Source of the DNA: Myxococcota bacterium
GTDB lineage: Bacteria > Myxococcota > UBA4151
Reading direction: 5' to 3'
Assembly: GCA_036338695.1 (NCBI GenBank)
Contig: JAYZBQ010000058.1
Location: forward strand, 1 to 64,000
DNA: 64,000 bases
The notes under the pieces were generated by a model. That model searched no databases. It was not told where the DNA came from and worked only from the letters and a program-made list of their open reading frames with translations. Numbering within the stretch: the stretch's first letter is position 1; each line of letters begins with the position of its first letter. The position numbers and the translations under genes were made by a program. Below, piece after piece: positions 1 through 64,000 of this stretch.

Positions 1-593
1 AAACCGTTGCGACCGGCATGCGAACCCACCGCATAGACGTCTTCCGAGCTGGCTCCCCAGAGCCCAAAGATCGTCGTCTTTCCTAAGCCGGGCGAACGCA
101 TCCGCTCGAACGCCCCGTCGCGATAACGCAAGATGAGTGAGTCGGTGCCCGCCAAGAGAACGGTGCCGTCATCAAACGCTCGGACCCACCACAAATCGCC
201 GTGGACACCGGTCTCAAGTCGCTGCCAAGACGTCCCGTCAAAGCGAACCACAAGCGGACCGGCGCCGTCGTCAGCGCCGACCATCCAGACGTCCTCGTTG
301 GAGGTGCCATGAACGGAGAACAGCGCCGCCGCCGGAGCGTCCAACGCAACTTGCCACGCATCCGAGGGCGGCGGTGTCGGCGGGGGTTGTGGTGGGTCAG
401 GCTCTTCGGTGGGGCAGCCAAGCAGCGCAGCGCAAACGCAAGCGATCAGGAACTGGCGGCACGCCGTCGCGCCGCTGCGCAGAGGTTTGAGTGGGCTCGC
501 CGCACCCGATGGTGCCGGTGATGATGACGGTGAAACACAAGACACTGCGGCGCACTCCTCAGCGCGAAACAAGTCGCGACGGCAGTCTATCAT
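1..593 (-). CDS. Lipoprotein with beta-propeller-type (BNR/WD40-like) repeats; 3' end runs off the window; not in the ORF track
   Basis: My translation: ...LIACVCAALLGC PTEEPDPPQPPPTPPP...SVHGTSNEDVWMVG...RFDGTSW...GLWGASSEDVYAVG. It has a lipobox, a Pro linker and repeated G-x-S-x-x-D-V-[WY]-x-V-G blades. The frame is open to the window edge. ATG at 593 is the longest start; the true start may be further 3'. Confidence 0.75.
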   Translation of the reverse strand, partial: MIDCRRDLFRAEECAAVSCVSPSSSPAPSGAASPLKPLRSGATACRQFLIACVCAALLGCPTEEPDPPQPPPTPPPSDAWQVALDAPAAALFSVHGTSNEDVWMVGADDGAGPLVVRFDGTSWQRLETGVHGDLWWVRAFDDGTVLLAGTDSLILRYRDGAFERMRSPGLGKTTIFGLWGASSEDVYAVGSHAGRNG

Positions 594-626
594 CGAAATG
601 CGAGCCCGGCGAGGCTCAGTTTTTGC

Positions 627-2795
627 TCAGGGCGACAACCAGCGCGCAACCCACCGGTCCCCGATTCGCAGCATAAAACGCTCGGTGCGCGCAGGCAGCG
701 TCAAGCGGTAGCCAGAAGGCCCCGCCGCCTCGAGCGAGAGCAGCTCGCCAGAGGGTTCCGCGTAGATGGCGGGTGAGCCGCCCGGGCTCGCCTCCCCAAG
801 GGTGAGCGTGCGTCCTGACAGGGTCAAGTTGATGTTCAGCCACTCCGGCTCCTCAACGATGAAAGGTCCTGGCTGGGCGCCACAGTCGAATCGCACGGAG
901 GCGCCGCTCGGAAACACCAAGCTTCCTTGAGTCCAGGGCGAGACGATGAACGGCGAGGTCCCGAGGCGGTGCTGACCTTGGCTGTCCCAGCGTCTCGGGC
1001 GCGGGTCGTCGTCCGGGACGATGGCGAACCCAAAGCCGTAGCTGGGTACGTACCGATTGATGGGCACGAGGGTGCAGCGCGGTGGCTCGGCACGCTGGGT
1101 CGGAACCTCCCGATGGATCCGAGGGACGCCCTCTAAGCCGACGGTCAAGAGATCGAGGAATCCGTCGCCGTCCCAGTCCACTTTGGCGCTGGCTCGGCTT
1201 GAGTACGGCCGCAGCTCACTGCCGCTATCGACCGTCGTAAAGGGGGCGATCCCGACCTCCTCGCTGTGCGTGGTAAAGTCAGCATTAGCCCCTTGAAGTA
1301 AGAGCGTATCGTAATAGACGTTCATCTGAGCCGGGTCGCGAAAAAACAGGCTACCGTTGCTCACGAAGAGGTCGTCGCGCCCGTCGCGGTTATAGTCGTC
1401 GACCACCACGCCCCAGCTAAAGACCATCTCATCACCAAAGGTTGCGAGCTGGACATTTGCGTCGGCGCCGGTGTCAAAACCCGCGCCCGAGTCGATCTCG
1501 ATCAGTCGATTCGGACCGAGGTTGCTGTAGTAAAGAAGCTCGCCGCGGTCTTCTACCTGCAGCAGCCCAGAGCCCATGTAGGCGCCAAACGCGTTGACGC
1601 CTTCCCCCAAGGTGATGCTCTGAAACCCGCAACGCTCGCTCGGGGCGCAGCGACGATAGACTCCGCCCGGATCGCCATTGTAGCGACCGTCGATGACAGA
1701 ATAGTACGCCTCCTCGGAGATCATGACGTCCATCAAGCCATCCTCGTCCACGTCAGCTGCGCCGAGGGCGTGGGTGAGCGAGACGGCGTTGAGAAGGATG
1801 TCGTCTCGGTACCAGCTTTCTGGTTCCAACGGTCGGAGCGCGCCGGCTTCCGTTTGGAGGAAGACAAGGTTTGGGTGCATGTGGTGTGGCTCGTTCCGCT
1901 CCCTGTTGAAGTCGCGGCTCCCGCAGCCAAGGAGCAAGTCAGCGCGGCCGTCCAGGTTTAGGTCGAGGGCGAGCGCACCAAAGACCTGACACGCCCGACC
2001 GGGGTGCTCAGCGGGCAGAAGGCTCATGAGGTCGAGCACCTCATGCTGTGGGTGGAAGCGGTGGAGCTCGATGGCGAAGCGTTTGGCGAGCAACAGTTCG
2101 TGGTAGCCGTCGCCTTCAAGGTCCAGCCCATAGCCCGCAATGGCGGGGTCACTTTGCGCTTGGCAGAAGCGCTCGATCGGCTCGAAGCGCAGCTCGCCCG
2201 GGACGGACTCGTTGCGATAGATGCAGCCCGCAGAGCCGTTGCCGTCCGAAGCTTGGGTTCCGATGAAGGCGTCGAGGTCGAGGTCGCCGTCGAGGTCGAA
2301 GAGAGCAGCCCCGTAACCGTAGGTTGTCATGTGGTCGGTTTCGTTGATGGGGCTGCGGTGATCCGTCAGGGGCGGCGCATAGACGCGCTCGAACGCCACG
2401 CCCTCCGCCGGGTCCACGCGCTCAAGGCAGCGGCGGGCAGCGCATCGTTCCCCGGAGGGGCAGTCGGCATGGCTCAGGCACTGCCCCTCAAAGCACTCAC
2501 CGGCGCTCGAGCAGCGCATCGTCTCCGGACAGGCTTGGTTATCATCGCAGCGCCGCGTGCGAGCAGGGACGCAGCGCTCGCCGTAGCACGAGCCGTCGCA
2601 TGAGCTCGGACAATCCAAGGCTGCGTCTGGGAAGCCGGCGTCACGGTCGCCGGCATCGACTGTGGCGTCCGGCGCCCCGCTGTCGGCTGCGCCTGAATCC
2701 AAGACCTCCACGCCTGCGTCGGGGACGCTGTCGCCTTTGGGGCATCCGGCTCCGGTGCACATCGCTAGGGTCAGCGCCCAATGACTCAGCCTCAC
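627..2795 (-). CDS. FG-GAP/CRTAC1-like (ASPIC-UnbV-related) lipoprotein with Cys-rich N-terminal modules
   Basis: Repeated Ca-binding blades DLDGDLDLD, DLNLDGRADL, DVDEDGLMD, DYNRDGRDDL, DWDGDGFLD and a YRNES motif. DAG linker and CxxDxxCP modules. Start moved from 2942 to GTG 2795, which has GGAG upstream and a signal-like sequence. Confidence 0.75.
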   Translation of the reverse strand: MRLSHWALTLAMCTGAGCPKGDSVPDAGVEVLDSGAADSGAPDATVDAGDRDAGFPDAALDCPSSCDGSCYGERCVPARTRRCDDNQACPETMRCSSAGECFEGQCLSHADCPSGERCAARRCLERVDPAEGVAFERVYAPPLTDHRSPINETDHMTTYGYGAALFDLDGDLDLDAFIGTQASDGNGSAGCIYRNESVPGELRFEPIERFCQAQSDPAIAGYGLDLEGDGYHELLLAKRFAIELHRFHPQHEVLDLMSLLPAEHPGRACQVFGALALDLNLDGRADLLLGCGSRDFNRERNEPHHMHPNLVFLQTEAGALRPLEPESWYRDDILLNAVSLTHALGAADVDEDGLMDVMISEEAYYSVIDGRYNGDPGGVYRRCAPSERCGFQSITLGEGVNAFGAYMGSGLLQVEDRGELLYYSNLGPNRLIEIDSGAGFDTGADANVQLATFGDEMVFSWGVVVDDYNRDGRDDLFVSNGSLFFRDPAQMNVYYDTLLLQGANADFTTHSEEVGIAPFTTVDSGSELRPYSSRASAKVDWDGDGFLDLLTVGLEGVPRIHREVPTQRAEPPRCTLVPINRYVPSYGFGFAIVPDDDPRPRRWDSQGQHRLGTSPFIVSPWTQGSLVFPSGASVRFDCGAQPGPFIVEEPEWLNINLTLSGRTLTLGEASPGGSPAIYAEPSGELLSLEAAGPSGYRLTLPARTERFMLRIGDRWVARWLSP

Positions 2796-2933
2796 GCTCA
2801 CTCCAACCGACGTCAGGCTAAAGCAAATAGTCGGCAGGTACCAGGCGCATCGGTTTGTAGGCGTCGTCGCCTCGACTCGGTGCCTTGTCACGCGCCGCGC
2901 AAACCTCCACACTCGCATCTGTGCGGAGGTTTT

Positions 2934-5741
2934 GTGAAACAACGTCTCGGATGCTTAGTGGGGTTCGCTTTGGTGCTGGCATCGTGCGGCGAGCAGGTCG
3001 TGGTGCGGGAGACGCGAGCGACCTGCGGCAACGGTCAGGTCGAGGTTGATGAAGCCTGCGACGACGGCAACGACGTGAACTCGGACGCCTGCAGCAACGC
3101 CTGTGAGCTCGCTTCGTGCGGCGACGCGGTCACACGGATGGATCGCGCAGCCGGTGAGGAGGGGTACGAAGCCTGCGATGATGGCAACGACGTCGAGACC
3201 GACGGCTGCACCTCGTCCTGTCTCGTCGCCCGCTGCGGTGACGGTTTGGTGCGCTCGGACGCCTCCGAGGGCAGCGAGGACTATGAAGCCTGCGACGATG
3301 GCAACGAGGTCGACACGGACGCCTGCCGAAACGACTGCAGCCTAGCCTTCTGCGGTGATGGTGTCCTGCGCACCGACTTGAGCGATGATCACCCGGATTT
3401 TGAAGCATGCGACGATGGCAACGAGGTCGAGACCGACCCGTGTTTGACCACCTGTGAGGTCGCCCGCTGCGGCGACGGTGTCGTGGGTCCTGGCGAGAGC
3501 TGTGATGACGCCAACGACGACCCGACCGACGCATGCCGATCGTGTCAGCTAGCGACCTGCGGCGACGGTGTCATCCAAGGCGAAGAGCGCTGCGACGACG
3601 GCAACGATGACGAGACCGACGCCTGCCTGAGCACCTGCGCGCCAGCGACCTGCGGTGACGGCGTCGTCTATGCTGGGGTCGAGGGTTGCGACGACGGGAA
3701 CGCGATCACCACCGACGCCTGCACGAGCGCCTGTCGAGCGGCTCGTTGCGGCGACGGGATCCGCCGCCTCGACCTTGCCCCGGAAGATCCGGGCTACGAG
3801 GCGTGTGATGACGGCAACCTCGAAGCCGGCGACGGCTGCTCGGAAGCCTGCGCCGCCGAGCGCTGTGGCAACGGCCGACTCGACGCCGGTGAGGCTTGCG
3901 ATGACGGCAACGGCGTGGACACCGACGGCTGCACCTCGGCGTGTGTGGTGGCGCGCTGCGGCGATGGGATCCGCTACCTGGGTGTGGAGGCTTGCGATGA
4001 TGGCAACCGAGTGGACGAGGACGCCTGCCTAAACAGCTGCGCCGACGCCCGCTGTGGTGATGGCGTGGTGCGAGATGGCTTTGAACTCTGCGATGACGGC
4101 AACCTCGACGCCGGCGATGGCTGCGACGGGCGATGTCAGATCGAGGGTTGTGGTAACGGTCGACTCGATCTTGGGGAGGGCTGCGATGACGGCAACGCAC
4201 AAGCCGGTGATGGCTGTGACGCACAGTGCCGAGCCGAGGTCTGCGGGAATGGACGCGTCGATGAGGGTGAAGCCTGCGACGATGGGAACCGAATCGAGAC
4301 CGATGCGTGCACCAGCGGCTGCCTCGCTGCGCGCTGCGGCGATGGCATCCGGCGTGTTGATCTGCAACCGGGACAGCCGGGCTTTGAGGCTTGTGACGAT
4401 GGGAACATGCAGGACGACGACAGCTGCCGGAACAACTGTGCGGTCTTGCGCTGCGGCGACGGGGTCGTGGTCGCAGGGGTGGAAGCCTGTGATGACGGCA
4501 ACAACAACAACAACGACGCCTGCCTTAACGACTGCCGTACGGCGCGCTGCGGCGACGGCGTCGTGCGCAGCGACCTCAACGACGGCGACGAGGGCTTTGA
4601 GGCCTGTGATGACGCCAACCTCATCACCACCGATGCGTGCCTCAACAACTGCCGCGCCGCTGCTTGCGGCGACGGCTTCGTGCAAGAAGGCGTCGAGGCT
4701 TGCGACGACGGCAACAACGACCCGGCGGACGGTTGTCTCAACGAGTGCACCACGGCGCGCTGCGGCGACGGCGTGGTCCAACAGGGCGTGGAGGCTTGCG
4801 ACGACGGCAACAACGCACAGAGCGACGCTTGCCTCAATGACTGCACCGTCGCCGCCTGCGGTGACGGCTTTGTGCAGGCTGGTGTTGAGGCATGCGACGA
4901 TGGGAACAACGTGCCTACGGATGCGTGCCTAAACGACTGCTCGGCGCCAGCGTGTGGCGATGGTCTAGTTTGGCAGGGGGTTGAGGCTTGCGATGACGGG
5001 AACACCGACGACGGGGACGGCTGCTCGCCAAGCTGCACGTTTGAGGGTGGGAGCGAGGATGCGCCTGCGCGCAGCTGCGCGGCGATCCTGGCTGCGCAGC
5101 CGGGCATCGAGAGCGGCGCAGCATGGATCGACCATGACGGCGCCGGCGGCGACCCGGCGATCCGAGTGTTTTGCGATCAGAGCACCGAGGGCGGCGGATG
5201 GCTCGACCTGGTCAGGAGTTTTCATCTCGAGGGCATCGACCGCAGCGACCTGCTGGCGCGCTTCTTCCTCACCAACAACGGGGCGGCGCTGGCCGTTGAG
5301 GTGGATTCCACCAACGCTGGGCCGGGCTTAGGCATCCGCAACATGGTGAACGGCTACAACCACACGGAGGGATTCCACCTGCGCAGCATGATCCCCTTTA
5401 CTCGGGTGCGAACCAGCTATCGCATGCAAGGCGCTGACGAGGGGTATCGCTGTCAAAGCTCCAATTGGATCCCCCTGAACGGCCCCGGCTATGATGGCGG
5501 CTCGGGCTCCTATCAGAGCCCATGCCCCAATGGGATCACCTGTATTCAGGGGCGCTGCACCGGCAGTCGCGACGCGCCGATCTCAGCGAGCTACGCGTCG
5601 GATGCGATCAACTCAGCGACGACCTACCTGACCTGGAGCGGTAGCGGCACGGGTAACGGCGTGGTCGCCAACTGCGCCCGAGACAGCCAGATCCCGATTA
5701 ACCGACCGATCACTTGGTTCACCCGCCTGTTGCTGCGATGA
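2934..5741 (+). CDS. Myxobacterial Cys-rich repeat (DUF4215-type) lipoprotein with C-terminal fibrinogen-like domain
   Basis: About 20 CG[DN]G...E.CDDGN...D.C...C repeats. Lipobox LASC. Tip ARSCAAIL...VFCDQSTEGGGW. GGAGG precedes GTG 2934. Confidence 0.85.
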   Translation: MKQRLGCLVGFALVLASCGEQVVVRETRATCGNGQVEVDEACDDGNDVNSDACSNACELASCGDAVTRMDRAAGEEGYEACDDGNDVETDGCTSSCLVARCGDGLVRSDASEGSEDYEACDDGNEVDTDACRNDCSLAFCGDGVLRTDLSDDHPDFEACDDGNEVETDPCLTTCEVARCGDGVVGPGESCDDANDDPTDACRSCQLATCGDGVIQGEERCDDGNDDETDACLSTCAPATCGDGVVYAGVEGCDDGNAITTDACTSACRAARCGDGIRRLDLAPEDPGYEACDDGNLEAGDGCSEACAAERCGNGRLDAGEACDDGNGVDTDGCTSACVVARCGDGIRYLGVEACDDGNRVDEDACLNSCADARCGDGVVRDGFELCDDGNLDAGDGCDGRCQIEGCGNGRLDLGEGCDDGNAQAGDGCDAQCRAEVCGNGRVDEGEACDDGNRIETDACTSGCLAARCGDGIRRVDLQPGQPGFEACDDGNMQDDDSCRNNCAVLRCGDGVVVAGVEACDDGNNNNNDACLNDCRTARCGDGVVRSDLNDGDEGFEACDDANLITTDACLNNCRAAACGDGFVQEGVEACDDGNNDPADGCLNECTTARCGDGVVQQGVEACDDGNNAQSDACLNDCTVAACGDGFVQAGVEACDDGNNVPTDACLNDCSAPACGDGLVWQGVEACDDGNTDDGDGCSPSCTFEGGSEDAPARSCAAILAAQPGIESGAAWIDHDGAGGDPAIRVFCDQSTEGGGWLDLVRSFHLEGIDRSDLLARFFLTNNGAALAVEVDSTNAGPGLGIRNMVNGYNHTEGFHLRSMIPFTRVRTSYRMQGADEGYRCQSSNWIPLNGPGYDGGSGSYQSPCPNGITCIQGRCTGSRDAPISASYASDAINSATTYLTWSGSGTGNGVVANCARDSQIPINRPITWFTRLLLR

Positions 5742-5757
5742 CGCCAGGGTACACAGG

Positions 5758-8067
5758 GTGAGGTTCTCCCCAGCGTTCCTTCTTTTGCTGTTGGGCGCGA
5801 CAGCCGCTTGTGAGCCGCGAGCTGAGGGTGGGGAACAGGGCGCGTCGAGCGATGCCTGGACGAGCCCCACGCTTGACGCAGGAGGGCTGCTCGATGTGGG
5901 CGAGCGCGGCGATATCTCGAGCGATGCGGGCTCATCGGCGCCTTGCAATGGGGGCTGTCCCGATGGCTTAGGCTGTCAGCAAGAGCGTTGCGTCCGAGCC
6001 TGTCCTTGCGCGCCGGGGGAGCGCTGTGATCCCCGGTCCAGTCTGTGTCGGCCGAGCCGCTGCCAAGAGGACAGCTTCTGCCCGCCTGGGCTGGTGTGCA
6101 ACGCCGGTCGTTGCGTGCGGCTCGCTGGCGCCTGCCTAAGGGACGAGGACTGCCCAGAGTCCTTGCGTTGCTCCGCAGCTCGCGTCTGCACGCGCGCCGA
6201 ATGCGTCGCCAGCGCCGACTGCCCAGCGGGTCAGCGCTGCGCGTTTGATCGCTGCGTTGACCTGGTCACTCCGGATCCACCCATCTTGTTCGAGCGGGTC
6301 CGTGATGGGCGCCTTGAGGCGCACTTCTCGTCGCTGCCCGGGGTCAAAGAGAACCGCCATGAGGAGACCGCCGGTCAGTACGGCTACGGCGCCGCGTTGC
6401 TCGATTTTGACGGCGACCTCGACCTGGATGTCTATGTGGGCAGCCAGACCCAAGACGAGGGGACGGGTAAGCCCGGCTGCCTTTATCGCAACGAGTCGGT
6501 CCCGGGCTGGGTGCGCTTCGTCGAGGTCACGCGTCACTGTGGCTGGCGCCGGCGAACCATCCACGGTGCGTTCGCTATAGATCTCGAAAACGATGGCTTT
6601 CACGAGCTCTTGTTGATCGGTGAGCGGACCTTAACGGTGCAGCGGTTCTACCCGGACGAGCGCGCACAGGACTTGCGGACGCTGATCCCGATCGACGATG
6701 AGCGGCGCGCCTGCTTGCCCGCATCGGCGGTTCAGATCGACGTCAACCTAGATGGGCGCTTGGATCTCTACGTCGGATGTCAGCTTCATCCTGTCGATAC
6801 CGAGCGTCTTCCGATCGTCAACATCGTGTTTCTGCAGAGCCCGGATGGGCGGCTCGTGTACGCGTCGCCCTCCGCCGACTTTCCGGTGCTCATGCAGCGC
6901 GCCGGGAGCACCTTGGCGCTGGGCGTGGCGGACCTAACGGGCGACGGGCTGCTCGACCTGATGGTGAGCCAGGACTCAATCGCGCTCCCGGGCGGACAGC
7001 CGACCATGCCCGGCGGCGTCTACAAACGCTGCAATCCGTCGCAAAGATGTCGCTATCAACCTTATGCGGTGGGTCAGGGCGAGGCGGCTTTTCGTAACCT
7101 CATGGGCAGCGGCGTGCTCCACATCGATGGGCACGGAGAGTTCGTCTATTACTCCGACATCGACACCAACCAGCTGATCCAAGTGTCCGATGAGCCGGCG
7201 CAGAATCGCGCGTTGGAATTTGGCGTTGCGCTGGATCGCGCCTCCGCACCCGATCCGGTCGAGTTCTACTCATGGGGTGTGGTCGTCGACGACTTCGACC
7301 GGGACGGTCTCGATGACCTGTTCGTTGGCCGCGGCTCCCTGGTGCCGCACGCGGCGCACGACTTTGCCGTACACTGGGACGCGTTGATGCTGCAGCGCCC
7401 GGGGCAACCCTTTGACGTCCACAGCGACGAGGTCGGGATCACGCCCTTTACCGTGGACGACACCGGCGATGAGGAGATCGTCTACGCGAGCCGTGCGGTG
7501 CTGAAGACCGACCTCGACTACGACGGCGCGCTCGACCTGTTTGGCTTGGGCATGGAGGGGCCGCCGCGCCTGCACCGGGAAGTCGAGATTCTCCCACGCC
7601 GCACGCCGCGCTGCACCTTGGTGCCTGCGCCGAGCCTGGTGCCGAGCTTTGGCGCCGGCTTCGCCGTGGTGGCGCCGGACGGTGTCGAGCGCAAGTGGGA
7701 CAGCCAGGGGCAGATGCGCAGCGGCGCCGCTCCCTTTATCACGACGCCATGGCAGCGCGGTGGGCTGCGTTTCCCGAGCGGCGTCGTGGTCGACTATGAC
7801 TGCGGCGGCGAGCCCGGTCCGTTGGTCGTCGTCGAGCCTGATTGGTTGCGTCTACGGCTTGAAGCGGGGGAGCTCGTTCTCGACGTCACGAACGAGCGCC
7901 CGGAAGGCGCCGTGGCGTTGGTCGCCAAACCCTCGCTGCAGCAGTACGAGCTGATCGCAGACGGGGCTGGGCGATACCGCGTGCGCTTGGGCGCAGAGGA
8001 GCGAGCGGTCATGCTCCGCTTCGGCGCTCGCTGGCTCGGCCGGTGGTTCGACCTCGAGTCGCTCTAG
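5758..8067 (+). CDS. FG-GAP/CRTAC1-like lipoprotein, paralog of 627-2795
   Basis: Lipobox TAAC. DFDGDLDLD, DVNLDGRLDL, DFDRDGLDDL. Shares YGYGAAL, YRNESVPG, SWGVVVDD and WDSQGQ blocks with the first paralog. Confidence 0.8.
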   Translation: MRFSPAFLLLLLGATAACEPRAEGGEQGASSDAWTSPTLDAGGLLDVGERGDISSDAGSSAPCNGGCPDGLGCQQERCVRACPCAPGERCDPRSSLCRPSRCQEDSFCPPGLVCNAGRCVRLAGACLRDEDCPESLRCSAARVCTRAECVASADCPAGQRCAFDRCVDLVTPDPPILFERVRDGRLEAHFSSLPGVKENRHEETAGQYGYGAALLDFDGDLDLDVYVGSQTQDEGTGKPGCLYRNESVPGWVRFVEVTRHCGWRRRTIHGAFAIDLENDGFHELLLIGERTLTVQRFYPDERAQDLRTLIPIDDERRACLPASAVQIDVNLDGRLDLYVGCQLHPVDTERLPIVNIVFLQSPDGRLVYASPSADFPVLMQRAGSTLALGVADLTGDGLLDLMVSQDSIALPGGQPTMPGGVYKRCNPSQRCRYQPYAVGQGEAAFRNLMGSGVLHIDGHGEFVYYSDIDTNQLIQVSDEPAQNRALEFGVALDRASAPDPVEFYSWGVVVDDFDRDGLDDLFVGRGSLVPHAAHDFAVHWDALMLQRPGQPFDVHSDEVGITPFTVDDTGDEEIVYASRAVLKTDLDYDGALDLFGLGMEGPPRLHREVEILPRRTPRCTLVPAPSLVPSFGAGFAVVAPDGVERKWDSQGQMRSGAAPFITTPWQRGGLRFPSGVVVDYDCGGEPGPLVVVEPDWLRLRLEAGELVLDVTNERPEGAVALVAKPSLQQYELIADGAGRYRVRLGAEERAVMLRFGARWLGRWFDLESL

Positions 8068-8133
8068 CTCGCTCGAGTTGACCGGGTCGATGGCGCCCAT
8101 CATAGTGCGGGCGATATTCACCTGAGGTGTACG

Positions 8134-10449
8134 ATGCCAAGTTATGTACGCTCTGTGGCGCTGGCTGTCTTTGTCAGCGCTTGTGCCGGGTCCAGCCCGG
8201 GTGATGAGCCCACACCGCCACCTCAGGACGCCGGGGTAGAACAGCCTGCGAGCCGTTGCCCTGAGTGCGAGTTGTGCAGCGATGAGGCGGCGATCGCCGA
8301 GCAGGTTGCGGCAGGCCTACAAGCCTTTGAGGCGCTCACCGATGGACTCCCGGAGCGACCGATCGAGGCGGCGCGCCCGGAGGCGACCAACGGGACGCTC
8401 AACCTCGGCGTGAACCCGGCGGTGGTCCCGATCGTCAGCTCCCCTGATGGAACGCTCGTCGCCGCCAGCGCGCTCGGCGAAGGCCGCGTCGTCGCCTTCT
8501 CGAGCCAGGACTTTTTGAGCTCGGGTGAGCGCTCGACGTTGCTCGGGCAACCCGCCATAGACCGTCTGGTGGTGAACGCGGCGCGCTGGGTTGCGCCCTT
8601 TCACGCCGGGGACCAGCCGCGTATTTTGGCGGATAACCATGCCGTTGCGCAGGTGCTCTCAGACGGCGGCATCGAGTCGGTTGAGGTCGCAGGGATTCGG
8701 TTCGCACAGGGGCTTGAAGAGATCCGAAACTGGGACGCACGCGCCATCGGTGCGGCGGACGTGCTGGTGGTTCAAGTCAACGAGTGGGGGACCTCGCACA
8801 TCGACGAAGAGGACGTCGCCACCATCCGCAGCTTCGTCGAGGCGGGGGGCGGTTTGCTGATCGCGGGTTCGGCGCTGCACTGGAAGTGGTGGCTGAGCTG
8901 GACCGCAGGGGTCAATCAGGGTGACGCCATTTTGGAGGGCAGCGGGATCTCCTGGCGGCCGCATGACGTCCCGGCGACCGATCATGCCCTCATTGCCTAC
9001 GATGCGCTGGGCTCTCCCGCTGCGCTGTGGTGCAGTTATGTCAACGAGGACCCGCTCGACGCCCCGCACTATGCGCGCCTGCAGCCGCTCTTTGACGCCG
9101 CAGCAGATGACGAGCGTTATGTCGAGCTCGACCTCGCCTTGTGGCGCCTGATCCAAGAGACGCCCCGTCTGAGCGTGGCGAAGTCATCGCCGGCTGGGCG
9201 CCTCTCGGCCGACGTCGGCGCGTTGCTCGGCGGTCAGACCTGGGCGCAGCCGCATCCATGGGCTGCCGTTCATCCCGGCGTGGTCCAAGAGGGAGCGCCA
9301 AGAATCCGGTCCACTTCCACGCTTGAGACGCGCTGGAAACGCTGGCGACCGCTGGGCGTGTATGCGCCGCCAGGTGAGCCGGTGACCGTGCGGGTCCCAG
9401 CCGAGTTCGCCGGAACAGGTCTGCGGATCCGGTTGGGCGAGCTCCATGATGACCTGCGCTCGATCGAGCGCATTGAGACCTGGGAGCGGGCGCCGCTGCT
9501 GACACGATCTTTTCCGCTCGACGCGGCTGAGACCGTCGTAGGCACCGGTCTAGGCGGCTCGTTGTATCTTTGGGTGCCCGAAGACTACGCGGCGCGCCGG
9601 TTGCGCGTCGAGACAGACGGCGGCGTCCGCCAGGCGGTCTTTCGAGCAGGGATGACCAACCAAGCGGACTTCGTCGCCGACCTCGCGGGCGGCGCACCCG
9701 TCGCCATCTTAGAGCAGGAAGGCGCCGTTCGCTTTGCCGTCAAGGCAGCCAAGGCGGCGCAGGTCGACGACCTCGACGGGGTGGTGGCGTTCTGGACGGG
9801 GTTCTACGAGAGCCACCGGACCTTGAGCCAGGAGCCAAACGAGCGCCCCTATGAGAGCGACTGGGCCTTTGATCCACAAGTCGGCTATGGTTACGCCAAC
9901 GCCACAAAGTATCGCATCAACCACCCTGAGCTCGCTACCGACTGGGTGTTGCGGACGCGCACGGGCGACGAGGACTGGTGGCTCTTCGCCCACGAGCTCG
10001 GGCACCAGTTTCAGACGAGCAACTGGCGCGGCGGCGACATCACGGAGGTCGCGGTCAATCTGTTTAGTCTGTACACGATCAACTCCTACCTTAACGACGG
10101 GGGCGACCGAGAGACCCGTGGCTTCAAGGACAACGCCATCGATCATGAGGCGCTGCGCTCGATGCGCTGGGGCAACGCAGGCCTCTTTGACAAGTTGGAG
10201 CTGTACCGCCAGCTGGTGTTCGAGTTCGGCTGGGATGCGTTCCGTCAGACCTTTGCCAGTTATTACGCGCCAGAGTTCCCTGAGGAGGACTACGGCGTCT
10301 TTATGGACGGCTTCGCCAGCCGCTTTAGCCAGATCGTCGAGCGGGACATCACTCCGTTCCTTGACCACTGGGAGTACCCGCTCAGCGATGAAGGGCGCGC
10401 CCGTGTCCGGCGGATGCGGTTGCCCGCCTGGTTGCCGCCTGGCTGGTGA
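8134..10449 (+). CDS. M60-like (enhancin/TCAF-type) zinc metallopeptidase lipoprotein
   Basis: Lipobox VSAC; LGVYAPPGE M60-like N-domain; HELGHQFQ followed by EVAVN (gluzincin). Confidence 0.85.
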   Translation: MPSYVRSVALAVFVSACAGSSPGDEPTPPPQDAGVEQPASRCPECELCSDEAAIAEQVAAGLQAFEALTDGLPERPIEAARPEATNGTLNLGVNPAVVPIVSSPDGTLVAASALGEGRVVAFSSQDFLSSGERSTLLGQPAIDRLVVNAARWVAPFHAGDQPRILADNHAVAQVLSDGGIESVEVAGIRFAQGLEEIRNWDARAIGAADVLVVQVNEWGTSHIDEEDVATIRSFVEAGGGLLIAGSALHWKWWLSWTAGVNQGDAILEGSGISWRPHDVPATDHALIAYDALGSPAALWCSYVNEDPLDAPHYARLQPLFDAAADDERYVELDLALWRLIQETPRLSVAKSSPAGRLSADVGALLGGQTWAQPHPWAAVHPGVVQEGAPRIRSTSTLETRWKRWRPLGVYAPPGEPVTVRVPAEFAGTGLRIRLGELHDDLRSIERIETWERAPLLTRSFPLDAAETVVGTGLGGSLYLWVPEDYAARRLRVETDGGVRQAVFRAGMTNQADFVADLAGGAPVAILEQEGAVRFAVKAAKAAQVDDLDGVVAFWTGFYESHRTLSQEPNERPYESDWAFDPQVGYGYANATKYRINHPELATDWVLRTRTGDEDWWLFAHELGHQFQTSNWRGGDITEVAVNLFSLYTINSYLNDGGDRETRGFKDNAIDHEALRSMRWGNAGLFDKLELYRQLVFEFGWDAFRQTFASYYAPEFPEEDYGVFMDGFASRFSQIVERDITPFLDHWEYPLSDEGRARVRRMRLPAWLPPGW

Positions 10450-11370
10450 TCACTCGCTGGGTCGGTGTGCCCAGGCGCGCTCAATAACCTGCGCCCCTGC
10501 CGGGTCGTGCGCTTCGAGCTCGGCGCGTTCAAAGGGATAGAAGTCATTGCGCCAAAACCAGGCCTCGGTGAGCTCGGCGAAGTACTCTTGTTTGTTGGTT
10601 TTGGCGTAGGCTTCGGCGGTGCCACCGCTCACATAGGCAACCTCGTCGTAGATCCCAGACTCCATGGCTGCGGCGTATGCCGCCTCGATCTCTGGGTTGT
10701 CGTAGCCGAGCGCTTGGTGGTGCCAGGCGTGCGCTAGCTCGTGCAGCACGATCGCCGGTTGCTGTTCGACCCACGACATATAGTTCTGCGCATGACCTAG
10801 CTGAATACCGCGCGCCCATTCTTCAGGATAGCCGTTGTTCGCCAGCCAGCGAGCCGAAGGGTGGTAGACGCCGCCGGGGAAATCCTGCGCTTGTTCCGCC
10901 CAAATCGTGACGCGCTTGAGAAACGTAAACGCATGTGCAGGCAGCTCGTTTTCGATGATCGAGAGGTCCTCGTCGAGAGCCATCAGTACGCGCTCTGCCA
11001 GCGTCGGCTCCTCGGCGGCGAGTGATTCAGCTAAACAGACCCGAAAGCCACGCAGCCAGAGCGCTCGATAGTCAAAACGAGTGCCGCAGGGTCTGACCGT
11101 GCAATCCTCGAGACAATGGCTCGCTGGCACCGCGCCCGCGTCATCGCAGGCTTCGCCCTCGTTGACGACGCCATCGCCGCAGACGGAGGCGCCGGCGTCG
11201 GGAGCGCTCACGGAGGCATCGACTGAGGTGTCGACCGAGGCGTCGCGTGTGGGGGTTGTCGCGTCGGCAACGGCGCCACCGGCATCCTGTGCTGTCGAAG
11301 GCGGCGACTCGTGGGAACAGGCGCTCGCAACGAGGAGTCCAAAGGCGATCAGTTGCTGTCGTGAAGGCAT
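10450..11370 (-). CDS. Zinc metallopeptidase lipoprotein (ATLF/M90-like) with one Cys-rich repeat
   Basis: Lipobox ASAC; CGDGVVNEGEACDD; HELAHAWH; YAKTNKQEYFAE; DFYPF. Confidence 0.75.
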   Translation of the reverse strand: MPSRQQLIAFGLLVASACSHESPPSTAQDAGGAVADATTPTRDASVDTSVDASVSAPDAGASVCGDGVVNEGEACDDAGAVPASHCLEDCTVRPCGTRFDYRALWLRGFRVCLAESLAAEEPTLAERVLMALDEDLSIIENELPAHAFTFLKRVTIWAEQAQDFPGGVYHPSARWLANNGYPEEWARGIQLGHAQNYMSWVEQQPAIVLHELAHAWHHQALGYDNPEIEAAYAAAMESGIYDEVAYVSGGTAEAYAKTNKQEYFAELTEAWFWRNDFYPFERAELEAHDPAGAQVIERAWAHRPSE

Positions 11371-11490
11371 GATCAGCTCATTGCGTCGGTGCACGTGGGA
11401 CTATGCTCTAGCAGCGGCTGTTGTGTCGAGGGCGACGCCTTGAGTTGACATGCGCTGCGCCGAGATGCAGCGAGACCGCGAGGTGGGTTT

Positions 11491-13368
11491 ATGATTCAAG
11501 GCCACGGGCTGTGTATGGACTTCGGCTTGGGCGCTGTGCTCGACCAAGCGAGCTTTGTGCTCGAGCGCGGCGAGCGGGTCTGTCTGGTGGGCCGAAACGG
11601 GCAAGGCAAAAGCACCCTGATGAAGATCGTCGCTGGGCTGCGTGAACCCGACGATGGTCACTTGGTCATCGAGCCACACACCCGGATCGCCTATCTTCCG
11701 CAGACCGTCCCGGAAGACATGGAGGGGACGCTGCTCGACGTGGTGTTGTCGGGCGCCGATGCGAGCGCTCAGCGGCTCGCCGAGTACGAGCGCTTGAGTC
11801 AACACTTGAGCGACCCACCGACGGAGCGGGAGCTCGAGCGTCTTCAGGACTTACAGGACGAGCTGGACCGTCGTGACGGCTGGACCGTACGACAAGACGG
11901 ACTGGCTGCGCTGGCTCGGCTCCAGCTCGACCCTTTGGAGCGTTTCGAGCGACTCTCCGGGGGTCGAAAGCGCCAATGCCTTTTGATGCGCGCCCTGGTG
12001 TCCAAGCCCGACGTGCTAATGCTTGATGAGCCGACCAATCACCTCGACGTGGTCGCGATCGAGTGGCTCGAGGGCTTGCTCAAGGGGTTCTTCGGGGCCG
12101 TTCTCTTCGTGACACACGATCGCGCCTTCTTGCGCTCCGTCTCCACGCGCATTCTCGATCTCGACCGAGGCAAGCTCGCAAGTTATCCCGGTGATTTCGA
12201 CCGCTACCAAATGCTCAAACAGGCTGACCTAGACGCCGAAGCCAAAGCTTGGAGCGAGTTCGATAAGAAGCTCGCGCAAGAGGAGGCTTGGATCCGCCAA
12301 GGGATCAAGGCGCGTCGAACCCGCAATGAAGGGCGAGTTCGAGCGCTCGAGCGACTGCGCGTCGAGCGAAAGGCGCGACGAGAACGCACGGGGAACGCAC
12401 GCATCACCGTGCAGCAAGCCGGGCGCTCGGGGCGGCGCGTGATCGCAACCCAAGGGCTCCGCTTCGCTTGGCCTGACCGGGCGATCGTCGACGGGTTGGA
12501 CCTTGAGCTGCACAGCGGTGACCGGCTCGGGATCATCGGCCCCAACGGCTGCGGTAAAACGACGCTGCTGCGCCTTTTACTCGGTGAGCTCTCGCCGCAA
12601 CAGGGCACGGTGGCGCTTGGGACCAAACTCGAGCCCATCTACTTTGATCAGCTGCGCAACCAACTCGATGAGGACAAGACCGTCCACGAGAACGTCTGCG
12701 ATGACAGCGACACGGTCTTTATCAACGGCGCCCCGCGTCACGTGATCAGCTACCTCGGCGACTTTTTGTTCTCACCCGCCCGAGCGCGCAGCCGCGTGAG
12801 CGTGCTGTCAGGCGGTGAGCGCAACCGGCTCTTGCTCGCCAAGTTGTTCACCAAACCCGCCAACCTGTTAGTCCTTGATGAGCCGACCAATGACCTCGAC
12901 ACGGAAACGCTCGAGCTGCTCGAGACGACGTTGATCGACTACAGCGGGAGCCTCCTCGTGGTCAGCCACGACCGAGAGTTCATCAACAACGTAGTCACCA
13001 GCTGTCTCGCCTTCGACCATGACGGGGTCGTACGTCACTATGTCGGCGGCTATGATGACTGGCTACGGCAGCGACCGATCCGCCGAGAGCAGGCGAAGGC
13101 TGAACGCACCGAGTCAGCGATCGAGCGCCCCAAAGCACGCAAAGGGATCAGCTTTACTCAGCGCCACGAGCTCGCCGCGCTGCCAGTGCAGATCGAGGCG
13201 CTCGAGGAAGAGCAGCGAAAAGTTAATGAAGCGGTCCTCGCCCGAGGGTTCTACGACCAGCCGGCGGACGTGGTGCAGACGCATCTGCAGCGCCTTGAAG
13301 CGATCGAGGCCGAGCTCCTCGCACTGTACGAGCGCTGGGAGCTCCTCGATGGGCTCGATGAATCCTAA
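11491..13368 (+). CDS. uup: ABC-F family ATPase Uup
   Basis: Two ABC domains (GRNGQGKS, LSGG, LDEPTNHLD; GPNGCGKT, LSGGERNR). Linker WIRQGIKARRTRNEGRVRAL. C-terminal coiled coil. Confidence 0.92.
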   Translation: MIQGHGLCMDFGLGAVLDQASFVLERGERVCLVGRNGQGKSTLMKIVAGLREPDDGHLVIEPHTRIAYLPQTVPEDMEGTLLDVVLSGADASAQRLAEYERLSQHLSDPPTERELERLQDLQDELDRRDGWTVRQDGLAALARLQLDPLERFERLSGGRKRQCLLMRALVSKPDVLMLDEPTNHLDVVAIEWLEGLLKGFFGAVLFVTHDRAFLRSVSTRILDLDRGKLASYPGDFDRYQMLKQADLDAEAKAWSEFDKKLAQEEAWIRQGIKARRTRNEGRVRALERLRVERKARRERTGNARITVQQAGRSGRRVIATQGLRFAWPDRAIVDGLDLELHSGDRLGIIGPNGCGKTTLLRLLLGELSPQQGTVALGTKLEPIYFDQLRNQLDEDKTVHENVCDDSDTVFINGAPRHVISYLGDFLFSPARARSRVSVLSGGERNRLLLAKLFTKPANLLVLDEPTNDLDTETLELLETTLIDYSGSLLVVSHDREFINNVVTSCLAFDHDGVVRHYVGGYDDWLRQRPIRREQAKAERTESAIERPKARKGISFTQRHELAALPVQIEALEEEQRKVNEAVLARGFYDQPADVVQTHLQRLEAIEAELLALYERWELLDGLDES

Positions 13369-13841
13369 AGCAGCGCGCGAATGTCGGCGTCGAGGTCTTC
13401 GGGGCTCGCTTGCGGCGAGAAGCGCTTGATCACGCGCCCCTCGCGGTCGACCAAAAACTTCGTAAAGTTCCATTTGATCGCTTGGGTGCCGAGGACTCCG
13501 GGCGCCTCCGCCTTGAGCCGCTCGAACAGAGGGTGCGTATCGGCACCGTTTACTTTGACCTTTGAGAACATGGGGAACGAGACCCCGTACCGCTCCTCGC
13601 AAAAACTGGCGATAGCGGCTTCGCCCTTGGGCTCTTGCGCACCAAACTGATTGCACGGAAAGCCGAGCACGCTGAAGCCTTGGTCGGCGTAGCGCTGATA
13701 CAGTGACTCCAAGCCCTCATACTGCGGGGTCAGACCGCAATAACTTGCGGTGTTCACGATGAGCAGGACCTGGTCTTTGAAGCCCTCGAGGGTGGTCGGC
13801 TGCCCATCGATTGTCTCTACTTGTGCGGCGTGATCGATCAT
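13365..13841 (-). CDS. btuE: Glutathione peroxidase (Cys-type)
   Basis: NTASYCGLT, LGFPCNQFGAQEP, IKWNFTKFLV. Confidence 0.92.
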   Translation of the reverse strand: MIDHAAQVETIDGQPTTLEGFKDQVLLIVNTASYCGLTPQYEGLESLYQRYADQGFSVLGFPCNQFGAQEPKGEAAIASFCEERYGVSFPMFSKVKVNGADTHPLFERLKAEAPGVLGTQAIKWNFTKFLVDREGRVIKRFSPQASPEDLDADIRALL

Positions 13842-13876
13842 CGTCTGGATTCTCCATCGCTGTCCTTGCAGTCGTT

Positions 13877-13905
13877 TTGATCGTTTTCAAGTGATCAATA
13901 TCACA
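13877..13905. promoter_or_regulatory. Two adjacent CRP/FNR-family-like palindromes in the divergent gpx / Cys-repeat gene promoter
   Basis: TTGAT-cgtt-TTCAA (13877-13890) and AGTGA-tcaata-TCACA (13890-13905) lie in an AT-rich patch. Confidence 0.4.
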
Positions 13906-13989
13906 CGATATGACCAATTCGGCTATTCCGTAGCTGGGCTTGTGGCCGGCGACCCAAGCGCTCTAACCTAGGAGCCGATAGGGGATGCC

Positions 13990-16629
13990 ATGACACGCTC
14001 AGCCGCCTTATGGTCCTCGCGCCTGCTCGGGTTTGCGATCGTTTTAAACCTCTCGTGCGGCGATCAAGTCGTCATCCGAGAGACCGAAGCCTCCTGCGGC
14101 AACGGGGCGCTCGAAGCTGGAGAAGCATGTGACGATGGCAACGAGGATCCATCGGATGCGTGCACCAACAGCTGTACGATTGCGCGCTGCGGAGACTCGG
14201 TCACCCGCGGTGATCTCTCATTTGGTGATGAGGGCTACGAAGCATGCGACGACGGAAACGCGGTCGACGACGACGAGTGCACCTCTGCTTGCGTCTCAGC
14301 CACCTGCGGCGACGGCATCATACGTAGGGATCGCGCCGAGGGCGACTTGGACTTTGAGCGCTGCGATGATGGCAACCGTGTAGACACCGACGCGTGCCGT
14401 AACGACTGCACCGCGGCGCGCTGCGGCGATGGGATTGTGCGGGATGATTTGGAGCCCGGCGAGCCCGGCTATGAGTCCTGCGACGACGGCAATGACGTGG
14501 ACTCGGACACCTGCCTGGGCACCTGTCAAAGCGCTCGGTGCGGCGATGGCGTGGTCGGACCTGGAGAGGGCTGCGATGACGGCAATGACGACCCCACCGA
14601 CGCCTGCAACGCCTGCCAGCCGTCGTCATGTGGTGACGGCGTGGTGCAAGACGGTGAGCGGTGCGACGACGGCAACGAGGTCGACGTGGATGCGTGCTTG
14701 AGCACCTGCGCTCCAGCAGTCTGCGGCGATGGGGTGATCTGGGCGGACGTAGAGGCGTGCGATGACGGCAACGCCGACCCAGCGGACGCGTGCACCACGG
14801 GCTGCGTCGAGGCTGTCTGCGGTGACCGAATTTTGCGGCGCGATCTCCAGCCCGAAGAGCCGGGCTTTGAGGAGTGCGACGACGGCAACGTCGAGTCGGG
14901 TGATGGCTGCTCGGTGAACTGCGGGCTTGAGCGCTGTGGTAACGGGAGGATCGATCAGGGTGAGGTCTGCGACGACGGCAACGCTGTTGAAACCGACGCA
15001 TGCTTGAGCACCTGCCAGCCGGCGCGCTGCGGCGATGGCACGCTGCGGCAGGATCTCGACGTGGGCGATCAAGGCTTTGAGGCTTGCGACGACGGCAACG
15101 CCAATGACGCCGACGCCTGCCGAAACAGCTGCGTGCTCGCAGCGTGCGGCGACGGCGTCGTGTACGCAGACGCTGAAGATTGTGATGACGGCAACCGCGT
15201 CAGCGGCGACGGCTGCACCTCGGAGTGTCGCGTGGAGGCTTGCGGTAACGGCCGCGTCGACGTCGGGGAAGCCTGCGATGACAACAACCTGGCGGCCGGC
15301 GACGGCTGCGACCCGCAGTGCCGGCTGGAGGTCTGCGGTAACGGGCGCGTCGACGCCGGCGAGGAATGCGACGACGCCAACCGAAGCGAGACGGACAGCT
15401 GCACCAGCGGGTGCCGCCTCGCACGCTGCGGTGACGGGATTCGGCGTCAGGACCTTGAACTGGGCGCTGAAGGTTACGAAGAGTGTGACGACGGCAACGA
15501 GGTCGACGCCGACGGCTGCCGGAACAGCTGCCGCGTCCTGCGATGCGGCGATGGTGTGGTTGCGGCGGGCATCGAGAGCTGCGATGACGGGAACCGAGTC
15601 CAAACCGACGCGTGCCTCAACGACTGCACGTTGGCGCGCTGCGGCGATGGCTTTGTACGCGAAGGCGAGGAAGCCTGCGACGACGGCAACCGCAGCGACA
15701 CGGATGCGTGCACCAACGGCTGCGCAGTAGCTGCCTGCGGCGACGGCATCTTGCGGGCGAACCTCGCAGACGGCGAGGAGGGGTTTGAGGCGTGCGATGA
15801 CGGCAACCAAGTCCAGACTGACGCCTGCCTGAACAACTGCGTGGCCGCCTCGTGCGGTGACCAGATCGTGCGGGCGGGGGTCGAGGACTGCGATGACGGC
15901 AATCAAACTCAGACCGACGCGTGCCTCAACGACTGCAGCGACGCCTCCTGCGGCGATGGGCACGTTCAATCCGGCGTCGAGGGATGCGACGACGGCAACC
16001 GAGTCAACGATGACACGTGCTCGAACGCCTGTGAGCCGACCTCGATCCACAACACCATGGCCTTCGACGGCAACCAAACGGCCGGGGGCTGTTCGTACAA
16101 CAACGCCCACGCCTTCCGATACCGCAACCTCGGCGCCATGACCTGGACCGAATGCGCCGTTGAGGCGTCCAAGCGCGGCGCCGGTATGACGCCTGGCGCT
16201 TACTCGGTGAGCACGGGTTGGTACGGGCACCGACGAGGCGACTCGGCGATGACAGGCGTATGGAACAGCTACCGCGAAGCGTCGATCGGCAGCAACGTCA
16301 ACTGCGTGGTCGGGCGCGACGCTCGATCCAACACGCGCGACGGCCAGCTCAGCGAGTCGATCACTTACGACGGCCGGCGCTGGCGCTATCAGGATTACGG
16401 GCTACGCCATTTTGACGAGTGCTTCTTACTCGCCTCGAACGCCGGCGCCAGCATCATCACGCCCTACACGATCGGCCGCACGGGGGACAACTACTGGGTC
16501 CACAGCGTGCACATGTGCAACACCTACGAGTGGATCACAAACAACGGGCGAGGATTTTCGTACGACAATATGGGTGGTGGGCAACGTTCAAGCCGCCGCA
16601 GCTGCATGGTCGGCTACATCGACTTCTAA
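13990..16629 (+). CDS. Myxobacterial Cys-rich repeat lipoprotein with duplicated C-terminal module
   Basis: About 19 CG[DN]G..CDDGN repeats; LSCGDQVVIRET N-terminus; tip unrelated to that of 2934-5741. Confidence 0.85.
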   Translation: MTRSAALWSSRLLGFAIVLNLSCGDQVVIRETEASCGNGALEAGEACDDGNEDPSDACTNSCTIARCGDSVTRGDLSFGDEGYEACDDGNAVDDDECTSACVSATCGDGIIRRDRAEGDLDFERCDDGNRVDTDACRNDCTAARCGDGIVRDDLEPGEPGYESCDDGNDVDSDTCLGTCQSARCGDGVVGPGEGCDDGNDDPTDACNACQPSSCGDGVVQDGERCDDGNEVDVDACLSTCAPAVCGDGVIWADVEACDDGNADPADACTTGCVEAVCGDRILRRDLQPEEPGFEECDDGNVESGDGCSVNCGLERCGNGRIDQGEVCDDGNAVETDACLSTCQPARCGDGTLRQDLDVGDQGFEACDDGNANDADACRNSCVLAACGDGVVYADAEDCDDGNRVSGDGCTSECRVEACGNGRVDVGEACDDNNLAAGDGCDPQCRLEVCGNGRVDAGEECDDANRSETDSCTSGCRLARCGDGIRRQDLELGAEGYEECDDGNEVDADGCRNSCRVLRCGDGVVAAGIESCDDGNRVQTDACLNDCTLARCGDGFVREGEEACDDGNRSDTDACTNGCAVAACGDGILRANLADGEEGFEACDDGNQVQTDACLNNCVAASCGDQIVRAGVEDCDDGNQTQTDACLNDCSDASCGDGHVQSGVEGCDDGNRVNDDTCSNACEPTSIHNTMAFDGNQTAGGCSYNNAHAFRYRNLGAMTWTECAVEASKRGAGMTPGAYSVSTGWYGHRRGDSAMTGVWNSYREASIGSNVNCVVGRDARSNTRDGQLSESITYDGRRWRYQDYGLRHFDECFLLASNAGASIITPYTIGRTGDNYWVHSVHMCNTYEWITNNGRGFSYDNMGGGQRSSRRSCMVGYIDF

Positions 16630-16639
16630 GGAGGCGACG

Positions 16640-17437
16640 ATGCAGAGGTTAGCGCTTGTCGTCGCCACTTTTGCGCTCGGGCTGAGCCTGAGCGCTTGGT
16701 TGCGCCCGGCGGGGCAAGTGGACGCAACGGGCTCGCCAGCGAGCCTCGAGGCGGCAGAGCGACTCACCGAGATCGAGCGGCGGCTCGACGAGCTCTCAGA
16801 CGACGTCCTCACGCTTTTACGTGCGCAGAGGCAGGAGGGGCAGGCTCGGGCCACGCAGCCTCAACTCGGCGCCAAGGCTGAGGGGCTTGCAACAACGCCT
16901 GAGGAGACAAAGCCAAAGGACTTAGACGCTCGTCTCTCGGCGCTCGAGCATCAGTTTCGTCAGCGCAATGAGAAGGGACAATGGATCGCGAGTGCCGAAG
17001 AGCTCGGCGCGATGTTCAAGTGGTCGCCCGAAACCAAAGCGCAAGCAACGGCGTGGTTTAATGAAGCCAAAGACCAAGCCTTGAGCGTGCTCTCAGCCCC
17101 GAACGAAGACGGCGTCTCGCCCCTCGATCAGATGGCGGACGACTTCGTTGCGCAGATCGATTTTGCTGAGGCGATGAAGCGGCTGGACGAGCGCATGAAA
17201 CAGACCGTCCCGGGCGGTGACGAGACCTACGCAGACCAGATGCAACGGCTCGAGAACACGCTGTTTGAGCGCTTTGAGGGGATGCTCGGCGACGACGACT
17301 ACGAACGCTTTCGAGACCTTAATCTGGCGCCGACGATGATCTACACAGGTTATGACCCCATGCAGGGTCATCTTCAAAAGGTGCTCGAGCGCCGCGCACC
17401 AGAGTTTGCGCCGACAGGTTCGGCTCCGCCTCCTTGA
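16640..17437 (+). CDS. Hypothetical exported or membrane-anchored helical protein
   Basis: TAAGGAGG overlaps the upstream stop, then ATG 16640. Hydrophobic N-terminus followed by coiled-coil-like segments. Confidence 0.7.
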   Translation: MQRLALVVATFALGLSLSAWLRPAGQVDATGSPASLEAAERLTEIERRLDELSDDVLTLLRAQRQEGQARATQPQLGAKAEGLATTPEETKPKDLDARLSALEHQFRQRNEKGQWIASAEELGAMFKWSPETKAQATAWFNEAKDQALSVLSAPNEDGVSPLDQMADDFVAQIDFAEAMKRLDERMKQTVPGGDETYADQMQRLENTLFERFEGMLGDDDYERFRDLNLAPTMIYTGYDPMQGHLQKVLERRAPEFAPTGSAPPP

Positions 17438-17531
17438 GCCACCGGGATCAGACGCCGCTCCACCGGAGCAGGGCTTGTTCGATGCGCTGGAGTCGGCCAT
17501 TTTCCCAGCCCCTGGTGGCTGGAGGGAGATC

Positions 17532-17645
17532 ATGATCCGTTCATCGATGTTTTGGCTGTGCGGCTTCTTTGTGGTCACGCGCCCGTCCTGCGGCGACCAG
17601 GTCGTGGTGCGTGAGACCCAAGCAGCTTGCGGAAATGGGGTGTAG
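17532..17645 (+). pseudogene. Truncated 5' stub of a Cys-rich repeat gene
   Basis: GGAGGGAG then MIRSSMFWLCGFFVVTRPSCGDQVVVRETQAACGNGV*. This matches SCGEQVVVRETRATCGNG and SCGDQVVIRETEASCGNG of the two full paralogs. Confidence 0.7.
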
Positions 17646-17647
17646 TC

Positions 17648-18907
17648 ATGTTGTCTCGATCATTCGCGACGCTTCTGCTGCCAGCGCTTTGGCTCGGGAT
17701 CAGCGCCTGTTCTTTGCCGGACACCATCGACGCCGTCTGCGGGAACGGAGTCGTTGAGGCGGATGAGGCATGCGATGACGGGAACGCAGAAGATACGGAC
17801 AGCTGCTTGAGCACGTGCGTGGCGGCGACCTGCGGTGATGGAGCGGTACACCAGGACGTTGAGGCCTGCGATGACGGCAACACGGAGGACACCGACGCCT
17901 GTCTGAGCATCTGTGTCGCCGCGCGCTGCGGCGATGGGTTCGTCCACGAGGGCGTTGAAGCGTGCGATGACGGTAACGCCGAGGACGGCGACGCCTGTCC
18001 AAGCACCTGCGCTGAAGCGACCTGCGGTGATGGGTTTGTCCATGGCGGTGTAGAAGCCTGCGATGACGGCAACGACGACAACTCAGACGCCTGTCTCGAT
18101 GACTGCACCGACAACCGCTGCGGCGATGGCTTCGTCCACGCGGGCGTGGAAGCCTGTGATGACGGTAACGACGGCAACGACGACGCCTGCTTGGATGACT
18201 GCAGCCAAGCCGCTTGCGGCGATGGCTATGTTCACGTCGGCGTCGAGGCTTGCGATGACGGTAACCTGGAGCCTGGAGATGCCTGCACCGATCGATGTGA
18301 GGTCGCCCGATGCGGCGACGGCGTACTGCACCGCGGTGAAGAAGCCTGCGATGACGGCAACACCAACGACCGAGATGACTGCTCGAATGACTGCGAGGAC
18401 CAGAGCCACCTCGTAAACAATTTTAGCGGCGTGGCGGGTCCCGTCATAGGCGATGGCTGGCGTCAATGCGCCGGCTACTTCGATCGCCGAGACCAAGAGG
18501 ATGTGCCGCTCGATTGGGGCGCTGCTTGCGCGACGCCCGGGACCAATAAAGTGCGCCTGTATTGCGGCGGCGACCTGCAAGAGCATCGCTTCATCGAGGT
18601 GAACCGAAACGTGTTTCGTGAAGGGCTAGGGCAGGGGATTAATGCTGGGGAACCGGCTCGCGATCTCATCACGCGCAGCAGCTGGGGCACCGGCCGCAAC
18701 CTGGGGATGCCGAACCTGATCTGGGCGGATGGGCGCCCCTCTCATCCCCACGTGGGCATGTCGCACTGGGGCAGCGACGGCGAGCCCTGCGTTTGGAACT
18801 ATGAGCGTCGACTGATCATCAATGGACCGGGCTGTACCTACGAGGTCTCTGATTGCCTGGGGCAAAACCCGGGTCACCGCTACCTCTGGGTTTACGTCAA
18901 ACCTTAG
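17648..18907 (+). CDS. Short myxobacterial Cys-rich repeat lipoprotein with a third type of C-terminal domain
   Basis: Lipobox ISAC; 7 CG[DN]G..EACDDGN repeats; unique tip of about 160 aa ending YLWVYVKP. Confidence 0.85.
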   Translation: MLSRSFATLLLPALWLGISACSLPDTIDAVCGNGVVEADEACDDGNAEDTDSCLSTCVAATCGDGAVHQDVEACDDGNTEDTDACLSICVAARCGDGFVHEGVEACDDGNAEDGDACPSTCAEATCGDGFVHGGVEACDDGNDDNSDACLDDCTDNRCGDGFVHAGVEACDDGNDGNDDACLDDCSQAACGDGYVHVGVEACDDGNLEPGDACTDRCEVARCGDGVLHRGEEACDDGNTNDRDDCSNDCEDQSHLVNNFSGVAGPVIGDGWRQCAGYFDRRDQEDVPLDWGAACATPGTNKVRLYCGGDLQEHRFIEVNRNVFREGLGQGINAGEPARDLITRSSWGTGRNLGMPNLIWADGRPSHPHVGMSHWGSDGEPCVWNYERRLIINGPGCTYEVSDCLGQNPGHRYLWVYVKP

Positions 18908-18940
18908 GGCTTTATCGCAGGCTCGTGGACAAAGCCTCCA

Positions 18941-20380
18941 CTAACGCACAAACACGAGCCCCCACGCCGTGGTGCGCTTGACGCCGTTGTCCGGCGCAAA
19001 GCCGATCGCCTCGTTACCCACCGACCGACCGGGGCCGCGCCCCAGATCGTTGGAGCCCGCCCCAAAGCCGATCCGTGAATCGGGCGTGACGCAGTCGTTC
19101 TCCTGGTTGGCGACGATCCCGATTCGGACGCGCATGAGCGGGTTGTAGACGTTGAAGCCCTCGCGGTTGCATCGCGCTTGCAAGGAGCCCCCTTTGACCA
19201 GGCGCTTCCAAGCCTCTCGACCGACCTTGGTCGGCTGGTACTTATTGCCCTTGAAGAGGTGGTAGAGCGACCGTGCGCTGTGGTCGATTTTGAGGTTGCG
19301 CCACAGCTTGCCTCCGTCCCAAGTGACCAGGTTGATGGCGTCAAACGGGATGCGGTAAAACCCTTTGGTTTTCGCTTCATAGGGCGTCTTTTTATCGAGC
19401 TTTGCATTGAGCGTCTGGCGGTTTGTCCAGAGCGGTGAGTCATAGGCAAAAGTCGGCTTACGGCCGTCGATCGAGAGCACGAGCGTCCAGCCGCCCCCAT
19501 CATAAGTCATATCGCAATAGGACGGATACGGCGCCTTACTGCGCTTGAGGAAGTACATGCCATCCTTTGCCTTCGGCCGGGCGCGCTTGATCGCTTTGCA
19601 GTGCTTTGCAGGGCGTTCAAAACTTCCCAGCGCCTTCTTGGCACGCTTCGCCGCCTCACGCTCCGCTTGCTCCTGAGCTAGCGCCTCCGCTTCGCGCTTT
19701 GCCGCCGCCCGGCGCGCAGCTTCGACCGCTTTGGCTTGCTCACTCGCTTGCGCCGCTCGGCGTTGCGCCTCGGCGATCCGGCGCTGATCGGCCGCACGCT
19801 GTGCCGCCTCAAGCTGCCGCCGCGCGTCGTCCGCCTCGCGCTTGGCTTGCTCCGCTGCTCGCTGGGCGGCTTGTACCGCTTTGGTGGCGTCCTGACGCAG
19901 CACCTGGAGCTCGAGCGCCGTGGGTGCTCGGCCGCCATCCTTGAGCAGCTCGCGGACCTTGGCGGGGAGCGAGTCAGCGAAGGCTTCGACCGTCTCGCTC
20001 TGGTCCGCCACGGTTGAGAGCGCGCGAACCTTCTCGATATCGACCAGCTTGAGCGTCAGAATGTATCGCTTGCCGAGCTGGTCGAGCCCGCCGGTGACCA
20101 GGTATTTGGCGCCCAAGGCGCCGCCAAGCTCGGCGATGCAGCTCGCCTCATCGCAGCCGCCTGACAACTGGCGCTTGATCTCCTCATCGATGGCGCCGAG
20201 GTCCTCGGGGGTGACCAGCGTGTATTGGCTCGACTGTCCCGCATAGATACGCACCAAGCGGGTCAGCGTTTGCGCGTCCTTGGAGGCGCCCTGGCTCGAC
20301 CGCAGAGGCGCCACGATCAAGGTGGGAGGGAGGGGCATCGAGCTCACCATCAGCGCGGCCGTAAGGGTCAGACTTGACAT
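18941..20380 (-). CDS. Exported protein: GCDxxSCxAELGGALG domain + coiled coil + fibrinogen-like domain
   Basis: GCDEASCIAELGGALG; A/Q/R/E-rich helix; PAKHCKAIK...DGMY...YCDMTYDGGGWTLV. Confidence 0.8.
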   Translation of the reverse strand: MSSLTLTAALMVSSMPLPPTLIVAPLRSSQGASKDAQTLTRLVRIYAGQSSQYTLVTPEDLGAIDEEIKRQLSGGCDEASCIAELGGALGAKYLVTGGLDQLGKRYILTLKLVDIEKVRALSTVADQSETVEAFADSLPAKVRELLKDGGRAPTALELQVLRQDATKAVQAAQRAAEQAKREADDARRQLEAAQRAADQRRIAEAQRRAAQASEQAKAVEAARRAAAKREAEALAQEQAEREAAKRAKKALGSFERPAKHCKAIKRARPKAKDGMYFLKRSKAPYPSYCDMTYDGGGWTLVLSIDGRKPTFAYDSPLWTNRQTLNAKLDKKTPYEAKTKGFYRIPFDAINLVTWDGGKLWRNLKIDHSARSLYHLFKGNKYQPTKVGREAWKRLVKGGSLQARCNREGFNVYNPLMRVRIGIVANQENDCVTPDSRIGFGAGSNDLGRGPGRSVGNEAIGFAPDNGVKRTTAWGLVFVR

Positions 20381-20538
20381 GGTGTGTTTGGCTCCAACTT
20401 GAGGGCGACAGGACCAGCAAACGGTGACTGCGTCACCAAGTCAAGGACGCAGGATGCCGGCGCCTATTCACAGAAGGCGTCAGGCGTGATCCAAACAACA
20501 CGGCGGGATCAATGCGCCGTGCGATGGAGGCTCTCGGT

Positions 20539-21081
20539 ATGGCACAACCTGCGACCATCAGACGCTTTGAGATCGACGTCACGAATGTCGACGGCGGTGT
20601 GTATGAGTCCGTCTCGCTTCGGGTGGCGCAACACCCTTCCGAGAGTGAAGCGTACTGCGTGGTGCGCGTCATCGCCTATTGTCTGCATCTGGGCGACGGC
20701 GTTCGGATGTCCAAATCCGGGCTGTGCGATGCTGACGAGCCGCCGCTGAGCTCCGAGTCGCTAACGGGCGAGCCGCGTCTGTGGGTTGATATCGGATCGC
20801 CCTCGGCTGATCGCCTTCATAAGGCCTCGAAGCGCTACGCTCGCGTGGTGGTGTACACCCACAAGCGCCCCGAGCTGCTGATCGACAAACTCAACAAACA
20901 GCGCATTCACCGCGCTGACGAGCTCGAGCTCTACGCACTGGATAACGCCGCCATTGAACAACTAGCCGCTCGGCTGAGCCGGTCCAACAACTGGTCGTTC
21001 ATACGCCAAGATGACGAGCTCTTCATCACGGCAGGCGAGTCCCCCGTGAGCTTTCCGCTCCGTGCCTTGCCTGCGCCGTGA
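20539..21081 (+). CDS. yaeQ: YaeQ family protein
   Basis: AQHPSES, GLCDADEP, LWVDIGSPSADRLHKAS; GGAGG before ATG 20539. Confidence 0.9.
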   Translation: MAQPATIRRFEIDVTNVDGGVYESVSLRVAQHPSESEAYCVVRVIAYCLHLGDGVRMSKSGLCDADEPPLSSESLTGEPRLWVDIGSPSADRLHKASKRYARVVVYTHKRPELLIDKLNKQRIHRADELELYALDNAAIEQLAARLSRSNNWSFIRQDDELFITAGESPVSFPLRALPAP

Positions 21082-21163
21082 GCCTGAGGTGTCCTACACC
21101 CTTATAGCTAAAGAACAACGGCCTCGACTAGCGCATCCCGGCCGGGTTCGCTAAACCCCGCTC

Positions 21164-23473
21164 ATGAGATACCTAAACCTTCTTGTTCTGACGGTGCTGG
21201 CGGCCTGTGGTGCGCCGAGCCTCGAAGCCCACCAACTCAAAGTCACCATCGAAGACGAACGCCTGACGATCCGTGGCGTCGGCGAGCGCCTTTTGCTCGA
21301 TCTTCCGATCCGGGAGCTCGCGGCACGCAGCGGCTCGGCGAGTCACCAGATGAAGTTTGGCTCGTTCTTAGTCGAGGACCTGCCGCAACAAGCCTGGCAA
21401 GTCAGCGAGTCGATCGACGTCTCAAGCGATGACGAGACCTTGACCGCAAAGCTTGACGGTCTGGGGACGCTGACCGCTGAGATCGTCGCCGACGGACACG
21501 CTAAGGTGACCTGGGCTGCCGAGCAAGGCAACCGCGCTCGGATGGTGATCGACTGTGCAGCCGACGAGCGCTTCATGGGCTTTGGTGCGCAGACCCATGA
21601 CGTCGATCATCGCGGTCAGCGGATCCCTTTGTGGGTGTCGGAGCAGGGGATCGGGAAGAATGACACGGATGAGGTGCCGCCGGTCTGGTTTTTGGTGGGG
21701 CGCCGCCACTCAACCCATATCCCGGTCGCAGCGACCGTGACCTCGCGCGGGATTGCTTGGGCAGTCGAGACCGACGCCTACACCGAGGTAGATCTCTGCC
21801 TTGAGCGCGCCGACGCCACGGCGATTGAGCTGCACGAAGCGACCGTCCGACTGCACGTCTTTGATGGCCCGTCCCCGATGGAGGCGCTCAAGCGCTTCAC
21901 GGGCTGGGTTGGGCGGCCCAAGCTGCCACCGGCGTGGGTTTTTGCGCCATGGAACGACGCCGTTTTCGGTGAAGAGAACGTGCAGCGCTTCGCTGAATTC
22001 TTACGCGATGACTCGATCCCGACCTCAGCGATCTGGAGCGAGGACTGGAAGGGCGGGAACTGGCACGGCGACGCCTACCGGCTCGAGGAAGACTGGCGCC
22101 TTGACCGGGAGATCTACCCCGAGTTCGAGACCCTCACTCAGACGCTTCGCACCATGGGGATCCACCTGATGGTCTACTTCAACACCTTCGTCTTTGAGGC
22201 AGCCGAGATCTTTAACGAGGCGCATGATCAAGGCTTCTTGGTCAAAGACAAGAGCGGGGAGTTCGTCCGTTTCCAGGGGCCTAACGCCAATTTTACGCAC
22301 GCTGGGTTGATCGATCTGACCAATGAGGCTGCCGTAGAGTGGGTCGCCAATGAGCTCCGCCAGGCGCTCGACTACGGTGCTCGGGGATGGATGGCAGATT
22401 ACGCGGAGTGGATGCCTGTGGATGACGTGGTCCTGGCGAGCGGGGAGGACCCCGCGCTGGTTCACAACCGCTACCCGATCATGTGGCAGCAGCTCAATGA
22501 GCGCGTGATCGAGGAGGCAGGGCTCGCAGACGAAGCGATCGCCTTTTATCGCTCAGGCTGGATGGGCTCGCAGCCCTACGCTCGGGTGATCTGGGCCGGT
22601 GATCAAAACACGGACTTTGACCCCAACGACGGCTTCCCGACCATCTTGCCCTTGGGTATCGGGCTGAGCGCAACCGGCTTCCCGTTCTACGGTCACGACA
22701 TCGCCGGCTACCAGAGCAACACCACGGACCCGTCGACTAAAGAGCTGTTCCTGCGCTGGACCAGCCTCGGCGCCTTCTCTCCGGTGATGAGGACCCACCA
22801 CGGAACACACGCCTCCGAGAATTGGAACCTTGAGCGCGATGAGGAGACGACGGCGCACTGGAAGCGCTACGCCCGGCTCCACATGCAGCTGTTTCCCTAT
22901 CTCTGGGGTCTAGCGCAGCGCGCCGTGAACGAAGGTGAACCGATCTGGCGAGGCCTCGGTCTCGAGCACCCGGCCGAGCTTGAGCTCTGGTCCATCATGG
23001 ATCAGGTCTACTTGGGTCCGGCGCTCATGGTTGCGCCCGTTCAGACTCAGGGCGCGACGGCGCGGCAGGTGGTGATCCCGAGCGGACGCTTCGCACCCTT
23101 CTTCGGCGGCGAGGCGGTGACTGGGCCAAAGACGGTTGAGGTGCAAGCGCCCGTGACCGAGATCCCGGTTTTCGTGCGCGCCGGCGGGTTGGTGCCCATG
23201 CTCGCTGAGCCGGTCGATACCTTAATGCCGGATGTTGAGGGGCTGCGCGACCTCGGCGACACAAACGGCGATCGTTTGCTTCATGTCGGGCTCGGGGCCG
23301 CCGGGCGCTTTTGTGAGGCGGATGGCGCCTGCTACGAGCTGACGGGAGAGGGCACCGCACAGCCTGCCAACGAGTTGGTTCTTCAAGGAAATACAGCGCA
23401 TCAAGGTGACGGCTGGCGGCTGGTGACCACCGGTCAGCCAAGCGGTCGCCAGACCCGAGTCATAGCCCACTAA
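21164..23473 (+). CDS. GH31 glycoside hydrolase lipoprotein, related to the YihQ clade
   Basis: Lipobox LAAC; LWVSEQGIG; nucleophile motif GWMADYAE; acid/base motif WAGDQN; GHDIAGY; PVMRTH. Confidence 0.88.
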   Translation: MRYLNLLVLTVLAACGAPSLEAHQLKVTIEDERLTIRGVGERLLLDLPIRELAARSGSASHQMKFGSFLVEDLPQQAWQVSESIDVSSDDETLTAKLDGLGTLTAEIVADGHAKVTWAAEQGNRARMVIDCAADERFMGFGAQTHDVDHRGQRIPLWVSEQGIGKNDTDEVPPVWFLVGRRHSTHIPVAATVTSRGIAWAVETDAYTEVDLCLERADATAIELHEATVRLHVFDGPSPMEALKRFTGWVGRPKLPPAWVFAPWNDAVFGEENVQRFAEFLRDDSIPTSAIWSEDWKGGNWHGDAYRLEEDWRLDREIYPEFETLTQTLRTMGIHLMVYFNTFVFEAAEIFNEAHDQGFLVKDKSGEFVRFQGPNANFTHAGLIDLTNEAAVEWVANELRQALDYGARGWMADYAEWMPVDDVVLASGEDPALVHNRYPIMWQQLNERVIEEAGLADEAIAFYRSGWMGSQPYARVIWAGDQNTDFDPNDGFPTILPLGIGLSATGFPFYGHDIAGYQSNTTDPSTKELFLRWTSLGAFSPVMRTHHGTHASENWNLERDEETTAHWKRYARLHMQLFPYLWGLAQRAVNEGEPIWRGLGLEHPAELELWSIMDQVYLGPALMVAPVQTQGATARQVVIPSGRFAPFFGGEAVTGPKTVEVQAPVTEIPVFVRAGGLVPMLAEPVDTLMPDVEGLRDLGDTNGDRLLHVGLGAAGRFCEADGACYELTGEGTAQPANELVLQGNTAHQGDGWRLVTTGQPSGRQTRVIAH

Positions 23474-23508
23474 TGGCGGCTTAGGGCAGTTGACCGAGCC
23501 GCGGCGTC

Positions 23509-23537
23509 TTGCGCCGGGTGCGAAGTCCTTCTAAAGT
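23509..23537 (+). promoter_or_regulatory. Putative sigma70-type promoter for the poly-Cys leader
   Basis: TTGCGC (23509-14), a 17-nt spacer, TAAAGT (23532-37), then 6 nt to ATG 23544. Confidence 0.6.
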
Positions 23538-23543
23538 GGAACC

Positions 23544-23630
23544 ATGATGAGCCTCAACGTGATCACCACCGACGTCTCTGGGAACGGCACCTGTTGTTGT
23601 TGCTGTTGTTGTACGTCGACCCCGTGGTGA
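23544..23630 (+). CDS. Poly-cysteine leader peptide MMSLNVITTDVSGNGTCCCCCCCTSTPW (candidate attenuator uORF)
   Basis: ATG ATG AGC...ACC TGT TGT TGT TGC TGT TGT TGT ACG TCG ACC CCG TGG TGA, in frame and intergenic. Confidence 0.75.
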   Translation: MMSLNVITTDVSGNGTCCCCCCCTSTPW

Positions 23631-23741
23631 ACTGAGCGCCTTCCTTCCTACTCGCCAGTCTTCAGTCACCACGGAGGTCCTCTTCGGGTGCTGGAATGAT
23701 CTGTCTCATGCATCCGTCTCCTCCCTACTTATCGGATGCAT
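23563..23741 (+). promoter_or_regulatory. Structured leader with mutually exclusive hairpins
   Basis: Segment A (23563-75) pairs with B (23613-30). B (23618-35) alternatively pairs with C (23662-79). A perfect 9-bp stem 23708-16/23733-41 lies just before ATG 23744. Confidence 0.65.
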
Positions 23742-23743
23742 CC

Positions 23744-24703
23744 ATGACCCACTCACTACCCACTGTTCACATCCTCTATGAAAACGCTGCCTGGCTGCCG
23801 CCCTTGACCGAGGCGCTCAAAGCTGAGGGCTTTCCCATCCGGCTGTGGCCAGTTGACGGCGGTTTGATCGATCCGTCCGAGGAGCCACCGGAGGGGTTGT
23901 GGATCAATCGCATCAGCCCATCGTCGCACACGCGTGGGCACCACCACAGCGTCGGCCTGACGCGCGAGTGGCTCTCCTGGCTTCGAGTCCACCGGCGCCG
24001 GGTGATCAACGGCCTCGAGGCGTTCGAACTCGAGATGAGCAAGCTTCGGCAGGACATGGCGCTGCGTCGCCACGGCATCTTGACCCCTAAGACCGTCCTC
24101 GCGGTGGGGCGTGACCAGATCCTCGACGCTGCGGCGCGCTTTGAAGGTCCCTTCATCACCAAGCACAACCAAGGCGGTAAGGGCTTGGGGATCCGGCAGT
24201 TCACCGACGTCGCATCGCTTCGAGCCTATCTCGACTCGGATGCCTTTGATGAGGGCCCCGACGGCAAGCTGATCCTTCAAGAGTTTATCGAAGCCGCCGA
24301 GCCGGTGATCACGCGGGTCGAGGTCGTGGGCGGTGAGATGATCTTCGCCATGAACAGCTCGACCGAAGAGGGTTTTGAGCTCTGCCCTAGCGACGCGTGC
24401 CAGGCGACCCCGGCGTCGGTGTGCCCAGGTGAGGCGCCGAGCAGCAAGTTCAGCCCTGCCACGCTGAGCGCCGACGACCCGCTGGTGCAGAAGTATCTTC
24501 GATTCTGTGCCCTCGAGGGCGTTGAGGTCGCGGGTATCGAGTTCATCACCGACCGACACGGTCGCCGGTACACTTACGACGTCAACGGGACCACCAACTA
24601 CAGCAGCGGCGTCGAGCGCGCCGTCGGCGTCGACGGCATGCGCGAGCTCGCCAAGTACATTCGGGGTATGGCGGGCTGCGCCAGCCTGGACCGGGTCGCC
24701 TAG
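23744..24703 (+). CDS. RimK-like ATP-grasp ligase
   Basis: HILYENAAWLPPL, NRISPSSHTRGH, EMSKLRQ, FITKHNQGGKGLG, ILQEFI, GIEF, YDVNGTTNY. Alternative in-frame starts at 23696 and 23708. Confidence 0.85.
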   Translation: MTHSLPTVHILYENAAWLPPLTEALKAEGFPIRLWPVDGGLIDPSEEPPEGLWINRISPSSHTRGHHHSVGLTREWLSWLRVHRRRVINGLEAFELEMSKLRQDMALRRHGILTPKTVLAVGRDQILDAAARFEGPFITKHNQGGKGLGIRQFTDVASLRAYLDSDAFDEGPDGKLILQEFIEAAEPVITRVEVVGGEMIFAMNSSTEEGFELCPSDACQATPASVCPGEAPSSKFSPATLSADDPLVQKYLRFCALEGVEVAGIEFITDRHGRRYTYDVNGTTNYSSGVERAVGVDGMRELAKYIRGMAGCASLDRVA

Positions 24704-25122
24704 CCCACGTTGTAGGAGCTGTGGTGCAGCGTAATGCGCACCTGCCCATCCACCTTCCGGTAGGCGAAGCTGTAGTCGGCGAAGACTTCCGTGCCATCAG
24801 GCTGGGTGAAGGTGTAGTGCCCCATGTCGTGCGCTGTCAGGCCGTCGCGAGCGATCACGGGTCCGCGGGCGCTGTCAAAATCGACGGCGACGAAGCCGTT
24901 GTGCAAGAAGCCTTTATCGCCCGGATAGTTGACGTCTCCGCCCACAAAGTACGACCGAGCGCCGGCTGCGTCGGTACGAATCGATGGCGACATCGTGGGC
25001 TTGAAGACCAGCTCGGAGAAGTCATAGAGCGCAAGCAAGGCTTCAGGGTCTGCTGCGACGACGCCGGCGCCCCATTGGCTTTGCGCTTCGATGACTTCGT
25101 CGCGTGTGAGTGTATCGTTCAT
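24700..25122 (-). CDS. NTF2/CaMKII-association-fold protein, candidate iota carbonic anhydrase
   Basis: FKPT, SYFVGG, DKGF, MGHYTF and C-terminal ITLHHSS. Confidence 0.7.
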   Translation of the reverse strand: MNDTLTRDEVIEAQSQWGAGVVAADPEALLALYDFSELVFKPTMSPSIRTDAAGARSYFVGGDVNYPGDKGFLHNGFVAVDFDSARGPVIARDGLTAHDMGHYTFTQPDGTEVFADYSFAYRKVDGQVRITLHHSSYNVG

Positions 25123-25132
25123 GATGCAGTCC

Positions 25133-26050
25133 TTACTCGGGGCAGGTTTGATCGCTGATCCAGGCGCCGACCTGTTGTGCGTAGCGGTCGTAGCCTTCGG
25201 TCACGGCGATCCCGCCACTGATGCCATGACCGGCGCCGGAGGTGCGCCAGAAGCACTTCGGTGCGTTCATCGCATCGTAGAGCGCCTCGCTGTGCTCGAT
25301 CCGGATGAAGGTATCATCCGAGCTGTGCATCAGGAGAATCGGGGCGGTGACCTCGGGCAGTTTCTCTAGGTTGTCGTAGCTCCCGCTCAGGACGAAGGAG
25401 GCAGGAAACGAAGTGGCGCTCGAGTCGGCGAGGAAGAGCGAGGCGCTCGGGTAGGGCGCCTCAAGGATAACGCCCTTGACCGCATGCTTGCGGGCAAGGT
25501 GCACCGTGGGCAGCGCACCCAGGCTCATGCCGTAGAGGATCACACCTGATTCTTGCAGGCCACGCTGCTGCAGCTCCGTCAACAACAGCGCGTAAGCGTC
25601 ATCGGCGTTGGCGAAGAAGGCGGTCTCCGAAGGCGCTTGATCGCTGCTCGACTGACCGTAGCCTGGGTACTCATAGGTGAACAGGTTGGGGCCGGCGCCG
25701 TACAACGCCTCCATGGTGTGCAGGTAGTGCTCGATGCCGCCACGGTTGCCGTGCGAGACCACCACCGTGACCTCAGCGAGCGGCGAGCCCTCAGGAGCCG
25801 CCACAAAGTAGGCGTCGTTGGTGACCCCGCCGCTCTCAAACGAGAGCGCACTCACCCGGTCAGCAGGCATCCCTCGATCGGCGAAGGGGTAGGACTCGCC
25901 GCACGGTGTGCACAAGCGGTCCATCTCTTCGGTCTCGTCCTCGCAGGTCTCGGTACCGATCACGCTGCAGTGTCTGGGGTTGTGTTGAAAGCCGTCCAGA
26001 TTGGCGATGCAGGCGCTCAGCGTGAGCGCCAGGGGTAGAATGGAACGCAT
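25133..26050 (-). CDS. Alpha/beta hydrolase lipoprotein
   Basis: Lipobox LSAC; HGN, YPGYGQS, GMSLG, HSSDD, GAGH. Confidence 0.88.
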   Translation of the reverse strand: MRSILPLALTLSACIANLDGFQHNPRHCSVIGTETCEDETEEMDRLCTPCGESYPFADRGMPADRVSALSFESGGVTNDAYFVAAPEGSPLAEVTVVVSHGNRGGIEHYLHTMEALYGAGPNLFTYEYPGYGQSSSDQAPSETAFFANADDAYALLLTELQQRGLQESGVILYGMSLGALPTVHLARKHAVKGVILEAPYPSASLFLADSSATSFPASFVLSGSYDNLEKLPEVTAPILLMHSSDDTFIRIEHSEALYDAMNAPKCFWRTSGAGHGISGGIAVTEGYDRYAQQVGAWISDQTCPE

Positions 26051-26709
26051 TACTTACCTCCAAACTGTCGTGAGATCCCGAGACCAAGTCCTTGAGCGCC
26101 TAAGTCGGCGATACCCGCCCAGGCGAGCGCCGCCTTGCTGTTGTCGGCGTTGGCACCGAACCAGCGGTACTCGACGTAGTAGGTCCACTTGTTGCGACGC
26201 AGCTTGGCGCCAAGCGCCGGCGTGAGCAAAAGCCCGGGCATGCCCAAGTCGAGGTGCTCCATCAGGCTCGCATAGTAGGTGGCTCGCCCGTGCGTCCACG
26301 ACCCGGTCAAGGTCAGCTCATTGTTTAGCCAAAGGCCGCGCGAGTCCGCAGGTTTTCGATCGTCGAGGTGATTCGAGAAGACGTAGAGGCGGTTCGTCAC
26401 GAGCAATCGAGGGCGCCGGCCCGCTTGCTCGCTGAGCTGATAGCTTGCCCCGACATGACCACCGAGCGCACCGAAGACGGGCGGAAGCAGGTGCGTCCCA
26501 ACGTTCCAGTCCCAGCGCTCGCCACCGCCCTGGCGGTATTCGGCGGTCATGCTTGGAAGCGCAATGGTGGGGCCGCCTCCAGGCAACGCGATCATCGGCC
26601 CCCCGAAGGTCGCGCTGACCTCCTGCTGACCGGGCTTGAGAGTTTCGGTCACCGGGACCGTGATGCACCCAGCGCTGGCGAGCAGCGCCATGATATATGT
26701 TCTGCGCAT
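26050..26709 (-). CDS. Hypothetical lipoprotein, possible beta-barrel
   Basis: SAGC lipobox; amphipathic beta strands; ends GLGISRQFGGK; TAATG coupling to the hydrolase gene. Confidence 0.65.
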   Translation of the reverse strand: MRRTYIMALLASAGCITVPVTETLKPGQQEVSATFGGPMIALPGGGPTIALPSMTAEYRQGGGERWDWNVGTHLLPPVFGALGGHVGASYQLSEQAGRRPRLLVTNRLYVFSNHLDDRKPADSRGLWLNNELTLTGSWTHGRATYYASLMEHLDLGMPGLLLTPALGAKLRRNKWTYYVEYRWFGANADNSKAALAWAGIADLGAQGLGLGISRQFGGK

Positions 26710-26865
26710 GGCGACCTCCGCTCGAGCCTTTAGCGACCTGGCGATGCGAGGTCGAGTAAGAAGCGATCCTGCGCGCGGTCAACGCAACAACGCAAACGCA
26801 CGCCAAGGTCTAGTCAATCGACCGAGCGCTGCCTTATGGTTGAGCGTCGCTAGGGTGAGACGTCA

Positions 26866-29800
26866 ATGGAAGCTATTCGGTTAGGTGCGTTTGAGCTGCG
26901 GCGCCGGGTCGGATCAGGCGGTATGGGTGAAGTCTGGCTGGCAGAGCACGCCCTGAACGGCAAGCCCGTAGCGATCAAGACCATTCACCTGCGCCAGGAC
27001 GATGACCAGCAGATGGGGCACCGCTTCGTCGCTGAGGTGCAGGCGGTGGCGCGTCTGTCGCACCCGAACATCGTCGGGATCCATGACTTCGGCGTGATCT
27101 CAGAGCGTGCCGCCGAGCACTCACTCGGCGTGCTGCAAGCGCATGCTCCGTGGTTCGCCATGGAGTTTTGCGCCGACGGGGACTTGATCTCGGAGCGACC
27201 GACCGACTGGCGAGGGATGCACCATGTGCTCTCGTCGATTCTGGAGGCGTTGGCGCTTACCCACGCCAACGGTGTGCTTCATCGCGACCTCAAGCCAGGG
27301 AACGTACTTATCGCTCGGCAGCCAGACGGAACCCTCTGCTACAAGCTCGCTGATTTTGGGCTCGCCTGGAGCCAAGACCGCTCGGCCGACCTAAACCGAA
27401 GCAGCCAGAGCGTGGGGACGCCGAACTATATGGCGCCCGAACAGGCGACCGGTCAGCTGCACGCCTTTGGACCGGCGACGGATCTCTATGCGCTGGGGTG
27501 CCTCGCCTGGAATTTGGCGTGCGGTAGCGCGCCCTTTACCTCCTTTGGCCAAGACGCCACGGCGCTCATGAATGCACAGGTGCACGCGCACCCGCCGCAG
27601 TTCCGACCCCGCTTTGCCTTACCTCGAGCGGTAGAGCACTGGATCCGCCGGCTGCTACGCAAAGACCCAAGCGACCGCTATGCCGTGGCTGCTGAGGCGC
27701 TCGCCGAGCTGCCCGGAGCAGGCGCTCACTGTGACTTGAACGCGCTCCCCGTCGAGGGTTCTGCCGAGAACGCTGCGCCGACCGTTGAGGTTCAGAGCGT
27801 CACGCCTCATCACGAGCCGCCGGCGCCCCCGGCGCCGCGCACAGCGAGCCGCCTAAGCACCTTTCGCAGCGCGCCGGTGACCTGGCCAAGTTGGCAGCAA
27901 AATGAGCAAACGCTGCGACCTGAGCCCGGTGTTGGGATGGGACTCGTGGGCCTTCGATCGCTGCCGGTGGTCGGGTTGCAGGCACAGCGACAGCAGCTCT
28001 GGGATGCGCTCAAAGAGACGATCGCCGGTGGCCAGCAGCGCTTGATGTTCATCGAGGGCGCAGCGGGCAGCGGCAAATCCCGCCTGGCGATGTGGCTCAC
28101 TCGAGCAGCCCATCAGCAAGGGCTCGCTCAATACGCCATGGCGAGCTTCCGTGGGGAGCTGGAGCAAGGCGCTAGCCTCGCCGCTGCGCTGGCGGCGCAT
28201 ATTGGCCTGGATCGCGGGATGACCGCTCAGGAGGCGCTGCTCGTGGTGGCCTCGCATCTGAGCCGGCATCGCTGTGACAGCGTGGCTGCGCGTAAGGCGT
28301 ACCTCTCGGCTTTTGACAGCGTCTTGTCCCAACTCGAGATCGAAGAGTCGAGCTCCGATGAGCTGCGGCGAGAGACCCTCGGCGAGCTCGTCAAGCAGCT
28401 TGCGCGTGCCAAACCGCTGATCCTTGTGCTCGACGATCTCCTGCACGACCCAAGCGCCCTCGAGTTTGCGGAGTATGTGCTTGAGCAAGAGCGCTGTCCT
28501 TGCCTGATCGTGGCGACCTATCGCCCCGATGACCTCGCTCGAAACGAACAGAACCAAGGACTCCACGGTGTCTTGATCGAGCGGGAGGCGTGCAGCCGCG
28601 TGACCACGCAGGCGCTCAACGCCCAGGAGTGCCAGGATTTTACCCGCTCGCTGCTGGGGTTATCCACCGACCTGACACAGCGAATCGCCAGCGGCTCGAA
28701 GGGGTCGCCCGAGACGGTGCGGCAGCTGTTGATGCAGCTGGTCGAAGAGGACTGCCTCGAGGTGAGCGAGGGAGGGCTCGACCTCAAAGCGGGGCATCAA
28801 CTGCGCTTCCTCGACAGCCTCACTGCCGTGATCGCGGAGCGGACACGGCGCGCGCTCGACGCGCTGTCACCGGATGAGCGACGGTTTCTCATCTTGGGGA
28901 CGCTGCTCGGCGAGCGCGTCGAGATCTCCCTGCAGCATCAGCTCTGCCGTCGGCTCGGTCAGCGCCACAGCCCTGGCTTGGTCGCAGACTTGGCGCGTGG
29001 CAGCATGCTGGCACTCCGGCGCGACAGCTGGGGATTTGTCGACGCTACCCAGCGCGAGATGTTGCTGGCTTATCCCGAGGCACAGCTCGACCGGGCTGCC
29101 TATATCGCCGCCGCTGAGGTCCTCGAAGGCAGCTCCCGGCATATGAGCCTCGTCTATCGCTGGGCTGCCGCGCACAACCGTTTGGCCGCCGGCGAAGCGC
29201 TCGGCAAAGAGCGCATGCTGGAGCTGATGACCGGGACCATTGCGAGCGGACGTTATCAAGCGGCGATGCGGATGGGGCAGGACTATCTCTCCCTTGTCGA
29301 AGCGCCGGAGCACCTTGAAGAGGCGACGCCGTGTTTCGAGGTGCGGATGGCTTACAATCTGTGCCTGTACCGACTCCACCGGATCGAGGAGGGGCTCGCG
29401 GATATCGATGCGCTCAGCGCGCGCTGGCCCAACCTGCCGACGGCGTTGCGCCATCACGTCCTGACTCGGCGTGGGCTCTATCTCCACCCCAAGTTCCGAC
29501 AGGTGATCTACGAGGAGATGTTGGAGGAGGGGGTCGCGCCCGAACTCGAGGTAGAGATCCGACCAGCGCTCGCCCGCCGCTGTGAGAGCAAAGGGCGCGT
29601 CAGCGAGGCGCTGGACCACTACGATCAAGCCTTGGCGGCCGCCGCAAAGCTGGGCGAGGACGCCGCTTTTCCCATTCTAGCGAAGCGATCGGCTTTGGCG
29701 ATCGCAGCCGATCGCTCCCGGGAAGCCGAGCAGGACCTTCTCGTCTGTCAGCGGCAGCGAGACGCGGTCGAGGAGCGCGCTCGCTGGAGCTTGGAGCGGC

Positions 29801-30285
29801 GGTGGATCGAGTGGCTCGCCGCCAATGAACGCGACGCCGAGGCTTGGCAGCGCCTCGAGCAACAGGCGGACACCGAGCAACGCAGCGCGGGCGCTGTGCA
29901 CCCCAACACGCTCGAGTTGTATCTGCTGCTCGGCGCACTGGCCGGTCGTCTGGACGCCGTGCGCAAAGCGGCTGACGAGGGCCTTGCGCTGGGCTTGGAG
30001 CCGTTCGCCGAGATCTTCGAGGCGGCGCGCGTGATCGGCTATGGAGACGACGTACCGATCGAGGACCTCGAAGCGCTCGCCCATACTGTCAACGCGATCC
30101 CCGCGCGCTATCGCTTAGCCCAGGTGATCTATCTGATCGGGGTGGAATTGGCGCGCCGAGGGCAGCGAGATTTCGCCGCTGCCACGATCCGGCATGCCCA
30201 AGCGCGCCTGGCGATCTACAACAACCGAAGCTGGGTCAGCCGCTGTGATCATGCGCTCGCTGAGTTAAGCCCGTTAGACGTCTAA
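26866..30285 (+). CDS. Ser/Thr protein kinase fused to P-loop ATPase and helical (TPR-like) domain
   Basis: GSGGMGEV, VAIK, HRDLKPGN, DFG, GTPNYMAPE; GAAGSGKS; LVLDDL. Confidence 0.92.
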   Translation: MEAIRLGAFELRRRVGSGGMGEVWLAEHALNGKPVAIKTIHLRQDDDQQMGHRFVAEVQAVARLSHPNIVGIHDFGVISERAAEHSLGVLQAHAPWFAMEFCADGDLISERPTDWRGMHHVLSSILEALALTHANGVLHRDLKPGNVLIARQPDGTLCYKLADFGLAWSQDRSADLNRSSQSVGTPNYMAPEQATGQLHAFGPATDLYALGCLAWNLACGSAPFTSFGQDATALMNAQVHAHPPQFRPRFALPRAVEHWIRRLLRKDPSDRYAVAAEALAELPGAGAHCDLNALPVEGSAENAAPTVEVQSVTPHHEPPAPPAPRTASRLSTFRSAPVTWPSWQQNEQTLRPEPGVGMGLVGLRSLPVVGLQAQRQQLWDALKETIAGGQQRLMFIEGAAGSGKSRLAMWLTRAAHQQGLAQYAMASFRGELEQGASLAAALAAHIGLDRGMTAQEALLVVASHLSRHRCDSVAARKAYLSAFDSVLSQLEIEESSSDELRRETLGELVKQLARAKPLILVLDDLLHDPSALEFAEYVLEQERCPCLIVATYRPDDLARNEQNQGLHGVLIEREACSRVTTQALNAQECQDFTRSLLGLSTDLTQRIASGSKGSPETVRQLLMQLVEEDCLEVSEGGLDLKAGHQLRFLDSLTAVIAERTRRALDALSPDERRFLILGTLLGERVEISLQHQLCRRLGQRHSPGLVADLARGSMLALRRDSWGFVDATQREMLLAYPEAQLDRAAYIAAAEVLEGSSRHMSLVYRWAAAHNRLAAGEALGKERMLELMTGTIASGRYQAAMRMGQDYLSLVEAPEHLEEATPCFEVRMAYNLCLYRLHRIEEGLADIDALSARWPNLPTALRHHVLTRRGLYLHPKFRQVIYEEMLEEGVAPELEVEIRPALARRCESKGRVSEALDHYDQALAAAAKLGEDAAFPILAKRSALAIAADRSREAEQDLLVCQRQRDAVEERARWSLERRWIEWLAANERDAEAWQRLEQQADTEQRSAGAVHPNTLELYLLLGALAGRLDAVRKAADEGLALGLEPFAEIFEAARVIGYGDDVPIEDLEALAHTVNAIPARYRLAQVIYLIGVELARRGQRDFAAATIRHAQARLAIYNNRSWVSRCDHALAELSPLDV

Positions 30286-31170
30286 GGGGTCTGGAACGGC
30301 TTTCTTACTGAGCGCTAAGCCGTCCAAATGCATCTCCATATCGATCCGATGCGGCTCTTCTCGGCTGTCGGGAGCGCGCAGGCTCCTCAGGGTGTCGAGG
30401 ATCTCTTGCTCGGTGACCACAAAGGTCCCTGAGGCGCCGCGGATGCCATGGGCGTAAAACTCGCCGTCTCCCAGGTAGATGACGTTCTCACCGCCCCAGG
30501 CTGAATTCTTGGGATCAGCGCCGGGGTTTTTGTAATAATAATGGGAGCCCGGTTTGAGCTTGCTCGGCACGTGAGCGAGCCGCTTGACGTCGATGAAGTC
30601 GTCGTCCTCGACGCTCCAGCGGAAAAACTTGAGATGACGCGGCTCGGTAAAGAGCCGATCAAAGGCTTCGTCTCCGATATGGTCGAGGATCGCCTTGTGA
30701 TAGATGACCATCATCGCCGTGGCGCATTCAAAGCTGTACGCTGACCCATTCTCAAAGATGTCTCGCAAGGCGACGCTGGGCTTGCCGACTTCGCCGTCGC
30801 CGAGCCATTTGCGGACCTGCATCTTGCCGCCATACCCCATCGTCCACAGGGTTTTGTTGACCTTGTCTTGCTTGGAGTTTGAGGCGAACGATGCCCCGCT
30901 CTTAGCCAAGTCTTTGCTCGCTTGAACCACCGCCGCCCGAAAGGCGAGGTCTTCGGTACGCTCAGCACCTAAGCGCTCAATCAGGGGGTTCGAGGGGCCG
31001 CCTGAGACGAAGCGGTCCCCTGGGTCGATCTCTCCGGAGCGACCGCCCGGCTGGTCCTCGAGCTTGACCGGTGCGTCGTAGACCTCGGCAGCGAGCGCCT
31101 CGGCGCGCTCGAGGTCGCGCAGGGACGGCGGCTGCACGCGACCAAACAGGTGATTAAGCCAACTAGGCAT
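30274..31170 (-). CDS. tgl: Bacillus Tgl-type protein-glutamine gamma-glutamyltransferase
   Basis: PSVALRDIFENG..YSFECATAM..IY; YYKNPG; WGGENVIYLGDGEFYAHG. Confidence 0.78.
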   Translation of the reverse strand: MPSWLNHLFGRVQPPSLRDLERAEALAAEVYDAPVKLEDQPGGRSGEIDPGDRFVSGGPSNPLIERLGAERTEDLAFRAAVVQASKDLAKSGASFASNSKQDKVNKTLWTMGYGGKMQVRKWLGDGEVGKPSVALRDIFENGSAYSFECATAMMVIYHKAILDHIGDEAFDRLFTEPRHLKFFRWSVEDDDFIDVKRLAHVPSKLKPGSHYYYKNPGADPKNSAWGGENVIYLGDGEFYAHGIRGASGTFVVTEQEILDTLRSLRAPDSREEPHRIDMEMHLDGLALSKKAVPDPLDV

Positions 31171-31227
31171 CGATCGCTCCCTCTCAACAGGAGGGCGTCA
31201 TGCCATGATCTCGCTGTTTCGCCAAAG

Positions 31228-32250
31228 TCACTTCGTGGGCGTGACAAGCCTGAGGTGCTCTTCGAGTCGCTCGAGCCCCTCATCCAAGCTGACCACAGGG
31301 TGGTAGTTCAGATCGCGCTCGGCAGCCGCAAGGTTGTACCAGTTCGGGGTGCTTAGCTGGTAGGCGAGGAAGCGGGTCATCGGCGGCTCGCCGGATAGCC
31401 TTCCCGCAGTCCAGACAGCCTCGAGCGTGGCGCCGAGGACGACGGCGAGCCAAGCTGGGACGCGCCGCCGAACCGGTGGCGCAGAAGCCGCCTTGAGGAG
31501 CTGATTGATCAAGGTGCCCATCGGCCGAGGCTCGCCGTTGGAGATGAAATAGGCTTTGCCTGCACAGGGCGAGGGGACCTGATCGAGCGCATCGGCTGCG
31601 AGGAGGTGCGCATCCACGACGTTGTCGATGTAGGTGCTGTCGACCAGCTCTTCACCGTCACCCACGAGCGCCAGCCGCCCTGCATGAGCGCGCTCGACCA
31701 AGCGTGGCAGGAGGTGCGGGTCACCCGGCCCCCAAACGAGCCGAGGGCGAAGCGCCACGGTCCGCAGCGACTCGCAATAGGCGGCTAAGACCATGCGCTC
31801 GCTCTCAGCCTTAGTCGCTTGGTAAAAGGTTCGATGCGTTTCGGGGATCGGCTGCTGCTCATCGCCGCCAGAGCAGCCTTGGTCAGTCTGCGCCACCGAG
31901 GGGCTCGACGTGAACACAAAGCGCGTGACGTTGAGCTCTCGACAGCCAGCCAGGAGGTTCTGCGTCGCCAGCACGTTGCTCCGATGAAAGGTCTCGCGCT
32001 GACCCCAGATCCCCGCCAGAGCCGCTACATGAAACACGGCTGAGCAGCCTTGGAGCGCTTTGCGGACCGTCTCACGATCCGCAAGATCTCCTTGGACCTG
32101 TTCGACCTCAAAGTCGTCGAGCCAGTCGTAGCGGCTGCGCGAGACCGAGCGGACCTTGAGCCCTACGCTGCGCAGGCGGCGGACGATCGCGCCACCGATA
32201 AAGCCGCCCCCGCCGGTCACCAAGATCGTCCCGTCTCGCCAGCTGTTCAT
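31228..32250 (-). CDS. oleD: 2-alkyl-3-oxoalkanoate reductase OleD
   Basis: TGGGGFIG, TSSPSV, YQATK, LRPRLVWGPGD; last gene of the ole cluster. Confidence 0.88.
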   Translation of the reverse strand: MNSWRDGTILVTGGGGFIGGAIVRRLRSVGLKVRSVSRSRYDWLDDFEVEQVQGDLADRETVRKALQGCSAVFHVAALAGIWGQRETFHRSNVLATQNLLAGCRELNVTRFVFTSSPSVAQTDQGCSGGDEQQPIPETHRTFYQATKAESERMVLAAYCESLRTVALRPRLVWGPGDPHLLPRLVERAHAGRLALVGDGEELVDSTYIDNVVDAHLLAADALDQVPSPCAGKAYFISNGEPRPMGTLINQLLKAASAPPVRRRVPAWLAVVLGATLEAVWTAGRLSGEPPMTRFLAYQLSTPNWYNLAAAERDLNYHPVVSLDEGLERLEEHLRLVTPTK

Positions 32251-33908
32251 GCGAGCTCCTTCGCAGCGAGCTGCGCCAGGCGTTCTCGACCGATCTTGGC
32301 GTTGTGGCGAATGTCGACGGGGAAGGGCTCGTGAAACAAGACCGTCTCGACGCAGCGCGTCTGGTCGTGCTGCCGAGCCAGCTCGAGCAGCTCCGCTCTG
32401 AGTTGCTGCTCGCCTATCGGCTCGCTCAGCTCACGCTCAGGCTCCACAAAGAGCACCGCCCGCTGAGCGCCGGCATCACCGATCCCAACGAGCGCGCTGC
32501 GGTGCACGCCGGGGTGGGCGTTAAAGACCCCCTCAACCGCCACCGTAAAGCGGTCACCGCTTGCGAGACGCACCCGCTGCGACTTACGACCGCAGAACCA
32601 CAGCCGGCGTTGCTCATCGACCCAGCCGAGGTCGCCCATGCGGTGGATCACGCTCCCGTCGGAGCGAGCGATCTTCGCCAACGCCGTCGCCCGCTCCCGC
32701 CCAAAGTAGCCCGTCGTGACCGCAGGCGAGGCGACGCACACCTCGCCGATGGTGCCAGGTTCAGCAAGCGCCGAGTTGAGCGCCTCTTCCGTGGTGATCA
32801 CCTCATCGCTGACCTCAGCGATCCAGAGCTCAACGTCGTCGGCGACGCGACCAACACAGACACCTCGCCCGAGCTGGCTCGACGCTGCCGTCTCACCGAG
32901 GACCTCACGGCTCTCGATGCTCGCGATCGGGAGCGTCTCGGTCGCGCCATAGGGCGTGACGATGTCCGCGCCGTCAGGCAGGGCGTCGCGCATCCGCTGC
33001 AGAACGGCTGCAGGGACCGGCGCGCCGGCGGAGATCACGCGCTTGAAGCCATCGAGCCGATGCTTGCGCCGAGCGCACCAGCGGCTCAAGGTGTTCAAGA
33101 GCGCAGGGGAGCCGAACATCGTGTTGACCCCGTGCTGATCGATCGCATCGACGAGCACCGCCGGGTCGACCTTCGCTGGGCGTGTAAAATCCATCGGAGG
33201 GATCACGGACGTCGTCCCAAGGGCGGGGGAGAAGAGCGCAAACAAGGGGAAGGTCGGCAGATCAACTTCTCCCGGCTCGATCGTATAGAGATCTCGGATC
33301 ATCCTCACTTGCGCCGCAAAGTTGCGGTGCTCGTAGATCACTCCTTTGGGGATCCCCGTACTCCCGCTCGTGAACAAAATGGCGGCGCGGTCCTCTGGCT
33401 TGATCGTCACCTCGGGGAGGTCATGCTCAGCGGTCTTGCGGATTAGCTGGTCGAGGCGGTGTTGCGCCCAAAACCCCGAGGGTCCGACGCTAATCGTCGT
33501 ACGCACCGATCCTTTACCCCATCCAAGGACCACCCGCGCCAAGTGCGCCGGAGGAATCCCGATGAAGACCTCAGGTTGTGCCTCTGCGAGACAGGACTTG
33601 AGCGCTTTGAGCCCGATCCCTGGGTCGATCAACACCGGCAACGCGCCGAGCTGAAACAGCGCGAAGGTAAGGCTAAAGAACTCGAGTCCGGGCTTGACCA
33701 TGACGGCGACGTGTGCGCCCTGGCGCACCCCCACATGATGCAGCGCCCGCATGGTGCGCTCGCACTGCGTGTTGAGCTCACGAAAGGTGACCGGCGTGTA
33801 CCGCACTGGCGGCTTAGCCTTGAGGCTGCTGGGCAGCCACAGCGCAACGGCGTCGGGCTGCTGCGCCGCCATCTGAGGAAGCGCCGCTGCGATCGTCTGA
33901 GCGCCCAT
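32247..33908 (-). CDS. oleC: Olefin beta-lactone synthetase OleC
   Basis: ILFTSGSTGIPKG, DLPTFPLFALF, TPYGATE, HRMGDLG, FPVDIRHNAKI. Confidence 0.9.
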   Translation of the reverse strand: MGAQTIAAALPQMAAQQPDAVALWLPSSLKAKPPVRYTPVTFRELNTQCERTMRALHHVGVRQGAHVAVMVKPGLEFFSLTFALFQLGALPVLIDPGIGLKALKSCLAEAQPEVFIGIPPAHLARVVLGWGKGSVRTTISVGPSGFWAQHRLDQLIRKTAEHDLPEVTIKPEDRAAILFTSGSTGIPKGVIYEHRNFAAQVRMIRDLYTIEPGEVDLPTFPLFALFSPALGTTSVIPPMDFTRPAKVDPAVLVDAIDQHGVNTMFGSPALLNTLSRWCARRKHRLDGFKRVISAGAPVPAAVLQRMRDALPDGADIVTPYGATETLPIASIESREVLGETAASSQLGRGVCVGRVADDVELWIAEVSDEVITTEEALNSALAEPGTIGEVCVASPAVTTGYFGRERATALAKIARSDGSVIHRMGDLGWVDEQRRLWFCGRKSQRVRLASGDRFTVAVEGVFNAHPGVHRSALVGIGDAGAQRAVLFVEPERELSEPIGEQQLRAELLELARQHDQTRCVETVLFHEPFPVDIRHNAKIGRERLAQLAAKELA

Positions 33909-34796
33909 CTAGGGGGCGCTCAAGAAGGCGTCGATGCGCTCGAGGATGTCTTCGCCCGCGTCTTCGAGCACATAGTGCCCGCAGTCTTCGTAGCGCGTGA
34001 TCTCAGCGTGCGGCCAGTGGCGCTGCCAGCGGCGAAGAAAGGCTTCGGTAAATACAAAATCTTTGAGCCCCCAACAGATCATCGCCGGGCGATCGCTGAA
34101 CTGACCAAGGCCCTCCTCGACGCCGAGCACGGTCTGATAGGACGGGTCATCGGGTGAGAGCGGTATGTCTTCGACAAAGCGGCGCGTCGCCACCCGGCGC
34201 TCGGGGGCCTCGTAGGGCCAGCGATAGGCGCGCCTGACCGCCGGCGAGACGGGGCGCGAGAAGGCGAGATAGGAGGCGGAGCGGGCGAACAAGCTGAAGC
34301 GCTCGATCAGCCACCGCCCGACGCGGCTGCGCGCAAAGGCGATCGCTCGGGGCATGGGCTGATCCTCCGGCAGCCGAAACCCCGCCGTGTTGAGGATCAC
34401 GAAGCGCCGAACGCGATGGGGGTGACGGTGAGCCCAAGCCATGCCGATCATCCCGCCCCAGTCATGCACGACCAGATCGATGAGCCCCTCTGGCACGCGC
34501 TCGTCCAAGAGGCGCTCGAGGTCGTCGACTCGGTCCTCGAGCGTGTAGCCGTAGTCAGAGTCCTTCGGCGCATCGGAGCGGCCGCAGCCGATATGGTCCG
34601 GCACGATGCAGCGGAAGCGGTCACGCAGGCGCCCCACCAGATTGCGGTAGTAAAAGCACCAGGTCGGGTTGCCGTGCACCATCACCACGGGCGGTCCGTC
34701 GCCCTCGTCTAGGAAATGCTGCCGCCTGCCCTCATCGCCAATGTAATGGGCTCGATAGGGCATCAACTGCGCGACCATGTCGTCGCTTTCGCTCAC
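33909..34796 (-). CDS. oleB: Beta-lactone decarboxylase OleB (haloalkane dehalogenase-like)
   Basis: HGNPTW, HDWGG, WGLKDFVF, GHYVLED; lies between oleA and oleC. Confidence 0.88.
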   Translation of the reverse strand: MSESDDMVAQLMPYRAHYIGDEGRRQHFLDEGDGPPVVMVHGNPTWCFYYRNLVGRLRDRFRCIVPDHIGCGRSDAPKDSDYGYTLEDRVDDLERLLDERVPEGLIDLVVHDWGGMIGMAWAHRHPHRVRRFVILNTAGFRLPEDQPMPRAIAFARSRVGRWLIERFSLFARSASYLAFSRPVSPAVRRAYRWPYEAPERRVATRRFVEDIPLSPDDPSYQTVLGVEEGLGQFSDRPAMICWGLKDFVFTEAFLRRWQRHWPHAEITRYEDCGHYVLEDAGEDILERIDAFLSAP

Positions 34797-35809
34797 CAGA
34801 TCAGCTCGCTCATCGAACAGTTCAGCCCGGAGCCGATCCCGAGCAGCGCGACCCGGTCGCCCTTCTTGATCTGCCCCGCCTCGACCGCCATGCTCAACGT
34901 CAACGGCACGCCGGCTGGACCGACGTTACCCCACTCAGGGTAGATTTTATAACAGCGCTCGCTGTCGATCCCGAGCGTGGCGCAGAGCTGGTCCGTGTGC
35001 ACGCGGCTGACTTGGTGCAGGACGAACTGGTCGAACCGGTCAACCGACCAGTCGAAGAGTTTCCAGGCACGGTCCCAGGTCTGTCGAGCGAGCTTGAGCC
35101 CTTCGACCAAGAGGGTGCGCGTGTCGGTAAACATCTGCTCGGTGGTGCCGCGGCACAGGTGGCTCCACTCGGTCGCCGCCTGGCTGACGCTGCGCAGATA
35201 GCGGTGCCCGTCGGGCGCCAGATCGGTGCGCGACAGCACCATGGCCACCGCGCCTGAGCCCAGCGTCAGGGCAGCGAACTCGGCTCGAAACTGCTGCTCG
35301 GTGCAGCCCTCATCGGCCATGCGCTTCATCGTCTGGCTGATCACGTGCCGGCTGCCCTCGCCATTGACGATCAGCGCGTAATCGATCTGACCCGTCTCGA
35401 TGAGGTGAGCCGCCGTGTCCATGCCGTTCATAAAAGCGAGGCACGCGTTGCCGAGGTCGTAGCTGATGCAGTCGCTCGAGAGCCCGAGCTTGCCGTGCAC
35501 GATGCAGGCTGTCGACGGCTCGATCCAATCGCGGCAGACCGAGGTGTTGATGAGCAAGCCGATCTGGTCAGCCTCAACCCCTGCCTTCGACAGCGCCTGG
35601 CGGGCTGCGTCGGCGGCGACATCGCTCGGCTGAATGCCCTCGTCCCAGAACTTCCGCGCCACGATCCCCGACAGCTGCTCGAGCAGCCCTTTGTGGACAC
35701 CAAGTCGATCCATAGTCTGGCTGAGCTGATCGTCGATCCACTCCGATGAGACACGATGCGGCGGGACGGCGTGAGCCACACTCACCACCGAGACGTTTTC
35801 AAATTCCAT
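34793..35809 (-). CDS. oleA: Acyl-CoA:acyl-CoA alkyltransferase OleA
   Basis: SVCRDWIEPSTA, NACLAF, ALTLGSGA, HQVS, GNVGPA, GIGSGLNC. Confidence 0.92.
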   Translation of the reverse strand: MEFENVSVVSVAHAVPPHRVSSEWIDDQLSQTMDRLGVHKGLLEQLSGIVARKFWDEGIQPSDVAADAARQALSKAGVEADQIGLLINTSVCRDWIEPSTACIVHGKLGLSSDCISYDLGNACLAFMNGMDTAAHLIETGQIDYALIVNGEGSRHVISQTMKRMADEGCTEQQFRAEFAALTLGSGAVAMVLSRTDLAPDGHRYLRSVSQAATEWSHLCRGTTEQMFTDTRTLLVEGLKLARQTWDRAWKLFDWSVDRFDQFVLHQVSRVHTDQLCATLGIDSERCYKIYPEWGNVGPAGVPLTLSMAVEAGQIKKGDRVALLGIGSGLNCSMSELIW

Positions 35810-35927
35810 GCGTCGTCCGAAATGTCGGTTAGCGTGAGCCGCCCTTGCCAGCGCCGTGCCAGCCCGTCAATTCTCTAAGCGTCGCAGCTTTGTATGGGGT
35901 CGGGCACACGCCGGATATGCGCACCCT

Positions 35928-36563
35928 TTAGTCGTAAACCACTCGGGCGCGGCTGGCGCCAAACTCAGCGTCCCACCGCCGAGGCTCGTTCTCCATCGCC
36001 TCGCCCGACGCCAGCGGCCTACCGTCTGCGCCGAACAGCTCCATGTAGTTGTCCGAGCCGTCGGTGCGGGTCGCCACCATGTAGAGGGACTCACCGTCGA
36101 GCTCGTGGCGGCTCAGGTACACGGTCGCCCAGTCGTTCGCCTCTGCGTGGTCGTAGTAATGCGCAAAACTGTCTCGTACCGACTCAGGCAGCGCATTCAT
36201 CACCTCGGGGTTGCGATCATCGAGCGCGTTGCGTTGCGCGTTTTGGTAGTCGCTGAGGTCGTAGCGCCCGAAGGCGTCTTGAGCCCGCTCAGCCGTCACA
36301 CCGCCTTGGCGATCGGACAGCAGCGCAGCGGTCGCCGCGCCGACGGAGCGCACGCTGCGCCCCCCGCCATGCGGCGCCGCCTCAGCGCGCGCTTTGAGGT
36401 TCATGAAGCGCTGCATCTCCGCGCGCTCGGCGCCGCTCAAACCCTCGAAACGATCAAGCCCCTGCGGAGAGGGCGCACGCGGCGCCTCAGGTTTCGCCTG
36501 ATCAGCAGGCTCGAGGGAGGCTCGGCGCAGCTGAGGGGGAACCCCGTGGATTTTCATGCTCAT
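35928..36563 (-). CDS. Hypothetical protein
   Basis: GGAG before ATG; low-complexity N-terminus and acidic globular C-terminus; fills the gap in the same orientation as its neighbours. Confidence 0.65.
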   Translation of the reverse strand: MSMKIHGVPPQLRRASLEPADQAKPEAPRAPSPQGLDRFEGLSGAERAEMQRFMNLKARAEAAPHGGGRSVRSVGAATAALLSDRQGGVTAERAQDAFGRYDLSDYQNAQRNALDDRNPEVMNALPESVRDSFAHYYDHAEANDWATVYLSRHELDGESLYMVATRTDGSDNYMELFGADGRPLASGEAMENEPRRWDAEFGASRARVVYD

Positions 36564-36626
36564 GACGTCGCTCCAAAGCGCAAGGTGCCAAAAGCTGCAC
36601 GCGAAGGAAAGCGCTCAGCGTTGGGG

Positions 36627-38873
36627 TTATCGTCCGCCCGTCCTGGCGGTTTCGCCCTCAACCCAGTCCATCCCTAAATGGTGCATGAGGAAGGTGTATT
36701 GTTCGGCGAGTTTCTCGATGGTCAACGACAGCGCTCTGCCGGCGCCGTGGCCGACGCGGGTCTCGATACGGATAACCACCGGCGCCTCGCCGCCCTGCGC
36801 CGCCTGCATCGCTGCGGCGAACTTGTAGCTGTGGGCTGGCACCACTCGGTCGTCGTGATCGGCGGTGCTGATCAGGGTGGGGGGGTAGCGCACCCCCGCT
36901 TTGGCGTTGTGGACGGGTGAGTAGCGAAGCAGCGCCTCGAACTCCGCCTTGTCATCCACCGTGCCGTAATCACTCGCCCAGCGCTTGCCGACCGTGAACA
37001 GGTGATAGCGCAGCATGTCGAGCACCCCGACGTCCGGCAGCGCAGCGCCAAAAAGCTCAGGCCGCTGTTGCATCACCGCAGCCACCAGCAGGCCGCCGTT
37101 GCTTCCGCCATTGATCGCAAGCTGCCCCGGCGTGGTGACGCCCTCTTGGATCAGATGCTCGCTGGCTGCGATGAAGTCATCAAAGACGTTCTGTTTCTGG
37201 GTTTTGGTGCCCGCTTTGTGCCAGCGCTCGCCATACTCACCGCCGCCGCGCAGGTTGGCGATCACGAAGACGCCGCCGCGCTCCAGCCAGACCGCTCGGC
37301 CGACCGAGAAGTAGGGCGTCAGCGAGACGTTGAAGCCGCCATATCCATACAGCAGCGTGGGCTTAGGTCCGGCAGGGAGCCCCTTCTTGTGGATGATGAA
37401 CATGGGCACCTTGGTCCCATCTTTGCTCTCAAAGAAGACCTGGCGGCTCGTGTACTCCGCGCTGTCAAAGGCGAGCTTCGGCGCACGGTAGAGGCTGCTT
37501 TGTCCGGTGTTCATGTCCAGGCGATAGATCGAGCTCGGGCGCACAAAGTCCGAGTACACGTAGAACACCTCTGGGTCATCAGCGTAACCTCCCAGCCCCC
37601 AGACGCTACCCATACCAGGGAGCTCGAGCTTGCCGAGCGGTTTGCCGTCCAGCGTGAGCCGCTCCGCCACGGCGTGCGCGTCTTTGAGAAAACTGACCAG
37701 GAGCTGTCCACCCACGACAGAAGCCGAGCGCAGCACCTCGTCTCGCTCGGGGATCACCTCGACCCAATCCGACCGAGCCGGGCGATCGAGCGTCATCTTC
37801 ATCACGCGCTGCTTCGGGGCTTGCCAATTGGTCTTGAGCCACACCGTCTCGTTGAGTTTCCCCATCGGCCAGGTGCCCGCTTCCCAGTCCGTCTGGACGG
37901 CTGTGGGCGCAGCCCTCAAGTCGTCGAGGCGCTTGAACCAGAGCATGTTCCGGTTGTCCGTATCCTTTTTGGCATAGAGCCAAAGCAGCTGATCGTCGTC
38001 GCTGACCCAGCCGCCAACGTGCCACTCCGGCTGGTCGGGCTGCGCAAAAACCACCTGATCACTCGCCTGATCGTCGCCGAGCCGGTGAAAATAGAGCCTG
38101 TGGTTTTGATTGGTCTGCTGCAGCTTATCCTCGGGCTCCGGATAGCGGCTGTAGAAGAAGCCCGAGCCGTCCTTACGCCATGATATCCCCGACCATTTGA
38201 CCCACCGCAGGCGCTCCTTAAGCTCGCCCGTCTGCGCGTTCATCACCTGGATCTCGCGCCAGTCTGAGCCGCCGTCCGAGATCATGTAGGCGATCCAGCG
38301 ACCATCCTCACTCGCCGCGTACGACCCGAGCGACACCGAGCCGTCCTTCGAGAAGGTGTTCGGGTCGAGCAGAACGCGCGCCTCCCCGTCCAGCCCTTTG
38401 GACACCATCAGCACCGAGTGTTGCTGCAGGCCGCTGTTGTAGCGGTAATAGTAGTGCTCACCGACGCGCGACGGCGCGCTGAACCGCTCATAGTTCCACA
38501 AGCCCTTGAGCCGGTCCTTGAGGCGCTGTTTGTGCGGCAGCGACCCGAGGTGCTGCTGCGTCAGGCGGTTCTGCGCTGCGATCCAAGCCCGGGTTTGCTC
38601 GCTCTTGGAGTCCTCGAGCCAGCGGTAGGGGTCCGGGACCGAGACGCCATGGTGCACGTCGACGACGTCACCGGGTGGGCTCGGCGGGTACGCGAGCGCT
38701 TGGCTCGATGGGGCGTGCGCGCAGGCGGCGAGCGCGTTCAGGGCGAGCGCAGCAACAGACGCCCGAACACAAGCTGAACGCAGACGCTCGCAACGAGTAA
38801 CGCGCCCGCCGCAGCGCGCACCGGCGCTGGCAGGTCGCCGAGCACACAAACGAACAGGAAGAACCCATGCCAT
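36627..38873 (-). CDS. Prolyl oligopeptidase (S9A), exported; start uncertain (about 38785-38873)
   Basis: DPYRWLED, GYGGF, RGGGEYG, GGSNGG, DHDDRV, GHG; LAAC lipobox. The ORF-track start at 39224 overlaps the upstream gene and is implausible. Confidence 0.92.
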   Translation of the reverse strand: MAWVLPVRLCARRPASAGARCGGRVTRCERLRSACVRASVAALALNALAACAHAPSSQALAYPPSPPGDVVDVHHGVSVPDPYRWLEDSKSEQTRAWIAAQNRLTQQHLGSLPHKQRLKDRLKGLWNYERFSAPSRVGEHYYYRYNSGLQQHSVLMVSKGLDGEARVLLDPNTFSKDGSVSLGSYAASEDGRWIAYMISDGGSDWREIQVMNAQTGELKERLRWVKWSGISWRKDGSGFFYSRYPEPEDKLQQTNQNHRLYFHRLGDDQASDQVVFAQPDQPEWHVGGWVSDDDQLLWLYAKKDTDNRNMLWFKRLDDLRAAPTAVQTDWEAGTWPMGKLNETVWLKTNWQAPKQRVMKMTLDRPARSDWVEVIPERDEVLRSASVVGGQLLVSFLKDAHAVAERLTLDGKPLGKLELPGMGSVWGLGGYADDPEVFYVYSDFVRPSSIYRLDMNTGQSSLYRAPKLAFDSAEYTSRQVFFESKDGTKVPMFIIHKKGLPAGPKPTLLYGYGGFNVSLTPYFSVGRAVWLERGGVFVIANLRGGGEYGERWHKAGTKTQKQNVFDDFIAASEHLIQEGVTTPGQLAINGGSNGGLLVAAVMQQRPELFGAALPDVGVLDMLRYHLFTVGKRWASDYGTVDDKAEFEALLRYSPVHNAKAGVRYPPTLISTADHDDRVVPAHSYKFAAAMQAAQGGEAPVVIRIETRVGHGAGRALSLTIEKLAEQYTFLMHHLGMDWVEGETARTGGR

Positions 38874-39658
38874 AAGATCGAAACTCCAAGAATCAGCCGG
38901 TCCGAGGTGCCTCGAAATTGAGGTTGGTCCAGCGCCACGATGAGGACACCCATGATGATGAAGAGCACGAGGATGACGCCATCGGTCAAACCGAGGAAGC
39001 GCAAGCCGTGGTAGGGTAGAAACAGCAAGAAGCCGAGCACGAGCGTGGCGAGCGCCACCCAGGCAACGGAGAGGGTGAGCTGCAGCGGACTCGAGGCAAC
39101 CGGGTCGCGACGCCCGAGCAGCCAGCACAACCCGGCGTGGAACAAGAAAATCCACAGGGTCGAGCTGTAGGGTACACCCATCCAGCGCGCCTCCGTGGTC
39201 AGGTGCTCCTTCCAGACCCACCAACCCATCTCGGGCCCCATCAGGTCGTAGGGGGTGTACATCACCATGGCGATCAGACCGCAGACCACCGCCTCGGGGA
39301 CCGGGTCCAAGCCCAGCCGGCGAGCGAAGTGGTACGAGGCGTACACCACGCTGTGATAAACAAAGGTGATGTAGAGGGGGAGCTTGTGGTGGTAGAGCAT
39401 CACGCTGAAGCGCTGGTGACCAAAGCTGTCCACGTAGTTGTAGGTGATCACCTCGAGCGCCACGGCGTAGACCAGGATGGCGCTCCAGACAAAGAGTGGC
39501 TGCTGATCACCCTGACGAAGCGCCCGCAGCACGTGCGCGACGGTGAGCAACCAACACAGCAGCAAGGTCGCCTCCATCAAGCCGTTGCTCAGCGGGTTGG
39601 ATGCGGGCGAGAAGAGCTCCACCATCGGCAAGCTGGTATCCACGACGGGCAGCTTCAT
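38738..39658 (-). CDS. Polytopic membrane protein (possibly CruF-like)
   Basis: About 8 hydrophobic segments; KLPLYI, PYDLMG..GWWVW, RWMGVP motifs; ATGA coupling to the desaturase gene. Confidence 0.6.
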   Translation of the reverse strand: MKLPVVDTSLPMVELFSPASNPLSNGLMEATLLLCWLLTVAHVLRALRQGDQQPLFVWSAILVYAVALEVITYNYVDSFGHQRFSVMLYHHKLPLYITFVYHSVVYASYHFARRLGLDPVPEAVVCGLIAMVMYTPYDLMGPEMGWWVWKEHLTTEARWMGVPYSSTLWIFLFHAGLCWLLGRRDPVASSPLQLTLSVAWVALATLVLGFLLFLPYHGLRFLGLTDGVILVLFIIMGVLIVALDQPQFRGTSDRLILGVSILWHGFFLFVCVLGDLPAPVRAAAGALLVASVCVQLVFGRLLLRSP

Positions 39659-40539
39659 GAGGCGCCCTCCGGGGTCAACTGCGCCGCCGGGCGACGCCGA
39701 GCCCTGCGGCGCTTCTCGAGTCGAGCCAGCGAGCGCGCCTCGACCGCCGCGTGCGAATAACTCATCGGGGTGGCGACCGGGCGCTCATTTTGGTCCTCAA
39801 CAAATTGCCGCTCGCCGTAGTCGAGCTCCTCGCAACGCCAGGTGCCAAAAAGGCGGTCCCACCAATGAATCGTCTGCGCAAAATTGACGTGGAAATAGGT
39901 GTGGTGATCGTCGTGAAAGGCAGCGGGTCCTTGCCACGGAAGGACCATCCCAAAGCGGATCCCGGAGTGATCGATCAGCGAGACCATGTGCTGGTACAGC
40001 AACACAGCGATCACGCCACCTGGATGGAGCGGAACCAGGAAGATGGGCGCCATGGTGACCACCTGGAAGGTGAGCAGCTCAAAGGGATGGGCTGCGACCG
40101 CCGTGAACGCGCTGGGCGTTCGGTAGCGGTGATGGATGCAGTGCGCAAAGCGGTAGGGGCCTTTGCGGTGCATCCATCGGTGCGCCCAGTAGAGCCCAAA
40201 GTCACCGACGACGAAGAAGCCGACGCTCGAGAGCACCGTGTAGGTCCAGCCGTACTCGGCGACGTCGAAATAGAGCATGCTAAAGCCGCCGGTGATCACA
40301 TGATAGTATAGGACGCCGCTGACGAGCGAGAGCATGATCATGTTCTGCGTGCCGAGCCGGCGCTCCTCCCGCGCCAGCCGCTTGGGCGCCCAGCGGTCAG
40401 GCTGTACCTTCCAGGTCTCGGGCTTATCCTTACGCTGCTGATAATAGACCCAATCCAGCGCCAGGCTCGGCAGCCAATAGACCGCCAAACCACCGCCGAC
40501 GGTGATCGCAAAGCACTTGAGCAAAAGAAGCCAATCCAT
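39655..40539 (-). CDS. Sterol desaturase / fatty-acid hydroxylase superfamily protein
   Basis: His boxes HRWMH, HCIHH, HSG, HDDHH; NF...WWDRLFGT. Confidence 0.88.
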   Translation of the reverse strand: MDWLLLLKCFAITVGGGLAVYWLPSLALDWVYYQQRKDKPETWKVQPDRWAPKRLAREERRLGTQNMIMLSLVSGVLYYHVITGGFSMLYFDVAEYGWTYTVLSSVGFFVVGDFGLYWAHRWMHRKGPYRFAHCIHHRYRTPSAFTAVAAHPFELLTFQVVTMAPIFLVPLHPGGVIAVLLYQHMVSLIDHSGIRFGMVLPWQGPAAFHDDHHTYFHVNFAQTIHWWDRLFGTWRCEELDYGERQFVEDQNERPVATPMSYSHAAVEARSLARLEKRRRARRRPAAQLTPEGAS

Positions 40540-40649
40540 CTGCGGTCCCTCGGCTTTTGACCCCGTACCTCAACGCGACCATGCCCCGACGTCAAGGCGG
40601 GGGACCTTTTGAGTTGGTCAAGGCGGGCGATATTTTGTAAGCCCTGCGC

Positions 40650-41429
40650 ATGATGAATCTGCTGATGACGCTTGCGCTCGCTGCGCCTCCCGAGGCGGCG
40701 GCGACCCCCGAGTCGCCAAAGCTGGCGGTGATGGACCTTGAGCTCAAAAAAGGGCTCGATCAAGCGACCGCAGAGATGCTCAATGAGCTCATGCTCGAGC
40801 GGCTGAGCCGCTCCAAGCGCTTTGGTGGCGTGATCGGTGGCTCGGACCTGCGTGAGATGCTCAGCCTCGAGGAGCAGAAGGCAGCCATGGGCTGTGACGC
40901 GGACAGTTGCTTAGCCGAGCTCGGCGGGGCGCTGGGGGTGCCGTTGATGCTCTCGTCGAGCCTGGGGACCTTTGCCGGCAACTACATCCTCAACCTCAAG
41001 CTGATCAGCGTGGAGGACGCCAAGGTGCTTGCGCGCACCAGCCGGGTGGTCAAGGACGAGTCCAAGCTGCTCGATGAGCTCGGCGCAAGCCTCGATCAGA
41101 TCGTGGCGGAAGGGATGGACGGCGCGGTCAAGCCCAGCGGTGAGCCGGCGCCCGCTTCTGTCAAGAGCAAGCCAAAGGGCGCAAGCGGCGGCGTCTGGAT
41201 CGCCACCGCAGGCGGCGGCTTATTCGTCGGCGGCTTGGTCGCCGGCGTGCTGCTCAACAACGTCGGAGACCCACGCCTGCATGTTGCGCAGACCGACTTT
41301 GTCCTCGGCAACACCTCGTGGTCTGAATTCTCGTCGGCGGTCGAGCGCCGCAACCGCTTGAACCTGATCGGAGGGAGCCTCGGCGCGCTCGGGGCGGTCG
41401 TGACGGCTTATGGGCTGTGGGGGCGATGA
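40650..41429 (+). CDS. Exported/membrane protein with GCDxxSCxAELGGALG domain
   Basis: KLAVMDL, GCDADSCLAELGGALG; two Gly-rich hydrophobic segments at the C-terminus. Confidence 0.75.
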   Translation: MMNLLMTLALAAPPEAAATPESPKLAVMDLELKKGLDQATAEMLNELMLERLSRSKRFGGVIGGSDLREMLSLEEQKAAMGCDADSCLAELGGALGVPLMLSSSLGTFAGNYILNLKLISVEDAKVLARTSRVVKDESKLLDELGASLDQIVAEGMDGAVKPSGEPAPASVKSKPKGASGGVWIATAGGGLFVGGLVAGVLLNNVGDPRLHVAQTDFVLGNTSWSEFSSAVERRNRLNLIGGSLGALGAVVTAYGLWGR

Positions 41430-42502
41430 TGAGGGCGTTTGCGATCGTTTGTACGTTGAGCCTCGGTTGCTTGCCCGTCGGCGGTGACGTCAGCCAGCTC
41501 TACGATTCGCAGCGTCAGGCGCGCCAGAACCGCTGTGATGACGAGCAAGCGGGCGGGGGAGCCTGGTGCGAGGCGATCGATGGCGCGTGTTACGGTGCGC
41601 GCGTCGCCCCCACGATGTCTCCCGCAGAGGGTACAGCGAAGCCGCGCTACGGACACACCTCGATGTGTTTGGCGCCGCCGACGGAAGGGGAGTGCTACCT
41701 AGGCTATCAACGGATGCAAGCGCTGCGAAATGACGGCACCGACGTCTATCACGAGGTCTGCGCGCCCAAGCCGCTGTGCAAGGGACCAGCTGACTGCGCC
41801 CAACCAGGCTATGGGTTCACCTATGGATCGACGTTCTGTGCTGGGCAGGACCCCGTGTGCCGGTTTCAGCGTGGCGATCGCTGCGATAGCGACGCCGAGT
41901 GCGTGGACCGCCACGGCGACGGCTCGCTGTGCTTTCAGAACTATTGCGAGTCGACCAACCCCGACGCCGTCGCGGCCTGTGATGATGAGGAGCTCTTCAC
42001 GGGACGATGCGAGCTTGGGGAGGACCCTCCGACCATTCCAACCCACTTCACCGAGAATCGGGGATTGGTGAAGACATGTGAGCTCTCTAACGGTGAGTGT
42101 ACGTTGACGATGGGCCAGGTGGGCGCCTGTCGGGAGCTGTTCCAGGGCACCTATTATTGTTTGCCCGTGGTCGTAGACCAGACGCGCTGCCCAACTGGCT
42201 GGTTCGAAGATACGACACAAAACCCTGCCGTGTGCGTCCCGATGATCCCCTGCAAGGGCTTTGGGGTGATCAACACCGACCCCCAAAGCGGAGGCGGTGG
42301 CTGGTGCGGTAGCAGGCCCGGTGAAAGCGCCTGTGAGTCAGGCAATAACCTCCAGGTCCTCGGTAATGTCCCGCCCTGCAGTGACGAGCAACCGTGTCCG
42401 GACGGCAGCAGCTGTTTCCTTGACCTGTGTGTGGTCGCCGAGTCGAGCACTGAGCGGGCAGACAACCAGGTCACCATCCCCGTGTGCAACCAGCGGGGCT
42501 GA
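41426..42502 (+). CDS. Cys-rich lipoprotein
   Basis: SLGC lipobox; many small disulfide modules (CDSDAEC, CSDEQPCPDGSSC); ATGA overlap with the upstream gene. Confidence 0.7.
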   Translation: MMRAFAIVCTLSLGCLPVGGDVSQLYDSQRQARQNRCDDEQAGGGAWCEAIDGACYGARVAPTMSPAEGTAKPRYGHTSMCLAPPTEGECYLGYQRMQALRNDGTDVYHEVCAPKPLCKGPADCAQPGYGFTYGSTFCAGQDPVCRFQRGDRCDSDAECVDRHGDGSLCFQNYCESTNPDAVAACDDEELFTGRCELGEDPPTIPTHFTENRGLVKTCELSNGECTLTMGQVGACRELFQGTYYCLPVVVDQTRCPTGWFEDTTQNPAVCVPMIPCKGFGVINTDPQSGGGGWCGSRPGESACESGNNLQVLGNVPPCSDEQPCPDGSSCFLDLCVVAESSTERADNQVTIPVCNQRG

Positions 42503-42577
42503 GCTCAAAAATTACGTCACGCGCGATCTAGACCTTCCGCACGCTTCTGGTAATTAAGCTTCAACGAGGAGTGATGC

Positions 42578-44752
42578 GTGCTCGAACTTGAACGCCGACT
42601 CGGTCTGACCAGTATCATCGCCATTAGCCTGGGCGCGACGCTCGGCGCCTTCTTTGTCATCCCAGGCCTTGCCGCCGAGCTCACCGGTCCGAGCATGTGG
42701 GTTGCGTTTGGGATCGCCGGGATCTGCGTCTTGCCAGCGGCGCTGTCCAAGGCCGAGCTGGCGACGGCGATGCCGACGTCCGGTGGTGCCTATGTCTACC
42801 TCGAGCGCGCCTTTGGACCGATGGTGGGGACGATCTGCGGTCTCGGCCTCTGGGCGTCGTTGCTGCTCAAGAGCTCCTTTGCGCTGGTCGGTATCACGCT
42901 GTACCTCGAGATGCTCGTCCAGCTCGACGCCACCACCGCAGCGGTGGGCTTCCTCGCCTTGGTGACGGTGGTCAACATGGTCGGCGTACGCAAGGTCGGG
43001 CAGGCGCAGATCGTGATGGTCGGGGTGAGCGTGGTCGGTTTGATCGTGCTCATGATCATGGGCACCAAGACCTATGAGCCCCAGCTGATGCAGCCCTTCA
43101 TGCCCAACGGCTGGGATGGGCTCGTGACCTGCGTCGCCGTGGTCTTTATCTCTTACGCCGGGGTCACCAAAATCGCGGCGGTCGCCGAGGAGGTGAAGAA
43201 CCCAGAGCGCAACCTGCCGCTCGCCATGCTGATCACGCTCGCTATCGCCGCCCTGATCTATGTCTGCATGTCGATCACCATGGCGGGCAGCGTCTCAGCG
43301 AACGCAGGGATGAGCGAGGGTGGCTTGCAAGGGGACTACCGCTCAGTCTACACCGCAGCCCTCGCGATCGGCGGCAAGACCGTGGCGCTCGCCGTGGCGG
43401 CGCTCGGGGCGCTGACCATGGTCGCCATGGCGAACGCTGGCTTGCTGGCGTCCTCACGCTTTCCCTTCAGCATGGCGCGCGACCAGCTCCTGCCGAAGGC
43501 GCTCGGCGAGGTGCGCTCGCAGTTCCTGACGCCCATCCCGGCGATCTTACTGACCTCAGGCGCTATGCTGCTGGTGATCTTGACGCTCGACGTCGCCAAA
43601 ATCGCCAAGCTCGCGAGCGCCTTTAAGATCCTCGTCTTCATGGCGATTAACATCAGCGTGATCGTGCTGCGCGAGAGCCACGTGCGCTGGTATCAGCCCA
43701 AGTTCCGCTCGCCACTCTACCCGTGGATTCAGATCGTCGGGATCGTCGTCTGCCTGGTCCTGTTGTTTTTTATTGGGATCGCTGGGTGGCTGGCGACCGC
43801 AGGCGTGATCGTCATTGGCGGTGCGCTCTACGCCATCTATGGCAAGCAACGCGTCGGTGAGCGCTCGGGTGTGGCGCAGCGCTTAGGAGCTCGTGAGGTC
43901 AGCGGCTTGAGCCGGCCGACAGCGGCTTCTGGGGAACACCTCGCCGAGATGAAGATCGGCTCGATGGTGACCTTGCTCGACCGAAACCCGCCGGAACCCC
44001 TCGTCGAGTTAGGGGTAGCGCTCGGGCGGGGGCAGACGCTGGCGGCGCTGCGTGTGCGTGAGGTCCCCGAACAGCTCGCCATGAAGGACCTCGCCAATGA
44101 CCACCCGTATGAGCTGGCGCTCAAGCGCAGGACGCTGGCGATGGGGTCCAACCTCGGCGTCGAGGTGGAGTACGTCAACGCGGCCTGCCGTGATCTGCGT
44201 GAGGAGGTCCTCGGCCTGAGCCGGATCATCAAGCCAGAGTGGGTGCTCTTTGAGTGGCAAGACCAAGGCGAGCACGCCGTGTGGCTGCGCGACCCGTTGG
44301 CGTGGATCTTCTCCCACCTCGAGACCAACGTCGCCGTCTTCAAGGACGTCGGGATCCGCTACTTCCGTGAGGTCTTGGTGGTGGTCGATCAAGGGACACA
44401 CGACGAGACGCTGGTGAAGATGGCGGACCAGATCGCCGTGCGCCCGGGGCGGCCGTCGCGCTTTAATGGTGTCGTGACGATCGCCTCGTATCTCGAGCCC
44501 GAGGCGGACGAGGCGGCGGTTCAAGCGCACCTCAAAGAGCTGAGCTCACTCTGCGAGGCGGAGACCCGCGTCCTCGTCGCCCGAGGTCCTGACCGGGTCA
44601 ACCAGTGGATCGCGCAGAGCGCATCCTTTGACCTCATGCTGATCGAGGAGCCTCCCTATGATCACTTCTACAGCGGGATGATGCGGCGAACCGCCGAGCG
44701 TATCACCGGCAAGGCGAGCTGTTCGGTGCTGAGGCTCCGTATCCCGGAGTAG
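42578..44752 (+). CDS. APC-family amino acid permease with C-terminal USP-like domains
   Basis: AELATAMPTSGGAYVY, AEEVKNPERNLP, SRFPFSMARD; soluble tail ending ITGKASCSVL. Confidence 0.88.
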   Translation: MLELERRLGLTSIIAISLGATLGAFFVIPGLAAELTGPSMWVAFGIAGICVLPAALSKAELATAMPTSGGAYVYLERAFGPMVGTICGLGLWASLLLKSSFALVGITLYLEMLVQLDATTAAVGFLALVTVVNMVGVRKVGQAQIVMVGVSVVGLIVLMIMGTKTYEPQLMQPFMPNGWDGLVTCVAVVFISYAGVTKIAAVAEEVKNPERNLPLAMLITLAIAALIYVCMSITMAGSVSANAGMSEGGLQGDYRSVYTAALAIGGKTVALAVAALGALTMVAMANAGLLASSRFPFSMARDQLLPKALGEVRSQFLTPIPAILLTSGAMLLVILTLDVAKIAKLASAFKILVFMAINISVIVLRESHVRWYQPKFRSPLYPWIQIVGIVVCLVLLFFIGIAGWLATAGVIVIGGALYAIYGKQRVGERSGVAQRLGAREVSGLSRPTAASGEHLAEMKIGSMVTLLDRNPPEPLVELGVALGRGQTLAALRVREVPEQLAMKDLANDHPYELALKRRTLAMGSNLGVEVEYVNAACRDLREEVLGLSRIIKPEWVLFEWQDQGEHAVWLRDPLAWIFSHLETNVAVFKDVGIRYFREVLVVVDQGTHDETLVKMADQIAVRPGRPSRFNGVVTIASYLEPEADEAAVQAHLKELSSLCEAETRVLVARGPDRVNQWIAQSASFDLMLIEEPPYDHFYSGMMRRTAERITGKASCSVLRLRIPE

Positions 44753-44756
44753 GGCG

Positions 44757-45530
44757 CTAGCCCTCGAGCACAAAGTCGTATTGGTAATGGAGGCGAGCGT
44801 CGACAGGCTCGCCGTCGACCATTGCAGGCTCAAAACGCGCCGTTTTGAGCGCCCTAACCGCTGCGGCTCCGAGACCAGCGCCCGGGTCTTTAAGGATGCG
44901 CGCTTTGACGACCTTACCCTTGTAGTTGATGTCGAGCAGGAGCACGACGCGCCCCTCCATCTCCTCGTCTCGGGCTCGCTCCGGGTAGGGGAGCCGCTCA
45001 AGGCGCGCCCGCTCGGCTGCTGAGAGCTTGGGGTACTGCGTGAGCTTATGACCGGCAACAGGCGCATACGGGCGCACGTCCTGCGGCTTGGTGAACTCCT
45101 TCTCGGGCGCCTTCATCAGCGTGTTACCGACGCGCATGGTGATGCCCGGGCCGGTCTTTGATGTCGCCTTCATGTTGACGCCAAACACTGGCTTGGGCGG
45201 CTCGGCGGGCGGCTTCTCGACTGGCTTGTTCGGCTTGGGGACGCGTTTCTTGGTCAGGTCGACCTTCTTGCGCTTCTTCTTCTTCTTGGGCTTGGGTTTT
45301 GGCTTGGGCTTCGGCTTTGGCTTGGGTTTTGGCTTGGGCTTTGGCTTTTGGATGACCACGTCAACGAGCGATTTAAGGCCGATCTCTTCGGCGACTGCGC
45401 GCAGTTGATTCCCCGCGTAACCGAGCACGCCATGCAGCAGCACCGCAGCGACCGCAGCCACGACGAGAAACCAGCGCCGCCGGCGCCGCTCTGCATAGAT
45501 TCGCTCTTCGAGGCTGCGGTCCGCCATCAC
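44757..45530 (-). CDS. tonB: Energy transducer TonB
   Basis: TM segment with His (VLLHG), (KP)n tract, YPERAR..EGRV, FEPA.VDG.PV. Confidence 0.85.
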   Translation of the reverse strand: MMADRSLEERIYAERRRRRWFLVVAAVAAVLLHGVLGYAGNQLRAVAEEIGLKSLVDVVIQKPKPKPKPKPKPKPKPKPKPKKKKKRKKVDLTKKRVPKPNKPVEKPPAEPPKPVFGVNMKATSKTGPGITMRVGNTLMKAPEKEFTKPQDVRPYAPVAGHKLTQYPKLSAAERARLERLPYPERARDEEMEGRVVLLLDINYKGKVVKARILKDPGAGLGAAAVRALKTARFEPAMVDGEPVDARLHYQYDFVLEG

Positions 45531-45964
45531 TCACCCTTCGGGTTGATCTCCGGATCGGATTCAATGTTCAGCGCGTAGCGCTCGACCCCGTCCACACGAA
45601 TCGCATCGATCAGCCGCATCACGCGTCCGTACGAGAGCGTGCTCGAGGCTGAGATCACAGCCTGCACCTTCTCATCCTCAGCCTTCCTCCGGCGCACCTC
45701 CGCCCGGAAAGCCTCCCAAGACATCTTCTCGCCGTTGACGTAGACCTGCTCTTTCTCGTCATACACCACGGCGAAGGTCGAGGGCTCCTCGACGCTGCGT
45801 CCGCTGCTCGCCTTTGGTAGGTCCACCTCGATCGCTTTGGGCGCAGCGACCACCAAGGCTGCGGCGATCATGAAGATCACCATCAGGCAGAGCATAATGT
45901 CGACGAGGGGCGTGACGTTGATGTCCTCGATCGAATTATCGCCGCCTCCGCCGCCGCCAGCCAT
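45527..45964 (-). CDS. exbD: ExbD/TolR family protein
   Basis: DINVTPLVDIMLCLMVIFM, VDLPKA. Confidence 0.9.
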   Translation of the reverse strand: MAGGGGGGDNSIEDINVTPLVDIMLCLMVIFMIAAALVVAAPKAIEVDLPKASSGRSVEEPSTFAVVYDEKEQVYVNGEKMSWEAFRAEVRRRKAEDEKVQAVISASSTLSYGRVMRLIDAIRVDGVERYALNIESDPEINPKGE

Positions 45965-46606
45965 CTAGGCCTCCTTCTCAGGGTGGGGCAGGTTCGCAAA
46001 GGAGATCAGCTCATGTCCGATCGCCTGCGAAGCCGACTCCATCATCTGCAGGCGGCGCCTAAAGTAGTTGTTGGCTGCCACAGCGGGAAGCGCCACCAGC
46101 AAGCCAACCGCCGTGGCGGCGAGCGCCGTCGAGAGATCCGCCATCATCTGGGGGATCTTCTCTGCCGACATATTACCTGAGTTGCTTAGCGTGTGGATGA
46201 TCTCAACCACTGTCCCGAGCAGGCCAACAAACGGTGCGTTAGCGCCCAAGGTGCCCAGGACAGCGAGGAACCGCTCGCCCTTTTGCCGCTCAAGGAGCGT
46301 CACCGCCGCCATCGACTCCTGTACCGCCTGACGCCCGTGATGCAGCCGATCAAGGCCAGCACGCGCCACGCGCCCCACCATGGTTGGGTCGTCCTCAAGC
46401 TCCTGGCGAGCCTCCTCGAATTCCTCATTGCGGAGGTGCTCGCTCAGGCGTGCGTACTGAATCTCAATGTCGCCGGCGGCGCGCCGAAAGTGGAGCACGC
46501 GCTCGATGATCAGGAGGACAGAGATCACCGACAAAGCCACCATGAACCACATGATGACGTGGCCGGCGCCGGCGTTACTCACCCGGACAGTTAATTCAGT
46601 AATCAC
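45965..46606 (-). CDS. exbB: MotA/TolQ/ExbB proton channel protein
   Basis: LGTLGANAPFVGLLGTV, ALAATAVGLLVALPA. Confidence 0.9.
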   Translation of the reverse strand: MITELTVRVSNAGAGHVIMWFMVALSVISVLLIIERVLHFRRAAGDIEIQYARLSEHLRNEEFEEARQELEDDPTMVGRVARAGLDRLHHGRQAVQESMAAVTLLERQKGERFLAVLGTLGANAPFVGLLGTVVEIIHTLSNSGNMSAEKIPQMMADLSTALAATAVGLLVALPAVAANNYFRRRLQMMESASQAIGHELISFANLPHPEKEA

Positions 46607-46752
46607 TTGCGGATCCTCCGCTAACTTGATGTTAGCTTTTTACACATTTGGGTACCTGCGCAAGCTAAACTTACGACAAACCGCTCAAACCGTTCAGGAA
46701 ATCGTCCGCTGGATGATTTCGCCGGCTTGGCGTGTGAAACGGAGCTTTACCG

Positions 46753-47115
46753 ATGTTTTCACTTCTCTTTTACAAGGTCATGCACTTGGTCGGGCTGTTC
46801 GTCGCCTTTATGGGGCTTGCCGGTCTGGTATGGGCTGCGGCGACGGGCGCAGACAAGGCGTCGAAACGCCCCGCCTTGATCTTTCATGGCGTGGGACTTT
46901 TCTTCGCACTTGTCGGGGGGTTTGGTCTCGCCGCTCGCCTTGGGCTGGTCACCGGTTTACCGGGTTGGGTCCACGCGAAGGTGACGATCTGGCTGCTGCT
47001 CGGATTGATGCCAATCGTCGTCAAGCGCCGGCCCGACCTTGGAAAATGGGTCTGGTATTCGGCGCCGACCCTCGGGCTCCTCGCCGCCTACATCGGCGCG
47101 TACAAACCGTTCTGA
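46753..47115 (+). CDS. Small four-TM membrane protein (SirB-like)
   Basis: YKVMHLVG, FHGVG, WVHAK, C-terminal YKPF. Confidence 0.75.
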   Translation: MFSLLFYKVMHLVGLFVAFMGLAGLVWAAATGADKASKRPALIFHGVGLFFALVGGFGLAARLGLVTGLPGWVHAKVTIWLLLGLMPIVVKRRPDLGKWVWYSAPTLGLLAAYIGAYKPF

Positions 47116-47172
47116 ATCGGGACGTTCCGAGTGAGCTCAAGCGCTCATTAAGCGTTCAAAGCGACCCTGCGC

Positions 47173-48393
47173 TCACAAAAAGGGTGGGGCGTCCATCTGG
47201 ACCACCGAGCCATCGCAGCGTTCGATCGTCATCTGGTCGTTTCGAGCGAGGGGCAGGTGCTTTCGCCTAAGCAACAAGATCGGGTCGACCTCATCACATA
47301 GGGCGCGCTGCAAGCGCCGCATGAAGCCCGCATCCGGCGGGTACGTCACACCGAGCTCTTTCATGATCTGGGGCGGGTAGGCGATCGCTTGCAAGCGATC
47401 CACCGCACCGAGCTCCGGCGCAGCGTACTCAAAGGCCGCTCGGATCAGGCGTGGCGGAAAGGGCAGGATCGCTCGATCGATCTCGGGGCTTGAGGCGCTG
47501 TGCTGCGCCGCCAGGATCCCGACGTCGTAATTGCCTGCGTACAGCGCCCAGCTGATGTTCGCCGGCGCCAGCCGAACGACATGCAGAGCCGGCAAGAGCA
47601 GCGTCAGCGCAGCGAGCGCAAGGGTTGGGCGGGCACGCGCCGCAAGGAGCTGGCGCAGCGAGGTCGCAACGCCTCCCTTGTGAAGCAGCAAGACCAGCAA
47701 GACCGCCTGGCTAATGTTCCATGTCCAGACGTTCGGGTCGTAGTTCTGGCCGCCGGGCCCCAGTAGGGCGACCACGCCGAGGTGCAGCGCCACGCCGAGC
47801 CGTAACGCCCAGCGATCCCAGCCGCCTGCCTTCGCCAACATCACACCGAGCGCGAGCTCAGCCCCGATAATGAGCAGGCCGAACGGGACAGCGAGCGCAG
47901 CGCTCGGCTCATTCACCCCAAAGGGCTCAAGAAAGAAGGGCACCGTCCGGTCAAAGAAGTCGGCGTTAAGTTTGTGCAAGCCCGCCCAGAGGTACATGCC
48001 GACCAGGATCAAGCGGAGGTGCTGAGCCGCAAAGACATCGCCCTTGCGCCCATCCCGCCGCCGCGCCTCGAACAGCAACGGACCGCAGAGCATCAACAGC
48101 CAAGCCCAGGGCTGGAGACGCAGCTCGTCCAGCGCACACAGCAACAGAACCAGCAGCGACGCTACCCAGGTCGCCTGCCGGTGCCGCGGTCGAATCACGA
48201 GCGCAACGGCTGCGCCGGCGAGCAGCCCCGACAGGACCAAGTGCAACCAGCCGGGCGCCCCCACCCACAGCGGCACAAAGACGGGGCGATCAGGTGGCAA
48301 GACGAACCACAGGCGCGGGGTGGTGAGCATCTGCGCCAAGATTGTGATACCGAACCAAGCCTGGAGCCGCTGGGTGTAGAGGCTGGGTGTCAT
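47173..48393 (-). CDS. Membrane protein with HTTM/DoxX-like motifs
   Basis: DELRLQPW, YLWAGLHKLN..FF, AELALG, LH...VWTWN. Confidence 0.65.
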   Translation of the reverse strand: MTPSLYTQRLQAWFGITILAQMLTTPRLWFVLPPDRPVFVPLWVGAPGWLHLVLSGLLAGAAVALVIRPRHRQATWVASLLVLLLCALDELRLQPWAWLLMLCGPLLFEARRRDGRKGDVFAAQHLRLILVGMYLWAGLHKLNADFFDRTVPFFLEPFGVNEPSAALAVPFGLLIIGAELALGVMLAKAGGWDRWALRLGVALHLGVVALLGPGGQNYDPNVWTWNISQAVLLVLLLHKGGVATSLRQLLAARARPTLALAALTLLLPALHVVRLAPANISWALYAGNYDVGILAAQHSASSPEIDRAILPFPPRLIRAAFEYAAPELGAVDRLQAIAYPPQIMKELGVTYPPDAGFMRRLQRALCDEVDPILLLRRKHLPLARNDQMTIERCDGSVVQMDAPPFL

Positions 48394-48899
48394 GACGGCT
48401 TTCTTTTCAGCGAGATCGTGAGCTCAAACCGGGCAGCCGGGCCTTGAGCTTCTTTGCCCTCAACCAAGCAATGCAAGGGTGCTGTGACGTTCACGCGCTC
48501 GCCGGTGTCGGCAGCCTCACGAACGGCTTGAGCGATCATCTCGCCTGCGTCACAGACGAAGCGTGCGTGCCCGTCGACGCGGCTCAGGAAATCGGCGCGG
48601 AAGTCCTTGAAGATCAGGACAACGTCCGGGTCGATCTGTCGGATGTGACGCAGCGCCAAGAAACCTGCGGCGGTGTCGGCTCCTGCCGCCAGGACACCAA
48701 AATACATACTGTGCAGATGATTCTTCGAGCGGCGTCCCAGCGGGATACGCACATCGATCGATTCGTCGCTGAGCGCGACGATCCGCGGCCGAACGTAGCC
48801 CAACGAGGGGATCAAGGTCCCCCCGAGGAGCTTGAGTAAGAGGTTATCCCCTTTGGGCGAGCCGAGGCGATCGGCGATCTGAAAAGCGGTCTTCATCAT
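48390..48899 (-). CDS. Hotdog-fold (DUF4442/YiiD-like) thioesterase family protein
   Basis: KNHLHSMYFG, IFKDFRADFL.R. Confidence 0.8.
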   Translation of the reverse strand: MMKTAFQIADRLGSPKGDNLLLKLLGGTLIPSLGYVRPRIVALSDESIDVRIPLGRRSKNHLHSMYFGVLAAGADTAAGFLALRHIRQIDPDVVLIFKDFRADFLSRVDGHARFVCDAGEMIAQAVREAADTGERVNVTAPLHCLVEGKEAQGPAARFELTISLKRKPS

Positions 48900-48949
48900 A
48901 GCCAAGCGCTTCGCCTGCTCACCAGCAAAAGAAAAGCGATTGAGTCAGG

Positions 48950-49588
48950 TTAGCCGCAGTCGCTGCCAAATCGGCAGAGGCGATCGATGGGCTCGAAGGG
49001 GCCAGCGTCCACTCCTGGATCGACCGGCAGACAACAGCCGAGACCATCGCAAGGGTCCGGGTGGGGGTGCCAACCGATGTCGATCCCGGCGTGATGTCCG
49101 TCATTAACCTGCTCCACGGCGCAGGCTTTGGTGCAGTAGCCACCTTGACCGTCAAGCCGCGCAACACAGTAAAAATTGGGGTCCTCAGCGCTGCACGAGT
49201 CCACCTCACCGGCGTTAAAGTCGGGTACGACACAGGGCGCTCCGAGCCCGGTCGCTGGCCCGCCACCCGCATCCTGCGGTGGCGAACCCGTGTCCGGCCG
49301 AGCGCTCACCTCTCGGCTCATAAAGCCGAGGTCGTCAGCTCCGCTGTCACGGGGGGGCGCGACGCCGGTGTCCCTTGCCGCATCCGGTAGGCTCTGGCCT
49401 GAATCGATAACGACGGCGCCGGCGTCACGCTCGGTAGGACGCTGGCAGGCCCCTTGCTGGCAGACCCAGCCGGCGGCGCAGGTGCCCGGCCCGTCACACG
49501 GCGCGGTACGCTCGCAACTGCTCAGCAGCACAGCGAGCACCCAAAGAGGTGTGATTCGCCTCAGTTGCAGTCCGGCGCGAAGCGACAC
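48950..49588 (-). CDS. Cys-rich lipoprotein (tandem paralog B)
   Basis: LSSC; CDGPGTCAAG; PNFYCVARLDGQGGYCTKAC; start uncertain. Confidence 0.7.
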   Translation of the reverse strand: MSLRAGLQLRRITPLWVLAVLLSSCERTAPCDGPGTCAAGWVCQQGACQRPTERDAGAVVIDSGQSLPDAARDTGVAPPRDSGADDLGFMSREVSARPDTGSPPQDAGGGPATGLGAPCVVPDFNAGEVDSCSAEDPNFYCVARLDGQGGYCTKACAVEQVNDGHHAGIDIGWHPHPDPCDGLGCCLPVDPGVDAGPFEPIDRLCRFGSDCG

Positions 49589-50217
49589 ACGCCCTCGATC
49601 AGGTCACCGGGCAGCTGCCCAGCGTCTTCGTCGTTGGGCACGGCGACGCAGCAGCCGGCGCCGCAGTTGTTGTCAACGTTCCCGGCGTCACCCTCTTCTT
49701 CGTGATCGCTGACTTCGCACGCTTGCGTGCAATAACCACCCTGGCCGCTCAGGTTCGCAATGCAATAGTAGTTCGGGTTATCGATGCTGCATGGATCGGT
49801 CTCACCTTGCTCAAGATTAGGCACCTCGCAGGCGTCACCGAGAGTGAGTACGTTGACGACGGGGACGTCAAAGACCGGCTCGCCCGCATCCGCTGGGTCG
49901 ACACCACCGCCGACGTCCTGGGGGACGGAGGGCGCAGCGTCGAGATCAAACCCCATGTCACGAAAGACGATGTTGGCATCGATCGGGGGGCGAGCGGGAC
50001 CCGAATCCACCACCGGACCTGCATCATAAACGCCCGTGCCGGTGTCCGGTCGAGCGCTGGCGTCTGGAGCAGGGGTCATGACCGCTTCACAGATCCCGCC
50101 GGAGCAAATCGCACCGGCTGGGCAATCTCCTGGACCTTCGCAGGTTTGTTCTTCCGATTTGCAAGCCGAGACAATCAACGGCAAGGCGAGGACGATAGGC
50201 AGGAGGCTGTGTTTCAT
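49561..50217 (-). CDS. Cys-rich lipoprotein (tandem paralog A)
   Basis: VSAC; CEGPGDCPAG; PNYYCIANLSGQGGYCTQAC. Confidence 0.75.
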   Translation of the reverse strand: MKHSLLPIVLALPLIVSACKSEEQTCEGPGDCPAGAICSGGICEAVMTPAPDASARPDTGTGVYDAGPVVDSGPARPPIDANIVFRDMGFDLDAAPSVPQDVGGGVDPADAGEPVFDVPVVNVLTLGDACEVPNLEQGETDPCSIDNPNYYCIANLSGQGGYCTQACEVSDHEEEGDAGNVDNNCGAGCCVAVPNDEDAGQLPGDLIEGVCRFAPDCN

Positions 50218-50295
50218 CGGACAGGTTCCCTTCACGTGGGTGCCGAGGGCGACTGAACCGACTCATCGACCTGCACCTTACGGAGGCACATACCG

Positions 50296-50970
50296 GTGAA
50301 ACGGCACGAAAAAGCAAGCAGAATCCTCGACACGCTGGAGGAACTTTACCCGAATCCGGGGATTCCGCTAGACCACAAGGACCCTTACACGCTCCTGATC
50401 GCCGTCCTCTTGTCCGCTCAAAGCACGGACAAGAAGGTCAACGAGATCACGCCCGGCCTCTTCTCTCTTGCCGACACGCCGGCGGCGATGGCGGCGGTTG
50501 AGCTGAGCTCGATCCGCGAGGCGATACGCCAAATCGGCTTAGCGAACACGAAAGCCAAGGCGATTAAACGCCTCAGCGAGCTCGTCGTAGAGCGTCACCA
50601 AGGGACCGTGCCTTCGTCCTTTGAGGCGCTCGAGGCGCTCCCAGGCGTGGGCCACAAGACCGCATCGGTCGTGATGGCTCAGGCTTTCGGTCACCCCGCC
50701 TTCCCGGTCGACACCCACATCCACCGACTGGCGGCCCGTTGGGGCTTGAGCGCCGCCAAGAACGTCGAACAGACCGAGCGCGACCTCAAGCGCCTCTTTC
50801 CGAGGTCGAAGTGGAACGCCGTGCATCTGCAGATCATCTACTTTGGGCGGGAATACTGCCCGGCGCGCTACCACGACCTGACGACGTGTCCGATCTGTTC
50901 GTGGGCGTCCACCAAGAAGCGCCAAGCCGAGGAGGCGCGCAGCAACGCTAAGCTGCGTCGTCGAACCTAA
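50296..50970 (+). CDS. nth: Endonuclease III
   Basis: LLSAQSTD, LPGVGHKTA, FPVDTHIHR, GREYCPAR. Confidence 0.93.
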   Translation: MKRHEKASRILDTLEELYPNPGIPLDHKDPYTLLIAVLLSAQSTDKKVNEITPGLFSLADTPAAMAAVELSSIREAIRQIGLANTKAKAIKRLSELVVERHQGTVPSSFEALEALPGVGHKTASVVMAQAFGHPAFPVDTHIHRLAARWGLSAAKNVEQTERDLKRLFPRSKWNAVHLQIIYFGREYCPARYHDLTTCPICSWASTKKRQAEEARSNAKLRRRT

Positions 50971-52138
50971 GTACCTGCCCTTTAGCGAAGTCGAGCAGAT
51001 AGAGCGCACCGTCGGCACCCTGGGCGAACGAGGCGATCAAACGCCCAAACTCGCCGATCAACCTCAGCTCGCTCACCGCTCCGGCTTGAGCGGGCAGGGC
51101 AGCTGACCAGACCCTTCCCGTGACAAAGTCACCGAACACATAGCGACCCTTGTGGGCGGCGAGAGCAGCGCCACGGTGGACATAGCCGCCCGTGATCGAG
51201 CGCCCAAGGTCGTGCCCGTACTGCACGAAAGCCGGCGCGTAGTCGCTTAGGTTGCAGTCGCCTGATTTTGAGAAGCAGTTGTTCCCCTCGGTTCGATCCC
51301 AGCCCAAGTTGTCGCCCGAGCTGACCAGTGAGACCTCCTCCCACTTGTCCTGACCGACGTCCGCCACGATGAGTCGTCCGTCCGGAGCGAACGAGAACTT
51401 CCAGGGGTTGCGCACGCCGTAGACGAAGACCTCAGGGCGCGCGCCGGCTTCACCGACGAAGGGGTTGTCGGTCGGTATGGCGTACGGTTTCTGCGGGCTC
51501 GAACCAGCGACGTCGATGCGCGCAATCGTGCCCAGCAACGTCCCCTTGTTCTGCCCGTGTTTACCCGGGTCATCGCGCCACCCACCATCGCCAAAACCAA
51601 CATACAGGTAGCCATCCAAGCCAAAGCTCAACTGTCCAGCGTTGTGGTTGGGGTAGGGCTGAACGACGTCAAACAGTACGATCTCGCTGCGCTTATCGAG
51701 CTGACCCGACGCATACTCAAAGCTGGCGATCCGAGTCAGCTGCTCCGCTCCACGCTGTATGTTGCGATTGATAAACACGCGCCGGTCGCGCGGGTAATCG
51801 GGGTGGAAGGCGAGCCCCAGCAAACCCATCTCGGAGTCGCTAATGACCTCGAACTGATGAACGAGCTTCACCGATCGTGTTTTTAGATCGAAGCGCTTAA
51901 GGGCGCCGCCCTTCTCGAGCAGCAAACCACGTTGCGGCGCGCCCGGCTCGAACTGCATGTCCGTTGGCTGCGCCAAACCGTCGAGCACCAAGCGAAGCTC
52001 AACGCCCGAGACCGCTGCCGCCGCAGCCTCATCGACAGCGGGCGCTTCGTACGAAGGGCTGAACCAGCTAACGAGGGTTCCTCGGCAGCCGCTGCAACCG
52101 ACGATGCTCAACAACGCAAGGGCGGCTGTGAGCCTCAT
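50948..52138 (-). CDS. PQQ-dependent sugar dehydrogenase (GSDH family)
   Basis: EMGLLGLAFHP, NHNAG, GFGDGG, YGVRNPW, DVGQ, SITGG. Confidence 0.88.
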   Translation of the reverse strand: MRLTAALALLSIVGCSGCRGTLVSWFSPSYEAPAVDEAAAAAVSGVELRLVLDGLAQPTDMQFEPGAPQRGLLLEKGGALKRFDLKTRSVKLVHQFEVISDSEMGLLGLAFHPDYPRDRRVFINRNIQRGAEQLTRIASFEYASGQLDKRSEIVLFDVVQPYPNHNAGQLSFGLDGYLYVGFGDGGWRDDPGKHGQNKGTLLGTIARIDVAGSSPQKPYAIPTDNPFVGEAGARPEVFVYGVRNPWKFSFAPDGRLIVADVGQDKWEEVSLVSSGDNLGWDRTEGNNCFSKSGDCNLSDYAPAFVQYGHDLGRSITGGYVHRGAALAAHKGRYVFGDFVTGRVWSAALPAQAGAVSELRLIGEFGRLIASFAQGADGALYLLDFAKGQVLRFDDAA

Positions 52139-53550
52139 TTGTTGAGCACGATGTAGAGCGTCCGCTGCCGCCTCTGAATGAGCAAGAGGGTTCGTTTGCC
52201 GCTGCGCTTGTAGCGCTGCTTGAACGCTGCCAGGCTTCGGACGGACTTCTGGTTTACCTCAACCAACACATCACCAGCCTGCACGCCAGCCCGGTCAGCG
52301 GGGGAGCCCGGCTCGACCGCAGTGACGACCACGCCTGCCTTAATCCGCCGCGGGATCGCATACTGCTCGCGTAGACGACCGTCGATGTTCTCAAGGACCA
52401 GCCCAGCCAGATGCCCACTCTTCGCCTCAGCGGGCGGTTCCTTTTGGGCGCGCCCGCCGTCGCCCTCGAGCTCACCGAGCTTCACGCTCATCGTACGCGC
52501 ACGTCCTTTGCGCAGGAGCTTCAACTTGACCCGAGCCCCCGAACCCGCTGCAGCGACTCGGTTCCGCAGATGAGCCGGGTCTCTCAAGGTCTCGCCGGCG
52601 AGCTCCACGATCACGTCGCCACGCTTGATCCCGCTGCGCGCCGCTGGGCTGTCTTGCATCACATCCGAGATCAGCACGCCCTTGGTCGACTTCAGCCCCA
52701 TCGCTCGCTGAAGATCTTTCGTGACGGGCTGTATCGCGACACCAAGCCAGCCTCGAACAACCCGTCCGTGCTTGAGGAGGCTGTTCATGACGGCACGCGC
52801 CATGTTGGAGGGGACTGCAAACCCGATCCCCTGATAGCCGCCGCTGCGTGAGGCGATGGCCGTGTTGATGCCGATGAGCCTGCCTTGCAGATCAATCAGC
52901 GCACCGCCGCTGTTGCCCGGATTAATCGCCGCATCGGTCTGGATAAAGTCTTCATAGTCGACGATCCCCACGTTGGCGCGCCCCTTAGCCGAAACGATCC
53001 CCATCGTGACGGTATGTCCCAGGCCAAAAGGGTTGCCGATGGCGACCACCATCTCGCCCAGCCGCAGCCTGTCCGAGTCACCCAGCGCGATCGGCGCGAG
53101 GTCTTTAGGCGGCTTCAACATCTTGATAACGGCAATGTCCGACTTTGGGTCGGCGCCCACCACCTCAGCGTCAAAGTCCCGCCCATCGCTAAGCGTCACG
53201 CGGATCTTCGACGCGCCTTCGATCACGTGGTTGTTCGTCAGGATCACGCCGCTCTTGCGCACGATCACCCCACTTCCGAGGCTGTTCTCACGCTCTGGCA
53301 TCGACCGCCGCTGCTGCGGCGCACCCGGGCCAAAGAAGCGCTTGAAGAAGGGGTCATTGAGCAGCGGGTGACCACCCGGCCGGGCGCTCATCGCCTTGGT
53401 CGTCGAGATGTTGACCACCGCACGCACCCGACGCTCCGCCACGTTGGCGATGGCGTCGCTCGCAAAACCCGTTGGGTCCCACTTGGCGGCTTGAGCGACC
53501 GGCGTAGACAGTGAGAGGGCGGCGAGCGCCCAGAGCATTCGTGGGATCAT
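52135..53550 (-). CDS. degP: DegP/DegQ (HtrA) serine protease with two PDZ domains
   Basis: LTNNHV, DIAV, QTDAAINPGNSGG, RGWLGV, two SPA..G...GD PDZ motifs. Confidence 0.92.
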   Translation of the reverse strand: MIPRMLWALAALSLSTPVAQAAKWDPTGFASDAIANVAERRVRAVVNISTTKAMSARPGGHPLLNDPFFKRFFGPGAPQQRRSMPERENSLGSGVIVRKSGVILTNNHVIEGASKIRVTLSDGRDFDAEVVGADPKSDIAVIKMLKPPKDLAPIALGDSDRLRLGEMVVAIGNPFGLGHTVTMGIVSAKGRANVGIVDYEDFIQTDAAINPGNSGGALIDLQGRLIGINTAIASRSGGYQGIGFAVPSNMARAVMNSLLKHGRVVRGWLGVAIQPVTKDLQRAMGLKSTKGVLISDVMQDSPAARSGIKRGDVIVELAGETLRDPAHLRNRVAAAGSGARVKLKLLRKGRARTMSVKLGELEGDGGRAQKEPPAEAKSGHLAGLVLENIDGRLREQYAIPRRIKAGVVVTAVEPGSPADRAGVQAGDVLVEVNQKSVRSLAAFKQRYKRSGKRTLLLIQRRQRTLYIVLNK

Positions 53551-53621
53551 TAAAACGGCTCCTCGTTCTATCGCCTTGACGATAGAGCCACCTAAACTAT
53601 TTCGAAGAAATGGCGCTGCGA

Positions 53622-54626
53622 TCAATCCAAGCAGTGGCCGTAGTCAAAGACGCTGACCCCTTGAGACGCTGCGGTGCACGCGCTGGTGTAGGTCTTTTGA
53701 TCACAGCCACACACGGGGGTGGGGTACAGGTCCACCGGACACAGCGGGGCGCCCGAAGCGTCCTGCTCGACGTTCGGCGCACAGTATCCGCTGCCGCCGC
53801 AGACTGCCAGCTCCGGCTGACGACACCACTGACCTTCGCCGCACGGGTTGTCGGCGTCGCACGCCACTTTGCCAAGGCTGAGCGCCTTGAGGGTCGCCTT
53901 GAATGAGCGGTACTGGTTCAAGTCCGATAAGACGATGCGTTCTCCAGCCGAGACGTAGATCGCCAGCTTACCGTCGGCTCGATAGACGTAAAACTCGTCC
54001 TTAGATGCGCCGTCGTGTGCGTTCAGCCAGACATGGTCCGCCTGCGTGTCCTGGAAGACTGGGTAGTTCACCTGGACCTGGCTTGTCCGCTCGTTGCCGT
54101 CGCAACTGTCCGTCGCGTGAAGCGCGCACGCCCCGTAAGAGTTGCGCAACTCGGACATCACCTTCTGCTCCGATGAGTGGCAGAAGCCCTGCTCGCAGGT
54201 CTCGCCGTCGCCGCAGTCCGAAGCAGCGGCGCAGGTCGTGCCGACCTCACCCGAGTTCTTGAGCACCGTCGCAAAGGCGACGTCGAACCCCTCACTCGCC
54301 AGCTGATCTTTGAGCACCTGCAGATAGCCCATCTGCTGGGCGCAAAAGGCGCAGTTGATCTTGTACATGCTCACGACCGTGACCTTACCTTCGAAAGCTT
54401 CGAGCCCGAAGGTCTCCATAAACCGCTCACTGTTCTGGTTCACGTCCTGGAGCTGCCAAGTCGGAAGATCCGCGCAGACACACTGCGAGGCGGCGCCTCC
54501 CTCACAGGCGGGGGGGGCATCACACGACACCTCGGTCTGCTCCCAGCCACCGACCCGCTGCTTGGGTTGAATGTTCCGATAGTCCGAACAGCCGGCGATC
54601 AGCACCGCAAGCGCCAGGTAACGCAT
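53622..54626 (-). CDS. Lipoprotein with selenoprotein-P-like thioredoxin domain (CAFC) and Kazal-like tail
   Basis: IAGC lipobox; GKVTVVS...NCAFC; YPVFQD...VW...G.SKDEFYVY..DGKL; PVCGCDQKTYTSAC. Confidence 0.7.
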   Translation of the reverse strand: MRYLALAVLIAGCSDYRNIQPKQRVGGWEQTEVSCDAPPACEGGAASQCVCADLPTWQLQDVNQNSERFMETFGLEAFEGKVTVVSMYKINCAFCAQQMGYLQVLKDQLASEGFDVAFATVLKNSGEVGTTCAAASDCGDGETCEQGFCHSSEQKVMSELRNSYGACALHATDSCDGNERTSQVQVNYPVFQDTQADHVWLNAHDGASKDEFYVYRADGKLAIYVSAGERIVLSDLNQYRSFKATLKALSLGKVACDADNPCGEGQWCRQPELAVCGGSGYCAPNVEQDASGAPLCPVDLYPTPVCGCDQKTYTSACTAASQGVSVFDYGHCLD

Positions 54627-54958
54627 TATCGCCGCCGTCTTCTCAAGCCGATGACAGGCACCAGCCACAGCCAGCTCGCTGCGCCGCCGACCGAGCAGCC
54701 GCCCTCGGGCTCAGGCGGCGTGACGCCAGCGTCCGCTCGAGGGCGCCGCCGCCGCTGCCCGGTGTCCACCGGCCCAGCGTCATACATCCCTGCGTCCCAG
54801 TCTGGCAGAACAACACAGCAAAGCCCGTCAGCGCAACCGGTGTCTGGATACGCGCCAGCGTCCATCGCTGAGCCAGTATCGGCCTCGGGCACGTTAGCGC
54901 CTACATCTGCGTAAGCCGACGTCGCCACCAACACCATCAACACTCCTAAGATGCGCAT
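54626..54958 (-). CDS. Small MYXO-CTERM-type sorted protein
   Basis: Signal peptide; DAG repeats; C-terminus GGCSVGGAASWLWLVPVIGLRRRRR. Confidence 0.72.
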   Translation of the reverse strand: MRILGVLMVLVATSAYADVGANVPEADTGSAMDAGAYPDTGCADGLCCVVLPDWDAGMYDAGPVDTGQRRRRPRADAGVTPPEPEGGCSVGGAASWLWLVPVIGLRRRRR

Positions 54959-54973
54959 GGAGGTCCCCCTAAA

Positions 54974-56050
54974 CTAGTCGTCCAACAGCTCGTCGATGGC
55001 TGCTGTGTAGCCCGTCTGAGCGCGTGGGTCGTCCTCGCACCGCGAGGCGAAGTTGAAGCTCATGTCGTCGCCGTCGAGCACGTAGTAGTTGGGTAGCCCG
55101 TTGTCACAGGTGGTGATCCACTCACGACGCCAGACCTCGTTGAAGCCCGCTCGTCCGTTGCCGTTATCGAGCAGCATACGCGCCGGGTCGATGCTTTTGG
55201 CCTGCGCATCGGCGAAGCATTCCTGCACCGTAGCCGGCGTGCGGGTGTTCCCCTGACCGATGACGTAATACGCTTCGACCGGTTGCCCTTGGTCTTTGTA
55301 CTGCTGGATCAGTTGCTCAGTCTGCGGGAGGCGCTGGCGACAGGCTGAGCACCAGCCCGCCGTCAACACCATCACCTGTGCTTTGACGCGACCGCAGTTG
55401 TCGTGAATCGCTACCGTGTCACCGTAGCAGTTCGGCAGCACGAGGTCGCGCAGCTTATCGCCGCGCTGGTTGCCCTCACCTTCGCTCTCGCACTCGCCCA
55501 AAATGTTGGTTTCGATCGGCGCATCCCAGCGCACGTTGCTGCCACAGAAGCTCGTGCCACGCCGCTTGGGCTCCGAGCCGTCCTCTTCCATCTCCTCAAA
55601 CATCACGTTGTTGAGGCGCGCCTTGAAGGTGCCGCCCACCACGCCGGTCGAGACGATCTCGAGCACGCCGGTCGCTTGGTAGATCTCGTTGCAGACGCCG
55701 TCGTCGTCGCAATCACGGTAGGCGCGCACCAGCGGGTCGGCTTCGTTGCCGTCGTCGGCTTCGAGCATGTAGGAGCCAGCGGGTAGGGGCTCCGTCTCAT
55801 CCGGCAGCAAGAAGGACGTGAACTCGATCTTATCAAAGCGGGAGCCCGCCCCCGAAGCCTCGTAGCCCAAGTACTCCTTACCCGTCTTGCGACCGAACAC
55901 AGCGGTCCCCGAATCGACGGCAAAGTCCGCTTGGTCACAGGTCCCTTCGTGGATGATATCGTCCCAAGAGGGCTCTTGAGGCCCGTCATCGGCGGGACCG
56001 CAAGCGGTCGCCAGTGCGAGGCATGAAATGGCAAGTGCGATACGCGTCAT
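54974..56050 (-). CDS. Lipoprotein with C-terminal TlpA/thioredoxin-like domain
   Basis: ATAC lipobox; G..RGD...D..L.NC.G; TAGWCSAC; GLP.YYVLD. Confidence 0.75.
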   Translation of the reverse strand: MTRIALAISCLALATACGPADDGPQEPSWDDIIHEGTCDQADFAVDSGTAVFGRKTGKEYLGYEASGAGSRFDKIEFTSFLLPDETEPLPAGSYMLEADDGNEADPLVRAYRDCDDDGVCNEIYQATGVLEIVSTGVVGGTFKARLNNVMFEEMEEDGSEPKRRGTSFCGSNVRWDAPIETNILGECESEGEGNQRGDKLRDLVLPNCYGDTVAIHDNCGRVKAQVMVLTAGWCSACRQRLPQTEQLIQQYKDQGQPVEAYYVIGQGNTRTPATVQECFADAQAKSIDPARMLLDNGNGRAGFNEVWRREWITTCDNGLPNYYVLDGDDMSFNFASRCEDDPRAQTGYTAAIDELLDD

Positions 56051-56192
56051 GAGACGTCTCCTGTCTAAGCCTTTGGGTCATGCACCAGAACGCTATCCCG
56101 AACAAGTGCAGCAGCGCATGAACGCTAAGAAGTTATCACGATTTGATCTCGCGCGCACGGCGGCGCACACTGTGGTCGCTGGAGAACCCCAC

Positions 56193-57818
56193 GTGACGAG
56201 CACCGCACGGCGATGGATCGCAGGCCCTTGGCGCGACAGCGTCTTGCTGGTCGGCTTGCCGCTGCTGATCCTGCCAGCGTGTGCGCTCATCCTAGGAGCA
56301 GGGCTTAGCGATGAGCGCCAACTGAATGCGTGGATCTTTGCGCTCGGCGCGCAAGGTCATCACCTGCCTGGCTGGCTGCGCGCCTATGGCGACAAAGCCG
56401 TGTTTTCGGCGTATCGCCAACGACTCATCTGGGGGCCGGCGGTGATCGTGAGTCTGAGCGTGGGCTTTGCGCTCGCCGATCTCCACGCGTTGGTACTGAC
56501 TGCCTATCTGTGGGGTGTTTGGCATGGGCTGATGCAGACCTACGGTGTGGCGCGAATCTATGGCCGGATGAACGGCGCAAGCGCACAGCTTGCTCGGTGG
56601 GACCTGCTCGTCTGCCAGGTCGGATTCATCGCAGCGGTTTTGGCTTCGCCCGTGCGACAACACTACATCCTCGACCTGGCGTTGCGCATCGGTTTGACCA
56701 TCCCAGACGCTGCAGCGCTTGAGGCCTTGCGCACCGTCGCCGTCCTCGCCACCGTGGCAGCGGTTTTCGGGTGGGTGGTGGTCAACCTGCGCGCCGGCTG
56801 GCGCCAAGCGCACCCAGCCCGGCTCGTGCTGATCCCGTCGAGCCTGGCGTTTTGGTGGTTTTGTAACCTAACGGTCGAGCATATGCTCATCGGCCTTGCG
56901 CTGTTCGAGGTGTTTCATGACCTTCAATATCTCGCCCTCGTGTGGTGGGTGGGCAGGGCGCGGCACCAGCAGGGGGCTGGGGGACGCTCGGCCCGGTGGC
57001 TCTATGGTCGAGGGGCGCTCTCGATCGGTCTCTACGCGGTCGCCTGTCTCTTGTACGGCGCGCTGGTGCCGCTCGGCGAGGCTGGCTCGACCTTTCAGCG
57101 CATCGGCGTAGGGGTTCTCGCCGCGTCGCAGCTTGTTCATTTCTATTTCGATGGGTTCATCTGGCGCCTGGGTGAGACGACACACAGCGGCTGGCTGCGG
57201 CAGGATGGCTCGAAGTCACAACAGCGCCACCACGCTCGCCCAGCGCTTGCCCTCGCTGCCCTGTCGCTGATCCTTGGCGCAGGTGTGCTCGAGCGGATGC
57301 AGCGCTCTCGCCCGGAGGATCGCATCGTGCGCTTAGCCGGTGTGATACCAGGAAGCCCCATCCTGCAGACCCAGCTCGGCGCGCTCCATCTCCAGCGCGA
57401 CGCGCTCCTCGATGCCGCAGGCGCCTACCGCGCAGCGCTGGCGCTGATCCCCGAGTACGACCTGGCGAGCGACGGACTTGAGCACGTTCTTCGGCGCGCA
57501 GCCGAGACCGGCGGGCTGCATCAACTCGTTGCCCCTGACTGCGAGCCGTTTGCGAGCACGCAGCACGCAGCCCTGGCGTTCAAAACGGGGCGCGTGGCGA
57601 TCGAGAGCGGTCGCCCCGAGCTGGCTCGACGGGCTTGGCACACGGCGCTGTGTATGGATCCACGCCACACCGCGGCGAGCCACAGCCTGGGCGTCTACTA
57701 CGCCCAGCGCGGCGACTACTCGGCGGCTGCAGCGATCCTGCGGCGTGCGCTCGAGCGTCAACCGAACGAGGCGCAGCTACGAGCTTTGCTCGAGCGAGTT
57801 ACTGACCGCCCCGAGTGA
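56193..57818 (+). CDS. His-motif polytopic membrane protein fused to TPR repeats
   Basis: HHLPG..RAY, WHGLMQTYG, FHDLQY, HFYFDGFIW; TPR-like tail; GGAG before GTG 56193. Confidence 0.7.
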   Translation: MTSTARRWIAGPWRDSVLLVGLPLLILPACALILGAGLSDERQLNAWIFALGAQGHHLPGWLRAYGDKAVFSAYRQRLIWGPAVIVSLSVGFALADLHALVLTAYLWGVWHGLMQTYGVARIYGRMNGASAQLARWDLLVCQVGFIAAVLASPVRQHYILDLALRIGLTIPDAAALEALRTVAVLATVAAVFGWVVVNLRAGWRQAHPARLVLIPSSLAFWWFCNLTVEHMLIGLALFEVFHDLQYLALVWWVGRARHQQGAGGRSARWLYGRGALSIGLYAVACLLYGALVPLGEAGSTFQRIGVGVLAASQLVHFYFDGFIWRLGETTHSGWLRQDGSKSQQRHHARPALALAALSLILGAGVLERMQRSRPEDRIVRLAGVIPGSPILQTQLGALHLQRDALLDAAGAYRAALALIPEYDLASDGLEHVLRRAAETGGLHQLVAPDCEPFASTQHAALAFKTGRVAIESGRPELARRAWHTALCMDPRHTAASHSLGVYYAQRGDYSAAAAILRRALERQPNEAQLRALLERVTDRPE

Positions 57819-59304
57819 CAAATTCCCACGCCTTCTTAAGCGAGGCAGCGCTGACCTTGGCGCCGTTGCCCGTCTGATCCCGCAGGTAGTCATAAATGGG
57901 AGCGCGCCACGGGATCCCTAACATCAGGGGCTTGGGGTCGTACTCTTTGAAGCGGTACCCGTCGCCCCCACCGAGCATGAAATCGTTAATCAGGACGCGC
58001 ACCTTGGCGTCATCGGTCATCTCCTTGCCGCGAACGAACAGCTTGCCGTCTCGCAGCTCCGCACCGGAGGCGATGGTCTGCGGATTAGCGAAGGCTTCGA
58101 TGAGCTGCGCTTTGGTCAGCTCGACGCGCACGACCGTGTTGTTGAAGGGGAGGAGCCCGATGACCGATTGAACGGTGATCTCGCCGGGAAGAAACGAGGA
58201 GCGCAGCGCGCCCCGGTTGTTGATCGCGACCTCGGCGTCGGGGATCTGCTCAAGCCAAGCGAGGGTGACCAACTGCCCGAGCGCGTTCTGCTCGCTCCCG
58301 CCCTTGCGACCAAGCGGCCCGACGGCTTGCGCGAGCACCTCTTTACCACGCTGTGCGACCTCCTCTTTAGCGTCCTCGTAGATCTGCTTGAGGATCGGGT
58401 CGTTGATGTCATTGTCGCGGCTGCCCATCGGGTCGCGCTGAACCAAGCCCACTTTGCCCGTGGTCTTGTCGATCTCCACCTGGCAGACCTCACGGAGCTT
58501 GTCGTAGGGCACGCAGAACGCGATTCCCTCGGACTGCATCTCAAAGGGCTGATAGATGTGACCGCCGAACACGGCGCGCACCCCAAGCGCTGCCAGCGGC
58601 TTCGCCACCGGTTCGAGCTCTGCTGCGCTGTCATGGATCAGAATGATCGTGGCCTGGGCGCCTGCATCTTTAGCCTTTTGAGCCTCAGCCAAGGCGCTCT
58701 CGGCATAGTCCGAGAAGACGATCCCCTCGATGTTCGTCGCCAGGGTCACCTTCGGCGTGTCCAGATAGGTCAACCCGATGATGCCGAGCTTGAACCCTTT
58801 GACATCGACGATGATGTGCCCCTCGACCGGCATTGCCTTGTCTGCGGGGACTTCCATGTTGGCGCCGAGGTAGCTGTACGCACTGGCCTTTGCGTTTCGG
58901 CGGAACGCCTCGACGCCGAAATCGAACTCGTGGTTGCCCATCGCCGCAGCGCGGTACCCGAGGTGATTCATGGCTTTGACCATGGGCTCCCCCTGAAGCA
59001 GGGTGCTTAGCGCCGGCCCGGTCCAAGAATCACCGCTCGAGACGAGCACGTCGAGGTCACGATCAAAGCCGTGATCCTTAAGATATCGGCTCAGCAGCTC
59101 AAAGCCGCCGGTCCGGACATCGTGCGATTTGCTGTAGCGCCCCTCAAACCATCCATGCTCGTCGCTGGTGTGGAAAATCCGAAGGATGTTACCGTCTACT
59201 TTACGAGCCGCATCGACAGCTTTAGCCTCGGGCGCAACCTCGGTGTTCTTCGGCGCCGTCTTGCAGGCGGCAACAAGAAGCGAAAGGGTCAGCAAAGAGC
59301 GCAT
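57799..59304 (-). CDS. Bifunctional metallophosphatase / 5'-nucleotidase lipoprotein
   Basis: HTSDEHG, SGD, GNHEFD, GGH, N.GALR, LPF.N, GGDGY. Confidence 0.9.
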   Translation of the reverse strand: MRSLLTLSLLVAACKTAPKNTEVAPEAKAVDAARKVDGNILRIFHTSDEHGWFEGRYSKSHDVRTGGFELLSRYLKDHGFDRDLDVLVSSGDSWTGPALSTLLQGEPMVKAMNHLGYRAAAMGNHEFDFGVEAFRRNAKASAYSYLGANMEVPADKAMPVEGHIIVDVKGFKLGIIGLTYLDTPKVTLATNIEGIVFSDYAESALAEAQKAKDAGAQATIILIHDSAAELEPVAKPLAALGVRAVFGGHIYQPFEMQSEGIAFCVPYDKLREVCQVEIDKTTGKVGLVQRDPMGSRDNDINDPILKQIYEDAKEEVAQRGKEVLAQAVGPLGRKGGSEQNALGQLVTLAWLEQIPDAEVAINNRGALRSSFLPGEITVQSVIGLLPFNNTVVRVELTKAQLIEAFANPQTIASGAELRDGKLFVRGKEMTDDAKVRVLINDFMLGGGDGYRFKEYDPKPLMLGIPWRAPIYDYLRDQTGNGAKVSAASLKKAWEFVTRGGQ

Positions 59305-59371
59305 GAGATCTCCTTAGGGGAGTCGGTTCATACGAGCTACGGCGCATTGTGGAAAGGTTAGAATCGTTCTG

Positions 59372-60556
59372 ATGAACTCGGCAGCTACGGACCCCGTGCT
59401 CCTGCGCGACGGCCTCGCGGCTTGGCGAGCCAGCCTCGCTGAACTCGAGCGCCGGAGCAGCCTCGCCTCGCTCACCTGGCATCCGCCGAATCAGCTGACC
59501 TACGACGGCGCCGTCGTCTTCTCGGGTTGTGATCAAGTCCATGTGCTCGCCGTGGGTAAAGCCGCTTGCCAGCTCGCCCGAGCGGCTTCCGCTCAGCTCG
59601 GCGATCGCCTGGCAGGCGGACTCGTCGTCTGCCTCGCCTCCGATCCGACCTCAGGTCTGGACGAGCGCTGGCAGCGTGCACCCGGCGCTCACCCCGCACC
59701 CAATGACTCAAGCCTTGCCGCTGGTGAGGCGGTCATGCGGTGGCTGGTGCAGCTGAATCCGAATGATCATCTCCTGGTGCTCATGAGCGGTGGCGGATCA
59801 GCCATGATGGAGGTCCCTGCGAGCGGATGGGACCTGGCTGGATTGGCGCAGCAGCGACTCAGCGACCTCAACAGAGGTTACACCATCGAGGCGATCAACC
59901 AGCGAGCTTCGGCGCGCAGCGCGCTCAAAGATGGGCGTTTGGCAAGGCTCGTTCCGTGCCCATGGCGACAGCTGACCCTCAACGACGTCAGCGACGCGCC
60001 GGACGGCTGCGTCTCTTCGGGGCCTTTTCTCGGCTTGAGTGGAAGTGACCTCCAGATCGCAAACCACCTCACGGCGCGGCAGGCGGCGATGCACGCGCTG
60101 GCTGAGCGAGGCTACCGCGTCGCCAGCGGGGACACGCTCAAGGGCGAGGCGCAGCGAGCCGGGGCAAGCTTACCGGACGCCGGCCCGTGGGACGCCCTCG
60201 TGCTCAGCGGCGAGACCGTCGTAACCGGACCGTACTCCGGTCGCGGCGGGCGAAACCTCGAGCTCATCGCCGGTTGGCTCTTGAGGCAGCATCACCCTGC
60301 GCACTGGGCTTTGGTCGCTGGGTCCACCGACGGCGCAGACGGCAGCAGCGGCGCCCCCGGTGCCTTCTATAACTCGCGTGACGCCATCGATCGAGCGAGC
60401 CTCGAGCGTGCGCTTGCACGGCACGACACCGCGCCATGGTTTGCGCAGCGTGGGCGCCTCCTTCCGACGCATCACGCCGCCAGCCATACGGGAGATTTGG
60501 TGATCCTCATTCGCCGTGGTCGTTCGCCCGAGACCGGCGTCTCATCACCCGGCTAG
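59372..60556 (+). CDS. Glycerate kinase, class II (DUF4147/MOFRL)
   Basis: GKAA, GAHP.P, MSGGGSA, SGETVV, GRGGRN.E, TDG.DG. Confidence 0.8.
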
Positions 60557-60639
60557 GTGAAATGAGCGAATGGGGTGGACCGTTGCGGCTCCTTTCCCTA
60601 GGTTCGGCGCCGTCGAGACGGACGACGGATAGGAACGGC

Positions 60640-62187
60640 ATGCGTATCGGGATTCCGAAAGAGACGCTGGCGGGCGAGCGACGAGTCGCTGCGACCCCAG
60701 CCTCCATCAAGAAACTCATCAAGCTGGGCTACGAGGTCTGCGTGCAGCCAGGCGCCGGCGAACAAGCCAGTTTTCGCGACAGCGACTACACGGACGCGGG
60801 CGCAACTCTGGCAGACAATATCTGGGCTGAGGCTCAGATCGTCCTCAAGGTGAACCCACCTGACGCTTCCGAGGTCGCCCAGCTCGACGCATCCAAAACG
60901 CTGATCTCCTACGTGCTGCCCGCAAAGAACAGCGGCATCGCTGAGCAGCTCAGCGCCACAGGGGCTACCGTGCTCGGTATCTGCTGTGTGCCGCGCATCA
61001 GCCGCGCCCAGAAGATGGACGCGCGCAGCTCCATGGCGAACATCGCTGGCTACCGCGGCGTGATCGAAGCGGCGAACCACTTCGGGAGCTTCTTTACGGG
61101 TCAGATCACGGCGGCAGGTAAGGTCCCGCCCGCTAAGGTGCTGGTCGTCGGTGCTGGGGTCGCCGGACTGGCGAGCATCGGCGCTGCACGCGGTCTGGGC
61201 GCGATCGTTCGCGCCTTTGATGTGCGCACGGCCGTCAAGGATCAAGTCGGTAGCCTCGGCGCTGAATTCCTTGAGGTCGACGTCCAGGAAGACGGCGAGA
61301 CGGCCGGCGGCTACGCGAAGGAGATGTCGGACGCCTACAAAGAGGCTCAGCGGCAGCTGTTTCTCGATCAAGCGGCCGAGGTCGATATCGTCATCACCAC
61401 GGCGCTGGTTGCGGGCAGTAAAGCGCCGATCCTCTGGGACGACGCCATGGTCGAAGCCATGAAGCCGGGGTCGGTGGTCGTGGACCTCGCCGCCGAGCAA
61501 GGCGGTAACTGCTCGAAGACGGTCCCGGGCGAGGTGGCGCAGGTTGACGGCGTCACCATCGTCGGTCACCGCGACCTCACCAGCCGTTTGCCCGTCACAG
61601 CGAGCGAGCTGTACGCTCAAAATCTTGTCCACTTGCTCAGTGATATGACGGTGGATGGGGAGCTGACCGTCGACCATGAAGACGAGGTGGTTCGCGGCGC
61701 GCTGGTCTGCCAAAACGGTGAGGTCATGTGGCCTCCGCCAGCCCCCCCTGCGCCTGCTCCGCAGCCCAAGCCGGCGCCTGAGCTAGAGCCTGAGCCAGTA
61801 GCCGAAGCGGAGGAAGAGCGCAGCCCGACGCCGTGGCTGCTCTATGCCACCATCCCGCTGACGGCGCTGTGGCTTTTCTTCAAGTTCAGCGCCGGAGACG
61901 CAGATGGCGGCGAGTCGCCCTTCCTGCAGCACTTCACGGTCTTTGTCTTGGCGTGTTTTGTCGGTTGGCAGGTGGTCTGGAACGTCACCCACGCACTGCA
62001 CACGCCGTTGATGTCGGTGACCAACGCCATCAGCGGGATCATCATCGTCGGGGGCTTACTGCAAGCCTCCGGCGCGCTGACATCGCCAGCGACGCTCCTT
62101 GGGGTCGCCGCTATTTTCTTCGCAACGATCAACATCAGCGGCGGGTTCTTGGTGACCAAGCGTATGCTGCAGATGTTCCGGAAGTAG
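60640..62187 (+). CDS. pntA: NAD(P) transhydrogenase subunit alpha
   Basis: [41 protein letters not shown]. Confidence 0.96.
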
Positions 62188-62198
62188 GGGAGTAAGCC

Positions 62199-63593
62199 AT
62201 GGAACAGTCGCTTCTCACCACAGCGTATCTCTTCGCCTCCGTCTTTTTCATCCTCAGCTTGCGCGGCCTGAGCAGCCAGGAGACCGCCAAAACCGGTAAC
62301 TGGTACGGCATCGTCGGGATGGTCGTGGCGATCGGCGCAACCGTCCTCTCGGACAGCGTCACCGGCTACGGCCCGATCCTGATCGCCATCGCCGTCGCTG
62401 CGATCATCGGTGCCGTCCTCGCCGCACGCGTCGAGATGACGGCGATGCCCGAGCTGGTCGCCATCCTGCACAGCTTTGTCGGCTTGGCCGCCGTGTTCGT
62501 CGGCTTCGCGCTCTACCTCGACGAGTCGGGCGAGGTCCACGGCAGCCGCACCGTCATGCTCATTGAGATCGCGGTCGATGTCTTCCTCGCCGCCATCACC
62601 TTCACCGGCTCCGTGCTGGCGTTCTTGAAGCTACGCGGCACGCTCAGCGGCACCCCGCTGCTGCTGCCGGGGCGTCACCTGATCAACCTTGCGATGGTGA
62701 TCGGCTGCGTCGTCTTGAGCGTGCTGTTCTGCCAGGCCGAGGGCACGAGCGGGCTCAACTACCTGCTGATCATGTCGCTGATCGCCTCGGTGCTCGGCGT
62801 GCACCTGGTGGCAGCGATCGGTGGCGCCGATATGCCCGTCGTGGTGAGTATGCTGAACAGCTACTCGGGTTGGACGGCAGCTGCCGCCGGCTTCATGCTG
62901 GGGAACGACCTCTTGATCATCACCGGGGCGCTGGTTGGCTCCTCGGGCGCCATTCTGTCGTACATCATGTGCAAGGCGATGAACCGCTCGATCGTCAACG
63001 TCATCTTCGGTGGCTTTGGCACCGGTGGTGGAGCCGCCGCCGGACCGGCTCAAGCGGTCGAGGGTGAGATCACCGAGTTCAGCGTTGAGGATGTCGTCGA
63101 CGAGCTGCGCGACGCAACGTCCGTGATCATCGTCCCTGGCTACGGGATGGCGGTGGCGCAGGCGCAGCACGCCGTACGGACCATGACGGACATCCTGCGC
63201 AAAGCGGGTACAGACGTCCGCTTTGGGATCCACCCGGTCGCGGGCAGGCTCCCTGGTCATATGAACGTGCTGCTCGCCGAGGCGAACGTCCCTTATGACA
63301 TCGTGCTCGAGATGGACGAGCTCAACGACGACTTCCCCGAGACCGACGTCGTGCTGATCATCGGCGCGAACGACATCGTCAACCCAAGCGCTCAGACCGA
63401 CCCCAACAGCCCGATCGCCGGGATGCCGGTCCTCGAGGTCTGGAAGGCGCGCCGAGCGGTTATGATGAAGCGCAGCCGGCGCACCGGCTACGCGGGCGTC
63501 GACAACCCGCTCTTCTACGAGCCCAACACGCGCATGCTCTTTGGGGACGCTAAAGACTCGATGGATGCGATCGTCAGCGCGCTCAAAAGCTAG
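62199..63593 (+). CDS. pntB: NAD(P) transhydrogenase subunit beta
   Basis: [49 protein letters not shown]. Confidence 0.96.
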
Positions 63594-64000
63594 ACGGCGC
63601 CGCGCACCACATCGCCTGCTCGCATTACCAGTGAGGGGCGAAAGCGCTCGCTGACGGTCTCGAATTCGGCGCGCGACAGAGCGATCAGATCGGCGCGTTT
63701 ACCCGGCTGCAAGCTGCCGCGGTCGTCCAGCCCGAGCGCCTGCGCGCCGTTGCGCGTGGCGGCACGCCAGCAGTCGAGCGCATCCAGGCCGTGATCACGT
63801 AGACCTGCGAGCTCGACCCCGATGTTTCCGTGCGGGTTGCCCGGCGTGCCTGCGTCCGTGCCGGTCGCAATACAGCAGCCCGCAGCGTGGGCTCGGCGGA
63901 TGCTGTCACCGTGCGGGATCGCCGCCTCGGTCAGTTTCTGATTGATCTCATCGGGTAGCAGATCGCTCATCCTGCGCATACAGATCAGCGCGGCGAGGGT
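63590..64000 (-). CDS. Amidohydrolase family protein (3' part only)
   Basis: [35 protein letters not shown]; the 5' part lies beyond the window. Confidence 0.85.

Follow-up and report, generated by a model that had tools for sequence, protein, structure and literature searches.

Results

A Cys-rich leader ORF upstream of an ATP-grasp ligase gene

The window analysed here is a stretch of 64,000 nucleotides. In it, a GH31 glycosidase gene (21164-23473) is followed by a RimK-like ATP-grasp ligase gene (23744-24703), and the gap between the two contains a short ORF on the + strand (23544..23630; 28 codons, 87 nt), which is likely leaderless. Its translation agrees with the original prediction, and so does its run of seven consecutive Cys codons (23592..23612, + strand), six TGT and one TGC, which is the predicted stall sensor. 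A second in-frame ATG (23547) and a GTG (23559) are located downstream of the first leader start, and the leader stop codon is separated from the ligase ATG by 113 nt.

The run of seven is the longest Cys run in the 3.36 Mb genome and the only one longer than five. Counting all six frames, there are 342 runs of three, 22 of four, five of five and one of seven. It had also been claimed that TGC predominates in the Cys-rich genes of the window, and the two genes counted bear this out, with TGC:TGT of 73:10 and 27:8. The genes at 13990-16629 and 17627-18907 encode proteins of cysteine-rich repeats and have 83 and 35 Cys codons; we take these repeats to resemble the cysteine-rich repeats of myxobacteria. 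Such proteins imply a high demand for Cys-tRNA.

Rfam covariance models gave no match at E 10 in 23300-23900. The 28-aa leader peptide, a very short query, gave no match at E 10 in NCBIfam, a collection that holds curated leader-peptide models. A genome-wide search for further leaderless Cys leaders yielded 222 candidate starts, among which this ORF alone has more than three Cys, so there is no sign of a ribulon.

Start geometry and codon bias of the leaders

A promoter-like motif precedes the leader on the + strand. The TTG of its -35-like hexamer (23509..23514), which is below the threshold of our consensus scan, is invariant in six aligned leaders. The -10-like hexamer (23532..23537) follows after a 17-nt spacer and ends 6 nt before the ATG, a geometry that is conserved. 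The hexamers, the spacer and the 6-nt gap are thus as originally described, but only 7 of the motif's 12 positions agree with the consensus, and no site was called over the leader by the scan. Its support comes from the conserved geometry in homologues, not from the consensus match. The predicted transcription start is at or beside 23544.

A distance of 6-9 nt between motif and start codon is expected when transcription begins at the start codon. We measured this distance in 43 leaders, a set that includes two weak cases (L045 and L088), misses L031 and differs slightly from the 42-locus set described below. An in-frame ATG or GTG is found 6-9 nt past the best promoter-like motif in 28 of the 43, in none of the 43 in either other frame, and at 97 of 3,980 random anchors. 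By eye, three homologous loci without a leader (L057, L079 and L103) have a promoter-like motif immediately upstream of the ligase start, which would suit a leaderless main gene.

The preference for TGT is likewise shared. Over 93 distinct leaders, TGT accounts for 348 of 541 Cys codons; it is used for 20 of 159 Cys codons in the ligase genes that follow and for 23% of those in the long ORFs of this genome. TGT is decoded by tRNA-Cys through wobble pairing, so the bias suits a sensor, and G:U pairing could contribute to it. The leaderless geometry and the TGT bias, both proposed from this single locus, are therefore conserved in homologues.

Recurrence of the leader upstream of ligase homologues

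The follow-up suggested with the original prediction was to look for an in-frame Cys run in the 300 nt upstream of orthologous ATP-grasp genes. An in-frame Cys-rich short ORF is present there at all four family orthologues and at many distant homologues. The same-family search covered five other genomes; the ligase was found in four, and the genome without it is 59% complete. A genome of another family (G057) also has a Cys-rich leader at the same place. Five aligned relatives all keep the ATG, the Cys codons and the in-frame stop.

For a wider count, a leader was defined as an ORF of 8-45 codons with an ATG or GTG start, a stop 60-220 nt before the gene and at least three Cys in 10 codons. 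Removing six duplicates and two loci with less than 250 nt upstream from 100 pooled genome loci left 92. Of the 92 distinct genome loci, 42 passed this filter, this locus included (35 of 51 at a ligase identity of at least 55% and 7 of 41 at lower identity). Among the long ORFs of this genome, taken as background, 32 of 1,563 passed. About half of the genome loci thus have no leader. Of 80 metagenome loci, seven had too little upstream DNA, and 59 of the remaining 73 passed; this set overlaps the genome set, and three of its loci (L151, L161 and L192) look doubtful. With at least four Cys, the counts are 40 of 92 genome loci, 54 of 73 metagenome loci and 3 of 1,563 background ORFs. Because kin are not independent, these counts show recurrence and not a probability.

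Among titled records, those with the closest ligases (66-82% identity) carry the label Myxococcota or Myxococcales. Three records with a leader in front of the homologue are titled Longimicrobiales or Palauibacter (L081, L082 and L084). Many other titles look automatic and were given no weight for the taxonomic range. In L197, two Cys-rich leaders are found in series about 330 nt upstream of the match at 1501, with a hairpin and a U tract after the first. In a record titled Poseidoniales archaeon (L095, L187 and L189), for which the binning and the ligase start are provisional, a short ORF with Cys at its tail is found in front of the homologue. Rfam models run over 20 homologous loci, mostly of the type without a leader, yielded nothing but a tRNA and, at the edge of a locus, a cut cobalamin riboswitch, and no cysteine T-box was found in the three plasmid-collection loci scanned.

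These data bear on a non-regulatory reading of the run in this genome, in which it would be a TGY microsatellite that arose by chance or has decayed, or would encode Leu, Val or, on the reverse strand, Thr. Triplet repeats do expand by slippage, and the run has seven codons here and four or five in the closest relatives; the promoter match is weak, and in a shifted frame TTG and CTG both encode Leu. However, Cys-rich leaders are enriched upstream of the ligase over the background, and the five aligned relatives keep the whole ORF. A purine precedes 86 of 277 first or isolated Cys codons in the leaders, which a Leu-frame reading would not retain. The Leu-frame, Val-frame and reverse-strand Thr readings were rejected, as the start geometry is seen in the Cys frame only and the Leu frame has no start codon here. 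A chance repeat is largely refuted, and we consider it very improbable.

RNA-library contigs over the leader

We compared assembled contigs from eight sequencing runs, seven of which are recorded as RNA. Contigs on the leader or its UTR were found in three of the eight, all RNA and from three studies (23574-23728, 23589-23788 and 23665-23827). The first two, X1 and X4, come from two studies and cross the Cys run without a gap, which shows that the run is not an assembly slip. X4 and the third contig, X10, extend from the leader or UTR into the ligase gene. The contigs are shallow (depth 3-4), strandless and without defined ends, were chosen with this stretch, and may include DNA carry-over. 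The other five runs have no piece on the leader and no piece falls within 23308-23541, although contig gaps prove nothing. These contigs corroborate the sequence and fit with transcription, but show nothing further.

The ligase and the sulfur context of some homologues

The putatively regulated gene encodes a protein of 319 aa (23744..24703, + strand) assigned to the RimK-like ATP-grasp ligases by PF08443 (E 1.6e-8) and by fold matches. In-frame ATGs at 23696 and 23708 were rejected as its start, because homologues align from 23744. In the structural model (mean pLDDT of 84), the closest folds are ArgX, RimK and LysX, with Z of 24-26 and rmsd of 2.7-3.1 over 271-277 residues at 16-18% identity. 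A C-P-x-D-x-C loop (C214, P215, D217 and C219), poorly resolved in the model, is invariant in 53 ligase sequences. More than 5,900 homologues are found at E 1e-40, and none is informatively named among the matches listed. Our literature search, with subscription journals mostly outside its coverage, found no paper on this leader element or on the function of the ligase. A 140-aa ORF (24700..25122, + strand) overlaps the ligase stop and is likely co-transcribed. It has a homologue at the same place in one relative only (G001), and no family was found for it in Pfam, NCBIfam, PDB or the Atlas.

The surroundings of homologues suggest a role for the ligase in the supply of cysteine or reduced sulfur. 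In L077 (4943-8835), the leader and ligase are followed by a complete set of CysM-, JAB-, ThiS- and MoeB/MoeZ-like genes. Parts of this cluster occur elsewhere: CysM-, JAB- and ThiS-like genes in L064, a CysM-like gene in L076, and parts also in L159 and L165. The CysM matches are below curated cut-offs, and the link to cysM is confined to one leader-bearing clade. We take the cluster to resemble the CysM-Mec-CysO-MoeZ route to cysteine. This clade likely has an operon for sulfur-carrier cysteine synthesis behind its Cys leader. In a Bacillus locus (L123, 4762-6957), a SAM-I riboswitch (100 bits) precedes an SfnG-like monooxygenase gene that overlaps the ligase homologue. In Pediococcus plasmids (L124, 4101-6939), the ligase is found behind genes for a thioredoxin-domain protein and a dicarboxylate/amino-acid symporter. 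Other neighbours of the ligase are not conserved.

Two specific functions were weakened. Activation of a CysO-like carrier, in the way ArgX and LysX act on LysW, is made less attractive by the MoeB/MoeZ-like gene in the same cluster. The genome also has a GshB-like gene at another place (290 bits, slightly below the cut-off), which makes the ligase a weaker candidate for the sole glutathione synthetase of the cell. Two cysteine-synthase-like genes are present as well; at 93.6% completeness, no match to PAPS reductase and no SfnG-like gene were found in this genome. The organism (G000) is possibly reliant on reduced sulfur.

The proximity of a Cys-rich ORF and an ATP-grasp gene raises another question, which is whether the peptide itself is the product, either a metal- or thiol-binding micropeptide or a graspetide-like precursor modified by the adjacent enzyme. 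Graspetide ligases share the fold (7mgv, Z 20.6; 7drm, Z 19.9), and the ligase has its own invariant Cys pair. Yet ArgX, RimK and LysX score higher, and no graspetide model in NCBIfam matches the ligase at E 1e-3. Graspetide precursors have a conserved core with Thr/Ser/Lys and Asp/Glu cross-link residues. In contrast, Cys is all that the homologous leader peptides conserve; acidic residues are absent near the run in many of them, and the number and spacing of the Cys vary freely. The residues after the Cys run track RNA complementarity and form no peptide motif, and the TGT bias is a signal at the codon level. Half of the homologues have no such ORF, and the Bacillus homologue is preceded by a riboswitch instead. 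We find a peptide product improbable.

A predicted hairpin relay to the ribosome-binding site

Predicted folds divide the RNA into segments on the + strand that can exchange partners. Segment 2 (23618..23639) comprises the leader 3' end and the stop codon and is the predicted partner of segment 3 (23658..23679) during a Cys stall, with z of -4.5 and -5.1 against shuffles. Segment 3 can pair with segment 2 or with segment 4 (23682..23695), and segment 4 in turn pairs with segment 3 when the ribosome is at the stop codon or with segment 5 (23704..23716) when it is stalled. Segment 5 is a predicted anti-RBS arm that pairs with segment 4 or forms a 9-bp helix with segment 6 (23733..23741). The folds and a pair table define segments 3, 4 and 5; segment 6 was placed from sequence and folds. 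The only SD-like triplet (23734-23736), a weak one, is located within segment 6, 7 nt before the ligase ATG.

In the predicted folds, the 2:3 and 3:4 helices are mutually exclusive and depend on ribosome position: P(3:4) is 0.85 with the ribosome at the stop codon and 0.00 with the ribosome stalled on the Cys codons. The 2:3 duplex scores better than any of 100 shuffles and than pairing with any of 40 non-cognate UTRs. The predicted cost of opening the RBS is 5.9 kcal/mol in the stalled state versus 12.6 at the stop. This gap was equalled by 1 of 200 shuffles of segment 2 and 4 of 100 of segment 4, and its sign is constant over all seven Cys codons and eight parameter sets, and likewise in G001; it falls to about 2.3 kcal/mol once 15-30 nt of coding RNA are included. 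In folds of nascent RNA ending at 23720-23736, the 4:5 helix forms first. In equilibrium folds, the 5:6 helix is present in both states and the RBS is unpaired with a probability of 0.30 and 0.30. The ribosome-free RNA folds with 2:3 intact in an ON-like form (opening cost of 7.4 kcal/mol), and no 1:2 protector is predicted, so the OFF state needs a kinetic trap or repeated cover by ribosomes.

When the whole leader is folded, the partner of the Cys run is the 5' part of the leader itself, and that of the RBS is segment 5. The A/C-rich codons in front of the run (23580-23604), often Asn, Gly and Ser in relatives, can pair with the TGT run, and this small hairpin may account for their conservation.

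G001 retains most pairs of the four helix cores, and outer pairs of 3:4 and 5:6 are partly lost. The case for covariation consists of two two-sided changes between two species, relative to G001, at 23625:23671 in 2:3 and 23693:23707 in 4:5, taken from a pair table of six sequences.

RNA folds across the leader family

We left out nine leaders as truncated, doubtful or tandem (L045, L088, L095, L151, L161, L187, L189, L192 and L197) from the family fold tests; L144 and L157 were also left out of the RBS opening test, which covered 74 leaders. The RBS is more than 1 kcal/mol easier to open when stalled in 31 of the 74 and harder in 16, and the median effect is 0.5 against 0.3 for shuffles. By unpaired probability, stalling opens the RBS in 3 of 42 leaders and closes it in 3 of 42. 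Individual relatives differ in this effect: G057 mostly shows the reverse, in G004 and G005 it is small or mixed, and G002 gives no consistent result. Equilibrium folds do not support an RBS switch common to the whole family. Pairing of segment 2 is significant in 7 of 42, 14 of 41 and 16 of 76 loci in three tests, with 5 of 76 for controls in the last. At least five U come after the strongest hairpin in 18 of 76 leaders. Together with the weak RBS effect, this suggests that the family likely uses more than one output. In a further group (L052, L069, L141, L146, L147, L152, L153, L190 and kin), the strongest UTR hairpin appears by eye to join segment 4 to a downstream arm; there is a G-rich stretch before the SD, and these leaders possibly have the same four-helix relay.

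The U tracts raise the possibility that the same Cys sensor and the same 2:3/3:4 switch make a one-time decision during transcription, in which the 3:4 hairpin would pause or terminate the polymerase or Rho would load. It could act as a U-poor intrinsic terminator helped by NusA/NusG, or Rho could act on the C-rich RNA that follows the stop codon. In the many homologues with a hairpin and U tract, the output looks like termination, and G001 has five U of 8 nt after 3:4. The genome encodes rho (645 bits, over the cut-off), 23631-23672 has 18 C versus 6 G, and in the accessible text of one study Rho-dependent control was proposed for actinobacterial cys leaders (PMC1262725). With a single decision of this kind, relaxation of ribosome-free RNA to 2:3 would do no harm. 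On the other hand, only 3-4 U are found in the 8 nt after the 3:4 hairpin here, which amounts to no U tract, and the terminator scan called none at this hairpin. The conserved 4:5 and 5:6 helices would be left unexplained. The entry of X4 and X10 into the gene also speaks against termination, although it shows only that read-through RNA or DNA exists. We consider this transcriptional output less likely in this genome, though a serious competitor, and prefer the translational relay.

Discussion

It is very likely that the leader is a Cys-sensing attenuator of some kind. We think it probable, from modelling of the RNA, that it switches on the ligase in cysteine shortage through a helix relay that uncovers the RBS, with a translational output. 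In this mechanism, transcription would begin at the AUG and the ribosome would load without a leader. When Cys-tRNA is scarce, established attenuator biology suggests that the ribosome would wait on the seven mostly wobble-read TGT codons. Segment 2 would then be free to pair with segment 3, segment 4 would capture segment 5, and the RBS would be cheaper to open. With ample Cys-tRNA, a ribosome at the stop codon is predicted to cover segment 2, so that 3:4 and 5:6 form and the RBS is buried; untranslated C-rich RNA may then be open to Rho. The ligase produced in shortage would serve the supply of cysteine or reduced sulfur, as the neighbours of its homologues suggest.

In mycobacteria, leaderless poly-Cys ORFs give cysteine-responsive translational attenuation (Canestrari et al., 10.1101/834739). 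The original prediction was of an equivalent switch in a different phylum. The Cys-sensing attenuator in it is supported, but the predicted mechanism differs. According to the available part of that study, the Cys codons of Ms5788A pair with the SD region, and knock-out of its start codon locks expression OFF (10.1101/834739). Our leader resembles Ms5788A and the 'Cys ribulon', as they are described there, in the length of the ORF (about 30 codons), in the consecutive Cys codons close to the ORF end and in a UTR of about 100 nt. Ms5788A-type leaders are ORFs of less than 150 nt that precede a gene and contain two or more Cys codons in a row, as this one does. The leaderless architecture and an RBS whose access is set by a stalled ribosome are also shared, both only as predictions here. 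Unlike in Ms5788A, no pairing of the Cys codons with the RBS is predicted, and the signal would pass through 2:3/3:4 and 4:5/5:6; a start-codon knock-out, OFF in Ms5788A, is predicted to stay ON-like here. The mycobacterial ribulon, as far as the accessible text goes, spans multiple loci, whereas one such leader was found in this genome, in another phylum and with another target gene. Cys uORFs have been noted in M. tuberculosis as well (PMC13236596, available extract).

Outside the Actinobacteria, Cys-codon uORF attenuators have already been predicted: the available part of a study of Rhodobacterales describes a two-Cys uORF motif, uORFC-8-2, with a terminator before cysS (PMC8632094). Like uORFC-8-2 in that description and like the trp and his attenuators, our leader has a run of regulatory codons and mutually exclusive 2:3 and 3:4 helices, predicted here. 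The hairpin and U tract in part of the family (18 of 76) is a further likeness to the trp/his type. This copy differs from that type in having no U tract and no predicted 1:2 protector and in looking leaderless. Compared with the two codons of uORFC-8-2, with UGC dominant in the text available, there are seven Cys codons here, TGT is preferred and an ATP-grasp ligase is controlled. For Actinobacteria, leader peptides of cys operons without terminators have been predicted (Seliverstov et al., PMC1262725). As in those leaders, to judge from the accessible sections, the Cys run is near the stop, there is no clear terminator, and pyrimidine-rich stretches possibly bind Rho (PMC1262725). The actinobacterial leaders are described in those sections as having no conserved hairpins (PMC1262725), whereas a conserved helix set is predicted in this genus.

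The proposed relay can also be compared with drug-responsive leaders. ermC has a multi-helix layout. As in the ermC/cat translational attenuators, in the account available to us, a stalled ribosome would rearrange alternative hairpins and free a downstream SD (10.1101/834739). Unlike in ermC/cat, as treated in that account, the stall here would come from a shortage of tRNA and not from a drug and a nascent-peptide arrest motif.

The principle of Cys-codon attenuation is itself established, and the predicted RNA logic here is unlike that of the one tested case, Ms5788A. Our analysis extends predicted Cys-codon attenuation, with probable leaderless translation, to genomes labelled Myxococcota and Gemmatimonadota. 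Tentatively, we suggest that these leaders are leaderless Cys-codon attenuators and make up a single family, widespread among uncultured bacteria of marine and fresh waters and so far unpublished, with the same sensor and 2:3 helix and with swapped outputs. Some lineages would use an intrinsic terminator. This genus would use a two-stage hairpin relay to the RBS with a ribosome-free default of ON, the reverse of trp, his and Ms5788A. Under the same tentative proposal, the sensor may point to a large orphan ATP-grasp family as an enzyme still missing from the salvage of cysteine or reduced sulfur, in an organism for which we found no PAPS reductase. The leader could thus serve as a functional label for an ATP-grasp family with more than 5,900 close homologues. 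The presence of the ligase behind a Cys leader here, behind a SAM riboswitch in Bacillus and with a cysteine-synthase cluster in one clade provides a testable lead on its chemistry.

Follow-up and report, generated by a model that had tools for sequence, protein, structure and literature searches.

A cysteine-codon leader with a predicted translational relay ahead of a RimK/LysX-like ATP-grasp ligase gene in a Myxococcota bacterium

The leader reading frame and the ligase gene

The window, i.e. the whole 64,000-nt stretch of DNA that was analysed, carries a gene for an uncharacterised ATP-grasp ligase of the RimK/LysX type on the forward strand (23744-24703; 319 aa). It is followed by a convergent gene on the reverse strand (24700-25122), which overlaps the ligase stop by 4 nt and resembles metal-independent carbonic anhydrase genes (NF047901, 68 bits at a cut-off of 350). 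Upstream of the ligase gene a short open reading frame (uORF, 23544-23630, forward strand) of 28 codons ends with the stop codon TGA (23628-30). This uORF contains seven consecutive Cys codons (23592-23612; six TGT and one TGC), a cluster of putative sensor codons 5 codons ahead of the stop.

The ligase matches the Pfam RimK family (E 1.6e-8) and reaches 64.1 bits with TIGR00768 (cut-off 143.4), staying below all curated cut-offs. Its predicted fold (pLDDT 91) resembles ArgX and LysX with TM values of 0.70-0.72 and RimK with a TM value of about 0.7. Fold and Pfam match are shared with the alpha-L-glutamate-type ligases RimK, LysX and ArgX, but an identity of 15-20%, scores far below the curated cut-offs and two cysteine residues (C214 and C219), invariant in 99 ligase sequences, set the protein apart from them. 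Matches in the ESM Atlas were unnamed RimK-like clusters only.

Occurrence of the leader before homologous genes

Homologous genes were drawn from relatives, from GTDB genomes (best 80 of 398) and from metagenomes (best 80 of 336). The 166 loci comprised 140 distinct ones, 133 of which had enough upstream DNA. Loci with informative titles belong mostly to Myxococcota or Deltaproteobacteria, and some are of the Gemmatimonadota type; the order of the source organism holds only 6 genomes. A Cys-rich short frame occupies the position of the uORF in 83 of the 133 loci (window included), and the leader is absent from 50 loci. In the controls such a frame was present on the reverse strand of 4 loci, and nine other residues gave no more than 11 each. 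TGT is used for 311 and TGC for 174 of the Cys codons in the 83 leaders, compared to 28 and 266 in the downstream genes. Two leaders (L086 and L147) were removed by eye as unrelated, which left 81 leaders.

In the window the uORF is preceded by a −10-like hexamer (TAAAGT, 23532-23537, forward strand) 6 nt upstream of its ATG (23544) and by a −35-like hexamer (TTGCGC, 23509-23514, forward strand) 17 nt upstream of the −10 box. A strict promoter and terminator scan of the window missed this promoter and returned no terminator at the leader; the promoter was recognised by comparison across the 81 leaders. TTG is present at the −35 position in 58 of them, and the arrangement of a TTG hexamer, 16-18 nt, a TA hexamer and 4-10 nt precedes the uORF start in 58/81 leaders, compared to 6 of 1704 in-gene start-like codons. 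An SD-like word stands ahead of the uORF in only 2 of the 58 promoter-pattern leaders and ahead of the ligase start in 67 of the 81 leaders. It is likely that a sigma-70-like promoter drives the uORF, that transcription starts at or adjoining ATG 23544 and that the uORF is leaderless, because its start sits 6 nt behind the promoter. Within the source genome a loose rule returned 82 Cys-rich short frames, judged by eye to be noise; among 652 promoter-start patterns five were Cys-rich, and of these the uORF described here alone has a Cys run. A search of the whole window against Rfam at the gathering score gave no matches (no riboswitch, T-box or leader family).

A cysteine-synthase-like gene (TIGR01138, 358 bits at a cut-off of 394) follows the ligase gene in five leader-bearing loci. 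Of the 50 leader-lacking loci 40 were scanned, and two of these have a SAM riboswitch at the head of the operon, followed by a panB-like gene and the ligase gene; these riboswitches are located on Marinimicrobia-titled contigs (L094:1801-1912 and L106:1787-1898). As far as can be read from sequence, the cysteine-synthase-like neighbour and the SAM riboswitch both point to sulfur limitation. A general shared operon context around the ligase gene was not found among the 49 neighbours scanned, which are a subset and form 14 small clusters of mostly unrelated functions.

A second leader architecture was observed in L056, L068, L069, L145, L151 and L159, with longer Cys runs that end at the stop and a branched stem downstream that lacks a U-tract. 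In five of these six loci a cysteine-synthase-like gene follows the ligase gene. A second RimK-like ATP-grasp gene follows the ligase gene in the leader-lacking loci L007, L008, L082, L083, L099, L100, L105 and L166.

Could the short peptide itself be the product, as a graspetide-like precursor for the ATP-grasp enzyme or as a metal-binding Cys-rich peptide? We regard this as very improbable. The fold of the enzyme also matches the graspetide ligases PsnB, PruB and AMdnB (TM about 0.6), but ArgX, LysX and RimK are the better matches. The N-terminal parts of the peptides are no more alike than shuffled ones (median score 10 in both sets, 2628 pairs; a score of at least 30 in 16 compared to 2 pairs). 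Asp or Glu occurs from the first Cys onward in only 16 of 73 peptides, and the combination of a graspetide leader motif with an acidic core was not found in them. A peptide product would moreover leave unexplained the codon bias, the replacement of the leader by a SAM riboswitch, and the helix covariation and terminators described below.

Helices of the leader and their covariation

The leader in this genome consists of a chain of overlapping helices (A:B, B:C, C:D, D:E and E:F), all segments being given for the forward strand. Segment A (23563-23575) and segment B (23613-23635), which spans the uORF stop, are predicted to form a 1:2-like helix in ribosome-free RNA (23563-69 with 23624-30 and 23570-75 with 23613-18). 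Alternatively, B pairs with segment C (23661-23679) in an antiterminator-like 2:3 helix of 18 pairs with one bulge per side (23618-35 with 23662-79; −27.5 kcal/mol). C is also the partner of segment D (23682-23695), the 3′ arm of the C:D hairpin (23661-76/23682-95; −16.3 kcal/mol). Part of D (23685-91) can in turn pair with segment E (23708-23716) at 23710-16 (−11.2 kcal/mol). The other partner of E is segment F (23733-23741), which carries the weak SD-like word of the ligase gene (23734-38); this word is buried in E:F, a 9-bp stem (23708-16/23733-41; −12.0 kcal/mol) that ends 2 nt ahead of ATG 23744. B:C and E:F are the competitors of C:D and D:E.

The pairings A:B and B:C, the 9-bp stem, a CCTCC word at 23720-24, a mini-ORF at 23688-99 and an in-frame ATG at 23696, all listed in the initial annotation, are present in the sequence at these coordinates. 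The list of helices was incomplete, with C:D and D:E missed, and the 9-bp stem is not the separate element it had been taken for, since its left arm E alternatively pairs with D. The word GGAGG (23673-77) takes part in B:C, where its A is bulged, as well as in C:D; it is therefore no switched ribosome-binding site, and this candidate was rejected. Coupling of the mini-ORF to ATG 23696 was discarded as well (0 of 6 relatives' rows, two rows with in-frame stops), as was a pairing of CCTCC with GGAGG (CCTCC loop in 0 of 6 relatives' rows, probability 0.0 in the folds). No sequence conservation was seen for the pyrimidine loop, which is A/T-rich in several relatives.

The whole leader folds modestly better than shuffled sequences (z −1.86; 6/200). 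Dinucleotide shuffles of the partner equalled the real pairing in 0 (B:C), 1 (C:D), 0 (D:E), 8 (E:F) and 10 (A:B) of 500 trials, and random window segments did so in 0, 3, 71, 15 and 30 of 1000 trials, respectively; the segment borders were set after the folds had been seen, and these fractions are not true probabilities. In unmasked folds of this leader the Cys codons form local pairs, and E is the partner of the SD-like word; direct pairing of the Cys tract with the SD region was not found in them.

RNAalifold returned no consensus pair for a 48-row leader alignment, because MAFFT had placed the arms out of register. For the covariation analysis the own segments of each leader were scored against the segments of other leaders. 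With fixed windows the cognate B:C pairing scored above expectation in 65 and A:B in 50 of the 81 leaders (37-43 for three control pairs); among 46 representatives with less than 75% gene identity the corresponding numbers were 38 and 29 (controls 20-25). In 48 leaders that were picked by eye as alignable and aligned by hand, the cognate pairing exceeded the non-cognate mean in 47 (C:D), 41 (B:C), 37 (D:E), 32 (A:B) and 23 (E:F) cases, eight control pairs scoring 20-27. The p-values of these comparisons overstate the significance, because the relatives are not independent. Covariation across homologous leaders, as envisaged for the two pairings of the initial annotation, is thus seen for B:C and is weak for A:B, and E:F shows no family-wide covariation (23/48). 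The central switch, previously taken to lie between A:B and B:C, appears to be that between B:C and C:D, A:B being a genus-level feature that is weak family-wide. All three species of the genus are able to form all five helices, and in the sister genus A:B is not formed and E:F is weak. B:C retains 17 of 18 pairs with two two-sided changes in the nearest species, and E:F retains 7 of 9 pairs with five two-sided changes in L031.

In L042, L047, L131, L176 and similar loci a recurring G-rich word precedes the SD within the last 20 nt ahead of the ligase gene. Its predicted partner is the region of the start codon, with which it would form a start-sequestering hairpin distinct from E:F.

C:D reaches −10 kcal/mol or lower in 45 of the 46 aligned leaders with a usable start, and at least 6 U follow it in 19 of the 46 (another rule gives 30/76). 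As C:D is followed by a U-tract in many leaders, it is homologous to an intrinsic terminator and B:C to its antiterminator. The 8 nt after C:D hold 3 U in this genome and 4-5 U in the other four species of the family, three of which have 5 U. No intrinsic terminator was found by the scanner at C:D here, in line with the lack of a U-tract terminator recorded in the initial annotation; judged against the aligned leaders, the U-tract after C:D is decayed in this genome.

Six RNA libraries were examined, which come from 12 listed RNA runs, all with small shares of this genome. The leader is covered in two of them and pieces of the ligase gene in five; the rest of 19000-29000 is uncovered in the four libraries examined over that span. 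One contig spans 23589-23788, across C:D into the ligase gene, and a second one is confined to 23574-23728. The libraries were chosen for holding the leader/gene stretch and the contigs are assembled from low depth; they therefore demonstrate presence in RNA only, neither level nor RNA ends.

These data bear on the reading that C:D retains weak intrinsic terminator activity, perhaps aided by NusA or NusG, and that the leader is an ordinary transcription attenuator with D:E and E:F being secondary. The position of C:D matches that of the U-tract terminators in 19 of the 46 leaders, three members of the family still have 5 U within 8 nt, and the shorter contig would be in agreement with termination. 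Nevertheless, only 3 U follow C:D here, the scanner returned no terminator, and both leader contigs pass C:D by 30-90 nt, contig ends being unable to show RNA ends. According to this, we consider a weak terminator rather improbable.

Ribosome position, start-site access and relation to known attenuators

Ribosome-masked folding predicts what had been proposed initially, namely that the position of the ribosome on the uORF selects the fold. With a mask extending up to 11 nt past the A-site, B:C had a probability of 0.90 with the A-site on Cys codons 1-5, a mixture was obtained at Cys 6, and C:D reached 0.85 for positions between the last Cys codon and the stop. Masking the ribosome footprint alone gave a less distinct stalled state, with 0.47 for B:C and 0.42 for C:D at Cys 2-3, since the model then allows A to pair around the ribosome. 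The switch point for stalls on the last Cys codons shifts with the assumed ribosome footprint; from codon 23616 onward C:D reached 0.99 under all three footprints. When the hairpin was chosen automatically, a switch exceeding 0.5 was seen in only 22 of 83 leaders, compared to 6 with shuffled B. The modelling thus predicts mutually exclusive 2:3 and 3:4 helices that are chosen by ribosome position. In folds computed for the stages of transcription with a stalled ribosome B:C formed, followed by D:E (0.97-0.99) before F emerges, and with the ribosome at the stop C:D and E:F reached 0.96. In this genome equilibrium folding of the stalled state still favours E:F (0.74-0.86).

In the proposed mechanism a shortage of charged tRNA-Cys would make the ribosome stall within the Cys run, covering A and leaving B free. 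B:C would form and release D, which would capture E, and F with its SD-like word could then be opened at lower cost (ON). With ample cysteine the ribosome would proceed to the stop and cover B, C:D would form, and E would pair with F and bury the start site (OFF); Rho may then end the untranslated mRNA. The direction of the switch, considered impossible to settle by eye in the initial annotation, is predicted via C:D and D:E to be ON with the ribosome stalled on the Cys codons. The leader very probably contains the core of a cysteine-sensing leader-peptide attenuator, and this core is probably, if less surely, combined with a translational relay to the ligase start site.

For the relay, the cost of opening the start region was calculated with D locked in C:D and with D free. 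It amounts to 14.5 and 10.7 kcal/mol in this genome, and to 9.4/3.0, 13.3/5.6, 6.1/2.2 and 6.4/4.0 kcal/mol in the other four species of the family. In the same order, shuffled D was as good as real D in 8, 0, 1, 0 and 4 of 30 trials; real D is only modestly better than shuffled D in this genome (8/30 and 3/20 shuffles equal). A relay gain of at least 2 kcal/mol is predicted for 5/5 family members and for 11 of 41 other leaders. The gain is unrelated to the loss of the U-tract (9/27 versus 7/19), and the idea of a trade-off is unsupported by these numbers. An automatic definition of D, which made visible mis-assignments, gave no support for the relay (11/75). Without the C:D lock the difference between ON and OFF is 2.5 kcal/mol here and in L002 and is reversed in L003-L005; across 76 leaders equilibrium folding gave no start-site switching (13 up, 16 down; p 0.85). 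The relay is therefore predicted in all five family species on condition that C:D remains folded, with this genome having the weakest one. Since E:F wins at equilibrium in this genome, and since the difference without the lock is reversed in three family members and disappears across the 76 leaders, the relay needs a kinetically persistent C:D or early ribosome loading. Translational control, one of the two outputs suggested initially, is the leading reading for this lineage on the basis of these modelled opening energies.

The same calculations would fit a leader that is a decaying vestige in this genome, with the sensor intact, the U-tract lost, E:F dominant and the gene barely regulated: the equilibrium folds contain E:F in either state, and even with the switch ON 10.7 kcal/mol is needed to open the start site. 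Nevertheless, the seven intact Cys codons, the intact promoter pattern and the conservation of B:C in the nearest species (17/18 pairs, two two-sided changes) indicate continued selection, and RNA contigs cover both leader and gene. We consider a vestige quite improbable.

The same cysteine sensor could also act through Rho-dependent termination, B:C being lost with the ribosome at the stop, C-rich single-stranded RNA becoming exposed, and C:D and E:F serving as pause sites. A rho gene is present in the genome above the family cut-off, and C exceeds G both in the B-C loop (12 C, 4 G) and in the 108 nt downstream of D (42 C, 16 G). For mycobacterial cys leaders, which are predicted to lack terminators, an output of the Rho type has been proposed (PMC1262725, accessible part). 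This reading is unlikely here: it leaves the covariation of D:E unexplained, the pyrimidine loop varies between relatives up to A/T-rich sequences, and the tested mycobacterial poly-Cys leader is described as acting on translation and not on termination (10.1101/834739, accessible part). As Rho is present and C-rich RNA follows D, polarity may add to the translational control that we favour.

In attenuators such as trpL and hisL the sensor codons form a run close to the stop of a short uORF, the RNA can adopt 1:2, 2:3 and 3:4 helices, and the 3:4 helix acts as terminator together with a U-tract. The leader described here shares the short uORF, the position of the sensor run and the three helices, and in many relatives also the U-tract after 3:4. 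It differs in that cysteine would be sensed, the uORF is likely leaderless, the target is a ligase gene and not a biosynthetic operon, the U-tract is decayed here, and the additional helices D:E and E:F extend to the start site. In its predicted working it resembles a classical leader-peptide attenuator; as no terminator was detected in this genome, it is taken as a variant and not a member of this class. In translation attenuators of the ermC type stalling on a uORF is triggered by antibiotics. In the vmlR leader of Bacillus subtilis uORF stalling is described to control an anti-antiterminator, an antiterminator and a terminator in addition to a translation layer (PMC9226507, accessible part). 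Both have in common with the present leader, in its case by prediction, that uORF stalling steers competing hairpins and that translation is also affected, and both differ from it in responding to an antibiotic instead of an amino acid.

For leaderless poly-Cys sORFs of mycobacteria (Ms5788A) the accessible part of the report shows translational attenuation, with the Cys tract pairing directly with the SD region (Canestrari et al., 10.1101/834739). The poly-Cys sORF and the link of the target to cysteine are alike, and the likely leaderless start and the predicted effect of stalling on downstream SD access would be so, too. There, a single stable duplex of Cys tract and SD is described, whereas here control would run through a chain of competing hairpins that derive from a terminator/antiterminator pair; phylum and target gene also differ. 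The uORFC-8-2 motif before cysS of Rhodobacterales is likewise a predicted Cys-codon attenuator with an intrinsic terminator. It has two Cys codons, mostly UGC, ahead of the gene for cysteinyl-tRNA synthetase, and the accessible part of the paper describes no start-site relay (PMC8632094). An ATP-grasp ligase controlled by an S-box is described in staphylococci (PMC9486568, accessible part), and the accessible part of PMC13236596 holds nothing further on this leader-ligase family. The literature searched contained no description of such a leader before this ligase or in Myxococcota, and supplementary motif tables could list one. The experimentally tested cysteine leader attenuators in it were mycobacterial and translational only, the terminator type being solely predicted.

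We tentatively propose a single cysteine-sensing leader family with both outputs. In many lineages C:D would act as a U-tract terminator; in the Myxococcota family studied here it would have been repurposed as the middle link of a five-helix domino (A:B, B:C, C:D, D:E, E:F) that gates translation. The leader would mark the Cys-bearing ATP-grasp ligase as an enzyme of sulfur starvation, and in marine group II archaea, too, the gene may be preceded by a poly-Cys leader. The attenuation logic itself is textbook and the organism is uncultured. Natural variants with and without a U-tract before the same gene make a shift from transcriptional to translational output testable, and for a widespread orphan ATP-grasp family the leader is a functional clue, suggesting that the enzyme is likely needed under cysteine scarcity.

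On a contig titled as Poseidoniales archaeon (L087:2760-2990) a short frame ending in a Cys run was observed ahead of the same ligase, and leaders of this type are also present in L173 and L175; these three are possibly archaeal poly-Cys leaders. In L087 a TATA-like word lies 23 nt upstream of the ATG of the frame, the frame is followed by no strong hairpin (−3.2 kcal/mol), and the neighbouring genes resemble NfeD and flotillin genes by eye.

Follow-up and report, generated by a model that had tools for sequence, protein, structure and literature searches.

A SelP-like CxxC lipoprotein of Myxococcota and its probable kinship with the N-terminal domain of animal selenoprotein P

The gene, its protein and its neighbourhood

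The window analysed here is a whole stretch of 64,000 nucleotides (contig JAYZBQ010000058.1, positions 1 to 64,000, assembly GCA_036338695.1) from a Myxococcota genome of marine origin. On its minus strand, at 53622..54626 (ATG at 54626, TGA at 53624-53622), lies the gene of a 334-aa CxxC lipoprotein (P0001) that resembles selenoprotein P (SelP). The gene is intact in six near homologues (67-99% identity), 24/27 of the listed differences within the ORF of a strain variant fall on third codon positions, and a hidden Markov model (HMM) of 12 SelP domains, run against all six frames of the 3.36-Mb genome, found this ORF as its sole match (E 6.8e-13). Judged by its sequence, this is a real gene with a match beyond chance, and its product is a predicted membrane-anchored, exported thioredoxin-fold lipoprotein.

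The protein contains 23 Cys residues in all and begins with a lipoprotein signal peptide predicted from sequence (54588..54626, minus strand, as are all parts given here), with lipobox L-I-A-G/C13, the GC/S of which is invariant in 7/7 close homologues. An N-terminal Cys module follows (C35, C41, C49 and C51; 54474..54524), from which the spacing C51-x3-P-x-W, that of several SelP domains, leads into a thioredoxin-fold domain of the TlpA/peroxiredoxin type (residues 52-252, 53871..54473) recognised by structure comparison of the predicted model. This AlphaFold model, built from a 118-row alignment, has a mean pLDDT of 78, with most 10-residue core blocks at 85-97. The active site C92-A-F-C95 (54342..54353), both Cys codons of which are TGC, stands at the start of helix 93-111, and the loop K209-D210-E211-F212 (53991..54002) places D210, as in SelP, in the column of the TlpA cis-proline. 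Between them the fold is interrupted by two inserts that occur only within the protein's own subclade: a four-Cys module with a weak DUF7107 match (C132, C138, C144 and C149; 54174..54251), which is a gap in about 112/118 aligned rows of the SelP-like family, and a loop with C167 and C175 (54081..54146, boundaries from the alignment). Behind the fold come a Cys-rich module modelled at low confidence (C256-C282, 53781..53861) and a Kazal-like domain (C296-C332, 53631..53741). A sequence-only reading of this DNA had quoted conserved blocks of the protein in a set order, Cys instead of Sec at the active site, small disulfide modules inserted within the fold and a Kazal-like domain behind it, and all of these were found as it described them. 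A mammal-type SelP locus (L077) carries blocks matching those which that reading gave for human SELENOP, in the same order.

Upstream on the same strand, the stop of a gene for a 110-aa protein with a weak MYXO-CTERM-like tail (54626..54958; 15.6 bits, cut-off 20) overlaps the ATG of the SelP-like gene, and next to it a predicted lipoprotein with a TlpA/ResA-like CSAC domain (54974..56050) is a candidate electron donor that appears, by eye, to retain its cis-proline. A homologue of this TlpA-like gene stands upstream in 4/4 family loci checked, and the source genome has one DsbD_TM (DsbD/CcdA) gene. A degP/htrA protease gene lies downstream on the same strand (52135..53550), and adjoins in 2/4 family loci checked (G000, the source genome, and G044, both of the same genus). 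No partner gene or operon context is conserved across the whole SelP-like family, and neither a promoter nor a relevant terminator was found at the locus. Contigs from a salt-marsh RNA run extend over the region, one of them (53973-56110) covering both the SelP-like and the TlpA-like gene, at most a weak hint, as contigs are not proof of transcription; a second RNA run covered only 227 nt of the region. Elsewhere in the window, a tandem pair of Cys-rich predicted lipoproteins that resemble each other in their N- and C-terminal modules (48950-50235) matches no Pfam family over cut-off, and a divergent gene for a membrane protein with a C-terminal TPR (56028-57818) overlaps the upstream TlpA-like gene at its start. 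Among the genomes of one family (6/6 loci, L002-L007), the SelP-like gene is convergent with the genes of a cytochrome c/rhodanese lipoprotein and of a small lipoprotein with a weak DUF4382 match, a possible sulfur or selenium link.

The Kazal-like tail and the adjoining degP could be taken to mean that the main job of the protein is protease control, with the tail as an inhibitor of DegP or some other protease of the envelope and the redox domain in an accessory role. The Kazal_2 model reaches 21.7 bits on the whole protein (cut-off 22.8) and 25.1 bits, above cut-off, on the C-terminal piece alone, and a PDB sequence search finds Kazal inhibitors at E 0.002. However, the tail also occurs in orthologues and a paralogue without an adjoining degP (L008, L009 and L041), the residue at the putative P1 position of the reactive loop differs between homologues (V, M, F or T), and most of the family has no tail, so that we regard this explanation as very unlikely. 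The paralogue L041 (G000:C72, about 8100-9200; likewise L040 and L043) repeats the layout of the 334-aa protein, with a Cys N-terminus, a CGTC redox domain with an insert and a Cys-rich and Kazal-like tail; at 30% identity to the 334-aa protein it has lost both the Lys-Asp-Asp loop signature and the SelP_N match.

A bacterial family and its kinship with SelP

When 401 genomes of the phylum were scanned with Pfam, 11 had SelP_N matches, mainly in lipoproteins free of inserts. Searched against 1.84 billion cluster representatives, a profile of 11 such domains matched 101 at E<=1e-30 and 356 at E<=1e-10. The family is described here from the best 150 of these 356 matches, and 118 proteins were aligned, most fragments, long fusions and multi-domain TlpAs being left out. 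At E<=1e-5, 99 of the 118 match SelP_N (best E-value 1.2e-16), 63 AhpC-TSA and 62 Redoxin, and the SelP_N match in the family spans only model positions of about 5-125 of 234. A pattern scan of GTDB genomes located 20 family loci, titled Myxococcota, Myxococcales, Polyangiaceae, Bradymonadia, Deltaproteobacteria, Bdellovibrionales or unclassified, with Plesiocystis pacifica and Enhygromyxa salina as cultured carriers. Genomes beyond the phylum were covered by two exact patterns and by 14 control genomes, none of which had a match above cut-off. All 6/6 genomes of the source genome's taxonomic family have an orthologue of the 334-aa protein, which is by sequence a derived Cys member of this Myxococcota lipoprotein family. 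One family member (P0039) belongs to a partly marine 394-member cluster, has a C-terminal tail unlike the myxococcotal ones and may come from another phylum. Nine database fragments (P0136, P0138, P0139, P0142-P0144, P0148, P0150 and P0151) start just past the CxxC position, probably because gene callers truncated Sec genes at the UGA, and protein databases would therefore under-count the Sec forms.

For the animal side, a DNA-pattern scan of metagenome contigs yielded 18 SelP-type loci, 13 of them with the whole domain, from which one duplicate and the five partial loci were dropped to leave a set of 12 domains. All 12/12 match SelP_N (81-382 bits) and three also match SelP_C; from these matches and their Sec-rich tails the loci appear to be of animal origin. 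Three SelP-type sequences (L065, L071 and L080) have CxxS or SxxS in place of UxxC and have kept long Sec-rich tails.

The sequence-only reading had proposed that the lipoprotein resembles the N-terminal domain of SelP with CxxC for UxxC, and had named a profile comparison of SelP_N with generic redoxins as a check. In Pfam the whole 334-aa protein reaches 28.8 bits for SelP_N (E 9.7e-7), above the cut-off of 23.2, while Redoxin and AhpC-TSA score 23.2 bits each, both below their own cut-offs; no AhpC or TlpA model does clearly better. The SelP_N match is interrupted by the inserts. Over residues 49-125 by themselves, all three models (SelP_N, Redoxin and AhpC-TSA) are level at 26.6-26.7 bits, a thin margin, and the C-terminal half of the thioredoxin fold alone has no Pfam match; because the three models tie on the N-terminal half, the single Pfam score of this protein is weak. 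The profile built from the 12 SelP domains gives the family a median of 69.4 bits (n=130, range 32-99) and the 334-aa protein 51.9 bits, against medians of 22.5 for the NCBIfam family NF053656 (n=24), 2.9 for TlpA (n=21) and -1.1 for peroxiredoxins (n=21), and in the reverse direction the SelPs reach 58-90 bits with the family HMM. Since the SelPs had been fetched by a common motif, we cut the motif and all downstream sequence as a control (117 family, 24 NF053656 and 18 TlpA rows left), and the ranking was unchanged (family 47.8, 334-aa protein 41.9, NF053656 22.9 and TlpA 4.4 bits). Similarly, hhalign aligns SelP with the family at a probability of 99.94% (score 215, 133 columns) and with TlpA at 67% (score 34), and the top bacterial match of each SelP is a family member with 32-42% identity over 96-153 aa.

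The loop column points the same way. In a joint alignment the TlpA cis-proline column holds Pro in 21/21 TlpAs, Arg in 21/21 peroxiredoxins and in 24/24 NF053656 members, and Asp in 116/130 family members and in 12/12 SelPs, where Asp at this column is there by selection because the SelP set was fetched through the common motif; the 334-aa protein has D210 in this column, and a test for the Lys-Asp-Asp loop found K209-D210-E211. Besides this selected column, the motif-cut control and Pfam serve as the independent checks on kinship. The reciprocal HMM scores, hhalign and the common loop signature thus bear out the proposed resemblance, and a specific kinship of the 334-aa protein with SelP is highly probable, the family being the closest bacterial match found here to the animal SelP N-terminal domain.

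Several other searches brought up no SelP. Animal SelP was not returned by protein searches, in which a 37-row alignment against longer proteins gave none at E<=0.01 and a search of 96 candidates for SelP gave three matches, all from the SelP-like family. The ESM Atlas returned only AhpC/TSA-type or unnamed clusters and, with redoxin families set aside, an unrelated viral cluster (0.91, 142 features in common) and no SelP cluster, results taken here as uninformative. PDB sequence and fold searches had no SelP chain among the matches listed, which is not evidence against kinship.

One could read the protein as an ordinary TlpA/ResA in which the SelP-like blocks arose by chance or convergence, given the three-way Pfam tie on residues 49-125 and the fact that its best solved structures are of the TlpA/ResA/DsbE type: by VIA-align the predicted model superposes on 3gl3 with Z 15.3 (rmsd 2.2, 141 aligned), on 2f9s with Z 13.8 (rmsd 2.4, 137 aligned) and on 1jfu with Z 11.7 (rmsd 3.4, 149 aligned), and its Foldseek matches are ResA/Sco/DsbE. 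However, these structure lists hold no SelP structure and are therefore unable to rank SelP, the TlpA HMM reaches only 19.3 bits on the protein against the 51.9 of the SelP HMM, the cis-proline is missing, and the TlpA clade of our trees leaves the protein out. The HMM scores, hhalign and the loop column refute such a reading unless the alignments are wrong, and we rate it as extremely improbable.

Phylogeny had also been put forward as a check, with nesting among ordinary TlpAs as the result that would tell against SelP kinship. In a first tree (73 rows, 153 columns) SelP (99/100) falls within a clade of the family and its paralogues (88/97, not starred), NF053656 forms a separate clade (100/95) and TlpA is the outgroup. 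In a second tree, from which eight long or odd rows had been removed, TlpA again stands apart (100/99) and the inner order, including the branch joining SelP and the family, is not settled; a quick version of it put the subclade of the 334-aa protein at the base and nested NF053656 inside the family. AU tests rejected neither SelP outside both bacterial groups (p 0.156) nor SelP as the sister of the family (p 0.383). The trees thus place the protein outside TlpA, while fixing neither the nesting of SelP nor the direction of transfer, and the kinship is argued here from profiles and the loop signature, not from trees.

A further rival reading makes the protein a simple member of NF053656 (TUGYCR seleno-redoxin), with its SelP likeness indirect. 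NF053656 is its best NCBIfam match (42.3 bits), hhalign aligns the two families at 99.87% (score 186), a SECIS-like hairpin described below has a position common to both, and the quick tree placed one within the other. Set against this, 42.3 bits is far below the required 100, the highest-scoring of the 118 aligned proteins reaches E 9.3e-27 (about 94 bits, an estimate), the NF053656 loop is Tyr-Arg-Asp, and its members have a clade of their own. Furthermore, 0/24 true NF053656 members match SelP_N at E<=0.01, and the alignment of SelP with the family scores higher than that of the family with NF053656, which itself aligns with SelP at a score of 85. Membership is thus largely refuted and highly improbable; the contrast of Arg in NF053656 with Asp in the family at the cis-proline column therefore makes NF053656 a sister group.

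Selenocysteine in relatives and the origin of SelP

A search of homologues for TGA at the first Cys, likewise suggested by the sequence-only reading, was successful: 10/20 GTDB loci, and in addition locus L012, have TGA at this codon. A SECIS-like hairpin core lies at +16 nt from the TGA in 11/11 TGA genes and in 0/17 distinct Cys genes. Its stem is 84% paired, with 13 cells showing two-sided changes and 0/500 shuffles as high, against 29-47% in slid controls, figures to be read with the fact that the structure was derived from the very sequences tested for covariation. selA was present in 5/5 TGA-bearing genomes tested (of 10). In the source genome's taxonomic family selA was not found in 6/6 genomes (59-94% complete) nor selB in the two genomes tested, and there was no tRNA-Sec among the 44 tRNAs called in the source genome. 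In NF053656, TGA occurs in 25/26 places above cut-off. An ancestral Sec with reversion to Cys in the lineage of the 334-aa protein would be the simplest reading of these data.

Two candidate links were tried. The present gene has no hairpin core, and a relic SECIS in it was rejected: the gene folds a -15.7 kcal hairpin, but its loop is shifted by 4 nt and the G044 orthologue is without it. Descent of the vertebrate SRE1 stem from the bacterial hairpin finds no support, since it has the same position and different pairing. Separately, we note that SelP mRNAs (L072, L076 and L077) have kept Gln-Ala codons at the bacterial hairpin site, L072 with the same nine bases. In the NF053656 members L014-L037 Arg occupies the cis-proline site, the position of the catalytic Arg in peroxiredoxins, and their 7-bp hairpin is as far from the UGA as that of the SelP-like family. 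Many peroxiredoxin-like genes of these genomes (L085, L100, L113, L116, L119-L121, L123, L129 and L139) have TGA at the peroxidatic Cys.

As many relatives of the 334-aa protein are predicted selenoproteins, the animal SelP domain likely stems from this family. A bacteria-to-animal direction is favoured by inference only, because diversity is greater among the bacterial proteins, which also have a sister family within their phylum, and because reports of SelP come from animals alone (PMC2397514, PMC7539508). At even odds, SelP began as a myxococcotal UxxC lipoprotein whose gene reached an early animal with Sec already at the active site; the animal would then have replaced the in-frame bacterial SECIS with 3'-UTR elements and later gained the Sec-rich tail, the family being made up of previously uncatalogued bacterial selenoproteins and the present gene being a Cys reversion. 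The idea that this locus may bear on the origin of SelP is supported as to specific kinship, but the protein is not the best stand-in for the SelP ancestor: it is divergent and laden with inserts, and its SelP_N score of 29 bits compares with up to 61 in other family members. The 334-aa protein being a derived member, it is the family, more than this gene, that matters. With Sec at the same site and 32-42% identity, the bacterial family is a candidate donor that makes SelP origin testable by phylogeny, and its small soluble Cys forms (e.g. of Plesiocystis pacifica and Enhygromyxa salina) could serve as models of SelP N-domain structure and enzymology.

In databases PF04592 is already annotated on some family proteins, so that the match is visible there. 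In the literature covered (including PMC2397514, PMC3473315, PMC7539508, PMC5727441, PMC5909903, PMC10298544, PMC9312934, PMC13188914 and PMC13326102, and few subscription journals) we found no description of the family or of a sequence-level bacterial SelP homologue. No SelP-like family is among the 119 prokaryotic selenoprotein families in Table 1 of a 2026 catalogue (PMC13188914), and one supplement of PMC13326102 gave no match.

Proposed function and comparison with known systems

In an exported lipoprotein, a helix that begins with CxxC suggests thiol-disulfide chemistry in the cell envelope, and the CxxC of the 334-aa protein is very probably redox-active. We suggest, with a probability of roughly 0.55, that the protein is an exported SelP-like lipoprotein, likely a cell-envelope thiol peroxidase that is re-reduced by the upstream TlpA-like protein, and that its lineage lost an ancestral Sec. 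In such a scheme C92 would attack a hydroperoxide or an oxidised thiol, C95 would resolve the product into a C92-C95 disulfide, and re-reduction would come from the upstream TlpA-like lipoprotein, itself supplied with electrons by the single DsbD/CcdA protein, much as thioredoxin reductase would serve the SelP N-domain. The family ancestor would have had Sec at the first Cys site; this lineage, having lost the Sec machinery, would have changed to Cys, and would then have gained the small disulfide modules and the Kazal-like tail. Taken singly, peroxidase as the main activity falls a little short of even odds; it is favoured because the SelP domain is credited with a presumed peroxidase activity, working with thioredoxin reductase (PMC5727441), and because the cis-proline is lost as in peroxiredoxins. 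Against it, the protein has neither the peroxiredoxin PxxxTxxC nor the peroxiredoxin Arg, and with Cys it would be slower as a peroxidase than with Sec. The role of the TlpA-like gene product as electron donor is more tentative still; a relay protein is plausible because the cis-Pro of a CcmG is required for its reduction by CcdA (PMC5909903).

A close rival to peroxidase keeps the SelP kinship and assigns the protein a disulfide isomerase or reductase activity for folding or repairing the bacterium's many Cys-rich exported proteins, with the inserts and Kazal-like tail binding clients. The third position of the CxxC is Tyr in 69 and Phe in 50 of the family (n=130), and a CxxC with an aromatic residue, as in the CGYC of DsbC, is given as an isomerase hallmark in PMC5909903; the fold is nearest to DsbE/ResA/TlpA, Cys-rich predicted lipoproteins lie nearby, and the quality-control protease degP is downstream in the genus. 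However, the family has replaced the cis-proline that characterises protein-disulfide enzymes, a DsbC-like dimerisation domain is absent, and the degP link is seen in one genus only, and we consider such an isomerase less likely than a peroxidase.

Taken together, the sequence comparisons indicate that the 334-aa protein is not a SelP (it has no Sec and no tail), not a TlpA and not an NF053656 member, but belongs, as a derived Cys form, to the bacterial family nearest to SelP. It shares fold, membrane anchor and CxxC with TlpA, ResA and CcmG-DsbE (3gl3, 2f9s and 1jfu; 11-18% identity), to which SelP itself has been tied at the fold level by 3D-Jury (PMC2397514), but it is without their cis-proline, has no Pro in the CxxC dipeptide and has Gln rather than Glu at +6. 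Similar to peroxiredoxins (BCP/AhpC), it has an extended thioredoxin fold that lacks the cis-proline, whereas PxxxTxxC is absent, Asp stands at the place of the catalytic Arg and the peroxiredoxin HMM gives 1.6 bits. With NF053656 redoxin_TUGYCR its family has in common the strand pattern at the N-terminus, the occurrence of UxxC in lipoproteins from one phylum and the distance between hairpin and UGA; however, the family loop is Lys-Asp-Asp/Glu rather than Tyr-Arg-Asp, and a UGA within T/S-U-G/S-Y-C is absent from the 334-aa protein. Compared with SelP, it is a bacterial lipoprotein with Cys, has neither His-rich region nor Sec-rich tail, lacks the Cys after the loop that is present in 12/12 SelPs, and adds a family-specific N-terminal extension, two inserts and a Kazal-like tail, whereas it is like the SelP N-terminal domain (PF04592) in its exported thioredoxin fold, in [U/C]xxC followed by Gln at +6, in the Lys-Asp-Asp loop that replaces the cis-proline and, through its bacterial relatives, in Sec at the same site.
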